64,000 nt of DNA from Podarcis cretensis (GCA_951804945.1 OX638157.1:31372001-31436000), one strand, 5' to 3'; shown: positions 1-64,000, counted from the first letter of the stretch. Numbers and translations: made by a program. The notes: a model not told the origin generated them from the sequence alone.

Positions 1-1509
1 TCTCCCATTCTTCGTAGTATATATTATGGCCGATGTCCCTTGCCCAATGAATCATCACAGACTTCACTTCCTCATCTATCAAGTTATACTCTAATAGCAT
101 ATTATACGTTTTAGAAAGAATTTTATAATCATTGTTTATTATTTCAGTCTGGAATTTAGATTCTTTATCCGCGAATCCTCTCTCTTTAACGTCTTGTCTA
201 AACATTTCGTTTATTTGGAAATAGTGTAACCAATCATAGACTTTTTCTTTAACCTGGTCATATGGTTTCAGTTTCCATGTCCCCCCTACTTTTGTTAACA
301 ATTGTTCATAGGTTATCCAATCACCTCTCATGTTTACTTTTTTCACGCTCATAACTTCCAATGGGGATAGCCAGTGTGGTACTTTAGGTTCTAGTAAAAA
401 TCTATTCCTCTCCCAAACTTCCATTAGGGGGCCTTTAAAAATATGCGTTGCGAAACCCTTGTGCTTCCTCTTCCCCTGCCATAGGTACGCATGCCATCCT
501 GCTCTGTTGTCGAACCCCTCCAGGTCTAATAGTTCCTTATTTTCCAATTTTATCCACGTTTTCACCCAGCAAAGGCACGATGCCTCATAATATAATTTCA
601 GATCTGGCAGAGCGAATCCCCCTCTTTCTTTAGCTTCTGTTAACAATTTAAACTTAATCCTTGGTTTTTTGCCCTGCCAGACATATTTTGAGATTCCTCT
701 TTGCCACTCTTTAAATATCTTAGTGCCCTTGATTATCGGTAAGTTCTGGAACAGAAATAACATTCTCGGGAGAACGTTCATCTTGATTAAAGCTATCCTA
801 CCCCAGAATGACAATCTCAGCTTCCCCCACCTCTCCAAGTCCTTTTTTATCTCTTTCCATACCTGCTCATAGTTATTCTTAAATAGGTCTATATTTTTCG
901 GGGTTATCCATATTCCTAGATATTTTACCTTTTTGGCCACTTCTATTTCTGTTTGTTGTTGTAATTCCTCGATTGCCTTCGAATCTAAATTCTTCACCAT
1001 TATTTTAGTCTTTCTTTTGTTTAACTTAAAACCAGCCACCTTACCAAATTGATCCAGTTCTTCCAATATCTCTTTTATTGAGTTCAGCGGGTCTTCTGTT
1101 GTTATTACTAAATCGTCTGCGAACGCCTTAACTTTATATTCATTTTGACCAATTCTAATCCCTTTTATTTTCTTATTTTGTCTTATTGAGTTCAGAAGTA
1201 CTTCCAGTACTATTATAAATAGCAACGGGGAGAGTGGGCAACCCTGTCTTGTACCCTTCGCTACCATTATTTCTTCTGACACCACGTTGTTTATAATCAA
1301 TTTGGCCTTTTGCTCCGTATAGATTGCCTTTATTCCGTTGAAGAAGTTCATACCGACCTCCATATATTCTAGCTGTTTTAGTAAAAAGTCCCAAACTATA
1401 TTATCGAATGCTTTCTCTGCATCCACGAACATCATTATGGCTTGCTTATCATACCTGGCAGACAAGTATTCTATAGAATTTATTATATTTCTAATATTAT
1501 CTTTCACTG
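1..1509 (-). mobile_element. L1-clade LINE, 5'-truncated ORF2 (reverse transcriptase domain), continuing past the left edge of the window
   Basis: Manual minus-strand translation gives VKDNIRNIINSIEYL..MMFVDAEKAFDN..KGTRQGCPLSPLLFIIVLEVLL..YKVKAFADDL, i.e. the L1/Tx1 RT motifs including catalytic FADD. Probably absent from the ORF track because the frame runs off the window. Confidence 0.93.
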
Positions 1510-1764
1510 ATGGGAATTGTTTTGCCACCCAATGAATACTGTTTGAAATGGTACACTGAATATGGTTACAGCAGTGCATGGGCACCTATTGGCTAGTGCT
1601 TGTGACATGATAATGGCAATGATCATGAGACACCTTCCACCTTTTAACATTTGATTAAATTTTTAAAATAGGCTTGAAATCATTTATTCCTGGTATCAAT
1701 ATCACAAAAAGGGGAATCAGGTCCTATCACATTGCAAAACTACATCAACTACATGGGAGGTTGT

Positions 1765-2126
1765 CAGGGCTGCCTGATTCCAGAGGTTCCTGGGAGACGG
1801 GGGTGCTGACTTGGGCCCCAGATTATGGGTGCCCAGCCGCACAGCATGATGTCATGACATCATATTATGTCACATGTGCCACAGTGGCACCTGGGACCGC
1901 CAGAAGTTGTGTCGGAGGCTCCGTGAGGCCTCAGACACCACCTCCAAGGCCTTGCAAAGGCCACAGATGCCAACTCCAAGGCCGTGTGAGGCCTTGGACG
2001 CGACTTCCAATGCTTTGCGAGGACCAAGAAGTCACATCGGAGGCCCATGGTGCAAGTGCTGAGCACCCACAACAAAATCTTTGTGGGTGCCTGGGCCTCC
2101 AGGGCACCCTGTAGTTGACACCAGTG
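1765..2126. mobile_element. GC-rich non-autonomous DNA transposon (hAT-like) with internal ~30-bp subrepeats
   Basis: Starts CAGGGC and ends TTGACACCAGTG; internal repeated GAGGCC/CCAAGGCC units; shares TGACTTGGGCCCC..TGGGTGCCCAGC..ATGTCATGAC with 11427-11650. Confidence 0.45.
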
Positions 2127-5100
2127 CTGGGCAATGTGTCCTATGCTTTGGCTATGCTTCCATGGTATTCTCCCATCTTATCAGGAGGTGGACAGAAGTG
2201 AAGACAGTCATCCCTCAATCTTTCTTTTTTAAAAGAACACCCTTTTTTTGTAAGAAGGCAGCAAGTGGCCTGGTAAGCCTTAGCATTTGCCTCATGTCTG
2301 GAGATCATCAACTGTTTACTTTAAACAAGAAACCTAATGCTGAGATATCTTTAAAAAAACCAGTAGTCCAAAAAGACTCCAGTGAATGAATTACTCTCAC
2401 ACAACATTTTGCAGATGCTCAACCCATACTGTCCTCTTTATGCATATTCTTAACAGAATGTGGCAAATATTTTCTCTGCCTTTGCATGAAAAACAAGCAT
2501 ATGCTCAGTTAATGGAATGGTAATGTTCTTACCCTGCCCTATAATTAAGAAACCAAAAAGAAACGCCACTTAAAAGAGTTTCCTGCTGTGAAGAATTCTG
2601 CAGATAGTTGGTGTTTTCACACAGTAGTAAAACAAAAAATAAAAAAGAATGTTGTCACTGCAGCTGCAAAACCTCTAGCCAGTGTAGTGAAATAATATGA
2701 ATGGCCCTTCACAGGCATCCACACCCCCTATAAATCCCTTTCTCTTTCCGTTTTTTTTTTTTTTTGCAAAATGAAAGAAGGATACTTGAAACTCTTGCTC
2801 AGTCGCATCCAAATCTATCTTGAAACAGCTTTGCTGCTCCTTCAACACCCAACGATGTTTGCCTAATTAAATCACAAGCACTCACATTCCCTGATGTATG
2901 AGACTTTTGGCCTTTGCAAATAAATCTCCTGACCATGATTTAATTCTAATCTCTATTCCCCAGTGGCTCACTTTTCATAGCTGTTTAAATATTGCCCTTC
3001 AGTGTGATTTCCCCTCCTATCGAGTGTCATATATGCATGCCTTGCCACTCCTGTGTGTCATAAATCGCTTTGGCCAGGACACGACTATAGTCTTGGCATT
3101 TTTCTTGCCAAGAGCCACTTATCTAAGCATGCATCCCTTAACCATCTTTATAGATTCATCCTCTGGTTCTCATCTAGGGCAAGATGCTGCCAGGGCTTAA
3201 CAAGAGAAGGGGCTTACTGGAGCTCAACCTTGGAGACTGCTTTCATTCCCACATACAAACCTGCTTTGCCAAAAGTGTATCTTAGGTGAAATTTCACAGA
3301 AGGATGTATATATGTAGACACTGTAACCTTCCAATAGTTTGACTTGACCCCCAAAGGTATACTCCTCCATTGTCTCCCAAGACAGATGGATGCCAGCCAA
3401 TTTCAGTGAAAATTGCACTAAAATGTGAATAAATTTCCATGGGAACTTTTAAAAAAACCACAGACTGATGTGAAAATGTGGAGAACTGAAGATCGGGAAA
3501 AGGAGAAACTGGGGGGCTGAAATGGACAGATTCACCCAGGACAAATTCTTAATACCCAGACAGGTTCATAGAGAAGGAATTTTTTTGGGCACTGATTGAT
3601 CCATGTGCAAGGCCCATCTTCTAATTCAGGGATGGGGGACCTGTGACTCCCTAGATGTTGTTGGACTCCAACTTCCATCAGCCCTAGCTTATGCTTAGTT
3701 TTCAGTGGTTAGTTTTCCAGCTCTGCTGCACCATTGAATCACCACAGCCAGTGGGTGTACAATTGGGTGATTAAATGCAGGTGTGATTAAAGCTATGTAC
3801 TTTGCAGGACATCCTCTTTATAAATAAAGTGTGAGTCTTTGTGAGGTTCTGAACTAATCATTTAATTCCCCACCTATGGAGACTATTTGAAATAGAGTCT
3901 TTTAGCACTTCTTGATTTGTATTTCTTGCAAAGTTGCAGGTAATTAAAATGGTTGATAAAGAGCAATATGCGTGTTCTGGGATTGTTTTCAACCGCTGAA
4001 AGCCACATTAATCACAGGCATTTGTAATGTACCATGCATGAAACATGAATGTGAATAAACAGCACAAGTACTGAATGCTTATAAATGATCTATGTGATAT
4101 TGCTTTTCTTTTTTAAAAGAAAACTGGAAGGAACAGTTGAAGGGCATTGTTGGCAGTTTGTGTCATACACCGCATTGGCAAAAGAGGAATTGAACGATCT
4201 CCTTATGTTATTAGGTCCTGTACTAATGTTGCCTATGTGAATATTTATAGCAAGATTTGATGTCTGAGTTTCTTGTAGAGTCTATTCTGTTGGTTCATGT
4301 CTCTGGTAGGCTGCCGCCGTATTGTTTTTCCCCTCTTAGGAGCAGCTGTTCTTAGATTAGGGGGCACTCCTAGATCTTATGCTACAATAAACCTTCTAGT
4401 CATCAAGATGCAACAAAACTCTCTGCTAGACAGACTGATGCAACAGCCCATCAGGTTAATTGACATAGACAAGTAGAAAGACATGTTCTGCATCAGGGCT
4501 CATAATGCAGTTCATCACTAAAAGCTGTTTGCATGGTGTTGGGTTTAATTGGCTGGGAAATAAGAATCTGGACCCATTCTAAGTTTAATAGATGTAGAGT
4601 CTTGTTTTATAGTTCCATCTCTGCATACAGGACAGTCCTTGAATTTCCCTTGCTCTGCCAGTCAAGTGCAAGTCCTACAGTTGGCACTGTCTGTGCTTAG
4701 TCCAAGGTATTCTGAAAAAAAATTTCCTGGATCCACATCTACCACAAACATTACAAATGGCAGTTCTCAGTTCTGAAACTTAATAACTAATCCTCAGCAT
4801 GAATGAAGTGCCTCTGCACTTTACACATGCACAAAGTACAGAGCTTTCTGGTACGAGAATATAATTTCTAGGTAGGTTTGAAGCCTGTAGGTAGTCACTG
4901 GTAAAATTATTAGGAGTGTACAACAGCTCTGTGCAGCGGGTAATTTTACCCCTCCCAAGTCAAACCACAATGTCAACAAACTTTTTAAAATTTGATCAGG
5001 TCCCCTGCCCCTGAAAGCCTCTGTTGTCTTATTGTTCTGTACTCTCTACTTTTCTAAAATTATATCTCTATATTTTTCTGTGTCTCTGTTTCCCTACTTT

Positions 5101-7517
5101 AGATCCATGGCTTTGCAAGAAGTGAGGCTGTTTAAATACAGTCTTTAAACTAAGATCTGCTACTCTTTGGAAGCGAGAGTGAGAAAAGCACAGTATGTGA
5201 TCAGACTACTCTCAAAGACAAGTCCTTCTTAAAGGAGCAGTGGTTTCCCTCACAGGGAACCCAGGCACCTGGAAGGAATAGGCAAGCAGGTGCCCCTTTA
5301 ATTAGGCTGCCCAAGGCAGCTGCCTATAATATTGAGGTAACCCTGGATAATTAGCCGTGGTTAATTATGGGGATGAGAAGTGGTAAAAATTGGGATGGGC
5401 AGTGGTAAAAATGCCTCCCAGTGAGTACCAACCCCCATGCTAAAAACTCACTTGGAACTGTAGCGTTTATGGTGCTTGATTTACAATATCTATGTTTCAT
5501 CGTTTTTGTGCATGACTGACAGGCACACAAAGCTGCATTTCTAAAACATGTCAGGGAAGTGGCTAAAACAGGCCATTTTTGCCATTTTTGCCCTTTTGTT
5601 CACATTGCACTCGAATGTGTCTATTAGCAGAACATAGAAAGGGTCTTTTTAAGATGAGCAGAGGAGGTTAATGTGTCCTTCTGGGGCTCTGAAGTGTGCT
5701 TCCTTTGTCTCTGCGAATGATCACAGTGAAAGCTTCAGAGGCACACTAAGAAAAACAAATCTGCAGAATGCAAATCCACCACTGCTTGGCTACAGGCCCA
5801 AAGGATTTTTCTGCTATCCCCAAAAGCAGTAAAATTTGTGTTGCTTAAAAGTGCTGCCCCTTTCTAACTGAGGACACTAGTTTGACATGCAGGACAAAGT
5901 GGGGGAAAATGCTATTTCAGCAGCCTTTAACCTCATCTAATGGAGGAAGATTTTTGATGGAGATGGGGAAGTTGTGGTCCACCAGAAGTTGTTGGACTAC
6001 AATTCCCATCAGCTGTGACCACTGAGCAGCTCCTCCTGCTGCTGCTGCTGTGGAGGGAAAGGAGGGGAAGCAGCCCCCAGCTGGTGTTAGTTGCAGGAGG
6101 AGGAAGAGGAGGCCAGTCATGGAGCCAAGCACAGTGGAGCTTCAATGGTCAGCTGTGTAAGGGAAGGATTGGGGAAGCAGCTCCCAGCCAGTGGAGGCAG
6201 CAACAGGAGGAGGCCAAGCATGAGAGAGGAGGAGCCACCGGCTATTGAAACCACACGGCTTCTGCATTTGGCTCTGCCCCTGCTCCCCCCGATGTCCCAC
6301 TCACATCATCAGCCTCTCAATGTTCTGTGTGAGTTGGCGCCTCTGCATAACACTCTCACCAAACTGCAGTTGCCAGGTTCTTTGGGGAAAACCATGGCTG
6401 TTAGTGGTATTAAAAACTCGTCCAAGTTTGTGATGACCCCCCCCCCCCCGACTCCAATAAGAAGCCAATAAAACCTTGATTGTTTTTAGAACACAGCCTC
6501 AGCTGCAACACAGTGGTAATAATCCAATAAACTGTAATATTATATATTAATAAAGAAACCAAGCCTTCAAAGGAAAGATGCATCGCATAGCTGGGAGAAC
6601 TGCCGGTGTCATGATTGAGACTCCTGGCAGCTGGAGCTATCATTGGTATGGATCAGTTTTCTGTTGCTAGTGTGTTCTCATTTAGAAGTTGTAAATTGTG
6701 ACTCTCACTAGTGTCTTTTTAGCACTGGCATTGGTGTTGTGTTACATCACGGTGCTGTCTTGAATTCTCCTTTTAATTTTTGCTATTTTGATCAATGTAA
6801 ACATGCTTAATGGAACAATGCTGCATAGTTTCATTTTTGAAAGTGAAATTGACACTTTCTTGACTTTTCCCAACTCTGTCTCTGCGGTCCTGCTATTGTA
6901 TCAAGGCAGAAACAAGTGAAATTGATGGTTTCACCTCATTTTTGGACTTAAGGCTGTAGCAACTCAAGAAACCCACTGCTGGAGAGATAGTATTTCAGAA
7001 CAGCAAATGGTGGAAGGAATCAGGAAATGGGAGAGAAGTGGAGTTACTCTCTGGGGATCAATGCATGAATCTATTTCTGGCCTATGTTACTTTTGCATAC
7101 ATTTGCCTAGCACTCATTCCATCCCATTTTGACATGAATGCACATTAAAAAAAATACCTCTATGAAAATGTGCATTTATATTTTAGGTAAATATGTATTT
7201 CCAACAGATTTCTCTCAAAATTCATATTGATAAAGAATGCATATTTCCTTCCTTGTGCCACCCATCTCCTGCCCACAATTTACTTTTATTAGTTTCCCTG
7301 GATAACCATTGGCACAAATGCAAGATGTGAACGTGATTCATCTGTCCAATCTAGGCACCCGTGGGCAGCTGGCCCAATGAAATCCCAATGTTGATCTGTT
7401 CAGGAAGAAGGTCTGGATTTTGAAACACCTCTGGCTCTTTCCTCGCGGCCTCCACTGGCCCTCCTTCAAAACAAGCTTTCATTAACTATATCTCAGGCCC
7501 TGGCTGCTATCAACACA

Positions 7518-7771
7518 GAAGAAGAGAAGAAGAGTTTGGATTTGATATCCCACTTTATCACTACCCAAAGGAGTCTCAAAGCAGCTAACATTCTCCTTTC
7601 CCTTCCTCCCCCACAACAAACACTCTGTGAGGTGAGTGGGGCTGAGAGACTTCAGAGAAGTGTGACTAGCCCAAGGTCACTCAGCAGCTGCATGTGGAGG
7701 AGTGGAGACACGAACCTGGTTCCCCAGATTACGAGTCTACCGCTCTTAACCACTATACCACACTGGCTCTC
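7518..7771 (-). mobile_element. Squam3-type tRNA-derived SINE (L2-type 3' end, CTT tail)
   Basis: Reverse complement begins GAGAGCCAGTGTGGTATAGTGGTTAAGAGCGG (A box), has a GGTTCG B-box region and ends GGGATATCAAATCCAAACTC(TTC)n; near-identical to the copies at 25957 and 31703. Confidence 0.88.
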
Positions 7772-9549
7772 AGTCACAGTCTGACAGAATGAAGCCATTG
7801 GCCCATGCGAAAGGGCAGTTTAGTTTGACAAGAATGAGTAGCAGTGACCCTCAGGCTCTGCACGTCTCCACATCCCTTCTGCAGGTGCAAGGCGTAGTTT
7901 GGAAACTTTTGCTTCCAATTTTGTTGAACCACGGTTTAGTGTGCCATTTAAATCCTAGATTTTGTCAAACACCAGGCAAAAAGATTATTGAGAGTTGTAT
8001 GCATGATTTCATTTTTTTTAATAAAATGTGCATCAGCACAAAGAATCTTGCTATAACTGTGTTATAGTCACATCAAGATTGTTTTTGCAGTGTTTTGTCA
8101 ATGTAAGTTGCAAATTGACAAAAGTTGTGAAGCACACATATGAACTTAAATTTCAAACAATAACACTCTGGGGGGGGGGGGAGAACCCATGGGAGTAAGT
8201 CCAATTACAGTGAGGATGACATCGGAACAAATGTGTATTAGATTGTTTTGCTAGGCTTCGAAAACTGCAGCAAAGTGCTTGTACATAATGCAGATTTGTC
8301 AAAAAGATTAATAGAACAAGAGAGTAATTTTTTAATGCACAGGTTCCACCTAGGACACTTCAAAATCTAGAGAAATCCACGTGAAAATTTTGGAAGCATC
8401 CCTGTATATTCCATATTTTTCCAAGGAAGCTAAAAGGCCGGCAGATTATTCTGAACATATTTAACTTGGAACAATGGAGACAAGAACTTGGAATAGTATC
8501 TTGGACAGCCCTAAGAAGAGGGATTTTGCTTCTATATAGCATCCTTTTTAATAGCATTTTTAGTTCCATATTTTTCTTAAGTTGAGCTCTTTTGAAGCCA
8601 ATCGGCTTAGCCTAGCCAGAATAACTTTTCGCAAACCTGTTTTCCATTTTCTCTGAACTGATCTGATTTACTTATTCCCTCTTGCATGCCTATGGTCATT
8701 CATGTTCTAGTCCCTTGCAGTCTGATTGAAGAGGGCATTTCTTTTCATAATTGCAGTGTCTCTCCCTTCATCCATGAAAGTCCTACTATATCACTTCAGT
8801 CCAAGCCATCTGGCCTAGACTACTTGAAAACTAAGCTGCACTGATTAGATAGCAAATGGCATGGAGATTGTGTTTGCACCTAAGCTTTTCATTACATTCT
8901 GGATGCTTTCCCCTAGCACTTCAGGGACGAGTTGAATTTTATTTAGTGATGAGACACAGACAAGTATCGCTTTTCGGCATATATCACCCACATTTATTGT
9001 TATAAGTACTAGAGTCCCTTTCACCACTTCATTTATTACTGATCCAAGTTTGTCTTCTAAATTGTGCCTCTTAAATTTGGGGTGCAAGACTTTGTATAAT
9101 AATAGTAATGTTGGGGTAGCGCCTCTGTTACACATGCCCCACATTTATAGGGGTCTCTGGTGACAGATTGCTTTTGCCACTGCTTCCTTAGCAGCATGAT
9201 GAAAGAACCAGCTGCCTTCTATTGGCTATTTTCTCAAAGAGCTAGAAATTTAGAATCTCTAAATGGGATGGGAGTAGATGTTTGGATCTTGCAGCAGAAG
9301 ACCAAAACAGATTTAAATCTTTATTCTACACACTAAAGAAATCAAGTTCCCCGGCCAGTGGATACTGGAGCATAAGAACATTTTGGCTAAACTCACCTCA
9401 TTAGGACTGCATGGATATGAAATTATGAGAGAGAAAACATATGCTGTGAGCTTGCAACAGAAATTTTGTGGCTGTTGTTTTAATTCAAGCTATTAGAATC
9501 CATATTCAGTCTGCATTACTATATAATATAATACAAAGTTTGTAGTAGT

Positions 9550-9712
9550 GGTCCATAACTTGTGGAAGAGCACATGCTTTCTGAGCAGAAGATCCCAGGT
9601 TCATTCCCTAACAGGTACGGCTAAGAAAGTGTGCGAGCTGAAACCCTCAAGGTCACTGCAGGTCAATGTCAACAATACTGAGTTAGATGGACCAGCAATA
9701 AGTTCCTATGTT
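9550..9712 (+). mobile_element. Old tRNA-derived SINE with CR1-like 3' end
   Basis: Degenerate tRNA head (GGAAGAGCACATGCTTT..CCCAGGTTCATTCCC) followed by AATACTGAGTTAGATGGACCA..TTCCTATG; same family as 35904-36080. Confidence 0.55.
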
Positions 9713-10883
9713 TGCTTAAAAAAATAAAAGTAATAAATATTCATATAATTATATATTTGTTTTCAGAAAATATCAAAAACTTGTGAGCATGAAAGGCAGA
9801 ATCAATTCTGACTTCTTCTTTTTCCAAATTTCAACATCTAAGCCAACCATCAAGCATGGAAATAACAAAAGCTACATTTCATGCTTAACACATGAAATTC
9901 AATATAGACTGGGTACTGATTTAAACCAGTTAATATGGAAACATAATTTAGCACACCAGTCTGCAATAAATCACTACAATAATTCACTACAATGAAGGGT
10001 AAATATGCAACAGCAAAAACTCAAAAACAACACCTAAAAATATGGGGTCATTTTCCTTGACATACAATAATGTTGAATATCAGCAGTGATCTGTTTCAAG
10101 TTGTTTAGTAAATCTTTCACTGAATAGATGCACCAAAAACATTCATATAACTGCTAAATCTATTTGCATGAAGCTCATAAAGAAGAATGCCACCCACCCC
10201 CCAATCACAAATTACACACTTCCCTAGCAAGCAGAAAAAAATTTGTTTAGAATACTACACTGCTAATTTTCCTCATCTTCTTAGAAATTGATTCTGCCAA
10301 GCAGCAGTAATGCATGCTCATTGTGTTAACGATCTCTTGCAGCCAAAAAATTATTTTAAATAAACGAGTAGCTATAATGACTTTGACTACAGCTATCATA
10401 CAATCAAAAAGAGTAATGTAAGAATGTTGCAAAGAAAAATTGGAAAATTAATATGATAAACAACAAATTACACACAATTCTCCCTTTTAGGGACAAAGAA
10501 CCAATGTTACTTTCAAGTCTAGCAAAAACAATACACACGTGCAGGAATTTGATACCCAAATGTTTGCTTTGATTTTTTTTCCTGATTCAGCTGTTTTCCA
10601 CCCTCCACAAAACTATTTGGTAGAATTAAAAATGGGATTTGGTGGTTTCTGCTTGGCCTTGAAGTTAACTGGTGATGTAATCCTAAACACACTTATTAAG
10701 TAGTAAGCCTCATTAAATTTAGTAGGATTTAGGACTAAGTATATTTCTTCAGTTTTACCCTATGCATTATCTTAGCTGGTTGCTGTCTCTCAGCCTGGCC
10801 TATCTCACACACTTGTTGTAAGACTAAGGGAGATAAATACCATGTATGCCTTTTTGGTCTTTCTCAGAAGATTGGTGGGATAT

Positions 10884-11258
10884 TTGTTGTTGTTTAGTCG
10901 TTTAGTCGTGTCCGACTCTTCGTGACCCCATGGACCAGAGCACGCCAGGCACTCCTGTCTTCCACTGCCTCCTGCAGTTTGGTCAGACTCATGTTTGTAG
11001 CTTCGAGAACACTGTCCAACCATCTCGTCCTCTGTCGTCCCCTTCTCCTTGTGCCTTCCATCTTTCCTAACATCAGGGTCTTTTCCAGGGAGTCTTCTCT
11101 TTTCATGAGGTGGCCAAAGTATTGGAGCCTCAGCTTCATGATCTGTCCTTCCAGTGAGCACTCAGGGCTGATTTCCTTAAGAATGGATAGGTTTGATCTT
11201 CTTGCAGTCCATGGGACTCTCAAGAGTTTCCTCCAGCGCCATAATTCAAAAGCATCAA
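10884..11258 (-). mobile_element. BovB (RTE-clade) LINE, 5'-truncated 3' end
   Basis: ORF 10894-11223 (RVPWTARRSNLSILKEISPECSLEGQIMKLRLQYFGHLMKREDSLEKTLMLGK..VHGVTKSRTRLND) is the characteristic BovB C-terminus; (CAA)n tail at 10884-10893. Confidence 0.95.
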
Positions 11259-11426
11259 TTCAAAAGCATCAAATCAGCCTTCAGCCTTGGTGGGATAGAG
11301 ATGCAATTTAAAAAGTAATAGTATACCTATACATATTATTTCATTAAAGAGAACTTTCCTTTGGAACAAGTAAGCAGATTACTTGCAATGCCACAAAGCT
11401 GCTCTTCAACTTTCACTCCATCTTAG

Positions 11427-11850
11427 AGGGCCCTCAATACGGTGCCCTCAAGAGGTTTATGGATTACAACTCGGCCACTGACTTGGGCCCCACCCTGTGG
11501 GTGCCCAGCATGCTCCACCCAGCGCCACAATGTCATGACGTCACATTGCAACATCATGATGGTGTAGCGTGGGGTGGGGCAAGGACCTATGCTTCTGCCG
11601 TGGGGCCTTACGATGGAGGCGCAGGCCCTGGTCTGGTCGCTGCTGTGGCACCAGAGTACCAGAGGAAGGCAGAGACTGTGATCCCCTCTCTCCCAATCAT
11701 CCTTCCTTGCCCTCCTTCCCGGTGTGGCACTTCTCCTGCTGTTCCAACCCCGCAGCAGCGATCTGCTTCTGCCGCAACCGTGCTCCCCTCACTCAATCCT
11801 CCCTCCTCCTTTTCTCCCCCATTTCCTTCATTCCTTTTCTTCCTACCCAA
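11427..11850. mobile_element. GC-rich hAT-like non-autonomous element fragment
   Basis: Shares motifs with 1765-2126; GC-rich low-complexity body. Confidence 0.35.
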
Positions 11851-12066
11851 GTGATGCTGACACAAACACCTCAACATACACTAAGTAAAAGAATGTAAGT
11901 TTACTGTCTCTCCCCTCTTCTCCCCCAACGTTATATTGTGTACAGCATGAATGTCTCACATTGAACATGACTGATTTGCAGAAAAGACTCTGCGGCCTGA
12001 AAATAGAGACAATGCACGTATTTTTGTAGCACAAGAAAATATATAATACGAATTATATTTTTTTAA

Positions 12067-12069
<3 letters not shown>

Positions 12070-12109
<40 letters not shown>
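12070..12109. repeat. (CA)n microsatellite
   Basis: About 20 perfect CA units. Confidence 0.97.
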
Positions 12110-12110
<1 letters not shown>

Positions 12111-13074
12111 AAAGGGCTCATTTGACACAATCAGTCATCCCAATGGCTTTTCCCAGCCAGTGCAGGCTGAAATGAAGAAAGCTAACTGGTGTGGCCTGAA
12201 AGGACAGTGATAAGTCAAGGAATGCTGAAGCATTCAATACAGCTGTCTACTGGTTGCATCTCTCTCCCTCTCTCACTGTCCCTACCTTCTGGGAAGCAGA
12301 ACTGCCTCTCTATCTTGCTCTCCTCTGTGATAGAGAAGAGAGACATAGAAAGGCCTGGCCAGCCACCAGAAGGTAGGGCCAGAGAGGCTTAAACTTTTCT
12401 CATTGACTTTGGGAGCTTCAGCTACCTCAACCACCTGGATATGGTGCCAGTGACTCGCATCATCTCTGTCTGCTGGCTGGGGCAGATGGGAGCCCAACAG
12501 TATCTGGAGGGCACCATGTTGGCTACCCCTGCACTTGCCACTCCCTATTCTGCGATCTCAGAGAAGGCTAAGAACTGTCCAGGAAATAATCCATATCCCA
12601 CAAGTCCGCACTGACTGTTATTTATTGAACACTGATTAGTCATATTCACACATCAATTCTTATTTGTTTGAGACTGAATTCTGAAGGTTTAGTAAACATA
12701 CAGGAAGGGCAGCAAAGACACTAGCTTTGCCTCCCACTATCATTCCAATGAACCTCCATGGGTTAGGGGAACATGCATGAAGCCAGGACCCTTACTCATT
12801 TTAAAACCCTGATTTTTCATGGTTCTGAAACACTTGTATAAGAGGCTCTCCTTCATGGATTCTTCCTTAAATACATGAAGGTGGTTGGAACAATGATGCG
12901 TGTGGGACAGGGGGCAGACTGCTCGCTGTTCGTGTATTTTCCTAACCATATTGCTCTGAAGAGGACTATTGTTACACAAACACACTTCATCAGGACATCG
13001 CCTTGTGAGTGGGATGTTTGTGTGTGTGTGTGTGTGTTTAAATGTATTGTGTAGGTGCAGACATTAACAACTTA

Positions 13075-13205
13075 GACCCCATCTGCACTATATATTGAAA
13101 GCAGTATTATCCTGCTTCCTTCAAAGCATTCTGTTAAGGGTGCTGAGAGTTAGTAGACCACTATTCCCCTCACAGAGCTGCAATTCTGAGAGAGGTTTAA
13201 CCAGT
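13075..13205 (+). mobile_element. Lizard MITE family fragment (CCCCATCTGCACTA.. type); other copies near 6330-6410, 37195-37312 and 39545-39706 (minus)
   Basis: Shared CCCCATCTGCACTA..AAAGCAGTAT..TGTTAAGGGTGCTGAGAGTT..CACAGAGCT sequence across the copies. Confidence 0.55.
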
Positions 13206-13329
13206 GCTTTTCTTTCTTTCTTTTTTAGGAAAAAAGGTGTTGGCATTCACCACAAAGTTTCTACAGTCAGTGTCACACTTTTGATTTCTTGTTTTAATGT
13301 GCCAGTGGCAAAAAAAATATTTTTGCTGT

Positions 13330-14070
13330 AGCAGAAAATCTTAAATGTGCATATACGCTAATGGGGTTGGAACTGGCAACAACTGACCAGGAAAGAAATC
13401 TTGGAGTCATGCTGGATAATTCAATGAAAATGTCAACCCAGTGTATAGCAGCTGTGAAAATGCCAAATTCCATGCTAGGGATAATGAGGAAAGGGATTGA
13501 GTATAAAACTGCCAGTATCATAATGCTGTTATACAAATTATGGTGTGACCGCACTTGGAATACTGTGCTTGCCTCACCTCAAAAAGAATACTGTAGAATT
13601 GGAAAAGATTCAGAAAAGAAAAATCAAAATGATCAAGGGAATGGAACAATTGCCCTATGATTTTTTAAAAAAGATTTTGGGGGAGAAGTTAGTTTAGAAA
13701 AAGGCTCAAAAGAGGAGACCTGATAAAGGGGTATAAAATTATGCATTGTGTAGATAAAGTGGAAAAAGAGAGGGGGAGTGTTCTTCTCTCATAATACAAA
13801 CCCAGGGACATCAAATGAAGCTGAATATTGAAGAATTCAGGACTGAGAAAAGGAAATACTTATTCATGCTATGGAATTCACTGCCACAACATGTCATAAG
13901 AGCTGCCACCTTTAAAAGGGGTGAATTCATGGAGAGTAAGGTTGCCAATGTCTACTAGCCATGATGCCTGCACATGGGTATCAGAAGCAGTATGTCTCTG
14001 AATACCAGAACAGAATGGTGGACTTGATGGGCCTTCATCAAATTGAAGGCTTTTCTCATGTTCTAGTAAG
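13330..14070 (+). mobile_element. Old degenerate CR1 LINE 3' fragment (RT C-terminal region plus 3' UTR)
   Basis: ORF 13361-13660 (ERNLGVMLDNSMKMSTQCIAAVKMPNSMLGIMRKGIEYK..) is homologous to the CR1 [28 protein letters not shown] stretch; frameshifted downstream. Confidence 0.85.
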
Positions 14071-14937
14071 AGCAGAAAAACAAAGTAGATCCCACAAGCC
14101 TAAAGCCTTTCCATCCCTCTTTTGGACCCTTCTCCTCTCTCTCTGTGGGCTCAATTTCAACCAACATTCTGTAAGCTCACAGGTTCCTGTCAAGCAGTGA
14201 AGGGTTGTTTCAAAACGCCATTTTCTTTCAATTCACAGAATTATGTGTTTCTGCTTATATAGGGTATCCCCCTGATCATTTAGAATCTGCTTCCTTTTTT
14301 GGGGGGGTGTCCTAAAACAGTGCTCATATGGAAATTCACAAGTAATAGACTGGTATTACAGTTATAGACTATGGTATGATTGAGAAAAGGGTACAAAATG
14401 TGTGTGGGTATGTGCATGCAATTAAGCTCCTTTCTAGCAAACACTGAAATCACTGTGAAACTCAATGCCATATAAATTAGAAGGAAGAACAACACTAAGA
14501 GCCTTCTTCAGCATTCACGAATTGTAGTTCTTTATCTAAATATTCTTTTCGCTGTTTGGATTGATATTTAGAATGCAGATACGGAATGCAGATCTTGGAA
14601 TCCCTTTTTCTGGTCTGAAAAATATTTTAAAATGTAATCTATTTATATTTAGGAAATAATTATTTGATTTCCCTTCCTTTGAACATTATCAGAGACTGCT
14701 CTTATACTATTATAATGCTTCCTTTTCTCTGAAGAGATTCCAAATGGTTAGATTTGGGTTCCAGCATAACTCCAGACAGCAAATGCATTCATGACTAAAA
14801 AAAAAAACCCTTTACTCTATCCTCATTAACATTTAGCCCCCTCTTTCCTATTTCCTGCATATTGGTCCCAGGACTGATACACATCCACACAAACACACAC
14901 ACACACTGTGGCAGCCGTCATACAACAGATATGTTGT

Positions 14938-15729
14938 TGTCAGAGCTGCCCAAGGTCCCAGCTCACAGAGGACCAACGCCAGGTCGTGGTTATATACAAA
15001 AGTCTTTATTGAAGTTCAGTTTCCATTCCAAAGCCGTAGCGCGCAGCTCTACGTCTTAAACCCTAGACCGCCGAAGTTCCGTCTGAGTCTCCTCCCCCTA
15101 GACACCAGTTTAAGACTCTAGCCTTACTCCACCTCTTCCGTTGTTCTTTCCTCCTCTGGGTCCGTCTGCCCGCCGGGGTGTTGCCCTTTCTGGACTCTTC
15201 TGATGCTGAAGAGTCCCCGGATTCTTCCCCCTGCCTCCGGCGTGCTTTAGGACCTGGCTCCCAATCCGAGCTCCCTGCTGTCCCGCGCGCCTGTACATTT
15301 GAACTTGGCACGCGCACCCACCCGGCCACCTTCCTCCTGACCGTTACACTGCTCCTGTCACTGCTTCCCCCTTCGGGGGGGCTAGCTGGATCTGACTTCC
15401 CCTCCGTTCCCTCACTCAGCGATAGGGGCGTGGTCAGCCCTGACTCATGGGACTCTTCCCCCCCCCCGCTACGCTCTGGTGGGGAAACTGGTCCCGATCT
15501 CCAGCTGCTGCTTTGGGAGTCGCTGCTGGCCCCTAGCTTCTGGTGCGTCCCTCCCAGGACCCCCCTTGCCCTGGCCATCGGAGCCCCCTTCTGTGAATCT
15601 TCTGATTCGCTGGAGAGGCTCATGGAATCTCTCGGGCCACTGTCATCTTCCCCTACGCTGCCCTCAGATTCTTCCCCTTCGCTCTCCATCTCCCCTCTTC
15701 CCTGTGCTTCTGCTCCTGAGCCCCTGACA
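14938..15729 (-). mobile_element. Solo LTR (792 bp, probably Gypsy/Ty3-type) with 5-bp TSD
   Basis: Termini TGTCAG...CTGACA (6-bp inverted repeat); GTTGT on both sides (14933-14937 and 15730-15734); minus-strand AATAAA near 15006 downstream of a TTTAAG TATA-like motif near 15060. Confidence 0.88.
15063..15689 (-). CDS. Putative LTR (U3)-encoded acidic Ser/Glu-rich protein, 208 aa, with basic C-terminal cluster
   Basis: Open frame from ATG 15689 (MESEGEESEGSVGEDDSGPRDS..RRTQRRKEQRKRWSKARVLNW..) spanning the presumed U3. No homologue recognised; could be a composition artefact. Confidence 0.3.
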   Translation of the reverse strand: MESEGEESEGSVGEDDSGPRDSMSLSSESEDSQKGAPMARARGVLGGTHQKLGASSDSQSSSWRSGPVSPPERSGGGEESHESGLTTPLSLSEGTEGKSDPASPPEGGSSDRSSVTVRRKVAGWVRVPSSNVQARGTAGSSDWEPGPKARRRQGEESGDSSASEESRKGNTPAGRRTQRRKEQRKRWSKARVLNWCLGGGDSDGTSAV

Positions 15730-16547
15730 GTTGTTATCACTCTTTAATACGCACTGCTAAATTCTTTATTGCAATTGCTCAGCACACAGCTGTTGCATAC
15801 CTTGTGTAGCAGGCTTCCCAGCCACAGAAGCACCTCATTGATGTTGTATCAAGTGATTCATTTGCAACATGGCAGCCAATTAAAATCTCACCTTGTGGTG
15901 GTTGTAACTGCCGAGAGACCTGGTTATGCCTAGTCTCTTGCTTCTGAAATTACTTGGAAATTCAGGGGCGAAGAGAGGTATAGAAGTGTTTACTTCACTA
16001 TGTGGCTGACAGCTGCAAATGAACAATATGCCCACGTGGTTAAAATGTTTAAGTGGTCACAAGACTGGAGGTAATTGTTTCATGCAAGTTTGAGACTTTG
16101 TACTGCACAATTTTCTTCTGAGGTGCAAGGATGTGCTTCGTGTAATCTTGGGCTGGAAGGAGGCTGGTTCTCATCCTTAATTTAGCAAGGCTCAACTCTC
16201 ACATTTTCACACAAAGGTCCCAACTTGTGAACAGTAATGTTTTTTGTATCATGATGATAATGGAGAAGCCAGTTAATTTTTGCTCTTGATAGTTGTGCCA
16301 GGAAGCTGATCCCCCCCAGCCAATTTGTGATGCACACACCAAGAGGGAAACATGCCTTAACATAGTCATTCCCATGTCATCATAGTCATCTCCTAATGGG
16401 GTTGGTACACTCAAAGTCTTGCCCCCTATATCTATAGAGTGGACCTCTGGGGCATGCAGCCCTAAAAGAAACACCTCCCCAAGTGTTCACAGGGACCACA
16501 CCACAGGGACCCTGTTCCTTGGCTTTATAAACAATACATATAATCTA

Positions 16548-16625
16548 AGACAGGCATGCCTGGCGTGCTCTGGTCCAGGTCCATAGGGTCACGAAGAGTT
16601 GGACACGACTAAACAACTAAACAAC
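16548..16625 (+). mobile_element. Very short BovB 3' end with 8-bp TSD
   Basis: GCCTGGCGTGCTCTGGTCC..GGTCACGAAGAGTTGGACACGACTAAAC matches the 3' end of the 10884 copy; ATAATCTA at 16540-16547 and 16626-16633. Confidence 0.85.
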
Positions 16626-16823
16626 ATAATCTACGGTAATTGGCCGACTAAAACGATAATAGTATTAGAAATGGAAGGTTTTCTTCATATTGAGCTCTGT
16701 CTTCTTTTAATCCATCAACATAGAAGACTGTCAACTTCTTACATTTCTTACACTGAGGGTTGCTACAATTTTCATAGGATTAATCAGAATTCAGTAGTTT
16801 TCTGATGAAAACAATGTGAGCTA

Positions 16824-17065
16824 CAGTGGTACCTCAGGTTAAGAACCTAATTCGTTCTGGAGGTCTGTTCTTAACCTGAAACTGTTCTTAACCTGAGGTA
16901 CCACTTTTGCTAATGGGGCCTCCCACTGCCGCCACACCGTCACGGCACGATTTCTGTTCTCATCCTGAAGCAGAGTTCTTAACCCGGGGTACTATTTCTG
17001 GGTTAGCGGAGTCTGTAACCTGAAGCGTCTCTAACTTGAAGCATCTGTAACCTGAGGTACCACTG
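16824..17065. mobile_element. Tc1/mariner (Tigger-like) MITE, 242 bp
   Basis: TIRs CAGTGGTACCTCAGGTTA / TAACCTGAGGTACCACTG with TA on both sides; same length and sequence family as 45424-45665. Confidence 0.92.
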
Positions 17066-17809
17066 TACACTCCATCACTGCTGAATGCTTAGAGTTGGAT
17101 TCAACTATCCCAGGCCTCAGTGGCAACAGCCTCTCCTGCTCACCCTCTCTCCAGCAGCCACTGCTAGTTGCCCAGGGCAGGGGAGTGGGGATGGCAGTGG
17201 TGGCTATGGAGAGGCAAGCCACAGTTGTCACTTTGGATAAACACTGGCTCATCTTCTGCCCCGAGCTCAGCAGCAGCAGCACTGGTGGGGGACATAGGGG
17301 CATTCCGGGATCCAATCAGAAGCTGGGATGGCTTTCATAATCTCTGGACTGTCTCTGGAAAATTGGGACACTTGGAGGGTATGAAAATGGTATCTGCAGG
17401 TATTTTGCCCTACATTTCCAGTGCCTGCAAACTGAGATCTGGAATGGCATTGAAGAGAATCATGAATTTTGTTTTTAATACACTGCTTTCCTTCTTTATC
17501 ACATTAACAAAACCCACAAATGACATTCCAGACTCAAAACTGTACTTAGCCTCAGTTGAGAAAATGCCCTTAGAATACTGAGCAAAGGAATGGCTTCTGT
17601 CATAGCTAAATGTTGAAGCGGAAATAAAGCTAGTTTGTTGTACAAAAGAAATACTTGACCATGCATAAAAGACAAGTCCTCTTCTGACCCCAAATATTCA
17701 GATAATTTAAAAGGCTTTTGATTATGAATGAGTGCCCTTGTATTAAAGCCACATTTGTACTAGAATAATCATGATCACAAACATGCCAAGACCTCACTGA
17801 AGTTCTGGT

Positions 17810-18048
17810 CAAAACAAAATAAAAAAATTCCTTCCAGTAGCACCTTAAAGACCAACTAAGTTAGTTCTTGGTATGAGCTTTCGTGTGCATGCACACTTCT
17901 ACAGGCACACAAAAGCTCATACCAAGAACTAACTTAGTTGGTCTTTAAGGTGCTACTGGAAGGAATTTTTTATTTTTTTATTTTTTTATTTTTTTAATTA
18001 TTATTTTTTGTTTTGACTATGGCAGACCAACACGGCTACCTATCTGTA
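17810..18048. mobile_element. Penelope-like element mini-insertion with inverted pLTR arms and a degenerate minimal hammerhead ribozyme
   Basis: ~70-bp near-perfect inverted repeat (..CCAGTAGCACCTTAAAGACCAACTAAGTTAGTTCTTGGTATGAGCTTT / AAAGCTCATACCAAGAACTAACTTAGTTGGTCTTTAAGGTGCTACTGG..); PLE-type end GCAGACCAACACGGCTACC; direct repeat ACTGAAGTTCTGGT at 17796-17809 and 18049-18062. Confidence 0.88.
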
Positions 18049-18779
18049 ACTGAAGTTCTGGTAGTTCTGCATCATGAATGCAGTAATTAAATTTAAAACA
18101 TGTGAACCATCTGCAGTGTCATGTAAATGCAGGCTAACGTTGGAAATATTGACCATGAGTTTTGAAAGAGACAGGAAAATGTTTTTTCCCCTGGCCCTTA
18201 TATTTGTTTTCACTCTCTTCCTGGCATTCTGTTAGCTGAACACCCATTCTGGCCTTATCTGATTTCTGAGAACTACAGTTCCTCTGTGGCTGCAACTGCA
18301 GAAGAAAATCACAAAGGAGGATTCAGAATGTTCTTAATCTAATGCATGCTGTCTGGAAACCTATAATGCAAAACAAAAGCATCCAAAACAACTGGGGTTG
18401 GGGGCAAAGTGAAACAGAAACCTGCCAAAAAATATAGACTATAGAAAAAAGAATCTGCTCTGCTTTGTTCCATCTTTAAAGTGATGTCAGCAGCTCATAT
18501 GAAATGGAGGCTAACTAGCAATTTCTCAATAATAGATGGATGATGCTGGCATAGCAACAACACAGACTGGAAATATCATGAGAGGATATAATGTGTAGCA
18601 AGCATGAGTCATAGCAGAGTCATCAAATCATTGCAGATTTCCCAATGGTTGCCAACATTTTCATTAGGGATGGGTGAATCTGTCTTCAGTGTCTCAGTTT
18701 TCTTTTTCCATCTTAAACTCAGTCTGCCCAATTTCTGCACCAAGGTGCAATTTATTATTATTATTACGCTTTAGCCGAG

Positions 18780-18847
18780 ATTCCTGCATTGCAGAGAATT
18801 AATTGGACTAGATGGACCTTGGGGTCCCTTCTAACTCTGCAATTCTA
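18780..18847 (+). mobile_element. 3' end of a CR1-tailed SINE or CR1
   Basis: TTCCTGCATTGCAG..TTGGACTAGATGGACCTTGGGGTCCCTTCTAACTCT..ATTCTA, followed by (TAT)n. Confidence 0.65.
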
Positions 18848-19139
18848 TTATTATTATTATTATTATTATTCAGTACAAACATTGTATCGTTTGTGTGTGC
18901 ATTTCTGCTGTTTTTTCTTATTCACAATGTTGCTTAATATGGATATTTTTGCAATCAGTTTTCTCTGATGCCACCTTTGAAAAGTGCTCAGAAACTTTGG
19001 CTAGCCCAAAGTGCTGCAGGCAACTGTTTCCCAGTGCTGGTATAGGGAGCATAGGACTCCCTTTTTACAACAGCTCCTCTGGCTATTCTTCAGTGCCCCA
19101 GGCTTAGGCCCAGGCTATTGTATGCTCCCATATGAAGCT

Positions 19140-19520
19140 GCCTGGGCTCTGAGATCTTCAAGGGAGATTCCTCTGTCAGGAGAGGGCCTTCTCTGTGGCT
19201 GTTTCAAGACTTTGGAACTCCCATCTTCTGCTCGCAGGTGAAGACTGTTTTATTCTGGCAGGCCTTTGGGAACTGACTGCTTTGAAGGAAAGGACTTTAC
19301 ATAGTGTTGCGCTGTGTTTAGTGCTTTTACTATATGCATCTTAATATATTTTGATTGTTTTAATTTCATTGTAGCTTAATTTCCTTTTAACTATTATCTT
19401 TTATACGTCTTTAGTTTTCTGTGTTTTAGCCGTGTTTGTTTTAATTTTTGTAAGCTGCCTTGAGTCCCAGTTCTGGGGAAAGAGTGGGGTATAAATGAAT
19501 AAATACATCATCATCATCAA
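19140..19520 (+). mobile_element. L2 LINE 3' end relic
   Basis: GAGAGGGCCTTCTCTGTGGC..TTTGGAACTCCC, a T-rich UTR, then GTAAGCTGCCTTGAG..GGGGTATAAAT and a short-repeat tail. Confidence 0.7.
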
Positions 19521-21366
19521 TACATTTTTGTGCACAAGTTTTGTAAAATAAATTTTGATAGCTGAGCTGTGTTTTGGTTTGTGTATTGGTTCAGGAAGTG
19601 CACATTAAAATGACAGCCGAACCAATTTTCCCTCTGTCCCTAATTAGGATTCAAAAGTGAGGAAATTGCAGCACTCACTCTAAAATCCCAGCTTTTAACA
19701 ATTTGCTGGCAGATCAAATTTTGCTTCATTACTGAGTGATAGAAATTATCTTATGAAAGGTCAGGCATGACTTAAGATCCTGAGTTACCATGCCCTGGAA
19801 AATGCTTGTTGTCTAGCAGATTTAAAGGGAAGGCAATTAGCAATATACAGAAGTCCTTTCACAAGCCCACTTAATCATGGTCATGAATGTGCCCTCATTC
19901 AGTTTCCTGAACTTATTGACAATTGTAGCCAAGAGAGTCCGATAGCATCTGTTTAATAACAGCAAGAGGATATACAAGTTGTGGGTGAATTTATCTGTTT
20001 CATTCCAAAGTTTAAGCAGTGGGGGTAAAGACTCTTGGACTATTTTCATCTGAAGGTATAATAATAATGTATGAGTCTTTTTCTATTCAGTTCTAAATAA
20101 CCCTAGAAGAGTACATGTAGGAAAGGGATGATTCTGGTATATTTTAAGAGATTTCTAGCCCTGAAAGGGAGGACCTGCCCATTCATTTATTTGCAGAATT
20201 GTCACTTAAAACCGTGCCTCTATCTTTGCTTGGCTGCTTACGTGAGGAAAAGTATAATCCTAGATAATGGAGGGGAGGCGAGAAATAACCATGTTGCTAA
20301 GCAACTTCATGCTGTAGCCTCCTGCTACCACTTGATCCTGTTGTAATTTGCACAGCTGATGGCTTTCAGTCTCAGGGAACTGTGTGATTTAAAACTCTTT
20401 CCAAGGAGGCATGGGGGAGGTATATGAACTGTCAGAATCAGTGGTGCTGGGAGAGAAATCCGAAATGGAAAGGAGGACCATCTCTAAAGAGAACTATTAA
20501 GGGAGAAGAATGCATGAAAAAAATGAGGCAGTTTCATTTAAATGGCCCAGAAAAGAAGAAGCAATCCCCGCTTTGGTTGTACATGTCTTAAAATATTTCT
20601 GGATCCCAGCCTATTGTTATACAACCAAGTACAATATCTCTCGTAATTACACATAGGAATATAAATAGCTCCTCTGACTTCAATAGAGAGACTATTACTA
20701 TTAATAGTAGTACATAGCTTGACTAAAATACACATACCACTGATTTGTCAGACATTGGGCCATTTTAAGTGTAAGAACACCATTGTAAATGTTTTATGAA
20801 TCACATATTTCAGATATAGCTGCATGAATAATTCACTGAGCCTATCCATATTATTGATACTCTATTGTGTCTGTGATATTGAAATTCTAAATCCCCATAT
20901 ATATTGAAAAATAAAATTGATTCTCCCCTCCCAGTGCATAAAATTAGTCAGCATTAATACAGAGCAAATCTCTTTAGTGCCAATCATAAAGAATTTAAAG
21001 AGATGGAGGGTGAAGCAATTATCAGTGTGAAATATGCAGAAACCCTTCAGCATGGTGGCTGCTTTCCTCTTAATCTGACAAAAGAAAATTTCCCATTGCT
21101 TTATACAAATATCTCTGATATACTTCAGTCAGATTGTCATATATGATTCAGATGGAAATAAATAATGCATAAAGCTAGATAATCCTAGCTTAAGAAATCT
21201 ATCAACCTCCCTAAAGTGGCTTTGCTGGGCTTCGGAGGAGGAGGAGATAAAACATAGACCATGGCAAGAGCTTCTGAAGTGCCATTGATTAGAATTAGGC
21301 CTGGTAGGTAGTTAATTAGGGTTATGTTCACATTAGCGGCTTAAAACACAGCAAGGACATTTCCTC

Positions 21367-21406
21367 TATTGTGTTTCACAATATTGTGTTTCACAATATT
21401 GTGTTT
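21367..21406. repeat. 15-bp tandem repeat (TATTGTGTTTCACAA) x2.7
   Basis: Directly visible; the unit junctions form the palindrome CACAATATTGTG. Confidence 0.85.
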
Positions 21407-22766
21407 GCTGTACACACCAGAAAGGGAGCAGGAACGTCTTCACCCAGTGTGCATTATATTTTTGCTTTCCTCACCCCTGCAAACCTTGGAACTCCTATGT
21501 GCAATGGCTATCTCAAATGTACACACCTCAGCTCAACTGCAAAGTGAATGTAGCTTATGCTATCAAATCATAAAACCAGTTTGAGGGGAAACATATCAAA
21601 TGGCAGTGTTGCTCAAGAAACTACAAAATAGAAATATAGTCTATATAGTGCTATATAGCCTGTCCTGTGCCCCCTAAGCTAGTCTGCTGCCTTCAGGTAT
21701 GGTGGAAGTCACATCCCATTGCCATTACTGAGGTAAGATACAACTGCCAATCTGGTTGGCTCTTGTACATGGAATGGTGGTGGCTGTGAGGAGAGGGCCA
21801 TCTTGTCTTTCTCCCCAGGTAGCAAAACATATTGGGCTGGCCATGCTGCTAAAAGATGGAATCCTTTAAGTTTTCACCTGAATCAAAACTTAGATCATAA
21901 TTTCAAGCCTTCCAAATGAATTAGAGCACCCCTTTCTTTTGAAAGAAACCCTCCTGCGCACCAGTGGCATAATTCTCAGTATACAGATTAGTTTGCACCA
22001 GCATGGAATTGCTTCAAGGGAGCGAGTAGAGGAAAAACAGAGTGAAAATTCTATTCGAGCTCCTGATTTATATTCCAGTCAGATGCTTTTCTCCTCCACT
22101 ACCCCTTGGCCTATGGAACTTAATCTTACACTAAGAAATGGGAAAAGAACCTGACAGGGTTCGATGTATGACCACCTGTGAAAGTCCTAGAACATTTATT
22201 ACGAGAGGATGGGAGGCCTCGGCATGCATAAATCCTCATAATCCCAACCTGAATGGAAACACTCTTCCTCCAGAACATTAGATTGCATTATGAGTAAGTT
22301 TATATCATTTTGCCACTTTGTACATCGCACCTGCTTGCCTTGACCAAGACATCGAAAGAAATACATGAACAAGACTGAACACTAATTCATGGACTTTAGC
22401 TATTAATGGACCTTGCTAAAGACTCCGTCATTTTCTTTGATGTAGGTTTTGAGGTTGTGTCTGAAACTGCAAGCCTCGACACTTCAATGACAAACTAAAG
22501 CTACTGAAATATACAGGACTTAATTCAAGGGTATAAACTGACGGATCTGATAAATGTGTCCTCTTTGGGGACAAGAGCAATGCTGTCCCTTTCTTTATCT
22601 CCAATAATATCTCTATTCATCATACGCTGGCCATAGGGGCAAGGGCCACAGTTCAGTAGGAGAGCACATGCTGTTTCCGTGGATATCAGGTTGGCCACTG
22701 CGACAACAGGTCCTGGGCAACCCCGCTGCTGCACACCTTCATTGCTGATCATCTCCTGATCCTGCA

Positions 22767-23150
22767 AGCAGGGACGTAGGAAGGGGGGGCAGTGGGGGTG
22801 GTCCACCCCAGGTGCCCTCACTGAGGGGGGTGACATTCGACGCACCGCCTGCCTGCGACTCCCAAGCCTACACCAAGCCGTTGGGGTAAGGGAAGAGCTG
22901 CACCGCTTTACCAGCGGCATTCCCTCCCCCCTTCATTTTGACAGCTTGGGGGAGGCTTGGGAGTTGTGGGTGGATGGTGCGCTGAATGTCCACCATGGGT
23001 GGCTTACTCCGCCCCCCTGGGTGGCTCACTCTGTCCCGGCTGCAGGGCGCGCATGCCGCTCAGGGCACCTGAGTGGCTATCCCACACCTGAGAGGGCACC
23101 CTCCGTGCCACACACACCCCTCAGGAGCGCACCCGCCTTGGGCAGCGTGG
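22767..23150. mobile_element. GC-rich non-autonomous DNA transposon fragment
   Basis: CAGGGACGTAGGAAGGGGGGG start typical of lizard hAT/Harbinger MITEs; GC-rich body; right end unclear. Confidence 0.4.
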
Positions 23151-25956
23151 GCACATGCTCCTCCGCTGCCTGCAAGACTCTGCTGTTAGGTGTTTGGGGT
23201 CTACCAATTCCCACTGGGTTGCACCACTGCCTCTGCTGTGCTGTGTTCCCAGTCCCAGATTCTCAGGGTTTCAACCCAGTCCTGACAGCTTTGCTTGGAT
23301 CACTCAAGTTCCAAAATTTTATCTTCCAAGCATTGGAAGCTGTAAGATTGGGGTCACAAGTTTAGTTATCATCACAGTGCACTTGGGTATGTGCAATTCA
23401 ATGCAAATAACTCAAGACTGTATATTATTTACCAGGGGTGAGGAACTTCCATCCCAAGAGCCTAATTGCACCTATGAGGGATTCCCATTTGGCCTGTAAG
23501 GCCATTTTGGCCAAGCCAAACCCACATGTCCAAATAGTCCCTTGAGGACCACTTTGCAAGGATCTCAGAAAGACCCAACAACCAGCGGATTGTCCCATTC
23601 TACCCAGCCCTTTGAAAGTGTTACTCAGAATGGTGTTTTACGAGGCGCTCTATCTGATTCTCATTCCTGAATCTGGTTGACCCTGTAGTTTCAGATAAAA
23701 AGAGAGAATTCTGGTTAAGGGCTCACAGAACTGATGTCTTAGCTGGAAGTGGTTGCTATCTCTGTTTAAATGGTTACATTCTGAATGGAAACCAAAATTG
23801 CCTGAAATAGATCATATGAGATCTTTCCCATTCAGATATGGAATGTGACATTTTGTATGTCAGTATTAAGTAGATTTAAAACACCTCATTTGCAATGATG
23901 AAAATCACTGCATTGTAATTGATTTGATCATGGGCCTGTATTATATAGGGATACTTATTAGAGAGTAATGCTTCATAGATTAAATGTGACTAACCTGCCA
24001 TTTTATTGCTGGTGATGGAGGTGGAATGATTTAGCTAATATACTGAAAAGCAATAGACAGCTTCAGCATCCCTCTAGCAAGATATCCAGTGCTGCTGCTG
24101 GAAAAGAAACTGTAAAATCTTACCTAGAAAAATAAAAATTTAAATAATCTAAAATGAGTCAAGAAGTGGGGATTAGTTTTAAATCTCTTTCAAATTACTA
24201 CTCAGAGAAATGTGACATGCCACCTTTTTTTGCAATTGGAGGAGAGAGGTTAAATCCATTATTTCTGATGTGTCCAGACTATTAGATTTTTTTAAAAAAA
24301 AATCTATCCATAATTCCTGACATATTGAAATGGAATCTACAGCAGGTGAATTGCACCCATTTATCAACAGTTGGCTGCCAACCAAGGTGAACAGCCAAAA
24401 GACAAGCACTGAGAGTCAAATCTTCCTGACGTATGCAGAGGGAAAACTTTCTCCTCAAATTAATTACAATATTAAGTGCATAGGGTAGCAAAAACTGTCA
24501 TTAATATGAAAGTGATGAAGTCTCTCTTGAACCCTTTGTCCTCAGAGTCCAGGAATTGCTTCAAAAAGAAGCCACGGAAAATGGATGCCAAAGCTTCTGT
24601 AAGTGATCTTAACTTCTTCACTACTCTGCACGAGGAGTTAGAATCCACATGGAACATAGTATAAAATCCAGCAGCCTTAATTCCTTGGCATCCTTTGGAT
24701 ACCATGCAGGTTAGTAAGAAGACATATATAGGACTAAAATATCTGTTTGCATCCATTTAAATATATATCCCGTTGCAGGTAATACAGTCACATTGTGTTG
24801 CTGTCAGTGGACTATAGATTCAAGTGTAATTCAGATAGATAGTAGTACTGAATATACAGTGAGATGCGGATGCAAATAAGCACCTGTGTTTACTTTCTGC
24901 ATTACTTTCGGTGGACTCAGAGCACTTGAATGTACGTCTGAGTCCACATTCCATCGAAAGCAATGCAAGATGGATAGACAATCTGCACTGAGATGCACAG
25001 TTTCTAATTGTCGTGGAAGATTTGGACTTGGAGAATGTGTGAGGCACCCAAGATCCCCTAATAACATGGTATTTTCAGTTGGGAAGGGTTTAGGGTCCCC
25101 TCTTTTCTTTTGCTCAGAAGTTCTTGTGAAGCAGGTCAGTATGAAGAGCTAGGGAGCAGTTGAGTCCCTGGAGCACATGAATGTGACAACCCCACTGTCC
25201 TTTAAACTGTGATTGGTGGGTCCTGCTTGCACCCTAAAGCGTTATTTGGAAAGAACAGTTGGGTTTAGAGGCTGCACACCCTCTGATGTTCATGCGCTAT
25301 ACCCATAATGTCCCATGTTTCAGAGAAGCAGCACATAAATTAAGAGAAGTGACTGGCCACTTGCTTCTCTTTGTTGACCAGGCAGTTGCCTCGTGTCTGC
25401 ATTCTTTCCCCTGCTGTCAAGATTCACTGGTAGTATGAGGGCAGCACAGCTTTCTTAGAAATGTAAAAATGTAAACGAGCCTTAAGGTGTCATTTACAGA
25501 ATTAGCAATTGATCAAACAGCTTTTAAAAAAGTGAATACCAGGCACAATGCATAGTTTGAAGCCTTCAATGCAAAATTTGAATCCTGGTGCAGTGATAAA
25601 GAGGTTTTAAACCTTTGATCTGGGTCACCTTTGATATGCATTTTAAAATTCTGAATAAGAAAGATATCTGGGAGTTAATTTTTATAATTTACACAAGGAG
25701 TTCCTGAAACATACCGACCTTCCCTTGGTTCCTTACTCCCCACATGTTTGCATCTCTTCAGCCAGCTACTCGCCAAGTTATCCCTCAACAGATAACCAGA
25801 GGAATTATTTCAAAGCCATGGTTGAAACAAATTCATGGTTTAGACCAGTCCTTCCCTACTGCAGACCCCATTTTTTTCAAAAGCCAAGCCATGGACCCCC
25901 TACTTTTGAAAATGTAGATATCTCTATGGTATGTGAATGGTGCCACTGACCCCCTG

Positions 25957-26143
25957 GAGAGCCAGTGTGGTGTAGTGGTTAAGGGTGGTAGACTCATAAT
26001 CTGGGGAACCAGGTTCGCGTCTCCGCTCCTCCACATGCAGCTGCTGGGTGACCTTGGGCTAGTCACACTTCTCTGAAGTCTCTCAGCCCCACTCACCTCA
26101 CAGAGTGTTTATTGTGGCGGAGGAAGGGAAAGGAGAATGTTAG
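25957..26143 (+). mobile_element. Squam3-type SINE, 3'-truncated at a CR1 insertion
   Basis: GAGAGCCAGTGTGGTGTAGTGGTTAAG head; matches the other two copies up to GGAGAATGTTAG, then switches to the CR1 tail. Confidence 0.9.
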
Positions 26144-28100
26144 AATCATAGAATCATAGAGTTGGAAGAGACCACAAGGGCCATCGAGTCCAACCCCCTG
26201 CCAAGCAGGAAACACCATCAGAGCACTCCTGACATATGGTTGTCAAGCCATTGATAAAGATGTTGAATAAGACGGGGCCCAAGACAGAACCCTGTGGCAC
26301 CCCACTAGTCACTCTTCTCCAGGATGAAGAGGAACCATTGATGAGCACCCTTTGGGTTCGGTCAGACAGCCAGTTACAAATCCACTGAGTGGTAGCATAG
26401 TCAAGCCCGCATTTTACCATGTTCTTTACAAGAATATCATGGGGCACCTTGTCAAATGCCTTGCTGAAATCAAGGTAGGCTACATCCACTGCGTTCCCTT
26501 CATCTACCAGGCTTGTAATTCTGTCAAAAAACGAGATCAGGTTAGTCTGACATGACTTATTTTTCAGAAATCCATGCTGACTATTGGTGATCACAGTATT
26601 CCTTTCTAGGTGCTCACAGACTGTTTGCTTAATGATCTGCTCCAGAATCTTCCCTGGTATTGATGTCAGACTGACTGGGTGGTAATTATTTGGGTCCTCT
26701 CTTTTCCCCTTTTTGAAAATAGGGACAACATTTGCCCTCCTCCAGTCTCCCGGGACTTCGCCTGTTCTCCAGGAATTCTCAAAGATGACTGCCAGTGGTT
26801 CTGAGATCACATCTGCCAGTTCTTTTAATACTCTTGGATGCAGTTCATCTGGCCCTGGAGACTTGAATGCATCTAAACTAGCCAAGTATTCTTGTACTAT
26901 CTCCTTAGTTATTCTGGGCTGTGTTTCCTCTGCTGAATCATTTGCTCCAAATTCTTCAGGTCGGGCATTGTTTTCTTTATTGGAGAAGACTGAGGCAAAG
27001 AAGGCATTGAGGAGTTCAGCCCTTTCTGTGTCCCCTGTTTGCATTTCACCATCTTCTCCTCTGAGTGACCCCACTGTTTCTTTCTTCTTCCTTTTGCTAC
27101 GAACATACCCATAAAAGCCTTTTTTGTTGCTTTTAACCTCTCTAGCAAGCCTGAGTTCATTCTGTGTTTTAGCTTTTCTGACTTTGTGTCTACACGTGCT
27201 GGCTATTTGTTTGAATTCCTCTTTGGTGGTTTCCCCCCTTTTCCATTTTTTGTACACATCCTTTTTTAATCTTAACTCGGTTAAAAGTTCTTTAGATAGC
27301 CACCCTGGCTTCTTTAGGCACCTTCCATGTTTCCATCTCATTGGTATTGCCTGAAGTTGTGCTTTTACTATCTCCCTCTTAACAAACTCCCAGCCATCAT
27401 GAACTCCCTTTCCTTTTAGTATTACTGTCCATGGGATTCTCACCCAGCACTTCCCTAAGTTTTATGAAGTCGGCTTTCTTAAAGTCAAGAAATTGAGTCC
27501 TAGTATGCTTGGCTGCTCCTTTCCGCTGTATAGTAAACTTCAGAAGAGCATGATCACTCGCGCCGAATGATCCTTCCACTTCTACCCCACTAACCAGGTC
27601 ATCAACATTGGTTAGGACCAGATCTAAAATGGCTGTTCCTCTTGTTGCTTCTCCCACTTTCTGGACAACAAAGTTGTCTGCAAGGCCAGTGAGGAATCTG
27701 TTTGACCTTATGCTCTTGGCTGAGTTTGACATCCAGCAAATATCCGGGTAATTAAAGTCCCCCATTACTACTATCTCCCTTCCTTTTGCATGCTTGGCCA
27801 CCTGTTCCAGGAAGGCATCATCTATGTCCTCCGTTTGGCTTGGGGATCTATAGTAAACTCCCACAATGAGGTCCCTGTTATTCTTCTCTCCCTTAATTTT
27901 GACCCAAATGCTCTCACTTTGGCGTTCTAAATCTTGGATCTCTTCACAGGTATACACATCCCTGACATATAACGCCACTCCTCCTCCTTTCTTGTCTGGT
28001 CTGTTTCTCTGAAATAGATTGTATCCCTCCATTATTACATTCCAGTCGTGGGACCAGGTTTCAGTGATGCCTATTATGTCATATTTAGTTTGCTGTACCA
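26141..28100 (-). mobile_element. Young CR1 LINE ORF2 (AP endonuclease plus N-terminal half of RT), frameshifted and internally deleted
   Basis: ORF 27397-28113 carries APE motifs (IGITETW, GGGVALYV, VYYRSP, GDFNYPDICW, SDH); ORF 26154-27443 carries RT motifs ([49 protein letters not shown]); (ATTCTATG)n tail at 26141-26160. Confidence 0.97.
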
Positions 28101-28113
28101 CTGGTTTAGACAA
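26154..28113 (-). pseudogene. Disrupted CR1 ORF2 (endonuclease/reverse transcriptase)
   Basis: Frameshift near 27400-27440; FADD region missing because of a deletion near 26250. Confidence 0.9.
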
Positions 28114-28134
28114 ATTTCAGATTAGACCAATTAG

Positions 28135-28312
28135 TGGTTACCAACCATGACAGCTGTGTACTACGTCCAGCTTCAGAAGTGCTGTGCCTCTTAATAACAG
28201 CTGCTGGTCTACTTCACTCCTGTTTGCAGACATCCCATAGGCATCAGGTTTGTCACTGTGACCACAGGATGCTGAGCAAGATGGGCATCTTCTACTGTTC
28301 TTATGTCCTTAG
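28135..28312 (+). mobile_element. Old CR1-type 3' UTR relic; related pieces near 31400-32110, 43555-43740 and 51080-51240
   Basis: ..CCCATAGGCATC..CACTGTG..ACAGGATGCTG..AGATGGGC..TGTTCTTATG motif shared among the copies. Confidence 0.55.
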
Positions 28313-30177
28313 TTGTAATGTCATATTCTTTCAAATGAAGTAGTGGATATGCTGCAGCTTGAAATAATTAAAAGTCCTTTATATTAGCATTACTAAAATC
28401 TCTTTAAGAAGTAATGTGTCACTTCATTTTTAATAATCTTCAAGGAAAGACAAATCAGTGGCGAATGTTTGGAAGATGACACTCCCTCATCAGTCTCTAT
28501 TAGCTTGGATGTACACCTGGGAGTTGCAGTTCTTTAAATTACTATGCCTCCCCACCCCCAAGGGGAGAGACAGCACAACTTAATGTATTTTTAAAAGATG
28601 TCAGAAATGATTCCACATATGCAGTTGCTGCTTTTCAAATGTTAATCACCAATCCATTTCAATTACAAGAAATGGCCTGCTCCCTTGGTATTCCTGTTAA
28701 TGATTTTCAATGGGTTTTTGAAACAACCAGTTCCAATTATGAACTATATAAGGACAAAACCCTCCACAAAGCCTCGCTGTGGTATGCCTATGTACTATAA
28801 AGCAAATGTCTTTTGTTTTCAAATGGAAATTCAGCTTTTGGTTGTTGCTGTAGACTAGGAGAATGAAAGAAACAGAAATTCCATTTGCTGGAGCAAGGGT
28901 TTTGCTACAAAGATTTCCATGACTATAAATAAAAAGAAAACCTCACGCTATCGTTACTATTGACATTGGGTGTAATTCAACATCAGTCTATCACAGAAGT
29001 TCCATCTGCCCAAGCATATCAGCTTGCCAGACAGAACGATTCTCCCTGAACACTGGTTTGGAGATCCTCCTGTTCCCCCACAGAGCCAATTTTACGAGAC
29101 ATGGAGGAAGGAGTGGGGGGAAAGCTCTGTTGCACAATGGCTGGTGGGGTTTTTTTAGTTGAATCTCATTCTTTCATTTTGAAACTGCATACACTTGTGG
29201 AGTGGGGATTGGTCATAGTGGGAGCATAGATAGAATGGTGGGCATAGGAGCTAACTCCTAGGGGCCCACAATGAAATATTTGAGGGAGCCAGGACCTCAC
29301 AGAGTTGATTGGCATTCCCATTCAATTGGTGTGTGTGCACTGCATCATGTGATTGATTATGTGGAGCGGGGTTTACCTGGGCCCCCACAATATTTTATTC
29401 AAGTTGGCACCCCTGATGATGGGGTTGAGAAAATTGTGGGCTGTGGCTTTGTGACACTGTGCTAGTTGGGGTGCTTGCTGATTCCAGGGGAATTAAAATC
29501 TGAAACGCAGATTCCAAAACAGGGCTCTGTACTGGGGGATGAGGTGGGGAGTGCCAATGAAGCTTTGAACCTTGCCCTGTGTCAGTTGAAGCACAGGGTG
29601 TATCCTGATTCCCTCCCTTCAAATGATGTCTATGGGACTCAAAACATTCAACCAATGTATTGAAAGTGTTCCTTCAGGTAGAGTCCCTTCACTATCTGAT
29701 TTAGCATGTGGTGGGGCACTGCACATGACAGCCATGGAGGCAGGGCTAATCCCATGACCCCTGTGACCCCCTCACACATTATTTCAATTCTCCCCACTGT
29801 TGTTACTACTCGTGTTGACCAACAGAGCAGCTATCAGTGCTGCACAGGACCTGCAAAATCTGATCAACGTATTGTGATGGATGCATTCAACAAGGTGCCT
29901 TAAGTTTTTCAAAGCGTACTATTGTCTGACGGCGTGCAATTTGGGAATCTAATTTGGGCTAATCCCAGTTTAGCCGACGCTCAAATTAAGTCCTAATGGC
30001 TACAAATGCTTCTGTCTTCTTTTCATGGCCCCGTGCCTATTACTCTATCACTGCTCCTAATAACCCACACAAAACAAGGAACAGCACATGCTTTGCACTA
30101 CCTTAAAAATACATTGTATATTATGCAGAATAATTGGCTCAATGTGGGTGGATACAAAGCTATTGAGGGTGGCTGTA

Positions 30178-30543
30178 AAGGTAAAGGTAAAGGTACCCCT
30201 GCCCATACGGGCCAGTCTTGACAGACTCTGGGGTTGTGCGCCATCTCACTAAAGAGGCCGGGGGCCAGCGCTGTCCGGAGACACTTCCGGGTCACATGGC
30301 CAGCGTGACAAAGCTGCATCTGGTGAGCCAGCGCAGCACACGGAAACGCCGTTTACCTTCCCGCTGGTAAGCGGTCCCTATTTATCTACTTGCACCCGGA
30401 GGTGCTTTCGAACTGCTAGGTTGGCAGGCGCTGGGACCGAGCAGCGGGAGCGCACCCCGCCGCAGGGATTCGAACCGCCGACCTTTCGATCGGCAAGCCC
30501 TAGGCGCTGAGGCTTTTAACCCACAGCGCCACCTGCGTCCCCC
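30178..30543 (-). mobile_element. Sauria SINE (CpG-rich subfamily), full length
   Basis: (ACCTTT)n tail, CCCTATTTATCTACTTGCAC core, GGTTCGAATCC B box on the minus strand; 14-bp TSD TGAGG(G/A)TGGCTGTA at 30164-30177 and 30544-30557. Confidence 0.95.
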
Positions 30544-31440
30544 TGAGGATGGCTGTAGGGCTCAGCAAAGCCACTTTGCCTGTGTTCTTTCATCCTTTGG
30601 GCTGGCACAGCAGCTGTTACCTCTGCAGCACCACAGCCGCTTTCCCAGGCACTAAATCTGCATGACACTGGATTTCCTCCTCCTCATACCCAGCTGCTAA
30701 ATCCTGGCAAGGAGCCACCTTTCTTTGTGAAGGAGGTGTAAAGAACCCCCCTCCATAAAATTATTATGGGGTGTCACATTTTTGTATTGGGTAAATTTTG
30801 TCAAAAGTGTCCTGTTTGTGTACTCCTGAAATATTTTGTGTGTTTGTATGCGCGCTTTCACTTCCTTCCTTTGGAAACTAAGGAATTAAATAATTAAGAG
30901 TGCACAGCCTCTATACATTTACTTATGAGGAAGTGTCAGAGAGTTGCATGGTGCTTTCTCACATATACCTAGGAGTCAGTTCTATGCAACTCAATGGAAT
31001 TTACTTCATTGTAGACATATGCACTATTGTGCCGCAAAATAAATACTGCTGAGTTACGGCACTGACTATATTTTGATAATATTTAATGAAGGTAATCATT
31101 TATCTGGCATTAAAAATAATCCTGGGACAAGGGAGTAGAGTCATCATAAATACCTTGCTAGATTCAAGAGATATACATGGGGCTATTTGAATAATGTGGT
31201 TGACACTGAGCACTGTTCCACCATGAACAATCTCATTTAAATCCCTTTAAAAGCTGCAGTTAATGACTTAATTTATCAACATGCTTATCTCATCACACTC
31301 CACTCATATTGGCCCTAGTCTTTTCGCAAGTATGCACCACCAAGAAGTCACATAACTTCTACATTAAGTTGCGCTTGTTTATGCAGTTAAAGAAAGCATG
31401 GTTACTTGGTCAGAGGAAGCAATGCTTCTGAACACCAGCT

Positions 31441-31667
31441 TTGTCCTGATCCAACGAGGAGGCAAAAAGGAGACCGCTACCCCCCAGCCGTGCCGCGATT
31501 TAAACGGGAGTGGCCACGCCCCCAACTAACCAGATTGGTCAGCTGGGGGAGTGATGTGGCTGGGAGTCCCAATGATGCGGACAGCATGTCTCTGCCCACT
31601 GCCGGGTCACTGGGAGGTTCCGGATGCCCTCCTGCAACTCCATCCCCTGGGGAAGGGGAGTGGTCTT
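31441..31667 (-). promoter_or_regulatory. Retroelement-derived (LTR or DIRS/Ngaro-like) core promoter fragment inserted in an old CR1 3' UTR
   Basis: Minus-strand order: CCAAT (31534-31538), GC box GGGGCGTGG (31514-31522), TTTAAA (31499-31504), then a pyrimidine-rich Inr-like CTCCTTTTT about 25-30 bp downstream; CpG-rich. Confidence 0.5.
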
Positions 31668-31702
31668 GCTGAAAATCACAGGAGGAGAGAGGGTTCTTGT
31701 GC

Positions 31703-32003
31703 CCAGTGTGGTGTAGTGGTTAAGAGTGGTAGACTCCTTATCTGGTGAACCGGGTTCACTTCCCTGCTCCTCCACATGCAGCTGCTGGGTGACCTTGGGC
31801 TAGTCACACTTCTCTGAAGTCTCTCAGCCTCACTCACCTCATAGAGTGTTTGTTGTGGGGGAGGAAGTGAAAGGAGATTGATAGCTGTTTTGAGACTCCT
31901 TAGGGTAGTGATAAAGCGGGATATCAAATCCAAACTCCTCCTTCTCTTCTTCTTCTTCTTCTTCTTCTTCTTCTTCTTCTTCTTCTTCTTCTTCTTCTTC
32001 TTC
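31703..32003 (+). mobile_element. Squam3-type SINE with expanded (CTT)n tail
   Basis: Same body as the 7518 and 25957 copies; about 20 CTT units at 31940-32003. Confidence 0.92.
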
Positions 32004-34439
32004 TCAGGTCCTGCTTAAAGGTTTCCCACAGGGTGGCCACTGTGAGAACAAGATGCTGGACTAGATAGGACATTAGCCTGATACAGCAGGTTCTTCTAAT
32101 GTTCTTAGATGTACTCCGAGGGCATGATTTTTGGATCCTGCATATATTCACTGAGACTGATACAATGTCAGTTTGTTTTTGTTTGCAGTAGAGGCGCTGA
32201 GTGTGATAACAGCCTTTCCTGTCATGATGCACTGGGTTATTTGTGTGTAACTGACTCTGTAAAAAAAGCCTTGGGACGATACTTAATATCTTTTTTATTT
32301 TCTTTATTCATGTGCAGAAGTCACCCCCACAGTCCAAAGACACTTAATGTTAAAAACCTGAGAAATATACCGCATAATTCATGCAGAAAAATAAAGAAGC
32401 AAACCGTGATGTTATTTGTGCCTTAAAGGACATAGGCATGAATGCCTTTTGTTTTCAGACAACAGTACTTATGACTTGCTATCATCAAAGCTGTAGAAGT
32501 TGTGCTATTAGGAGCTGAACAAGCTTTCTGCATGGCGATGGGTTGGTAACCCCTGTGGCCTGGCCAGGTTCCAAACTGCCAAATCATATTCTGACTTCAA
32601 ATATCTGTATTTCCTCTGTAATCAAAAAGGAAGAAGCCATGCTATAATTTTATTCCTAAAATAACACTGCGGTATTGCTCACACAGAATGCCTATTGTAC
32701 TCTATGACTGAGGGACCACAGAGATCACTGTTATTAGTTCTCTATAGATGTAGGTTCAGTCATTTGAGGACCTCTTTGACATTCTCCAATGAAGTCATAA
32801 ATTGCAACTGGCTATGAAGATAGATCAATTAGTAAATGTGTAAGTACATGATCATGATTATTACTCTGCTCTGTAGTTTGGTTAATTTTCACAGTTTATA
32901 ATGGTGCACATTTATACGGAGACATTTCCAGTGGTGTATATTTTCCAGGTATTTATCACAACAGAAGCCAATTCAAAAATTACTCCAAAGACCAACTATC
33001 CCAATGAGTCAGAAAAGGACTAGTTTGCACGAGCTCCCTGGAGTCCTTGTGTGGGCACACATATTCTTTGTAGCATTATGAAATAATGTGTTTCAATTTT
33101 CCAGTTTTAATGTAGGAAGAATCCTCAGTCTTATGGCTTTAGATGCTTGAAAAATATATGTGGCAAAATGCAATGGCAAAAACTGCAAGGGACCCAGAAG
33201 TCAAAAGAATTATCTGATGAGCTAGGCTTGTCATGTGTGTGTAAGTCTCTCATACAACTGGTTCATAATTGGTACATAATTGTAGGTTAACTTCTCTGTA
33301 GATAGACAAAAATATGGAAACACATTGTAACATGGATGTGTATTAACAGACATTTTCATAGCTGAATGCATATATTGAAATCTCAACTCCTGCATTGTGT
33401 GTAATGTACTGAACAAAGAAATGAGATGAGACAAAGGGAGAAACTTTACTGGTGCTGTGGTTATATAAGCTTCCATTAGAAATAATTTAGCTTTCATCCC
33501 AGAAAGTTGACTTACTTCACCTGTTATTATTTATGGGTGTATTTATATTCATTTGCATATTTATAAACAGCTTCACAACCAAAAGCTACCAAAGCAGCAC
33601 ACAATAAGAATAAATAAAAGCAATAAAATCACTTTTACAATTGTAGAATTAATGTTCTATAAAATGACTGGATCGTACAGTAATCTGGAGATTTGAAATG
33701 TCCATTGTTTGTCAGCCACATACGAATGAAGGCTTGTCGTGTTATATAAAGGAGAGAAAAGAATAGTACATGTGAATTAGAGCTGATACCAGATTTCATC
33801 TAAAGAGGATTTTGAGGTGAATCTGCAGTCTTGCCTGGAAAAAAATTGTTAGACATTTTGAAGGATATGTATTTTTCATTGTGATCAGCAGCATTTTTCA
33901 GGAGGACTTTTGCATATCTAGGATTACCATCTTTTTTATACAAAGGAGCTTTGTATGAGAGGCTGAATATCAACATCTGTAGCTTTCCATCATCAATGCA
34001 ACTTTGTACTCGGAAAAAATGTTTCCCTGATTATTATTTTTCCTACAGAGCTCTTGAAATTGTGGTGACTCCGTTCATAAGAAAGGGTTGTTACAACCTA
34101 CTTAAACAGGGCAATAGCAATGTAAGGCTCTCAGTAGACCATTTTTGCACATAGAGAAAAACAGGTAGCCTTTCCCCCCAAACATTTCCATATTTATTGA
34201 TTCTTTAATAATATGTAGATACCACTTAATAAGCAAGATCCGTAAGCTGTGGGAAGGCTGCTCTCTGGATTGCATTGCTCATGAATATATGAAGCTGCCT
34301 CATAATGACACAGGTCATGGGTCCATCTAGCAAAGCACAGTCTACTCAGATAGGAAGTGATGGCTTGAAAATACAGCTAATGTGCACAGTCTTTGTTATG
34401 TAAATAGCAGTTGAGGTGAAGACAGAGCAGTCGGCTTAG

Positions 34440-34699
34440 GGCTCATCCACATTTCTGCCTTCCATGCTGCTTGCCCTCAAGAAAACCCACTGTTTACTGA
34501 TGAATCTAAGCAAACATCAGTCAGGTTTTCTCCAGACTGATGTTTGCTCCAATTTAGCACTAAAGAGCAGGTTTTCCAGGGGAAAGCAGTAGGGCAAAGG
34601 CAAAACCACGTGCTCCCATGCCTAGAAAGGGCAGGGCACGTGGAAACTGCTTGGACCTGTACTTTCTAGATGCAGGAAAAGCAGAAATGTGGAGGAGCC
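34440..34699. mobile_element. PIF/Harbinger-like MITE
   Basis: TIRs GGCTCATCCACATTTCTGC / GCAGAAATGTGGAGGAGCC (one mismatch). Confidence 0.7.
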
Positions 34700-34851
34700 A
34701 TCATCAGTGTGCAAGGTTGGAGGATGGAACTTAACCTATCCACAGTTCAGTAATGCTTACCCCATCTTCTGATTTCATAGTATTATTATTTATTTGCCAC
34801 ATTCTACAACTATCCCCTTTCAAAGCTGCTATTTACATTTCAAGGGAAGAT

Positions 34852-35002
34852 GGACCTGATAGCTCAGTTGGTTAGAGCGTGGTACTGATAATGCCAAGGT
34901 CACAGGTTTGATCCCTGTATAGAACAGCTGCATATTTCTGCATTGCAGGGTGTCTTGTCTCATGATCCTCAGGAGTCCCTTCCAATTCTATGACACCTAT
35001 GA
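34852..35002 (+). mobile_element. tRNA-Ile-derived SINE with CR1-type 3' tail
   Basis: TAGCTCAGTTGGTTAGAGCGTGGTACTGATAATGCCAAGGTCACAGGTTTGATCCC resembles tRNA-Ile; followed by TGCATTGCAGGG..TCCCTTCCAATTCTATG. Confidence 0.8.
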
Positions 35003-35903
35003 GATCCCATGCCACTGGAAAAAGCCCCCTTGCCATCCATATAGCTTCCTCAGAGAGTTCTACTATTATTATTTTAGTTTATTGCATCCCAAGGTGGCTC
35101 TGGATTCCCTGTGGCTGCTATTTGCATGAATAGCACCTTCATGCATTTTATGTCTGGGTTTGGTCTTCAGAGAGAGGTCTTTTTCATCTCTCTGGAGGCA
35201 GAACTAGACATTATAAAAATCATGGACTGCCATTAGAATAAATGCCTCTGTGCTGAGTTCTCCCTCTCTCCTGCAATGTAGTAATATTTACGCAATGAAA
35301 TAATCGGGTTTCTGCATCTCTACCAATGATGTAGCAGCCAGTGATGTGGAGTGGGACAAGGAAATGCAGAATGTTATGGATTCAGGATGTAGGATAAGCA
35401 ATACTGAACTTCTGAGGGGATAGTAACAAATGTGGAGAATGTTGCACTGGCATCAGTATTCAGTGGGAGTCCCATTTCCCCCTAACGTCTAGTTCCAAAC
35501 AGAGATTTCTTCAATTGCAAATGTTAGGGATTTAACTGGTGTGCAAAGCATCAGCTGCTGTACCATTGACCTAGCACTCCTCCCAACTAAGCTACAGTCC
35601 TTATTTACTATGGTCCAGGAAGGACCAGTGGGTTGGAGATACCACAGCTCTGGTGCAGGAAAATTCTGGGGAAGAAACTCGCACTTGTGATTCCCATAAG
35701 TAGAACGACCTTTATATTTATATAACTATTTGATTGATGCCATGCCAATGTTGGGAAAGTAGCAGGCTAAATCTAACCATCCTTTATGAACACTAAATGG
35801 GGGGTACTATTATTGCAGTGGGTTTCTCTTTTTAAAATTATGTGCAATTCATAGCAGGAACATATTATTTTCTAGAAACTCTCAGTGAACAGCTTTGCAG
35901 ATA

Positions 35904-36080
35904 GGGCCATCGCTCAGTGGTAGAGCATAAGTTTTGCAATCAGAAGGCTCCAGATTAAATCCCCGTCCCTGCCCAGCTTCTCAAGGCTGGGCTGGGAATG
36001 TTTCCTGTCACTGCCAGTTAGTGTAGACAGTGGTAGGCTAGATGGACCAGCGATCTGATTTGGTGTTAGGCAGATTCCTA
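35904..36080 (+). mobile_element. tRNA(Ala-like)-derived SINE with CR1-like 3' end
   Basis: GGGCCATCGCTCAGTGGTAGAGCA head; GCTAGATGGACCAG..TCTGA..AGGCAGATTCCTA tail. Confidence 0.65.
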
Positions 36081-36967
36081 ACATCTTGCAATGAGGATGA
36101 CAGGCAGGGCATAACCTTCTGAGAATCTCTTACAAGCCCCCTTATTCATTTCAGGTCCCATGAAGAGGAATGGAAGCGGTTGCACAACGCAGCTCCACTT
36201 TGGCGGGGCTTACGCAGCAATAACTTCCCAGTGGATTGAACCCATACTGTACAAGCTCAGTTTTGGCTCGTATTCTTTACCCCAGCTAATATTTCCTATG
36301 GATTCCCCATCTGTGTGTCTCTGCATCCTCCTCCCACTTCCCCGTCCTTAACAACCCCTTTGCTGCATCCTTTGTACATTTCCAGGGTTGTTTGTTTTCT
36401 AGGTCAGTCAGCTCTGCTTTGGTCCCTGCTGCTCTTGCTGCCTTTTTCTAATCTCCTTCCCAGACTGAACTCATTTCCTTTCCTGGCCTTAGTCCTCATG
36501 ACCCTTTCCAAGCTTCCTTTACACCTGCCCAGAGCTATTTTCCTGCCAAACCCAGAATATGGCAATTATGCTTTGAAAGCATTTAATCAAGCCAAAGCTG
36601 GAAGATGCAGCAAATGATAGCATTTCCTTCCCTTCCCCCCTTTCTTTCCTCCTTGTGTTCATGCATGTGCATGTATGTATGCAGGTATCTGTGTGTGTTT
36701 GTAGATGAGAGCTGAGCTGAGTTGTCCTGGAGATGAAAATAATAATAAAAACGGGTGACATTCATAAACCCTGAAATATTTTGCGCACGGGCAATAATTA
36801 AAGGCTGGGTAATATAATCCATTGCTAATATTGTTTCAATTGAATACACTTCACAAACTCTTCTCATTAGAAATGATGTTCTTGGCACTTCAACTGCAAT
36901 GCAGTATGAGCCTAGATTTTTCCTTTCTTGGATTGCTCTGTATTTACTTGTTTGTTTACAGGTATGT

Positions 36968-37006
<39 letters not shown>

Positions 37007-39758
37007 TTGTATACACAGAGGACTGGGATTGTGCGTACAGTTCACATCCCATATGTCTGTTCATTTAATGTTAGTGTGAAAGGGACCTGCTGTACATGGA
37101 TGAGTTTTACACACATTGACCCATGCATTTGTAGCCTGTCTTCACAAATGATGTAAAAGGAATGGGCACCGGGGGCATGATGAGAAGGGAATATGGGCAT
37201 CCTCACAATTTTCAGTAGCCTTAACAAATACAGTTCCCAGGATTCTTTGGGGGAAGCAGTGGCTGTTTAAAGTGCTATGATGGTGCTTTAAATGTCTGGC
37301 ACAGATGGGGCCTCAAACTGAAAGCAGGAGAAGACCACAATAAATACACATTGAGAAATTCCTCCCACCCACCCACCACTACACATTCCTATGGAACTTC
37401 ATGGCTTGCTACAATTAGTAACAGGAGGTTTGGTGTTCTGGTAATGAAATAAAAATTTCCTCTTTTAAAATTAAGGATGCTGTTATGTACTAAGCTAGGA
37501 TCCTAGAATATTTCAGATGCACACAGATGGCTTTTTAACCAAGCATTTTACTGTACATCTGCACCTTGTTAATTCTTTTTCACATTTCACAGGATGATAT
37601 AGATTACCAAGCTACCCTGGTTTGGTCATCTGTGTGGACTCAACCAGTTTATCTAGTAGTTACATGCACACTGGGGTGGTTTCCAGTTAGTAAATGGTTA
37701 TCTCTAGCCCCTTTCATCATCATTAACTGCATTAGTAATAAATTATAACAGTATAGACTTGGCCCATTTGCAAGGGGAGATCATCATTCCATATTTGGGA
37801 GAATATCAAGTTATGAGTGATAAAGCCATGAGCTACTTCCAGGCAGCAGCCCCAGCAGTGCATGTGAGTCTCTCCCCCCCCCCCCGCCCTCACATGCCCT
37901 CCTTATTAAAGTGGGGCAGTGCTTGTAGTTGATCTCAGTTTGATCAGTTAATACATTGACCTTATGTTACACCACTATCACTGAGGTCCTCTGATGGAGG
38001 TTTCCTTGTGGTTCTGCACACCCCTGAAATTTGGTTGGCCTCCACTTAGCACGAATGACCCTGCCCTGTGGAACCAGTAGAGGTTCAGCCAGAATCATCC
38101 CTGCCTTCTTGTGTTCAGAAAGGCATTTGAGATGTGAATTTCTATTACCAGGCAACATTTAATTTATGCTTCTACTGATCTTATTTTGGTGTTGCGTTCT
38201 TAGGCATACCACTGTGTTGTCTTTTTTCATCAAAGTGTGGCGTGTAAACATTTAAATAAATAAACAATTCCCTGAATTTTATTTCTCAGAAAAAGAAAGG
38301 TGGGGGGGGGAGAGGTGGCTATTTGACCAATAGCAGCACCAGGCTGAGAGGAATGTGGGTATTTTCACTAAAAACAAAAGCCCTGAAAGGCGATCAGCCC
38401 CCTGTGCACATGTTTAAGGGGGAGGGGTGTCTCATTATGTTCTTGTCACTTTCAATGAATATATTCCTTTGTGCAAGGAATCTAGCCTGAATTAATCCCA
38501 GAGTGATTGTGTTTTCCAAATACTGTGTGTAGATTTAGTAGATTTTTACAGGAAGGTCCACACTTAACAGAGTTTAAATCAAACTCTTATCTTATATCAG
38601 CAGGCAAGCTGTATGACTTCACGGATATTTGCATGTGTAAAAAGCCTCTTGGAATGCAAATAGATGTGTGGGAGAGGACTTGGCTATTTGCATATGCTAT
38701 ACACAAGTGCATATTTTTGTCACGTTTGCATTTTGCCGTTGTGCCTTTTGCTGTTCCTGAGGCATATTGAACTCATCAGACTATATCCCCCTGAATTCCT
38801 AGACTGCATATTGTTCTGTGTATTCCTGCTGCAAAGTCAACACCTGCTTGTTGAAACTGAGAAAATCAGCTGCCTGGTTTCCCAGAGCTGAGATTAACCA
38901 ACATCCTGTTTTTAAACTCCAGTCTCTGTTTTTGTAATGGAGCAACATAAAGATTCTCCAGAATGAATCTGAGATTTGAACCTCTATGCCCCTTGTTCCT
39001 TCTCATTTAAATAGATTGTCCTGTCATATATTTATTGAGGATATAACTATGTACAACAGGCACAAACTGTAACGGATAAAAGGGTGCTTCAGTCTGCTTT
39101 GCTATTACACTAAAATTTAATACCTCTTATAATACCTTCCATAATGGGCACTAAGGAACAGTTTATTGAATTGGTATAATGAAGTGGCAAAATGTTTTCT
39201 AGGCTACAAAACCTCAAGCTGCAAGCATGGGCAGGTGACAAGACAGAATGTTTCCCCATGAAAAATGAAATTCTCAGTGCATAGAGACTACGAGCACCTC
39301 AAAGGCAAGCTAGCCTAGTCTCATAGCCTGCAATTTTTCTACAAGCAATGATGTTTCTTCCTTCAGGGCCCATTCATGAAACATCCTCTTTTCCACAACA
39401 CACACACACAGCCTGAATTGGTATAGTATAGGCCATGATAAGTGTCATCCCATGAGTCCTTTGCGAGTCCAATTTGGACCCAATAGAATGATCTTTGTTA
39501 TAACTTGAATAAAACTTGAGAGTTCCCTGTGAAGATGGATTTGATCATTAAACCACTCTGAGAATTGTAGCTCTGTGAAGGGAACAGTGGTCTCCTAACA
39601 ACTCTCAGCACCCTTAACAAACTACAGTTCCCAGGATGCTTTGGGGGAAGCCATGCCTGTTTGGAGTCAGATGATACTGCTTTAAATGTGTAGTGCAGAT
39701 GCTGTCTAGTTAAAGTCTGCCCTTAATCCATGTATTTTTAAAATATTAAAAAAACCAT

Positions 39759-39793
<35 letters not shown>

Positions 39794-39940
39794 TGTGCTG
39801 ATGAAGTGTGTTTGTGTAACGGTAGCCCTCTTCAGGAATTCTGCACTAGGTTTAGGTCAATATGTGAGCAACAAGAAAACAGTTACCTCTTTCCTCCACC
39901 CATCATTGTTCCAATTGCCTCCATGTATTATAGGAAGAAT

Positions 39941-40297
39941 GGGACGCGGGTAGGTTAAACCACTATGGGTTAAACCACAGAGCCTAGGGCTTGCTGATCA
40001 GAAGGTTGGCGGTTCGAATCCCCGTAACGGGGTGAGCTCCTGTTGCTCGGTCCCTGCGCCTCCCAACCTAGCAGTTTGAAAACACGTCAAAGTGCAAGTA
40101 GATAAATAGGTACCGCTCTGGCGGGAAGGTAAATGGCGCTTCCGTGTGCTGCTCTGGTTCGCCAGAAGCGGCTTAGTCATGCTGGCCACATGACCCGGAA
40201 GCTGTACGCCGGCTCCCTCGGCCAATAAAGCGAGATGAGCACTGCAACCCCAGAGTCGGTCACGACTGGACCTAATGGTCAGGGGTCCCTTTACGTT
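39941..40297 (+). mobile_element. Sauria SINE, full length
   Basis: GGGACGCGGG head, GGTTCGAATCC B box, GTGCAAGTAGATAAATAGGTACC core, BovB-like GAGTCGGTCACGACT 3' segment; 15-bp TSD TATTATAGGAA(G/T)AAT at 39926-39940 and 40298-40312. Confidence 0.95.
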
Positions 40298-40666
40298 TAT
40301 TATAGGAATAATCCATGAAGAGGAGCCTCCTTCACATGTATTTCACAACCATGGAAAACCAGGATTTAAAAATGGGTATGGGAGGCTCCTGGCTTCATAT
40401 ATTGGGGGGAAGCTGTGACTTCCTAATGTTATACCTTTGTGCTTTAAATGTATGGTATGACTATGAGTCTGCACTGAAAATAATCCCATGCCCAACCAGG
40501 GCAGATATCTTAGATGATGTATACAACTAGTCACACCACCAGATTCTTAGATGTATTCAGCTTGGCATTTTCAGTAGCAATGAGACAGAATTAATAACAT
40601 TATGCAAGATACGAGTGACGCCTCATTTGGAATTGTGTCTAGTTCTGGGGTCGATTTTCAAAAATG

Positions 40667-40857
40667 CAGTGGTACCTCAGTTTATGAACTTAATCCATTC
40701 CGGAAGTCCATTCTTAAACCAAAGTCGTTCTTAAAACGAGGCACGCTTTCCCTAATGAGGCCTCCGCCGCCAGTGCCCTTCCACTGTTCGGCTTCCGTTC
40801 ATAGACCGAGATAAAGTTTGCTAACCGGAACACCTACTTCCAGTTTTGAGGAGTTAA
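40667..40857. mobile_element. Truncated Tigger-like MITE (left part only) inside a decayed CR1 fragment
   Basis: Left TIR CAGTGGTACCTC, no right TIR; upstream 40550-40665 resembles CR1 [11 protein letters not shown]. Confidence 0.7.
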
Positions 40858-41105
40858 AAAAATGCAGCTTTTTCACATTGATGGAAATCCTGGTAACATT
40901 ACAAAATTCCTATTACACCTTCTGAAAAAATACTTAGCCAATATTTTGGAACAAGATAGGGATTAGATTTTTGCTCTCTCTGTTATCTCCTGTTTTCGTC
41001 TTGCCATCACTGCTGTAATCTTTTATTGCTCTTTGTCATTTCAATATCTGCTCACTGACTTAAGCTTTTGGAATGCCAAATATAAATATGAGTATTCAAG
41101 GCTGC

Positions 41106-41502
41106 TGTGCTGGTCCCGGGGGAAAGGTACCGTGATCGTAGTCAGAGTTCACGAGAGGCGAGGTCCGAAACAGGGAGCCGGGCGGGGAACAGGAACGCTG
41201 GGAGGTCAGAAGCAGAAGGCTGGGCAGGGAACAGGAGCGCTGGAAGATCAGAAGCAGGAGGCCGGGCAGGGAACAGGAACGCTGGAAGGTCTGGAGGAGG
41301 CTCACCTGTAGCCACTGAGTCCTCAAGCACCTCTGGGGCCAGAAGGGTTTCACCTGGTGCCTGCTCTTGAGGATCTGACACAGATGCAGGCTCCTCAGAA
41401 TCTAGGCCTTGCCCCAGCTCAGCCGGCCCTGGAGGCGGGGACTCCTGTGCAGGCTGGGATTCCTCTGGTTCAGCCTCTGAATCGGAATCCCAGGCCATCA
41501 CA
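41106..41502 (-). mobile_element. Solo LTR (397 bp, Gypsy-like) with 5-bp TSD and internal 42-bp tandem repeat
   Basis: TGTG...CACA termini; GCTGC at 41101-41105 and 41503-41507; three 42-bp units at ~41165-41290. Orientation inferred from the ORF only. Confidence 0.82.
41142..41498 (-). CDS. Putative LTR-encoded acidic Pro/Glu/Ser-rich peptide (~118 aa)
   Basis: ATG 5 nt inside the LTR end: MAWDSDSEAEPEESQPAQESPPP.. followed by three in-frame 14-aa repeats DLPA(F/L)LFPA(R/Q)xxxS. Confidence 0.22.
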   Translation of the reverse strand: MAWDSDSEAEPEESQPAQESPPPGPAELGQGLDSEEPASVSDPQEQAPGETLLAPEVLEDSVATGEPPPDLPAFLFPARPPASDLPALLFPAQPSASDLPAFLFPARLPVSDLASREL

Positions 41503-41887
41503 GCTGCCTTTACAGCTTAGTACAACATGTTCAAGAGAACTTCAAATGACAGGTATTAATACTGAATCCCAAACTGTCAGAAGAATCCAAGATCACACTA
41601 ATTTCCTCCAGCAATGCTTCCATCATTTAAGTAATATGGCAGCTGCTCCCTACCAACTAATCACCCTTCACTGATGGAGGGTGTTAGTTTGGCAGTCCCA
41701 ATGAAGGCTTTGACACTGTTCAAAAGGGATGAGCCTCCTTCTGCTGAGGCTCTAGATAAGTCCCTGAGACACTAAGTAATGTAATTGATAGCATCCTCCT
41801 AGGTATGTTTACTTGGAAGAGAGTTCCAGTTGGGCTTAACCTTTATGTGTGTTTAGGAGTGCAGTCTAAGGAAAGAACAGCAAGCTT

Positions 41888-42123
41888 ACAAAGAAGAGTC
41901 TTGTGATATCTTAAAGCATTTTCCCCCTATCCTTGTGCCTTCCAGATGTTTTGGATTACAGTTCCCATCAACCTTAGGCAGCACAGACAATGATCCAAGA
42001 TGAGGAGAGTTGTAGCCTAAAACATCAGGAGGATAGCAGGTTTGGGAAGGCTGCCCTGAGATTTAACAGATTTATCAAGGTATAAAAATGTGTGGACTAT
42101 AGTCCTTTTCCAACAGATGCATG
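41888..42123. mobile_element. Old Penelope-like terminal relic interrupted by a hAT-type MITE (~41921-42057)
   Basis: GAAGAGTCTTGTGATATCTTAAAG [MITE] TAACAGATTTAT..GTGGACTATAGTCC..CAGATGCATG resembles PLE pLTR sequence. Confidence 0.5.
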
Positions 42124-42134
42124 ATGGGCTATAT

Positions 42135-42256
42135 CAGGCTTCCTCAGCCTCGGCCCCCCAGATGTTTTTGGCCTACAACTCCCATGATCCTTAGCTAGCA
42201 GGACCAGTGGTCAGGGATGATGGGAATATCTGGAGGGCTGAAGTTGAGGAAGCCCG
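42135..42256. mobile_element. hAT MITE with 8-bp TSD
   Basis: TIRs CAGGCTTCCTCA / TGAGGAAGCCCG; GGCTATAT at 42127-42134 and 42257-42264. Confidence 0.88.
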
Positions 42257-42769
42257 GGCTATATATCTAGTTGACAGATGTATGAATAAAGATATAACAT
42301 GGGTCTATAGAGGAAAAAATAATGAACACTTGAGTACAAAAGGCATGAAATGCAAGAGTCTAGGGCTCAAGTTGGTGATTCACATCTGTGATATCCTGTG
42401 CAAAGCTCAGCTGTACACATGGTGATATTTATTATTTTTTTTCAAATTTTTATAACCTGTCCTGCCTCCCCAACATGACCCAGATTGGTTCACAGTAATA
42501 AAAATTACATTAAAACAATATATTGAAGGCAACAGTTAAAACTAGGACTACAAACATGTTATAAAACCACTGGCCAAAACTCTGAATAAAATAAAAAGTC
42601 TTTATGTGTTTCTTGAGTAAAGGAAAAGATGAGGACCATCTGGTTTCCCTTGGGAGGGAGTTCTGCAGCTGGGGTGCCTCCACTAAGAATGTCTTATCTT
42701 AGGCCCCAAGTCTCTGTTTCCATACAATATTGACACCAGTTGAAATCTTCCTAAGGGTCTCTGATCTGT

Positions 42770-43105
42770 ACATCCCATCATAGTTTGAGGTTAGGCTGGT
42801 AGATATGCAGAAGTAGGCTTTTTCTAGAATAGTACCCTGTCTTTGGGACTCTTGGAAATCATGCTATGGATTTTCTCCTCTTTTGTTGAATAAGGAGTTA
42901 TTGTTCTCTTTCAACAATATTTTTAATGGAAATTGAATCATTGTTCTGGCCCTGTGATTTTGCATATCTTATGTTATCTGATGCTACTGTTTTGGATTCA
43001 GTTCATTTGCAATTTATATTTTCTTGGTTTACTTTTTGGTGCTGTATTTTAACTTTGTGAGCCATTTCAAGGGCTGTTTCAGCTGAAAAGAAGTATAAAA
43101 ATAAA
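42770..43105 (+). mobile_element. L2 3' end relic; an oppositely oriented L2 relic lies at ~42425-42710
   Basis: ..GTAGGCTTTTTC..CTTTGGGACTC.., T-rich UTR, TGTGAGCCATTTCAAGGG..GTATAAAAATAAA. Confidence 0.55.
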
Positions 43106-43344
43106 CTACAATTTAACTAGGTGCATACATGTGTGCACATAATTGGGTTTCTCAGAGCTTAGTTAATGACTGGAAGATGACTCCACATATTTCCTCCACT
43201 GAAGCACTGGATTCCAGGTGGTGATTAAAGCTACATGTCTATGGCGTTCGTGCTGTGATGGCTGATTTTCACATGCAGTTCATCCATTGGTGTTACAGCA
43301 ATCAAGGCAGGGCCACTCTTATCACCAGGCAGACTGAGTTGGCA

Positions 43345-43535
43345 GCTGGGATGGGAGACCAGGGTTGAAATCCTTACTTGGCCACTGATTGACCTTGGAC
43401 CAGTCGCTGCCTCTCAGTCTAATTTACCTCACAGGGTTGTTGTGTGGATTGAGGAGGAGGAAAATGTACACCATACTGAGTTCTTTAGAGAAAAAGGTGG
43501 GATATAAATGCAATGAATAAATAATAATATAATAA
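43345..43535 (+). mobile_element. Older Squam3/MIR-like SINE; similar copy at ~61455-61650
   Basis: GGGAGACCAGGGTTGAAATCC..GACCTTGGACCAGTC..CTCTCAG..TACCTCACAGGGTTGTTGTG..GGTGGGATATAAAT(TAA)n. Confidence 0.65.
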
Positions 43536-43739
43536 AGGCCCGTATATTCCAGTGTCCTGTGGCTGAGCAGCTGCATATGGAAACCTACAGGCAGGACCTG
43601 AGTGTAACAGCATTCTCCCCAATTGTGATCTGCAGTAAATGGTGTTCAAAGGTCTGCTGCCTCTGATACTGGAGGTAATATAGCTGTCATGATAGGCAGC
43701 TCCCAAATTCTCCATGGGTTTATCTAATCACCTTTTGAA

Positions 43740-43741
<2 letters not shown>

Positions 43742-43772
<31 letters not shown>
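43742..43772. repeat. (TG)n microsatellite
   Basis: About 15 TG units. Confidence 0.95.
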
Positions 43773-43773
<1 letters not shown>

Positions 43774-45423
43774 AACCTAATTAGTCCAGAGGTGGTGGCC
43801 CAAGAATTGCAGCTCTCTCTCTTTGAAACCGTAGCCTGCAAAGCATGGAAGACGAATTGATCTCTAGAGACACAGTAATGAACACTCTTTTGACATGTTT
43901 CCAGGTATCAGTTTCATTATGTTGTCAAGAGTATTGCTTTAAGACAGCAGAGGGGACACCCCTTATTACTTTGTCTGGTACAAATAGATTTGGAGGTGAA
44001 AATATCAACACAGAATCCCACTTTACCTCTTTTAGGAATGATGCTTTTTAGTTTCTTCAAAACACGCACATCTTATGACAGATTTTGCAAAGCAAATTAC
44101 CTGTTGGAGCAGGCATGCTGTATCAATGATTTCAGTCTTCAGTTGTCAACTCATATTGTGTAAGACAGAACATCTTGCTATTGTCACAATAACTGAGTGG
44201 GATTTGAGTTTCTTATTCTTAATCTTCTGATTTGAGTAGTCGTTTATTTTATATTTGATTGATTGATTGATTGATTTAATGTCCCGCCCATCTCACAATC
44301 AGGACCAAAAGCAACCCAAGATTGAAAGCCCAACTAAATGTGATGATGGGTACATCTCAATATTATTGAAACTTGCTTTAAGATCTGAAGAGAAATATGA
44401 TTATTCAGACTGGAAAGGATTGGAAAGAAGGGGATGCCAATTTTTTCCCTCCCTGTCTCTATCCTGATAACTCCCTGCCCCGCCCCCCAAGCTGCTATTT
44501 TCTTCATGCACATCATTTTGCATGCAGATATATTTTTTAGAATAAGACTGCTGTGCTTTGAGCAATGGTCTCAGCAGTACAGAGGTGGGGTTTCAGTGGT
44601 ACCTTGGACAGCTCCATTCAGCGCTCAGGCTGGAGAATGTATAAGATCAGAATTCAGATGTTGCTTCAGCAGCAATTATCCTCAGAACTGAGTCTTAAAT
44701 GTGAGTTGCAGCTCTTTCTCAGTTATTAGCTCCATCTTCAGTGAGAGGAGTCTCATAATTTAAAGGGTCTCAGCCTGTTTTATCTGTCATTGACTCCGAT
44801 GGAGTGAGGAAACTGTGGTTCCACTAGGGCTTCTGAGCTGGAGTCATCTGAATCAGACGAAGACAATGCAGTTTCCTCAGACCAGGCAATGACACAATGA
44901 GCTCCTCTAGTGCAAGTGCTTCTAATTGAATATATATACGTGGGGCTGGCTCTGAGGGAATTCCCTCTCCCATGTTGAATCCCAAGCTTAATCCTCTGAA
45001 GGGGAAGACTATAATTAGGGCAAATAGCAGCTTTGGGAGGGAGGAATTTTCCCTGAGAAAAAAGCACAGTGTGAAAGAGTTAACCTCCTCCTTCTTATGA
45101 TCCTGTTGTGGATCTTCCCTCTCCCCTGACCTGATTGCTATTTGCAAACATTTAAAACAGGGGTGGCTAAACCTAGTTCAAAGGCCTAATCAGGCCATGC
45201 AAGATCCCACCAATTTTGGCAGTGACTGTAGAAAAGAAAACAAAGTAGGCACAGTGCTGGGGGCGGGCAGAGCCTGGAGCCCTGATGGAGAAGCAAATCA
45301 TGCCCTCTCAACTCATCAGTCGGATCATTTGATGAGCGGAAGGGAGCAATAGCCTTTCTCCTCAGCTGATCTGCATGAGTCAGCTGAGGAAGGCGGGGTC
45401 TGTGCCTGTGTGGTTTGTGTGTA

Positions 45424-45665
45424 CAGTGGTACCTCAGGTTAAGTACTTAATTCGTTCCGGAGGTCTGTTCTTAACCTGAAACTGTTCTTAACCTGAAGCA
45501 CCACTTTAGCTAATGGGGCCTCCTGCTGCTGCCGTGCTGCCGGAGCACGATTTCTGTTCTCATCCTGAAGCAAAGGTCTTAACGTGAGGTACTATTTCTG
45601 GGTTAGCAGAGTCTATAACCTGACGCGTATGTAACCTGAAGTGTATGTAACCCGAGGTACCACTG
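45424..45665. mobile_element. Tc1/mariner (Tigger-like) MITE, 242 bp
   Basis: TIRs CAGTGGTACCTC..GAGGTACCACTG with TA TSD; same family as 16824-17065. Confidence 0.92.
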
Positions 45666-48100
45666 TACATGTGTAGGTGAGGGACTGTGAAAAAGGGTGT
45701 GTTGACCATACCCACTGGCAGCATGTGGCCACTGTAGGGTTGGCCAAAGATTAATGCAGCCATCGGGTCCCTGATTTAAAGGGAGCAGAGATGCATTTAC
45801 TCATCTCCACTTTCATGCTTAGTTTGGCCCCGAAAGAACTGCCAGTATTATTTAAATAAGGAAAACAAAACAAGAGATTTAATTAATGAACTAATCATTG
45901 TTGTGGAAGTGGTGGTGGATTAGTCACCAAAGGAAATAAAATAAAGTAAACGTAGATACCAGGGGGGCTCCTGAATATGTCAAATTGTCTTTGCATCTTT
46001 AGAAAAGGATTTTAATTCAAGCTCTGCAGTATTGTTCATTAACTGTGAAACTGTGACGCTCTTCAGTCTGTCAGTTTACATTGTTAATAATTAGTTTTTC
46101 AGCACAGCCCATTTTTTTCTAATTTATTTTATGTCAAACTTTCTTTCTTCATTATTGTCAGGTAGCATGAAATAACTAGTGGCTGTCTTTAAAGAGCTTT
46201 AGAATCTTCTTGGTCTTTACCTTTAATCCCTGAGCTAACATAAAATCTGTCCTGCCTTCTTCATCTTCTTCTTCTCTTCCTCCACCACCTCCTCCTCCTC
46301 CTCCTTCTCCCCAGCACAGAGAAGATCAAGGGAACTTATGCATGATAGATATTTGTGTGCCTGCTGGATTTCACTGAACAAAATAGAAAGAAAGAAAAGA
46401 ATGAATTTCTCTTTCACAGTATTGAATGTTATTAGTTAAGCTAGTTTTGACTTACTGAGTCTTCAGATGTTACCAGTCATCCAAACCTCAGAATCAATTC
46501 TTTACTAAAATGGATTTGACAAATTCATGGAGGGCAGCTCTATCAATGGTGATTCTGCTCCCCATCTTCAGAAAATCAGTAGTTGTGGGAAGACGGCAGA
46601 GGGAATCTATTTCCTCTGTGCCCTGACATGAGCTTTCTGAATGCATCAAATATCTCCCATTTTTCCTCTTCCAAATTATCTTCTGCCCATCATACTTTGA
46701 AGTATATGAAAAGCTGTCCTAATTCATACGTCAAAAAAAGGAAAGGAAAAATGCATAGATATAAACCAAAAGAAATCTATTGAACTGTCCCGAGTTACTT
46801 TTGTGCTAAGCACATTTACTTAGCTGCAATCCTCACCATTTTCAAATGTACTTAAGTTCAATAAGTGTGCTTATTACTTACAGAGAAAAGAGCATATTTT
46901 AGTTTCGTACACAACTTTTCACTTCCTTCATCAAATGATTATTTAATTATTTAAACATCATTCCCAGGTAATCAGAATTGTCTCATCTCTTGAAAGGAAT
47001 AATTTTTAAATGGTTTGCGCATTTTGCTCATACTTCTTCATTGAGGACCAAAATGCACCAAAAACAGGGACATAAAATTGTTCCTCCATTTATTTAAGGA
47101 TATCAGAAAGGGCTGCTCATTTTCAGTCACTATTTAGCTTTAAAAAGTCTTCCTAGCACACTAAACCCATTGGGGATGTTGTTAGGCTGGTAATCTGAAA
47201 AATGAGCTCTTTCACCTCAGTTTTGGCTCCTTTTCTGAAAGAGATGATTGTTTGTTCTTTTTATTTTGAGTATCAAGCACCCTGCATATTTATATAATCA
47301 GCACATTTGTTTTATGCTTTAGCCACACACACACACACACACACACATAACATGAGCACCTTATCTATTCATCTTTAGAAGCTTGAACTGCTTTTGTTAA
47401 AATATATATTTGATTTCCAGATTTCCATCTGCTTCTTCTACTGAAAGGAACAGTGCACAGTGTTCCAAACAGTGGAAAACACATTTAACAAGGCTGCAAA
47501 TTACAACACACTGGGATTTATTAAGTAAATTGTATAGAAAAGGGAAAGGAAAAGCATTCAGTTTAGAGTTGTGCATAAGCCCACACACCAAAATTGAAAG
47601 AGTGGGTGGGGGTTTAGTGGGGGGATGTAAGGATTTTTTGATTTATTTGTTAAATTAAATAGGTCAGTTATGAACTAAAATTAGACCATTTCATTTCTGC
47701 TTAAATAGGCATGTGAGAGCAGTAGGAGAGTTTAACACTGTATCCATGAGAGGTTCTCATCCCACAGGGTTACAGATTATGCAGGCTCCCCTCCCCTTTT
47801 CTCCATGTCTTCCAGAAGATGCTGTCTTCCTATTCTTAGACTGGCAAAATTCCAGTGTATGTGTTTGGCTCTGAAACAGAAACAAATGCACAGAAGGGGA
47901 GGAAAAACATATTCTTTGGTATGGATTACAAATGACAAGATTCTCAATGAAAAACAGCATGTCAGCTCAAGGAATTTAGCCTCTTATTGTTTCTGGGAAG
48001 AAAGTCCACAGACTTCAAAATGTCTGTCCCCCCGCCCCGAAATATTCGAGTAGGATTGCTATGGAGAAAGAGATACTCTTGGAGGTGGCTAAAACTTTAA

Positions 48101-48445
48101 AAAGGTAAAGGTAAAGGTACCCCTGCCCGTACGGGCCAGTCTTGACAGACTCTAGGGTTGTGCGCTCATCTCACTCTATAGGCCGGGAGCCAGCGCTGTC
48201 CACAGACACTTCCGGGTCACGTGGCCAGCGTGACAAGCTGCATCTGGCGAGCCAGCGCAGCACACAGAACCTTCCCGCTGGTAAGCGGTCCCTATTTATC
48301 TACTTGCACCCGGGGGTGCTTTCGAACTGCTAGGTTGGCAGGCGCTTGGACCGAATGATGGGAGCGCACCCCGCCGTGGGGATTCGAACTGCTGACCATG
48401 CAATTGGCAAGTCCTAGGCGCTGAGGTTTTACCCACAGCACCAAG
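48101..48445 (-). mobile_element. Sauria SINE (same subfamily as the 30178 copy), small internal deletion
   Basis: AAAGGTAAAGGTAAAGGTACCCCTGCCCGTACGGGCCAGTCTTGACAGAC.. colinear with 30178-30543. Confidence 0.92.
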
Positions 48446-48552
48446 GTCCAAATACCACCCACCCCAACCCCGCACCCCAAATAAAAACAGCATTTTGGCA
48501 ATACATGATGCTAAAGAGGATCTGCCTAGGACCAAACAAATGCCTGACTTTC

Positions 48553-48770
48553 ACCAGCTGGGAAATGTGCAAAGGAGAGTGACCAGGATGATAAATGATG
48601 TGGAAACCAAGCCTTATGAGAAATTTTTGAGGGAGCTAGATATGTTTAGCCTGGAGAAATGGAGACTGAGAGGAGATATGATAGCCATCTTCAGCAGGGC
48701 TCTCACATGGAAGATGATGAAGCAAGATTCTGCTCCACAAAGGGGAGCAGAACTAACAATTTAAATTCAA
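48553..48770 (+). mobile_element. Degenerate CR1 RT C-terminal fragment
   Basis: [45 protein letters not shown] aligns with CR1 [45 protein letters not shown]. Confidence 0.88.
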
Positions 48771-51003
48771 ACTAAGGAGCTTAACTCATAAAATGATTGT
48801 TCATAGGCAGCTGCAACAACCTTGTTACATTTATTGTTGCAAAGTAAATTAATCAAGCCATTAACTTCACCATCAGCATTGTTTACTGTAACCCCAGATG
48901 TCATACACAAAAGCAATAATGCCTCATTGTATTGCATCCCAACATATGGCAGATTATTTCATACCATCATCAATGCACATTCACTGTAATAAAGAACAAA
49001 AATTACAAGCCAGCCAAACATTCCACACTGACAAGAATCTTCTGTTCCAGCATAGATTTCAATACAATTTCACTCCTATATATAAGCAAGCTTATCTAAT
49101 CTTTCCCCTAAGATATCATTCACAGAGCAACTGTAAATCGATTTGAAATGGCAAACCCCTATTCAATCCTCAAATAGATCTGCAGGTGCAAAATATATGT
49201 TTGATGGCAGTCTTTGAAGTTTTAGTGGTAAAACTATAAGAGATTGGATTCTCATTTTTTGTCTCTGTCAGAAAGTGAAGCCTAACAGTTCACAGGAAAG
49301 TGCCTGGAAGAGGTGTGGGAAAGTTATATCATGCCAGCATTGGAAATGAACTTCAGAAGTTCACAGAAACCCACCACAAACTGGAGGTGTGTTTTCCAAG
49401 CCCCCTAAATCCAAGCCAGATAATAATTTCTGGTTTCTTCCCTACCCATTCCAAGTATAATAAGTGCAAAGACAGCCATTACAGTCTTGGGCCAGGGGAA
49501 AAGGGAATCAGTTGCCCCTAATGTTTTGTGGGCAATATAACTGAAAGTTGTAAAAATCAGAGAGGCATCCCTAGGAAGAAACATACCAAATTGCAGGCAA
49601 ATAAATCTATGGGCTTTTGTACCAGGTACCTTTAAAGTTGATTTGTAGGAAGAAGCACCTGGATTTGAGAGCACTGAATTTGAAAGTGCTAGTAAAATCA
49701 TTCCCTCTGATTACAAGCTGCTAATCACAACTGAGCTCCTTCTCTGTGTCCTCATCCCATTCTCTTTCCTGCATCATCCCACCCTGGTTTTAAGGAATTA
49801 AGGTATACTTAAGACATTACTTTCACTTCCCACAAATACTTGTCTGCAGCATGATGCTGTTGCCTGAATCACTGAGATGTCACAGAAGGATTAACAAGTC
49901 CCTGCTTTGATTTGTACCACCTCCTAGAAGTCTTCCTCCACTTTTGACAAGACCTAAATACCCCTGAGACTTCCCACTTCACCTTGTGATTCATCTGACT
50001 CTGATAAACACAGGCACCTCTGTACCATCTCTATAACCCCCTCCCAATGCTTTTACTTCCACTATATTGATGTTTTCTGACGAATAAGACTGAGGGTGGA
50101 TTGCCTTTTGCTAGAAGACTTCTACTTGGCGAGATTGAAACATGTTTCTTAGTCGGACTGGTTTAATAGTAACAATAAATTACATTGGTAACCATCCATA
50201 AAAATAAGCATAAAGAACCATCAAAACAGTTTATGAATTGCTTGTATACATAGAAAATTTAGCTACTGATTTATGCATACAGTAGAAAAAAAACTATAAA
50301 CCAGCCAAAGCTCAGAGCTTCCAAAACAATTTGTTAATTGTCAGTGCAGGCTTATTGGCACTGTGTGACATAAACACAGATGCAACAGATTAGGTTGAAG
50401 AATCCAGAGCAAGCTGTATATTGGTGTTCATGATTTGAGATAATAATCTCTTAGATATTTAAAGAAATAAACTATGCATGAATCCCCAAAGAGATACATG
50501 GGCCATTGTACTGGTCTGTAGAACTATCAGTCAGTGCACAAGGAAAAGATTACACTCAAGTCTTTTTGGCAACAACCACAAAGAACTTCAGGTTACAGCA
50601 AATGTGAAATCATTCTGCCTACATAAATATTGTGGCTAAAGGAAGGCTGGAAGTGACTATCACTCTGATACAAGCAGATTGCTTTTACCATCACTCTTTG
50701 GCACAGAAGTGTCTGAGGCCCAATTCTTTCCAAGCATAGTCCTCCTGCAGATACATAGCCATAGGTTTCCATTCCTCAGTACCTGCATTTCTGGCCAGCT
50801 TTCCACTCAGCCTGAACTGTCTGTGCTGTGATACATATCAGTACAAAGTTCCATTTTACTATCCATTTATAGTGTCCATCAGTAGTATCCATTTAGTAAT
50901 TGTTTCAGTTGCAGATTATTGAGGTTATATTAACACGAGTAGGTGGAAGGGTGAAAGTAAAAATACACCATCTGGAGTTCTTGATCCTTATAGCAAATAT
51001 GCT

Positions 51004-51050
<47 letters not shown>
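51004..51050. repeat. (CAA)n microsatellite
   Basis: About 15 AAC units. Confidence 0.95.
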
Positions 51051-51051
<1 letters not shown>

Positions 51052-51771
51052 AATATGCATCATGAAGGATCCTAAAAACAGAACTTGACAGAATGTACTC
51101 TTCTCCTAATGGTTTTAGAGAGGGTGTTGAACAAAGCCCTCACAAGGCTGCTTGCTGGAAGATAGAAGCTGCCTTTTGTTTTATCCTAGGGCATTAGCAC
51201 AAACCAAGTGGCCTATTGCCTCACATTTGCAGAAGACTCCAGGGATGGTGGTTGCCTTTCCTGAAAGGAATTGCTTGGCTCTGCTGTGGAGAAAGGAGGA
51301 AATTCAGATGCAGAGCTTGCAAAGCAGCTGCTCTCCTCTGCTGGCTCAGCTCAGAGTGTCATGTGTCAGGACCCTGCATAAGGCATTATTGTTCACAACT
51401 AGGGTGGGGTGGGGGAACTGGGACTAATGTTTAAAAGCCCACAGCACTTGAGCTTCCAACAGGGCCTGTGTTTGCATGCACACACACCACATGCAATGCC
51501 AGCAAATGTCTGTGTCAGACATAGTATATCTGCATCTTACAGGAGCATTCCTCAGACCATTTCCCCCATAGGCGACCTGTTTAAGTAGGTGAGGACTACA
51601 GTCTTGTACAGAATTCAACCAGGATTGCTGCCCTAAACCTTATAAGGAGTAGAACCCACTGTTAACATTTTGGGGGTCCTGTCACTGGTGGACTTTGTCT
51701 CCTAGCACAGGAAATGGCAACCAGTTCAACTTAACTCCTCTGTTTTATGAATAGTTAGAATCATAGAATCA

Positions 51772-53394
51772 GACTTCCGGGTTGGCGCCATCGCCGAATG
51801 GCGGACTCCCTCCGAGTTCCGGAGGGAGCCTGCTCGGCATGGGCTGGGTTCTACCGCGCCGGCGACGCGGGGACCCTCAAAAACCATGGGCGCTGAAACC
51901 CATGGGCATGGTGACTCGGCGGGCACCATTTGCGCCCCCCCCGACCCGCGAAGGAGCCTTTTTAAAGGCTGCGGAGCGGGTGACAGGGGGTGGTGGTGCT
52001 GTGAGTCCTCCGCTTCCCCTGCCGAGCGAAGCCGCATGCCATTCGACGGAGAGCGCTGACTTCTTCCATTGAAAACTTGGTCTTTAAAAGAATAACCCGT
52101 GAGTAATTGGAACTTGGATTTAAAAAGGGGAAAAATTCTATTTAAATTCGGAGCGAGCGGGGGAGGTGCAAAAAGGAAGTCAGCCTCCCCCCTGTTGTAG
52201 AGGAGCTAAAGCAAAGGATTTGACAACTAAGATCGAGTGTAACCTTTTTTTGATAAAGTTATTAATTTCGCGATGGAAAATTATAAGACTGGGCTGGAGG
52301 AGAAAAGTGGAATGTGAATTAAAATGCAACCCCCCCCCCGGAAACCCCGGGAGCGATCTGAAAGAGCGCCGGGAGAGGAGAAATAGAGGTTTTGACAGCT
52401 GTCAAAGGAGCTGTCAAAGCGGAAGAACAAAAAGAGAAATTTGTTACGAGGACTTTGCTGGCCACATTTGTTACAAATTGGATATAAATTGTTTAAAACA
52501 AGGAATAATAAGTTACTTTGACTGTTGGGTGTGATTGGGAAGGAAACTGAGTTACTATAATCCCTCTAGAGGAGCTGTGGGACACTACAAGTATTGTTGG
52601 CATCGAATTTGAATAGGACTTTTTATCGCCTGGGAAACTGCAGAAATGGAACACTATTTTGTCTACAGAGGTCTACACACTAAAGGAGACAATAGATTTA
52701 TCTATTGAAGAATGGAAGGGACTTGACGTAATGTTTTGTTCCTGAATAACAAAGCCTCTGCAGAGGAATTAGAAGCTTTTTGGAATTAGAACATTTGTGC
52801 AGGAGAGCAGGGGGAAAAAAAATAAGAGGAGGAGAGAGAACAACAAGAACAATAAGAATAACAAGAACTGGACAAAGTTGGAAGATAGACTCCTTCCAAG
52901 ATTGGACATGTGAAACCAAAGATGACCAAAAGATGGCAAAGACTAATAAAAAGACGGCAAAGCGGACTGGTGAAGGACTGTGGTTTAGATGTGGGAGCTC
53001 CAGGATGACAGTAGACATTGATGGACATTGGGAACGCAACCGGGAAAGGGGGAAGGGAAATTTGGAATCCAAAGGGTGTTAAATTACATTTTATTCTTTT
53101 TTTTATCTTTCTCTTTATCTTAATCTGTATTGCATATTAAAGACGGGAACTCGTGGAAGGGAACAGGTCGATTTTAGGGGATGGGAAAATATTTTTTTTT
53201 AAATTGGGCCAATGATAATAATTTTAAAATTTGGGGTAAGAATTTGTTGAATCTATTTGAAAGAATTGGAATACAAGAGGGGGAGGGGAGGGGAAGTCCT
53301 GGAAAGATGCCAATGAAAATAAGGTTTTAAATTTGGATGTTTTTCTTTTTCTGTTATATTTGAAAATCTTTAATAAATATTATTAAAAAAAAAA
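51772..53394 (+). mobile_element. Non-autonomous L1-derived retroposon (HAL1-like, 1.62 kb, no intact long ORF)
   Basis: CpG-rich L1-type 5' end GACTTCCGGGTTGGCGCCATCGCCGAATGGCGG; possible decayed ORF1-like segments; G-rich/T-rich 3' UTR, AATAAA and A10 tail; 16-bp TSD TAGAATCATAGAATCA (51756-51771 and 53395-53410). Confidence 0.8.
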
Positions 53395-54171
53395 TAGAAT
53401 CATAGAATCATAGAGTTGGAAGAGACCACAAGGGCCATCGAGTCCAACCCCCTGCCAAGCAGGAAACACCATCAGAGCACTCCTGACATATGGTTGTCAA
53501 GCCTCTGCTTAAAGACCTCCAAAGAAGGAGACTCCACCACACTCCTTGGCAGCAAATTCCACTGTCGAACAGCTCTTACTGTCAGGAAGTTCTTCCTAAT
53601 GTTTAGGTGGAATCTTCTTTCTTGTAGTTTGGAACCATTGCTCCGTGTCCGCTTCTCTGGAGCAGCAGAAAACAACCTTTCTCCCTCCTCTATGTGACAT
53701 CCTTTTATATATTTGAACATGGCTATCATATCACCCCTTAACCTCCTCTTCTCCAGGCTAAACATGCCCAGCTCCCTTAGCCGTTCTTCATAAGGCATCG
53801 TTTCCAGGCCTTTGACCATTTTGGTTGCCCTCCTCTGGACACGTTCCAGTTTGTCAGTGTCCTTCTTGAACTGTGGTGCCCAGAACTGGACACAGTACTC
53901 CAGGTGAGGTCTGACCAGAGCAGAATACAGTGGCACTATTACTTCCCTTGATCTAGATGCAATACTCCTATTGATGCAGCCCAGAATTGCATTGGCTTTT
54001 TTAGCTGCCGCGTCACACTGTTGGCTCATGTCAAGTTTGTGGTCAACCAAGACTCCTAGATCCTTTTCACATGTACTGCTCTCAAGCCAGGTGTCACCCA
54101 TCTTGTATTTGTGCCTCTCATTTTTTTTGCCCAAGTGCAATACTTTACACTTCTCCCTATTAAAATTCATC
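53395..54171 (-). mobile_element. Young CR1 LINE, 5'-truncated, with intact 3' part of ORF2
   Basis: ORF 53472-54170 (232 aa, [38 protein letters not shown]) has no disruption; the 3' ~105 bp is identical to the 26141 copy. Confidence 0.97.
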
Positions 54172-54940
54172 TCAATTTGGAGTTACATGACTCCAAAATG
54201 AACTGAGGGAAATGAATACTGCCTGGCATAGCAGAACCTAAAGGGTGGATCTATTCTGTGTGTATCTTTTTAAAAATGAATGAAAAATGAGGTGTTTGGC
54301 CTCCCTCATTTACCTCATGTATGTTTTAATTTAAAATAACATATCATAAGGCTAGAAGTTTCCATTGATTGAGAGAAGGGACTGGATTTTTAAAGTAAGA
54401 TAAATAATAATAATAATAATTTATTTATACCCCACCCATCTGGCTGGGTTTCCCCAGCCACTCTTCAGTGATATATCAAACACTTTTCACTATTAAGAGC
54501 AAAACTGATACAGTAATTCTAGCACTGCTTATTTAGAAAGTATGTTTTCTTAGTCAAATGGGACTAATTCGTTAGTAGGTATGGTGAGGATTACAGTCTG
54601 CAAGATTATAAAATAGCCTCTAATCTTCACTATGATTGATAATTTGAATAAGACTGTTCTGATAAGGACAAGCAGGAAATATTTGAATGAATGCCCATTA
54701 CTCCTTACTGTTATCTTATAACTGAACACTGAAAAAGAGATGATTGTAATGCGAATATGTGTGTTTATAGAATGGGCCCAAGGCCAGCCTGATTTGTTTT
54801 GTGCTGAAATGTTTTTTGGGTGCCAAAATTGGAGCACGAGATAGAGAGGTGTGCCTCGTGAACTTTTATGACATCTTAGTGAATGCTTCCTTAAGCCTCA
54901 TCTTAATGTGAGATAGTAAGGGATCTTGGAATATATCCTT

Positions 54941-55235
54941 TAGTTAGTTAGTTAGTTAGTTATAAAAATATTTATATATCGCTGCATCATTAAAAACAAC
55001 AGCAACACAACAGTTTACAACAATATAAAACCATAAAACCAAACAATAAAATCGTAAGTAGATAAAACCAGTTAAAAGCAAAAACAAATCAATAACGAAC
55101 ATCTCTAGGCCATTTTCTCCTCTTAAGTGCCTGCATAGGTCTGGTGGAATAGAAAAGCTCTCAGCAGGAATTTTAAAGTTGGCACAGAAGGCGCTCACTG
55201 AATCTCTATTGGCAGGGTGTTGATGTCAGTCATCA
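54941..55235 (-). mobile_element. L2 3' end relic with (TAAC)n tail
   Basis: (TAGT)n followed by ATATTTATATATCGCTGC and an A-rich UTR, then AAAGCTCTCAGCAGGAATTTTAAA..TGGCAGGGTGTT. Confidence 0.6.
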
Positions 55236-56566
55236 AGCTGACATATAAGGACTCAGGCATCTGGGAGGTATCCTGGACATTTCCCTGCTCAGCCAAATTG
55301 AACACAGCTATTGTCTTTATAATGCCTGACATTCTAAGCCAGGAGTGGGCAGACTTCCGGATTACAGAATATGCTTTGTTTTTTGTTAGAATTCCTAGGC
55401 CCACCAATCAGAGTTAAGTGTAAAATAGTGGCTTCTGTATGTGAAGAACATGAAGGGATTAAGGAACCGGGTGCCACTGGCCATTTTGTTTTCAGTCCCC
55501 CAGGTGAGCTTACAGACCTGTCACACAAAAACTCACTCCTGGTTCCAACAAAAACGTTATTCATTTCAGTAGCCTAACTTAGAAGGAAAGAAAATGGGAT
55601 TCTTGGAGTTAAATGACTGGGAGTCGGAAACGCTCCAGGATCTATTGCAAATCACACAGAAATCTACCAATAGATCTTGATCTGCATTCTGCCCACCTCT
55701 GTTCTGAGCAATACAGGGCAGGCTTGCTTGTAAGCCAGGCCCTTTGAAAATGCTTGTACTTGGCTGAATATCCTAAAGTTGACAACTGATAAAGAGCCTA
55801 AAAGCTCGACATCAATACACCGTTACACTGCCATCATTGTATAGCTCTTAAAACCCAACAGCCCGATTACAGTGGCTGTGAAATAAAGGTTTTTCATTAA
55901 CGTGAAAGATGACTGAAAGCAGTTTCCTATAAAGGTAAAATACCCTATGGTGCAGGAATTCACAGCCGACACACACAAGAAGACCTTTGTTTGGTGTGTA
56001 TGTGAGACAGAGAGCGGGGGTGCGGTGCAGGGGGGAGGGAGAGAGCAAGAGAGGAAAAAATGTTAGCATTAAGTTATTTAATAAGCGAACTTCTTAGAAA
56101 CATGGCATAATGATAAGCACATCTCAAACACCACTTAGTTTGTGTGTTTTTTAATCCCTTTGGAGTCTGTTAGCGCTTCTTCCTTAACTGTGAGGAAGAT
56201 ATAAATCAGGGAAGGCTACCTTCTGTTTAGATGAAATAAGGATGGATTTTACAGTTAATGTTAGTGTGATATGTACTTGCTTGGTGTGTGGGAATGAAAA
56301 CAGAAGCCCCGTGGCTCCTAAAATAGGTTCATTCTTATATACATTTTGGGTTTAATCTCAAAGCATTTATTTTAGGCAATGCAGATAAATGTTGACTGAC
56401 TGTGAAGAACTAGATGGTTCTATAATTTTTTTTTGTAAAAAACATATCCTGCAGAAACAAAGGTTATAGAGACACCCAAAATGCCATCTCTTCACTAACC
56501 CTGAAGGTGGCCCAACACTTTAGCCAGGTTATAGGTTTTATTTTTCACAAATGGCCTGTGTATACT

Positions 56567-56697
56567 AGGGATTGGGAACCTGTGGCTCTTTGAATGGTGT
56601 TGGACGCAAATACACATCAGCCCCATTGAGAATGGCCAGTAGTCAGGGGTGGTGAGGGCTGTAGTCCATCTGGAAAGCTTCAGGCTACCTATCCCTG
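56567..56697. mobile_element. hAT-type palindromic MITE (GGACTACAACTCCCATC family); other copies near 3627, 5960, 12440 and 58279
   Basis: AGGGAT.GGGAACCTG...CAGGCTACCTATCCCTG imperfect TIRs. Confidence 0.6.
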
Positions 56698-59045
56698 GTA
56701 TGTGCTGACCAGTGGCAGAATAGCTTAGGAAATAGTACAGGGTCTGAGGCCCTTTTGTGCAAATTAAAACCTCTAAGCCAGCTCAAAATAGTTGTGACTA
56801 ACTTCAAAACCCTAATCATGTCACTCAGAAGAAAGGCCTATTGAATTCAATGGGGCTTACACTGAGGTAACTGGGTTTCAGATTGAAGCCCCCATTGCAA
56901 TAGATCTGAAGTTATTTGTGGCTAATTTGTCCCCTTGGTTTCAGGGGAACTGAACTCATAATTAAGTTTATCTAGATCAATGTCCCCTGGGACACAGCTG
57001 TGTTATCAGAAGGGCTTTGTGGAGGGTGGGGATATTGTCACCTTACCCTTCACTAATATCTTTCCTTATATACAGAACAAATTTCATTGACCTAAATAAA
57101 GTGTATGTTCTCTCTCCCCCCCCCCTTTTTTTCACTTCCCCATGGCTTAGAAATAGAATGGCTATTATGGACTGAAATTATATTAGCAAGAAAATATGAT
57201 GAACTGCTGACTTAATCTATAATGACAAATGCCACATTGATGTGATGGTGGGATATAGCCTGCCTGACCTCTGGGTCACAGGTTACAATTCAGTACTGGT
57301 CAATACTGATCCCTAATTAGAGACTTTGGTTGCTGTTGTTGTTTCCACACAGAGACAAATTACAAAACAGATGTGGATACAACAGGGTACCCTTCCTTAT
57401 ATGCGTGTAGTACCTGAAGCTCAACGGTAACCTCATATTGCTGCTAACAATGAAATAAGACAAGCAACGCCGTAGGACTCCTAAACGATTAGCTTTAGAG
57501 ATCATAATAACCACAAGAATGAATTTCCATCCATAAACCTTTCTGCCCTTGATTATATTGCGCCAGATTTGACACTGGTAGACATGAAGAATCATTCCGT
57601 TGAAGCCTGGCAGTTGAATGCTAAACTTATTTTGCTTGAAAGCCTTGCTTCTTGTGTTAGGTGGGGTCATTTCCCATTAGGTGTAGGAGTACATCCATTA
57701 GGCCCTATTCACAACATACGTTCCACTGATCTCAGCAAAGGAAACGGGCAAAAGTTGAGTTTGTAATCCCCTTAAATATTCTGTAAAATAAGAAACATAA
57801 CTTGCACACATAAAAGGAGCTCTGTTCTGATTGGCCATCAGCAATGATTTAGCCTGACATTTGTGAACGTAAGCATGGCAGAGCACGCAGAAGAGGCATT
57901 TATACAGCCCCAGACTTCATTAGTTTTTATTAAAGACAGGACTGCTTTTGGCAACCATTTTATTTTCTTAGGAAAAGATTAGCTGTACTGTATGTACATA
58001 AAAGATGTAGCTGCTGCTTGGCGAAAACCATTGTGTGCTAGGAATGGAGTGCATCAAGGAATGGTTGTGTCTTGCTGCTTCCAAAGCTAAACTCACCGTG
58101 GTCTTCAGTGTGAGCTTCATATCTGGATTCTGATTAAAAATGTCACCACCTGAAACCAAGAATAAACTAACCTGAGAAAATAAACTCAGCCAGCTTCTAT
58201 ATTTGATGTATATAAATCAATTAATCAGTTACATGGCAATGGGTTGGTTCATACTCCGCATGCTCTATAATATCTAAACCAGAGGTGGGGAAATGGTTGA
58301 TGTACTACAATTCCCATCATGGAGTCCAACACCTGGTCCATGGGTTACTCACTTCTGTTTATAAGACTTTTGTTAAGGGTGCACAATGCTTTTCTCTCGA
58401 GGGAGACATTCCCTCAGGGGCAAACTGATACACGTGCTAATACAATGCACCTGGATGGCTGAATATGGCACAATTGCGTTTTTAAAATGTGCAGTTTTAG
58501 CATTCTCTATATCTTTCTCCTAATTTTGTTTTAAGAAACTTCCTTCAAGTGCACACAATGTGTATTTCATGAGGCTGCTTTTCAACCCGAGAGGTAATGC
58601 CCATGCTGCTGGTTTCATACATATTAAAGGACTTTACTTGGCAAAACTGGGTTAGTGTTAGGCTTTTGTGTGTCTGTCTTTAGGGATGGGCAGCAGATGG
58701 GCAAAGGCTGCTCAGCATCGAGCAAGAAAAGATAGTTGTGCAGCTACTGTCTACACAGAACAACCTTGATTAGCCCAATAGTATGAGAGCTCCAGAACCA
58801 ATCTGCATAATGGAAGATTGGATAATGGAAGCAGTTTCTACCCTAAGAGCCTCTAAGGATGACTCTATTCTGAAAGGGGAGGTATGTGAGACAAAGAATA
58901 TAAAAATCGTAAACATGACATGGATGAAATACAGCATACTGGATAATAATAATAAATAATATTTTTTTAAAAATAGATTTTATTTCCTTTAGAACCGTCT
59001 TCATTAATTTTTCAGTCTTGTTTGAAAAATTTAGCCAGCCTCATT

Positions 59046-59047
<2 letters not shown>

Positions 59048-59084
<37 letters not shown>
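59048..59084. repeat. (TG)n microsatellite
   Basis: About 18 TG units. Confidence 0.95.
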
Positions 59085-59086
<2 letters not shown>

Positions 59087-59467
59087 TATAAATTTATATA
59101 ATCTTTCAGACAAATGTCTAGGACATACGGCTTATTGAAATTGCTGCTGTAATTAACAGTATATCATTTACTTCCAACAAAGAGAGATGATCTTTTTTTG
59201 TGGTGATTCCTTGAAGTTTTTGTAATTGAAGTGATTCATTAGAACCGTACCATTATTTAAATTTAAAATTTACCCAGGCATGCCAGGGGTAAGGCTTCAA
59301 AAGATTGTTTTCTTTTTTTCAAAGAATATATATTTAAAGCACTAAAGAACATAGTGATGAATATGCAAATCATTTCTCCCCTTAAATAAAAAAAAAACAC
59401 AACCACCCACATTTTCAGATCAAATGGTTGTTTGCATAAGCTACACTGTGGAAAACCTAAATGACAC

Positions 59468-59486
59468 TAGCGGCCTCTAGTGTTAC
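59468..59486 (-). promoter_or_regulatory. Candidate CTCF binding site
   Basis: Minus strand GTAACACTAGAGGCCGCTA compared with the CTCF core CCACYAGRKGGCRCTA (2 mismatches); lies in unique DNA. Confidence 0.4.
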
Positions 59487-59739
59487 ATGTCTCTTCATAG
59501 ATGCTCCAGAAATGTGATCCAAAGCCCTAAGGGACAAAAAGAAGCAATTAAAGACTTTGCATTTTCACATCAACATGTAGATGAATCAAATATTGTGCTC
59601 AGATCAGCTTTCCATATGATTTACCAAAGGCAAATTAAAGGTTAATTAAGAAGAATTAATGTGTGCTCTGCAGAGGCTGCAAGAAAGTAGAGGGAAAGAC
59701 CAGAGTTTTCCTGAAGGCCCAGCTGTATAACTAGAGGCT

Positions 59740-60128
59740 GGGATGCGGGTGGTGCTGTGGTCTAAACCACTGAGCCTAGGACCTGCTGATCAGAAAGTCG
59801 ACGGTTTGAATCCCTGCGACGGGGTGAGCTCCCGTTGCTCTGTCCCAGCTCCTGCCAACCTAGCAGTTCGAAAGCACACCAGTGCAAGTAGATAAATAGG
59901 TACCATTGTGGCGGGAAGGTAAATGGTGTTTCCGTGTGCTCTAGTTTCCGTCACCGTGTTCTGTTGCACCAGAAGTGGTTTAGTCATGCTGGCCACATGA
60001 TCCGGAAAGCTGTCCGTGGACAAACTCTGGCTCCCTTGGCCTGAAGCGAGATGAACCCTGCAACCCCATAGTCTCCTTTGACTGGACTTAACCATCCAGG
60101 GATCCTTTATCTTTTACCTTTTTACCTG
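59740..60128 (+). mobile_element. Sauria SINE, full length
   Basis: GGGATGCGGGTGGTGCTGTGG head, Sauria core, ACCTTT-like tail; 12-bp TSD TAACTAGAGGCT at 59728-59739 and 60129-60140. Confidence 0.95.
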
Positions 60129-61004
60129 TAACTAGAGGCTACCTGCACACAGGGACTGCTTCAGTTGTCCTTACTAAGACTGGACTGAAATTTCTTCACC
60201 ATCCTGCAATTTACCAAAAATGTGAAACAGAAGAAATCTTTCTACTCTCTCTCTGCGTGTGGTAACAACTTAGCGTAGCTTAATTTTGGAGGTGGCCAGA
60301 GGATTTCCATTTTTCCTTGCTTTTTTATCCTAAGAAATCCCACATTGTTCAAAGAGGTACAAGGCTCTCTCCACAGCTTCCTACTGTCCAACTTCATAGA
60401 ATGCCTTAGGAGTGATTTGATGCTACATGGCATGATCTGTGCCCAAGGCATCCTGGGAAGTGTGGCCAGTGGAAAGCTTTTCAGTGGCTGCACTTCCCAG
60501 AATACCTTGGGACTGTTGCTTTGTTGCTATGACATGGCACCACTCCCAAGGCATTCCAGGCAGTGCAACTGGCAGGAAACCACATTGAGACCATTTTCCC
60601 CCTGTGAGATGCAGGAAACAAGGATACACCCCAGGCACCTTATAAGTAGGAATTGGGGAATCTGGCAATTTTGGTTTGTCTCTCTTTCTCATTTCTCCAA
60701 TTTTGGTTCCGTTCTCCACATCTCCACATGTTTGCTTTTTTGTCTTCCTTTTGAAAGTCCTCGTGAAAATTGCTCAGCGTTTTAGTGCAAAAATCTCCTC
60801 GTATAGACGTTTGTATGCAATCTTGTCTAATTGTTGCACATTTTCTGCAAAGCAGTTTTCCTGACCTGATCCATGCTGACCTGGGGAATAAACAACCAGG
60901 CCCAGACAGCCCATACCCATCAACTGTCCTGGAAAATCGTAATTGTCCTGTATGTAGTGCACAGTGCTAATGTTTAGTCAGGAGGAAGGCCTATTGTGAT
61001 CAAT

Positions 61005-61380
61005 CAGGGCCGTCTTTCCCCAGTAGTGCAAGGGGCGCGACGCACCCAGGCACCAAATTCGGGGGGTGGGGGTGCCAAATGTATACCTACTGTATAATGG
61101 ACCCTCTCAATTGGCGGCAGTGAAAAGCAATGGAGCAAAAGTCCCTGCTCCCCTCCTCTGTCGCTCTGGTACTCCGTAGCCTCAAATATTCCCGACGAGT
61201 CAGGAAACAAAAGCAGTTATTTCCACTGTGTCATTGTTACAGGTGAGTGATTTACCTGCCACAAAAAAGCTGGTTTGGCCCCCCCCTAAAAAATTTGGGG
61301 GTGGCTAAACTAAATTGGGGGGTGCTGGACAGATCTTTGCTCCCTGACGGTGCATATGCTATAACTCCTTGGCAAATATG
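61005..61380. mobile_element. GC-rich non-autonomous DNA transposon (hAT/Harbinger-like)
   Basis: CAGGGCCGTC start, GCACCCAGGCACC and poly-G/poly-C subterminal motifs. Confidence 0.45.
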
Positions 61381-62205
61381 CATAGAATTTCAGCCTTACA
61401 ATGCAATCCTGTGTGTGCTCACTTAAGAGGTAAGAACCATAGCAGAGTCAGTGTGGGATAGTGGTTTTGTGTGTTGAGAGAGGACCTGGGATTGCAGGGT
61501 TCAAATCCCTACTAAACCATGAACTCACTATGTGACTTTAGGCCAGTCACTGTCTCTCAGCCTAACCTTCCTCGCAGGGCTATTGTGAAAGCGGAGAGGG
61601 GGAGAGCCAGCTTGGACTCCTTGGGGGGAAAGGGATATAAATATGAATGATTAACAGCAGCAACAATATTCAATGGGGCTTGCTTCCAGGTAAGTGAGAT
61701 TGCAGCCATAGCATTATGGTAGTTCAATGCAGGAACTTGATATAGCAACACAACTCCTGTATGCCTTCTATAGCAATGAAAGCTTTAGGAATTAAATCAT
61801 TCTAGTTCTCCAAAGGGCTGCTTGCAGTTTAAATGGGCAGGTGGTTAACTTTCCTTAGGAAGTAAGTGGAAGCCATTCTGACACTTTCTGTGCAAGTATG
61901 TAATTGCAGTAATAAAAATGTTAAATAGTGTTGGCCACAGTGTAATTGGTTGTGCCCTTGGTGTGGGACCACCGAGCTGGTGAATGTTATGAATAGAAGC
62001 GTTTCAGGAGGTAGAAGCAGCACTTCCCATACCTTTACTCCTAGATTTCTATTAGTTATTTTTGTGCTAGTCATCTGTAAAAACCACATTTACAGAAGTG
62101 ATTGCCTTTGGCTTCCTTTGTACTGTGTAGAAAACTCTGGGCCTAGTCTGTATTTTTAGATAACAGTTAAGAAAAAGTGCAGGAAAATGCTTATATGCTT
62201 TAAAC

Positions 62206-62339
62206 CAGCAGCAGCCAATGTGGTGCCCTCTGCATATTGTGGACTACAACTCCCATCACTCATGACCAGTAGATCTGCCAGGAACTGATGGGACTTGTAG
62301 TCCAGCCAAATCTGGAGGGCATCACATTGGCTATGCCTG
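62206..62339. mobile_element. hAT-type palindromic MITE
   Basis: AGCCAATGTGGTGCCCTC..GGACTACAACTCCCATCA / TGATGGGACTTGTAGTCC..GAGGGCATCACATTGGCT inverted arms. Confidence 0.8.
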
Positions 62340-62537
62340 CTTTTGTCACAGTAATTGAGCTAAAAATTGTTATTAAATATATTTATTCATAGTTATGCTT
62401 GAGCGTAAAACTTAAATGACTGGAAACCTATAATCAGAACAAAGCTTGTAGAGAGGATATTGAAAGAATTCCTGGAGCTTGCATTTGTGGAGTGGTGTAG
62501 AAATGTGTATGATTGTGCAGGGCATCAATGTGCTCAC

Positions 62538-62592
62538 TAGAATCATAGAATTGTACAGTTGGAAGCGATCCTAAGGATCATCAACCCCCTGC
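62538..62592 (-). mobile_element. Short CR1 or CR1-tailed SINE 3' end
   Basis: TAGAATCATAGAATTGTACAGTTGGAAG..CCCCCTGC. Confidence 0.65.
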
Positions 62593-64000
62593 TCCTATGT
62601 CACTTTTTAGCTTTTTGAGCCTTCCCCCAGCTATACTAGATCACAATCCAAAGTTGAGCTTTCTCTTAAAACAGCTTTGCACAAAAGTCTGCAATGCAAT
62701 GGGAAGCATGGGTGCTGGATGGTTATTCTAATTTTCAGATCTGAATAATGAGCTTGGACGTTAATTACAAAATAGTTCACTTTGGTTCTTGCTTACAGTC
62801 ACCAATGAATTTATCCAGTCAATAGTTGATGATCTGCAGATAACACATTAGCAGTTCAATTTTGTATGGTCTAATCTAATGCATCAAATTATAAACTTCA
62901 AAAACAACTGTTGATAATGTTTTCACAATACACATTTGGTGGAATAATGTGTCAAAGTGTATTCTGCCACCTTGTGGGTTTTTTTGCAAATAGCAATTTC
63001 AGGATTTTAGTTTCAAAGTACTTGGATTAATATGTATGCATGTACATATGTTTGTGAGTGTGTGTGAGCGTTTTACTGTTTAAAAACCTATAATTGATAT
63101 CCACCAGGGCCTTGCATTTATTCTGTTATGAAGTGGACAAAAATGTGTCTCTTCAGAAAGGCTTTTGGGCAGAATGTTTCCTTTTCAAGGTGTATTTTTC
63201 TTAATGCTGTTCCTGTTTTGACTGCTGTTCCCATAAACTGAGGATGCTGTTTATTGAGCATTCGTCCTGATTTGTTTGCACAAAATTTGCAAGGTGGCTA
63301 TATGATATTGGCTGTTGATTTTGAATTGTTTGCAGGGAGGTTATATAGTGCCATGTCGAGCAATTGTTATCCCACACTTTCCAGGGCCTTTCCCCATCAC
63401 TTTCCTTGGTGCAGAAAGCCCCCCTTTTTTTGGCAAGTGATTTTGTTGCACAGTAGTGCCACAGTAGCACACAACTCGTTTTGATTAATTTTTTGTTGCA
63501 AATATTTCAACAATCCCAAAGTCTGAGAATGAGTAGCATAGAAGTTGTAAAGGTGGAGTGTCATGGTAAGTTGGCTGTTCTGCTGAAGAGCACTTAAAGT
63601 CTGTGTACATGTTGTCTCTAGAAATGACTTTGCATAGAAGCTCTCATATGACGAAACTGTACATGAATATGTTGCTAGAAAAACCAGAAAAAAGAGTAGT
63701 TTGTAAAATGTGCTTCATGTAACATGGGGCAATCCAGTACAGCAATTTTAATCAAAATCTGAAATGTAGTAGTTAACTCTTTTTTTTTAAATTGTGGTGC
63801 TCTGTCGCAGAACCCCACCTTGCTGCTGGTTGCAAAGGGGCCTCCATAACAGTGCAAGCTTCAAGGGCCAAAAAATGCAGGTCCACCACTGGATATGATA
63901 TATCACTTTTAAATACTGTTGGGAATATCCAGTGTCCCTTCAATCCATTCTTCCTACTGCCTTCCCTGCAAACTACAACCCCATAGCAGATTTGGGAAAG

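Follow-up and report, generated by a model that had tools for sequence, protein, structure and literature searches.

A non-coding, multi-copy L1-derived retroposon family in lizards, probably composed of the two untranslated ends of an L1 element

A 1.6-kb insert in Podarcis cretensis represents a real and young family of retroposons that does not belong to HAL1 and that resembles the bipartite, ORF-absent LINE derivatives known as SIDEs in its workings. At a probability of roughly 0.6, we consider this multi-copy, non-coding lizard family to be a SIDE-type L1, built from a clade-1-type L1's 5'UTR plus its 3'UTR and moved in trans. Two other readings are weighed below, one in which the element is a decayed HAL1 and one in which it is a composite retroposon; that the family is non-coding, L1-headed and multi-copy holds under all three.

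The insert occupies positions 51772-53394 of the window (the whole stretch of 64,000 nucleotides analysed here) and is flanked by an exact duplication, 51756-51771 being identical to 53395-53410, so that the length of 1,623 bp given in a first-pass annotation of the same DNA is borne out. The features at and around its ends are as follows.

51772..53394, plus strand: non-coding L1-derived retroposon, full-length at 1,623 bp, one copy of a family (from the duplication and coverage in sequencing runs)
51756..51771, plus strand: left target-site duplication (TSD), 16 bp at its maximum
53395..53410, plus strand: right TSD
53372..53394, plus strand: AATAAA and A10 tail
53395..54180, minus strand: host CR1, 5'-truncated, its tail repeat resuming at 51758-51771
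51753..51757, plus strand: AGTTA, which recurs at 54181-54185 and is the candidate left TSD of the CR1

Insertions mobilised by L1 carry a poly(A) tail, a TSD of 7-20 bp and a TT/AAAA-like target site. The window copy, to which alone this comparison applies, has A10, a TSD of 15-16 bp and TT/AGAA; the AATAAA and poly(A) seen at first pass are found at 53372 and 53385-53394, respectively. The duplication falls inside the 8-bp tail repeat of the CR1, and 16 bp is therefore the maximal reading of the TSD: the perfect 16-bp match that had been claimed does exist, but a 15-bp TSD starting at 51757 better fits the L1 endonuclease site, which we take to be TTCT/AA, and leaves one extra T after the A-tail. 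Excising the insert together with one duplication leaves a junction identical to the one in the CR1 tail near 26139-26161, in agreement with the earlier claim that its removal restores the tail of another CR1 copy.

The host CR1 retains the undisrupted 232-aa ORF previously attributed to it (the open frame at 53472-54182 comprises 236 codons, 232 counted from a Met), and the order of events is that the CR1 came first and the element later, into the CR1 tail. The match between the left flank and a 3,318-nt contig of organism E ends exactly at 51757, and the contig continues with 249 unlike letters; 249 nt counted from the AGTTA repeat beyond the CR1 reach a repeat near 54434. Because the match ends where AGTTA ends, and AGTTA recurs at 54181-54185, we infer that CR1 and element are both likely absent from this locus in organism E. 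Record 9 of run X2 extends 25 nt into the element, short of our 31-letter bridging rule, and is only a hint that the element occupies this locus there. Its position within a CR1 tail might also suggest that the element was mobilised by another LINE, such as CR1, or carried in with the CR1. This is extremely improbable: the poly(A) tail, the 15-16-bp TSD and the TT/AGAA-like site are hallmarks of L1, the element has no CR1 3' end of its own, and copies have other flanks: in record 17 of run X4 the element is preceded by 283 foreign letters that meet it exactly at 51772, which marks a second locus with the same 5' start.

Part of the insert is present in 20 of the 24 public sequencing runs listed, and 14 of the 24 (10 organism labels, 7 studies) hold 0.29-0.78 of its sampled 31-mers; six runs with a share of 0.06-0.17, guessed to be RNA although no run among those listed is so labelled, were left out of the analysis. 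Contigs of four of the 24 runs (X1, X2, X4 and X8) were placed on 51250-53650 at 85% likeness, and every one of 20 bins within the insert was covered in each of them. Summed contig depth, which is not a copy number and is inflated by overlapping contigs, was 0.47-1.52 million on the insert versus 131 on unique flank in X1, 0.26-1.35 million versus 104 in X2, and 20,000-271,000 versus 21 in X8; the CR1 3' end reached 5-7 million in X1. The family may number in the hundreds or the low thousands of copies. The region from 51820 to 53393 is represented in X4 by five near-identical contigs (146-675 nt) at a depth of 9-16, without 3' excess, and the 675-nt contig differs from the window copy by 7 substitutions and 2 gaps. 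Even depth without 3' excess suggests that copies are mostly complete. Coverage holes (X1 is uncovered at 51582-51735, X4 on the flank) carry no weight.

Variation among copies adds a temporal dimension. At least nine of the 30 in-insert variants listed are private to the window copy, and at no fewer than 10 of the 30 the window letter is the majority in organism A and makes up at most 20% in organism E, other variants being intermediate. This nested pattern points to successive master copies and, taken together, even depth at thousands of times that of the flank (in three runs) and species-biased alleles argue for a propagating, mostly full-length family. The expectation of a young family of many colinear copies was thus sound. 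Imagine instead that the insert were one isolated L1 copy with an internal deletion, or an ordinary HAL1 with an intact ORF1 in its consensus. We would then not be surprised to find no second copy within the 64-kb window and, among the contigs listed for the four runs, none that spans the entire element, as is indeed the case. However, the very high and even depth, the colinear contigs in another organism and the subfamily alleles largely refute this scenario, as do stops that persist in the family majority, and we regard it as very improbable.

The insert's three plus-strand frames carry 23, 23 and 33 stops, 5 of these 79 being touched by the variants listed, and the longest Met-initiated ORF comprises 77 codons. 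After forgiving the variants listed, no 1,000-nt stretch has fewer than 7 stops in one frame, or fewer than 4 if two frameshifts are allowed; two frameshifts suffice to open 750 nt from the 5' end. Single-nucleotide indels at 25%, 37% and 48% of X8 depth lie within two long open runs. The insert had been called non-coding and, since stops persist in the majority of copies, this can be said of the family too; like a SIDE, the element has no ORF. Nor is there a trace of ORF2: against 120 L1 ORF2 proteins, neither blastx (best E 0.47) nor HMM searches (best E 0.34) gave a significant match, so that the reported lack of EN/RT stands and the element shares with HAL1 the absence of ORF2. Pfam, run on six frames, returned one chance match (E 0.052).

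Whether the body is a ruined ORF1 is a subtler question. According to the first-pass annotation, the element is HAL1-like and its coding sequence decayed in the master before retrotransposition, which would imply a short 5'UTR, an ORF1 and a 3'UTR, with ORF1 degrading in the master lineage before the present subfamilies arose and copies being mobilised in trans by L1. The body is indeed A-rich and, at about 1,010 nt, of the size of an ORF1. It contains fewer stops than its dinucleotide shuffles (51 versus 62.8 +/- 4.6, P 0.004), and one of its runs stays open for 136 codons (rare in shuffles, P 0.005, but reached in 13 of 96 same-size pieces of the window). This mild stop depletion and the open run count against a UTR-only reading. 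Moreover, the best squamate ORF1-profile match, a weak one (2.2 bits; E 0.017-0.024 over the six frames), is at 52682-52870, a position that would suit the C-terminal domain.

Homology searches, in contrast, provide no significant ORF1 signal, be it by HMM, by blastx or by frameshift-aware alignment. As a reference we gathered 77 ORF1-type proteins by HMMER search, where a word search with P0106 40-178 had given 0 of 333; six of eight tested match Transposase_22, and the names among the 20 of 77 looked up are those of snakes, a gecko, Anolis and Varanus, none of them lacertid. Squamate ORF1 profiles found nothing in the insert above shuffles, and phmmer with the KWNTIL frame as query gave 0 of 722 candidates. 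Two ORF1-like peptides noted previously do exist in the translated insert, yet neither scores as ORF1, and the KWNTIL frame is the one that holds most stops (33). Frameshift-aware alignment returned scores of 15.1, 17.4 and 17.4 under three settings, values matched or exceeded by 21, 17 and 58 of 60 shuffles, respectively (15.1 versus a null of 14.7 +/- 1.7; 17.4 versus 16.5 +/- 2.1). When decay was simulated in held-out Anolis and Varanus ORF1s, these still exceeded the highest null score (23) when 20% of positions were substituted and mostly scored 28-51 at 30%, whereas an ORF1 decayed by 40% would often escape the test. An ESM Atlas search with the 136-codon run yielded no usable match and counts neither way. 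As a possible ORF1 start, we also considered the ATG at 52933 and rejected it: the snake ORF1 N-terminus profile scores -0.9 bits there, and the T at 52934 is a C in 52-83% of depth.

With nothing above shuffles, the reading of the body as a decayed ORF1 is not supported. What, then, might it be? The composition of the insert changes at 52067 and 53077, and its anatomy can be described as follows.

51772..51803, plus strand: L1-type 5' terminus, GACTTCCGG...ATGGCG, with 17 nt between the motifs versus 10 in the Anolis clade-1 consensus (PMC5381506)
51800..51834, plus strand: 5' hairpin, fold z -4.05
51772..52067, plus strand: CpG island, likely an internal Pol II promoter, ending at the change point 52067, CpG o/e 0.94
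52068..53077, plus strand: A/G-rich non-coding body without ORF1 or ORF2 homology, presumably the remainder of a long clade-1-type L1 5'UTR
53078..53394, plus strand: T-rich 3' part, 28% GC, from the change point 53077, presumably an L1 3'UTR

The first part, of 1,299 bp, has 47% GC and 51 CpG, and the last, of 324 bp, has 28% GC, although the junction between the two may lie anywhere within about 52930-53200. For comparison, Boissinot and Sookdeo (2016) give the 5'UTR of Anolis clade-1 L1 as 1,268 +/- 198 bp with 45% GC and about 56 CpG, starting GACTTCCGGTGN8ATGGCG, and the 3'UTR as 345 +/- 118 bp with 33% GC and T-rich tracts (PMC5381506); the two published means sum to 1,613 bp, versus 1,623 bp for our element. 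In Anolis, the GACTTCCGG start is that of the long-UTR clade 1, the short-UTR clade 2 starting otherwise (PMC5381506). The family-majority letter at 51817 turns the hairpin loop into AGCTC, which recurs at a like place in most Anolis clade-1 L1 starts (by eye, in the first 400 nt of the supplement sequences, PMC5381506). An L1-derived 5' end is common to HAL1 and SIDEs, and here the match of motif and hairpin to Anolis clade-1 5' ends, judged by motif and eye, supports the earlier view that the element derives from L1; a CpG o/e of 0.94 over the first 300 nt along with the Anolis clade-1 motif likewise agrees with the CpG-rich, L1-type 5' end described at first pass. Beyond about 100 nt, the L1 5'UTR match rests on length, composition and 5' motifs, and of the second CpG island that Anolis clade-1 UTRs possess, the element has no more than a weak bump of 100-150 nt. 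The 3' part, in which a pyrimidine tract (near 53085-53125) precedes a G-tract (near 53278-53295), resembles lizard L1 3'UTRs in length, GC, T-rich tract and AATAAA, as compared by description rather than by sequence.

The same comparison bears on the HAL1 scenario. Clade-1 5'UTRs, to judge by the Anolis clade that shares the 5' motif, span 792-1,465 bp and therefore leave no room for a 1,066-bp ORF1. In addition, frameshifting indels segregate among subfamilies. Keeping in mind that our power extends to about 30% decay, we consider a decayed HAL1 unlikely. The 5'UTR plus 3'UTR of a lizard clade-1 L1 fits the anatomy better than does a decayed ORF1; since lengths and composition fit the two UTRs, the sequence likely never coded, rather than having lost its coding capacity in a master element as had been proposed.

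SVA and Sadhu elements are non-coding, poly(A)-tailed, longer than a SINE and moved in trans, and they are not known to be built of L1's own two ends. Might the lizard element, which shares the first three of these properties and is probably also moved in trans, be a composite Pol II retroposon of this kind, in which an L1 promoter head was joined to non-coding sequence of other origin, whether or not an L1 3' end was included, and mobilised by L1 via poly(A)? Recognisable L1 features are confined to the first ~100 nt and, at 85% identity or above, no abundant loose end that would mark a parent L1 or deletion junction occurs among the 24 of 1,679 loose-end rows listed. A relative with another 5' head, either a separate family or a subfamily, is also evident: in X2, 33 contigs carry a different upstream sequence joined at 51846. 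However, both parts of the element match published lizard L1 UTRs, insofar as these are described in the accessible literature, in length, GC, CpG count and A-bias, and searches for a Pol III SINE head (tRNA, 7SL or 5S) returned one chance match from Rfam (E 0.91) and none from ARAGORN. We think a composite origin improbable; unlike SVA or Sadhu, the element probably consists of L1's two ends. If it is the UTR-only derivative that we favour, the dearth of abundant junctions among the loose ends listed implies a parent that is old or rare or went unseen. Neither the element nor a lacertid L1 was found in metagenome and viral scans.

How would such an element arise and spread? Transcription, the partner L1 and the mechanism of deletion are matters that we infer. 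An ancestral L1 with a long 5'UTR might have lost ORF1 and ORF2 in one internal deletion, whether by recombination, template switch or splicing, with the retained CpG-island promoter driving a 1.6-kb polyadenylated Pol II RNA. ORF2p of an active lacertid L1, probably along with ORF1p, would capture this RNA via its poly(A) tail and, through target-primed reverse transcription, integrate it into a TT/AGAA-like site. Because each short copy has a promoter and is usually complete, copies could become new masters, with subfamilies succeeding one another. That the element is non-autonomous and mobilised in trans by L1, as first suggested, is the most likely account of a non-coding, multi-copy family with L1-type ends. 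The window also holds a candidate trace of the machinery.

2..1504, minus strand: L1 ORF2 (RT) fragment with 80% identity to a protein of Podarcis muralis

This fragment, earlier placed at 1-1509, contains an open frame of 501 codons at 2-1504; its match to Podarcis muralis points to a lacertid host, and it indicates L1 activity in lacertids while being at most a candidate for the element's partner. More boldly, and at somewhat less than even odds, the family could be an undescribed and successful L1 parasite made of UTRs alone. It would then be the first vertebrate case of a bipartite, ORF-absent family from the L1 clade, more numerous than its autonomous partners, able to beat L1 cis-preference without an ORF1p of its own and still spawning species-specific lacertid subfamilies.

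Kojima (2018) divides internally deleted LINEs into those in which ORF1 is present (HAL1, HeT-A, Ag-Sponge) and those that are ORF-absent, lists the latter as derived only from RTE, Ingi, Vingi and R2, and leaves open whether sampling or biology is responsible (PMC5786205). Wang (2019) added CR1 as a source and called SIDEs rare (PMC6740152). Known SIDEs (RIME, NARTc, Bov-A, RTESINE2, the Vingi derivatives, R2 SIDEs and the CR1-derived Persaeus; PMC5786205, PMC6740152) resemble our element in combining a LINE 5' end and a LINE 3' end, the latter likely in our case, with no ORF, in forming an amplified family and in a presumed Pol II transcript moved in trans; amplification as a full-length family is evident here from even high depth, colinear contigs and subfamily alleles. 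The element differs in its length of 1.6 kb and in its L1-clade parent, a parentage itself deduced from the element and unlisted in the accessible text of Kojima (2018). HAL1 of mammals (PMC5753468, PMC5786205) is likewise L1-derived, without ORF2, non-autonomous and endowed with L1 insertion hallmarks, but HAL1 encodes ORF1p, intact in the consensus, whereas the lizard element has neither ORF1 nor a detectable remnant. With Anolis L1 clade 1 (PMC5381506) it shares the GACTTCCGG...ATGGCG start, an early hairpin, AATAAA plus poly(A), a leader of about 1.3 kb with 45-47% GC and a T-rich tail of about 0.3 kb; it differs in its lack of ORFs, its weak second CpG island and a motif spacing of 17 versus 10 nt. 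Two Anolis clade-2 L1 families have 75 and 144 mostly truncated copies (PMC3787681); next to these the lizard family seems much more numerous, and its copies mostly complete. Among human L1 elements, SpIREs (PMC5860796) are also internally deleted L1 insertions with intact ends. They have lost promoter sequence and are single-round dead ends, however, whereas the lizard element has retained its 5' region and forms a succession of subfamilies, a structure that spans species.

No lizard L1 derivative is mentioned in the accessible parts of PMC7245038, PMC5203782, PMC3342881, PMC5753468 and PMC6050309, and what is accessible of the PMC11303007 supplement holds no match to two element motifs or to HAL1. 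Our search of the open literature, outside which Dfam, Repbase and lacertid genome repeat libraries lie, turned up no description of the family; an uncurated entry likely exists in one of these resources. The UTR-only, enzyme-borrowing design has been reported for other retrotransposon groups; the literature searched yielded no case for L1.

Known L1 derivatives, as far as the accessible accounts go, retain ORF1 (HAL1) or are dead ends (SpIREs). If our reading is correct, the success of an L1 family reduced to its UTRs would suggest that the four-clade list of Kojima (2018) reflects sampling. It would also mean that reptile L1 machinery efficiently mobilises non-coding Pol II RNA in trans, and would offer a natural experiment to tell which parts of the UTRs (5' hairpin, CpG promoter, 3' tracts) are required. 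The element could also be used to ask whether short length escapes the selection seen against full-length lizard L1, and its young, lineage-specific copies are potential markers for lacertid phylogeny.

Several minor observations deserve mention. A splice-donor-like GTGAGT lies at 52099-52104 (element position 328), directly past the CpG island; by eye, Anolis clade-1 L1 5'UTRs in the accessible supplement of PMC5381506 have GT(A/G)AG at about 240-365 nt, which hints at a conserved intron in lizard L1 5'UTRs. At 52389-52420, a TTTGACAGCTGTCAAA palindrome and a duplicated half of it form a strong 12-bp hairpin (z -5.06). Among the squamate-type L1 ORF1 proteins, P0129, P0131, P0134, P0144, P0152 and P0153 (five of them from snakes) share an N-terminal M-x-x-W extension before the usual start, and P0125, P0128, P0134, P0158 and P0175 are full-length ORF1s on contigs of 1.7-2.1 kb, maybe spliced L1 fragments or ORF1-only elements. 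Elsewhere in the window, a fragment at 28098-26235, first read as L1 from a profile match, turned out to be CR1; a 2-kb CR1 at 26141-28100 on the minus strand has endonuclease and RT remains, an internal deletion near its 3' end and the same tail as the host CR1. Finally, at 17811-17982 two 81-nt arms, near-perfect inverted copies of each other, flank a spacer of 10 nt and may represent a small DNA transposon.
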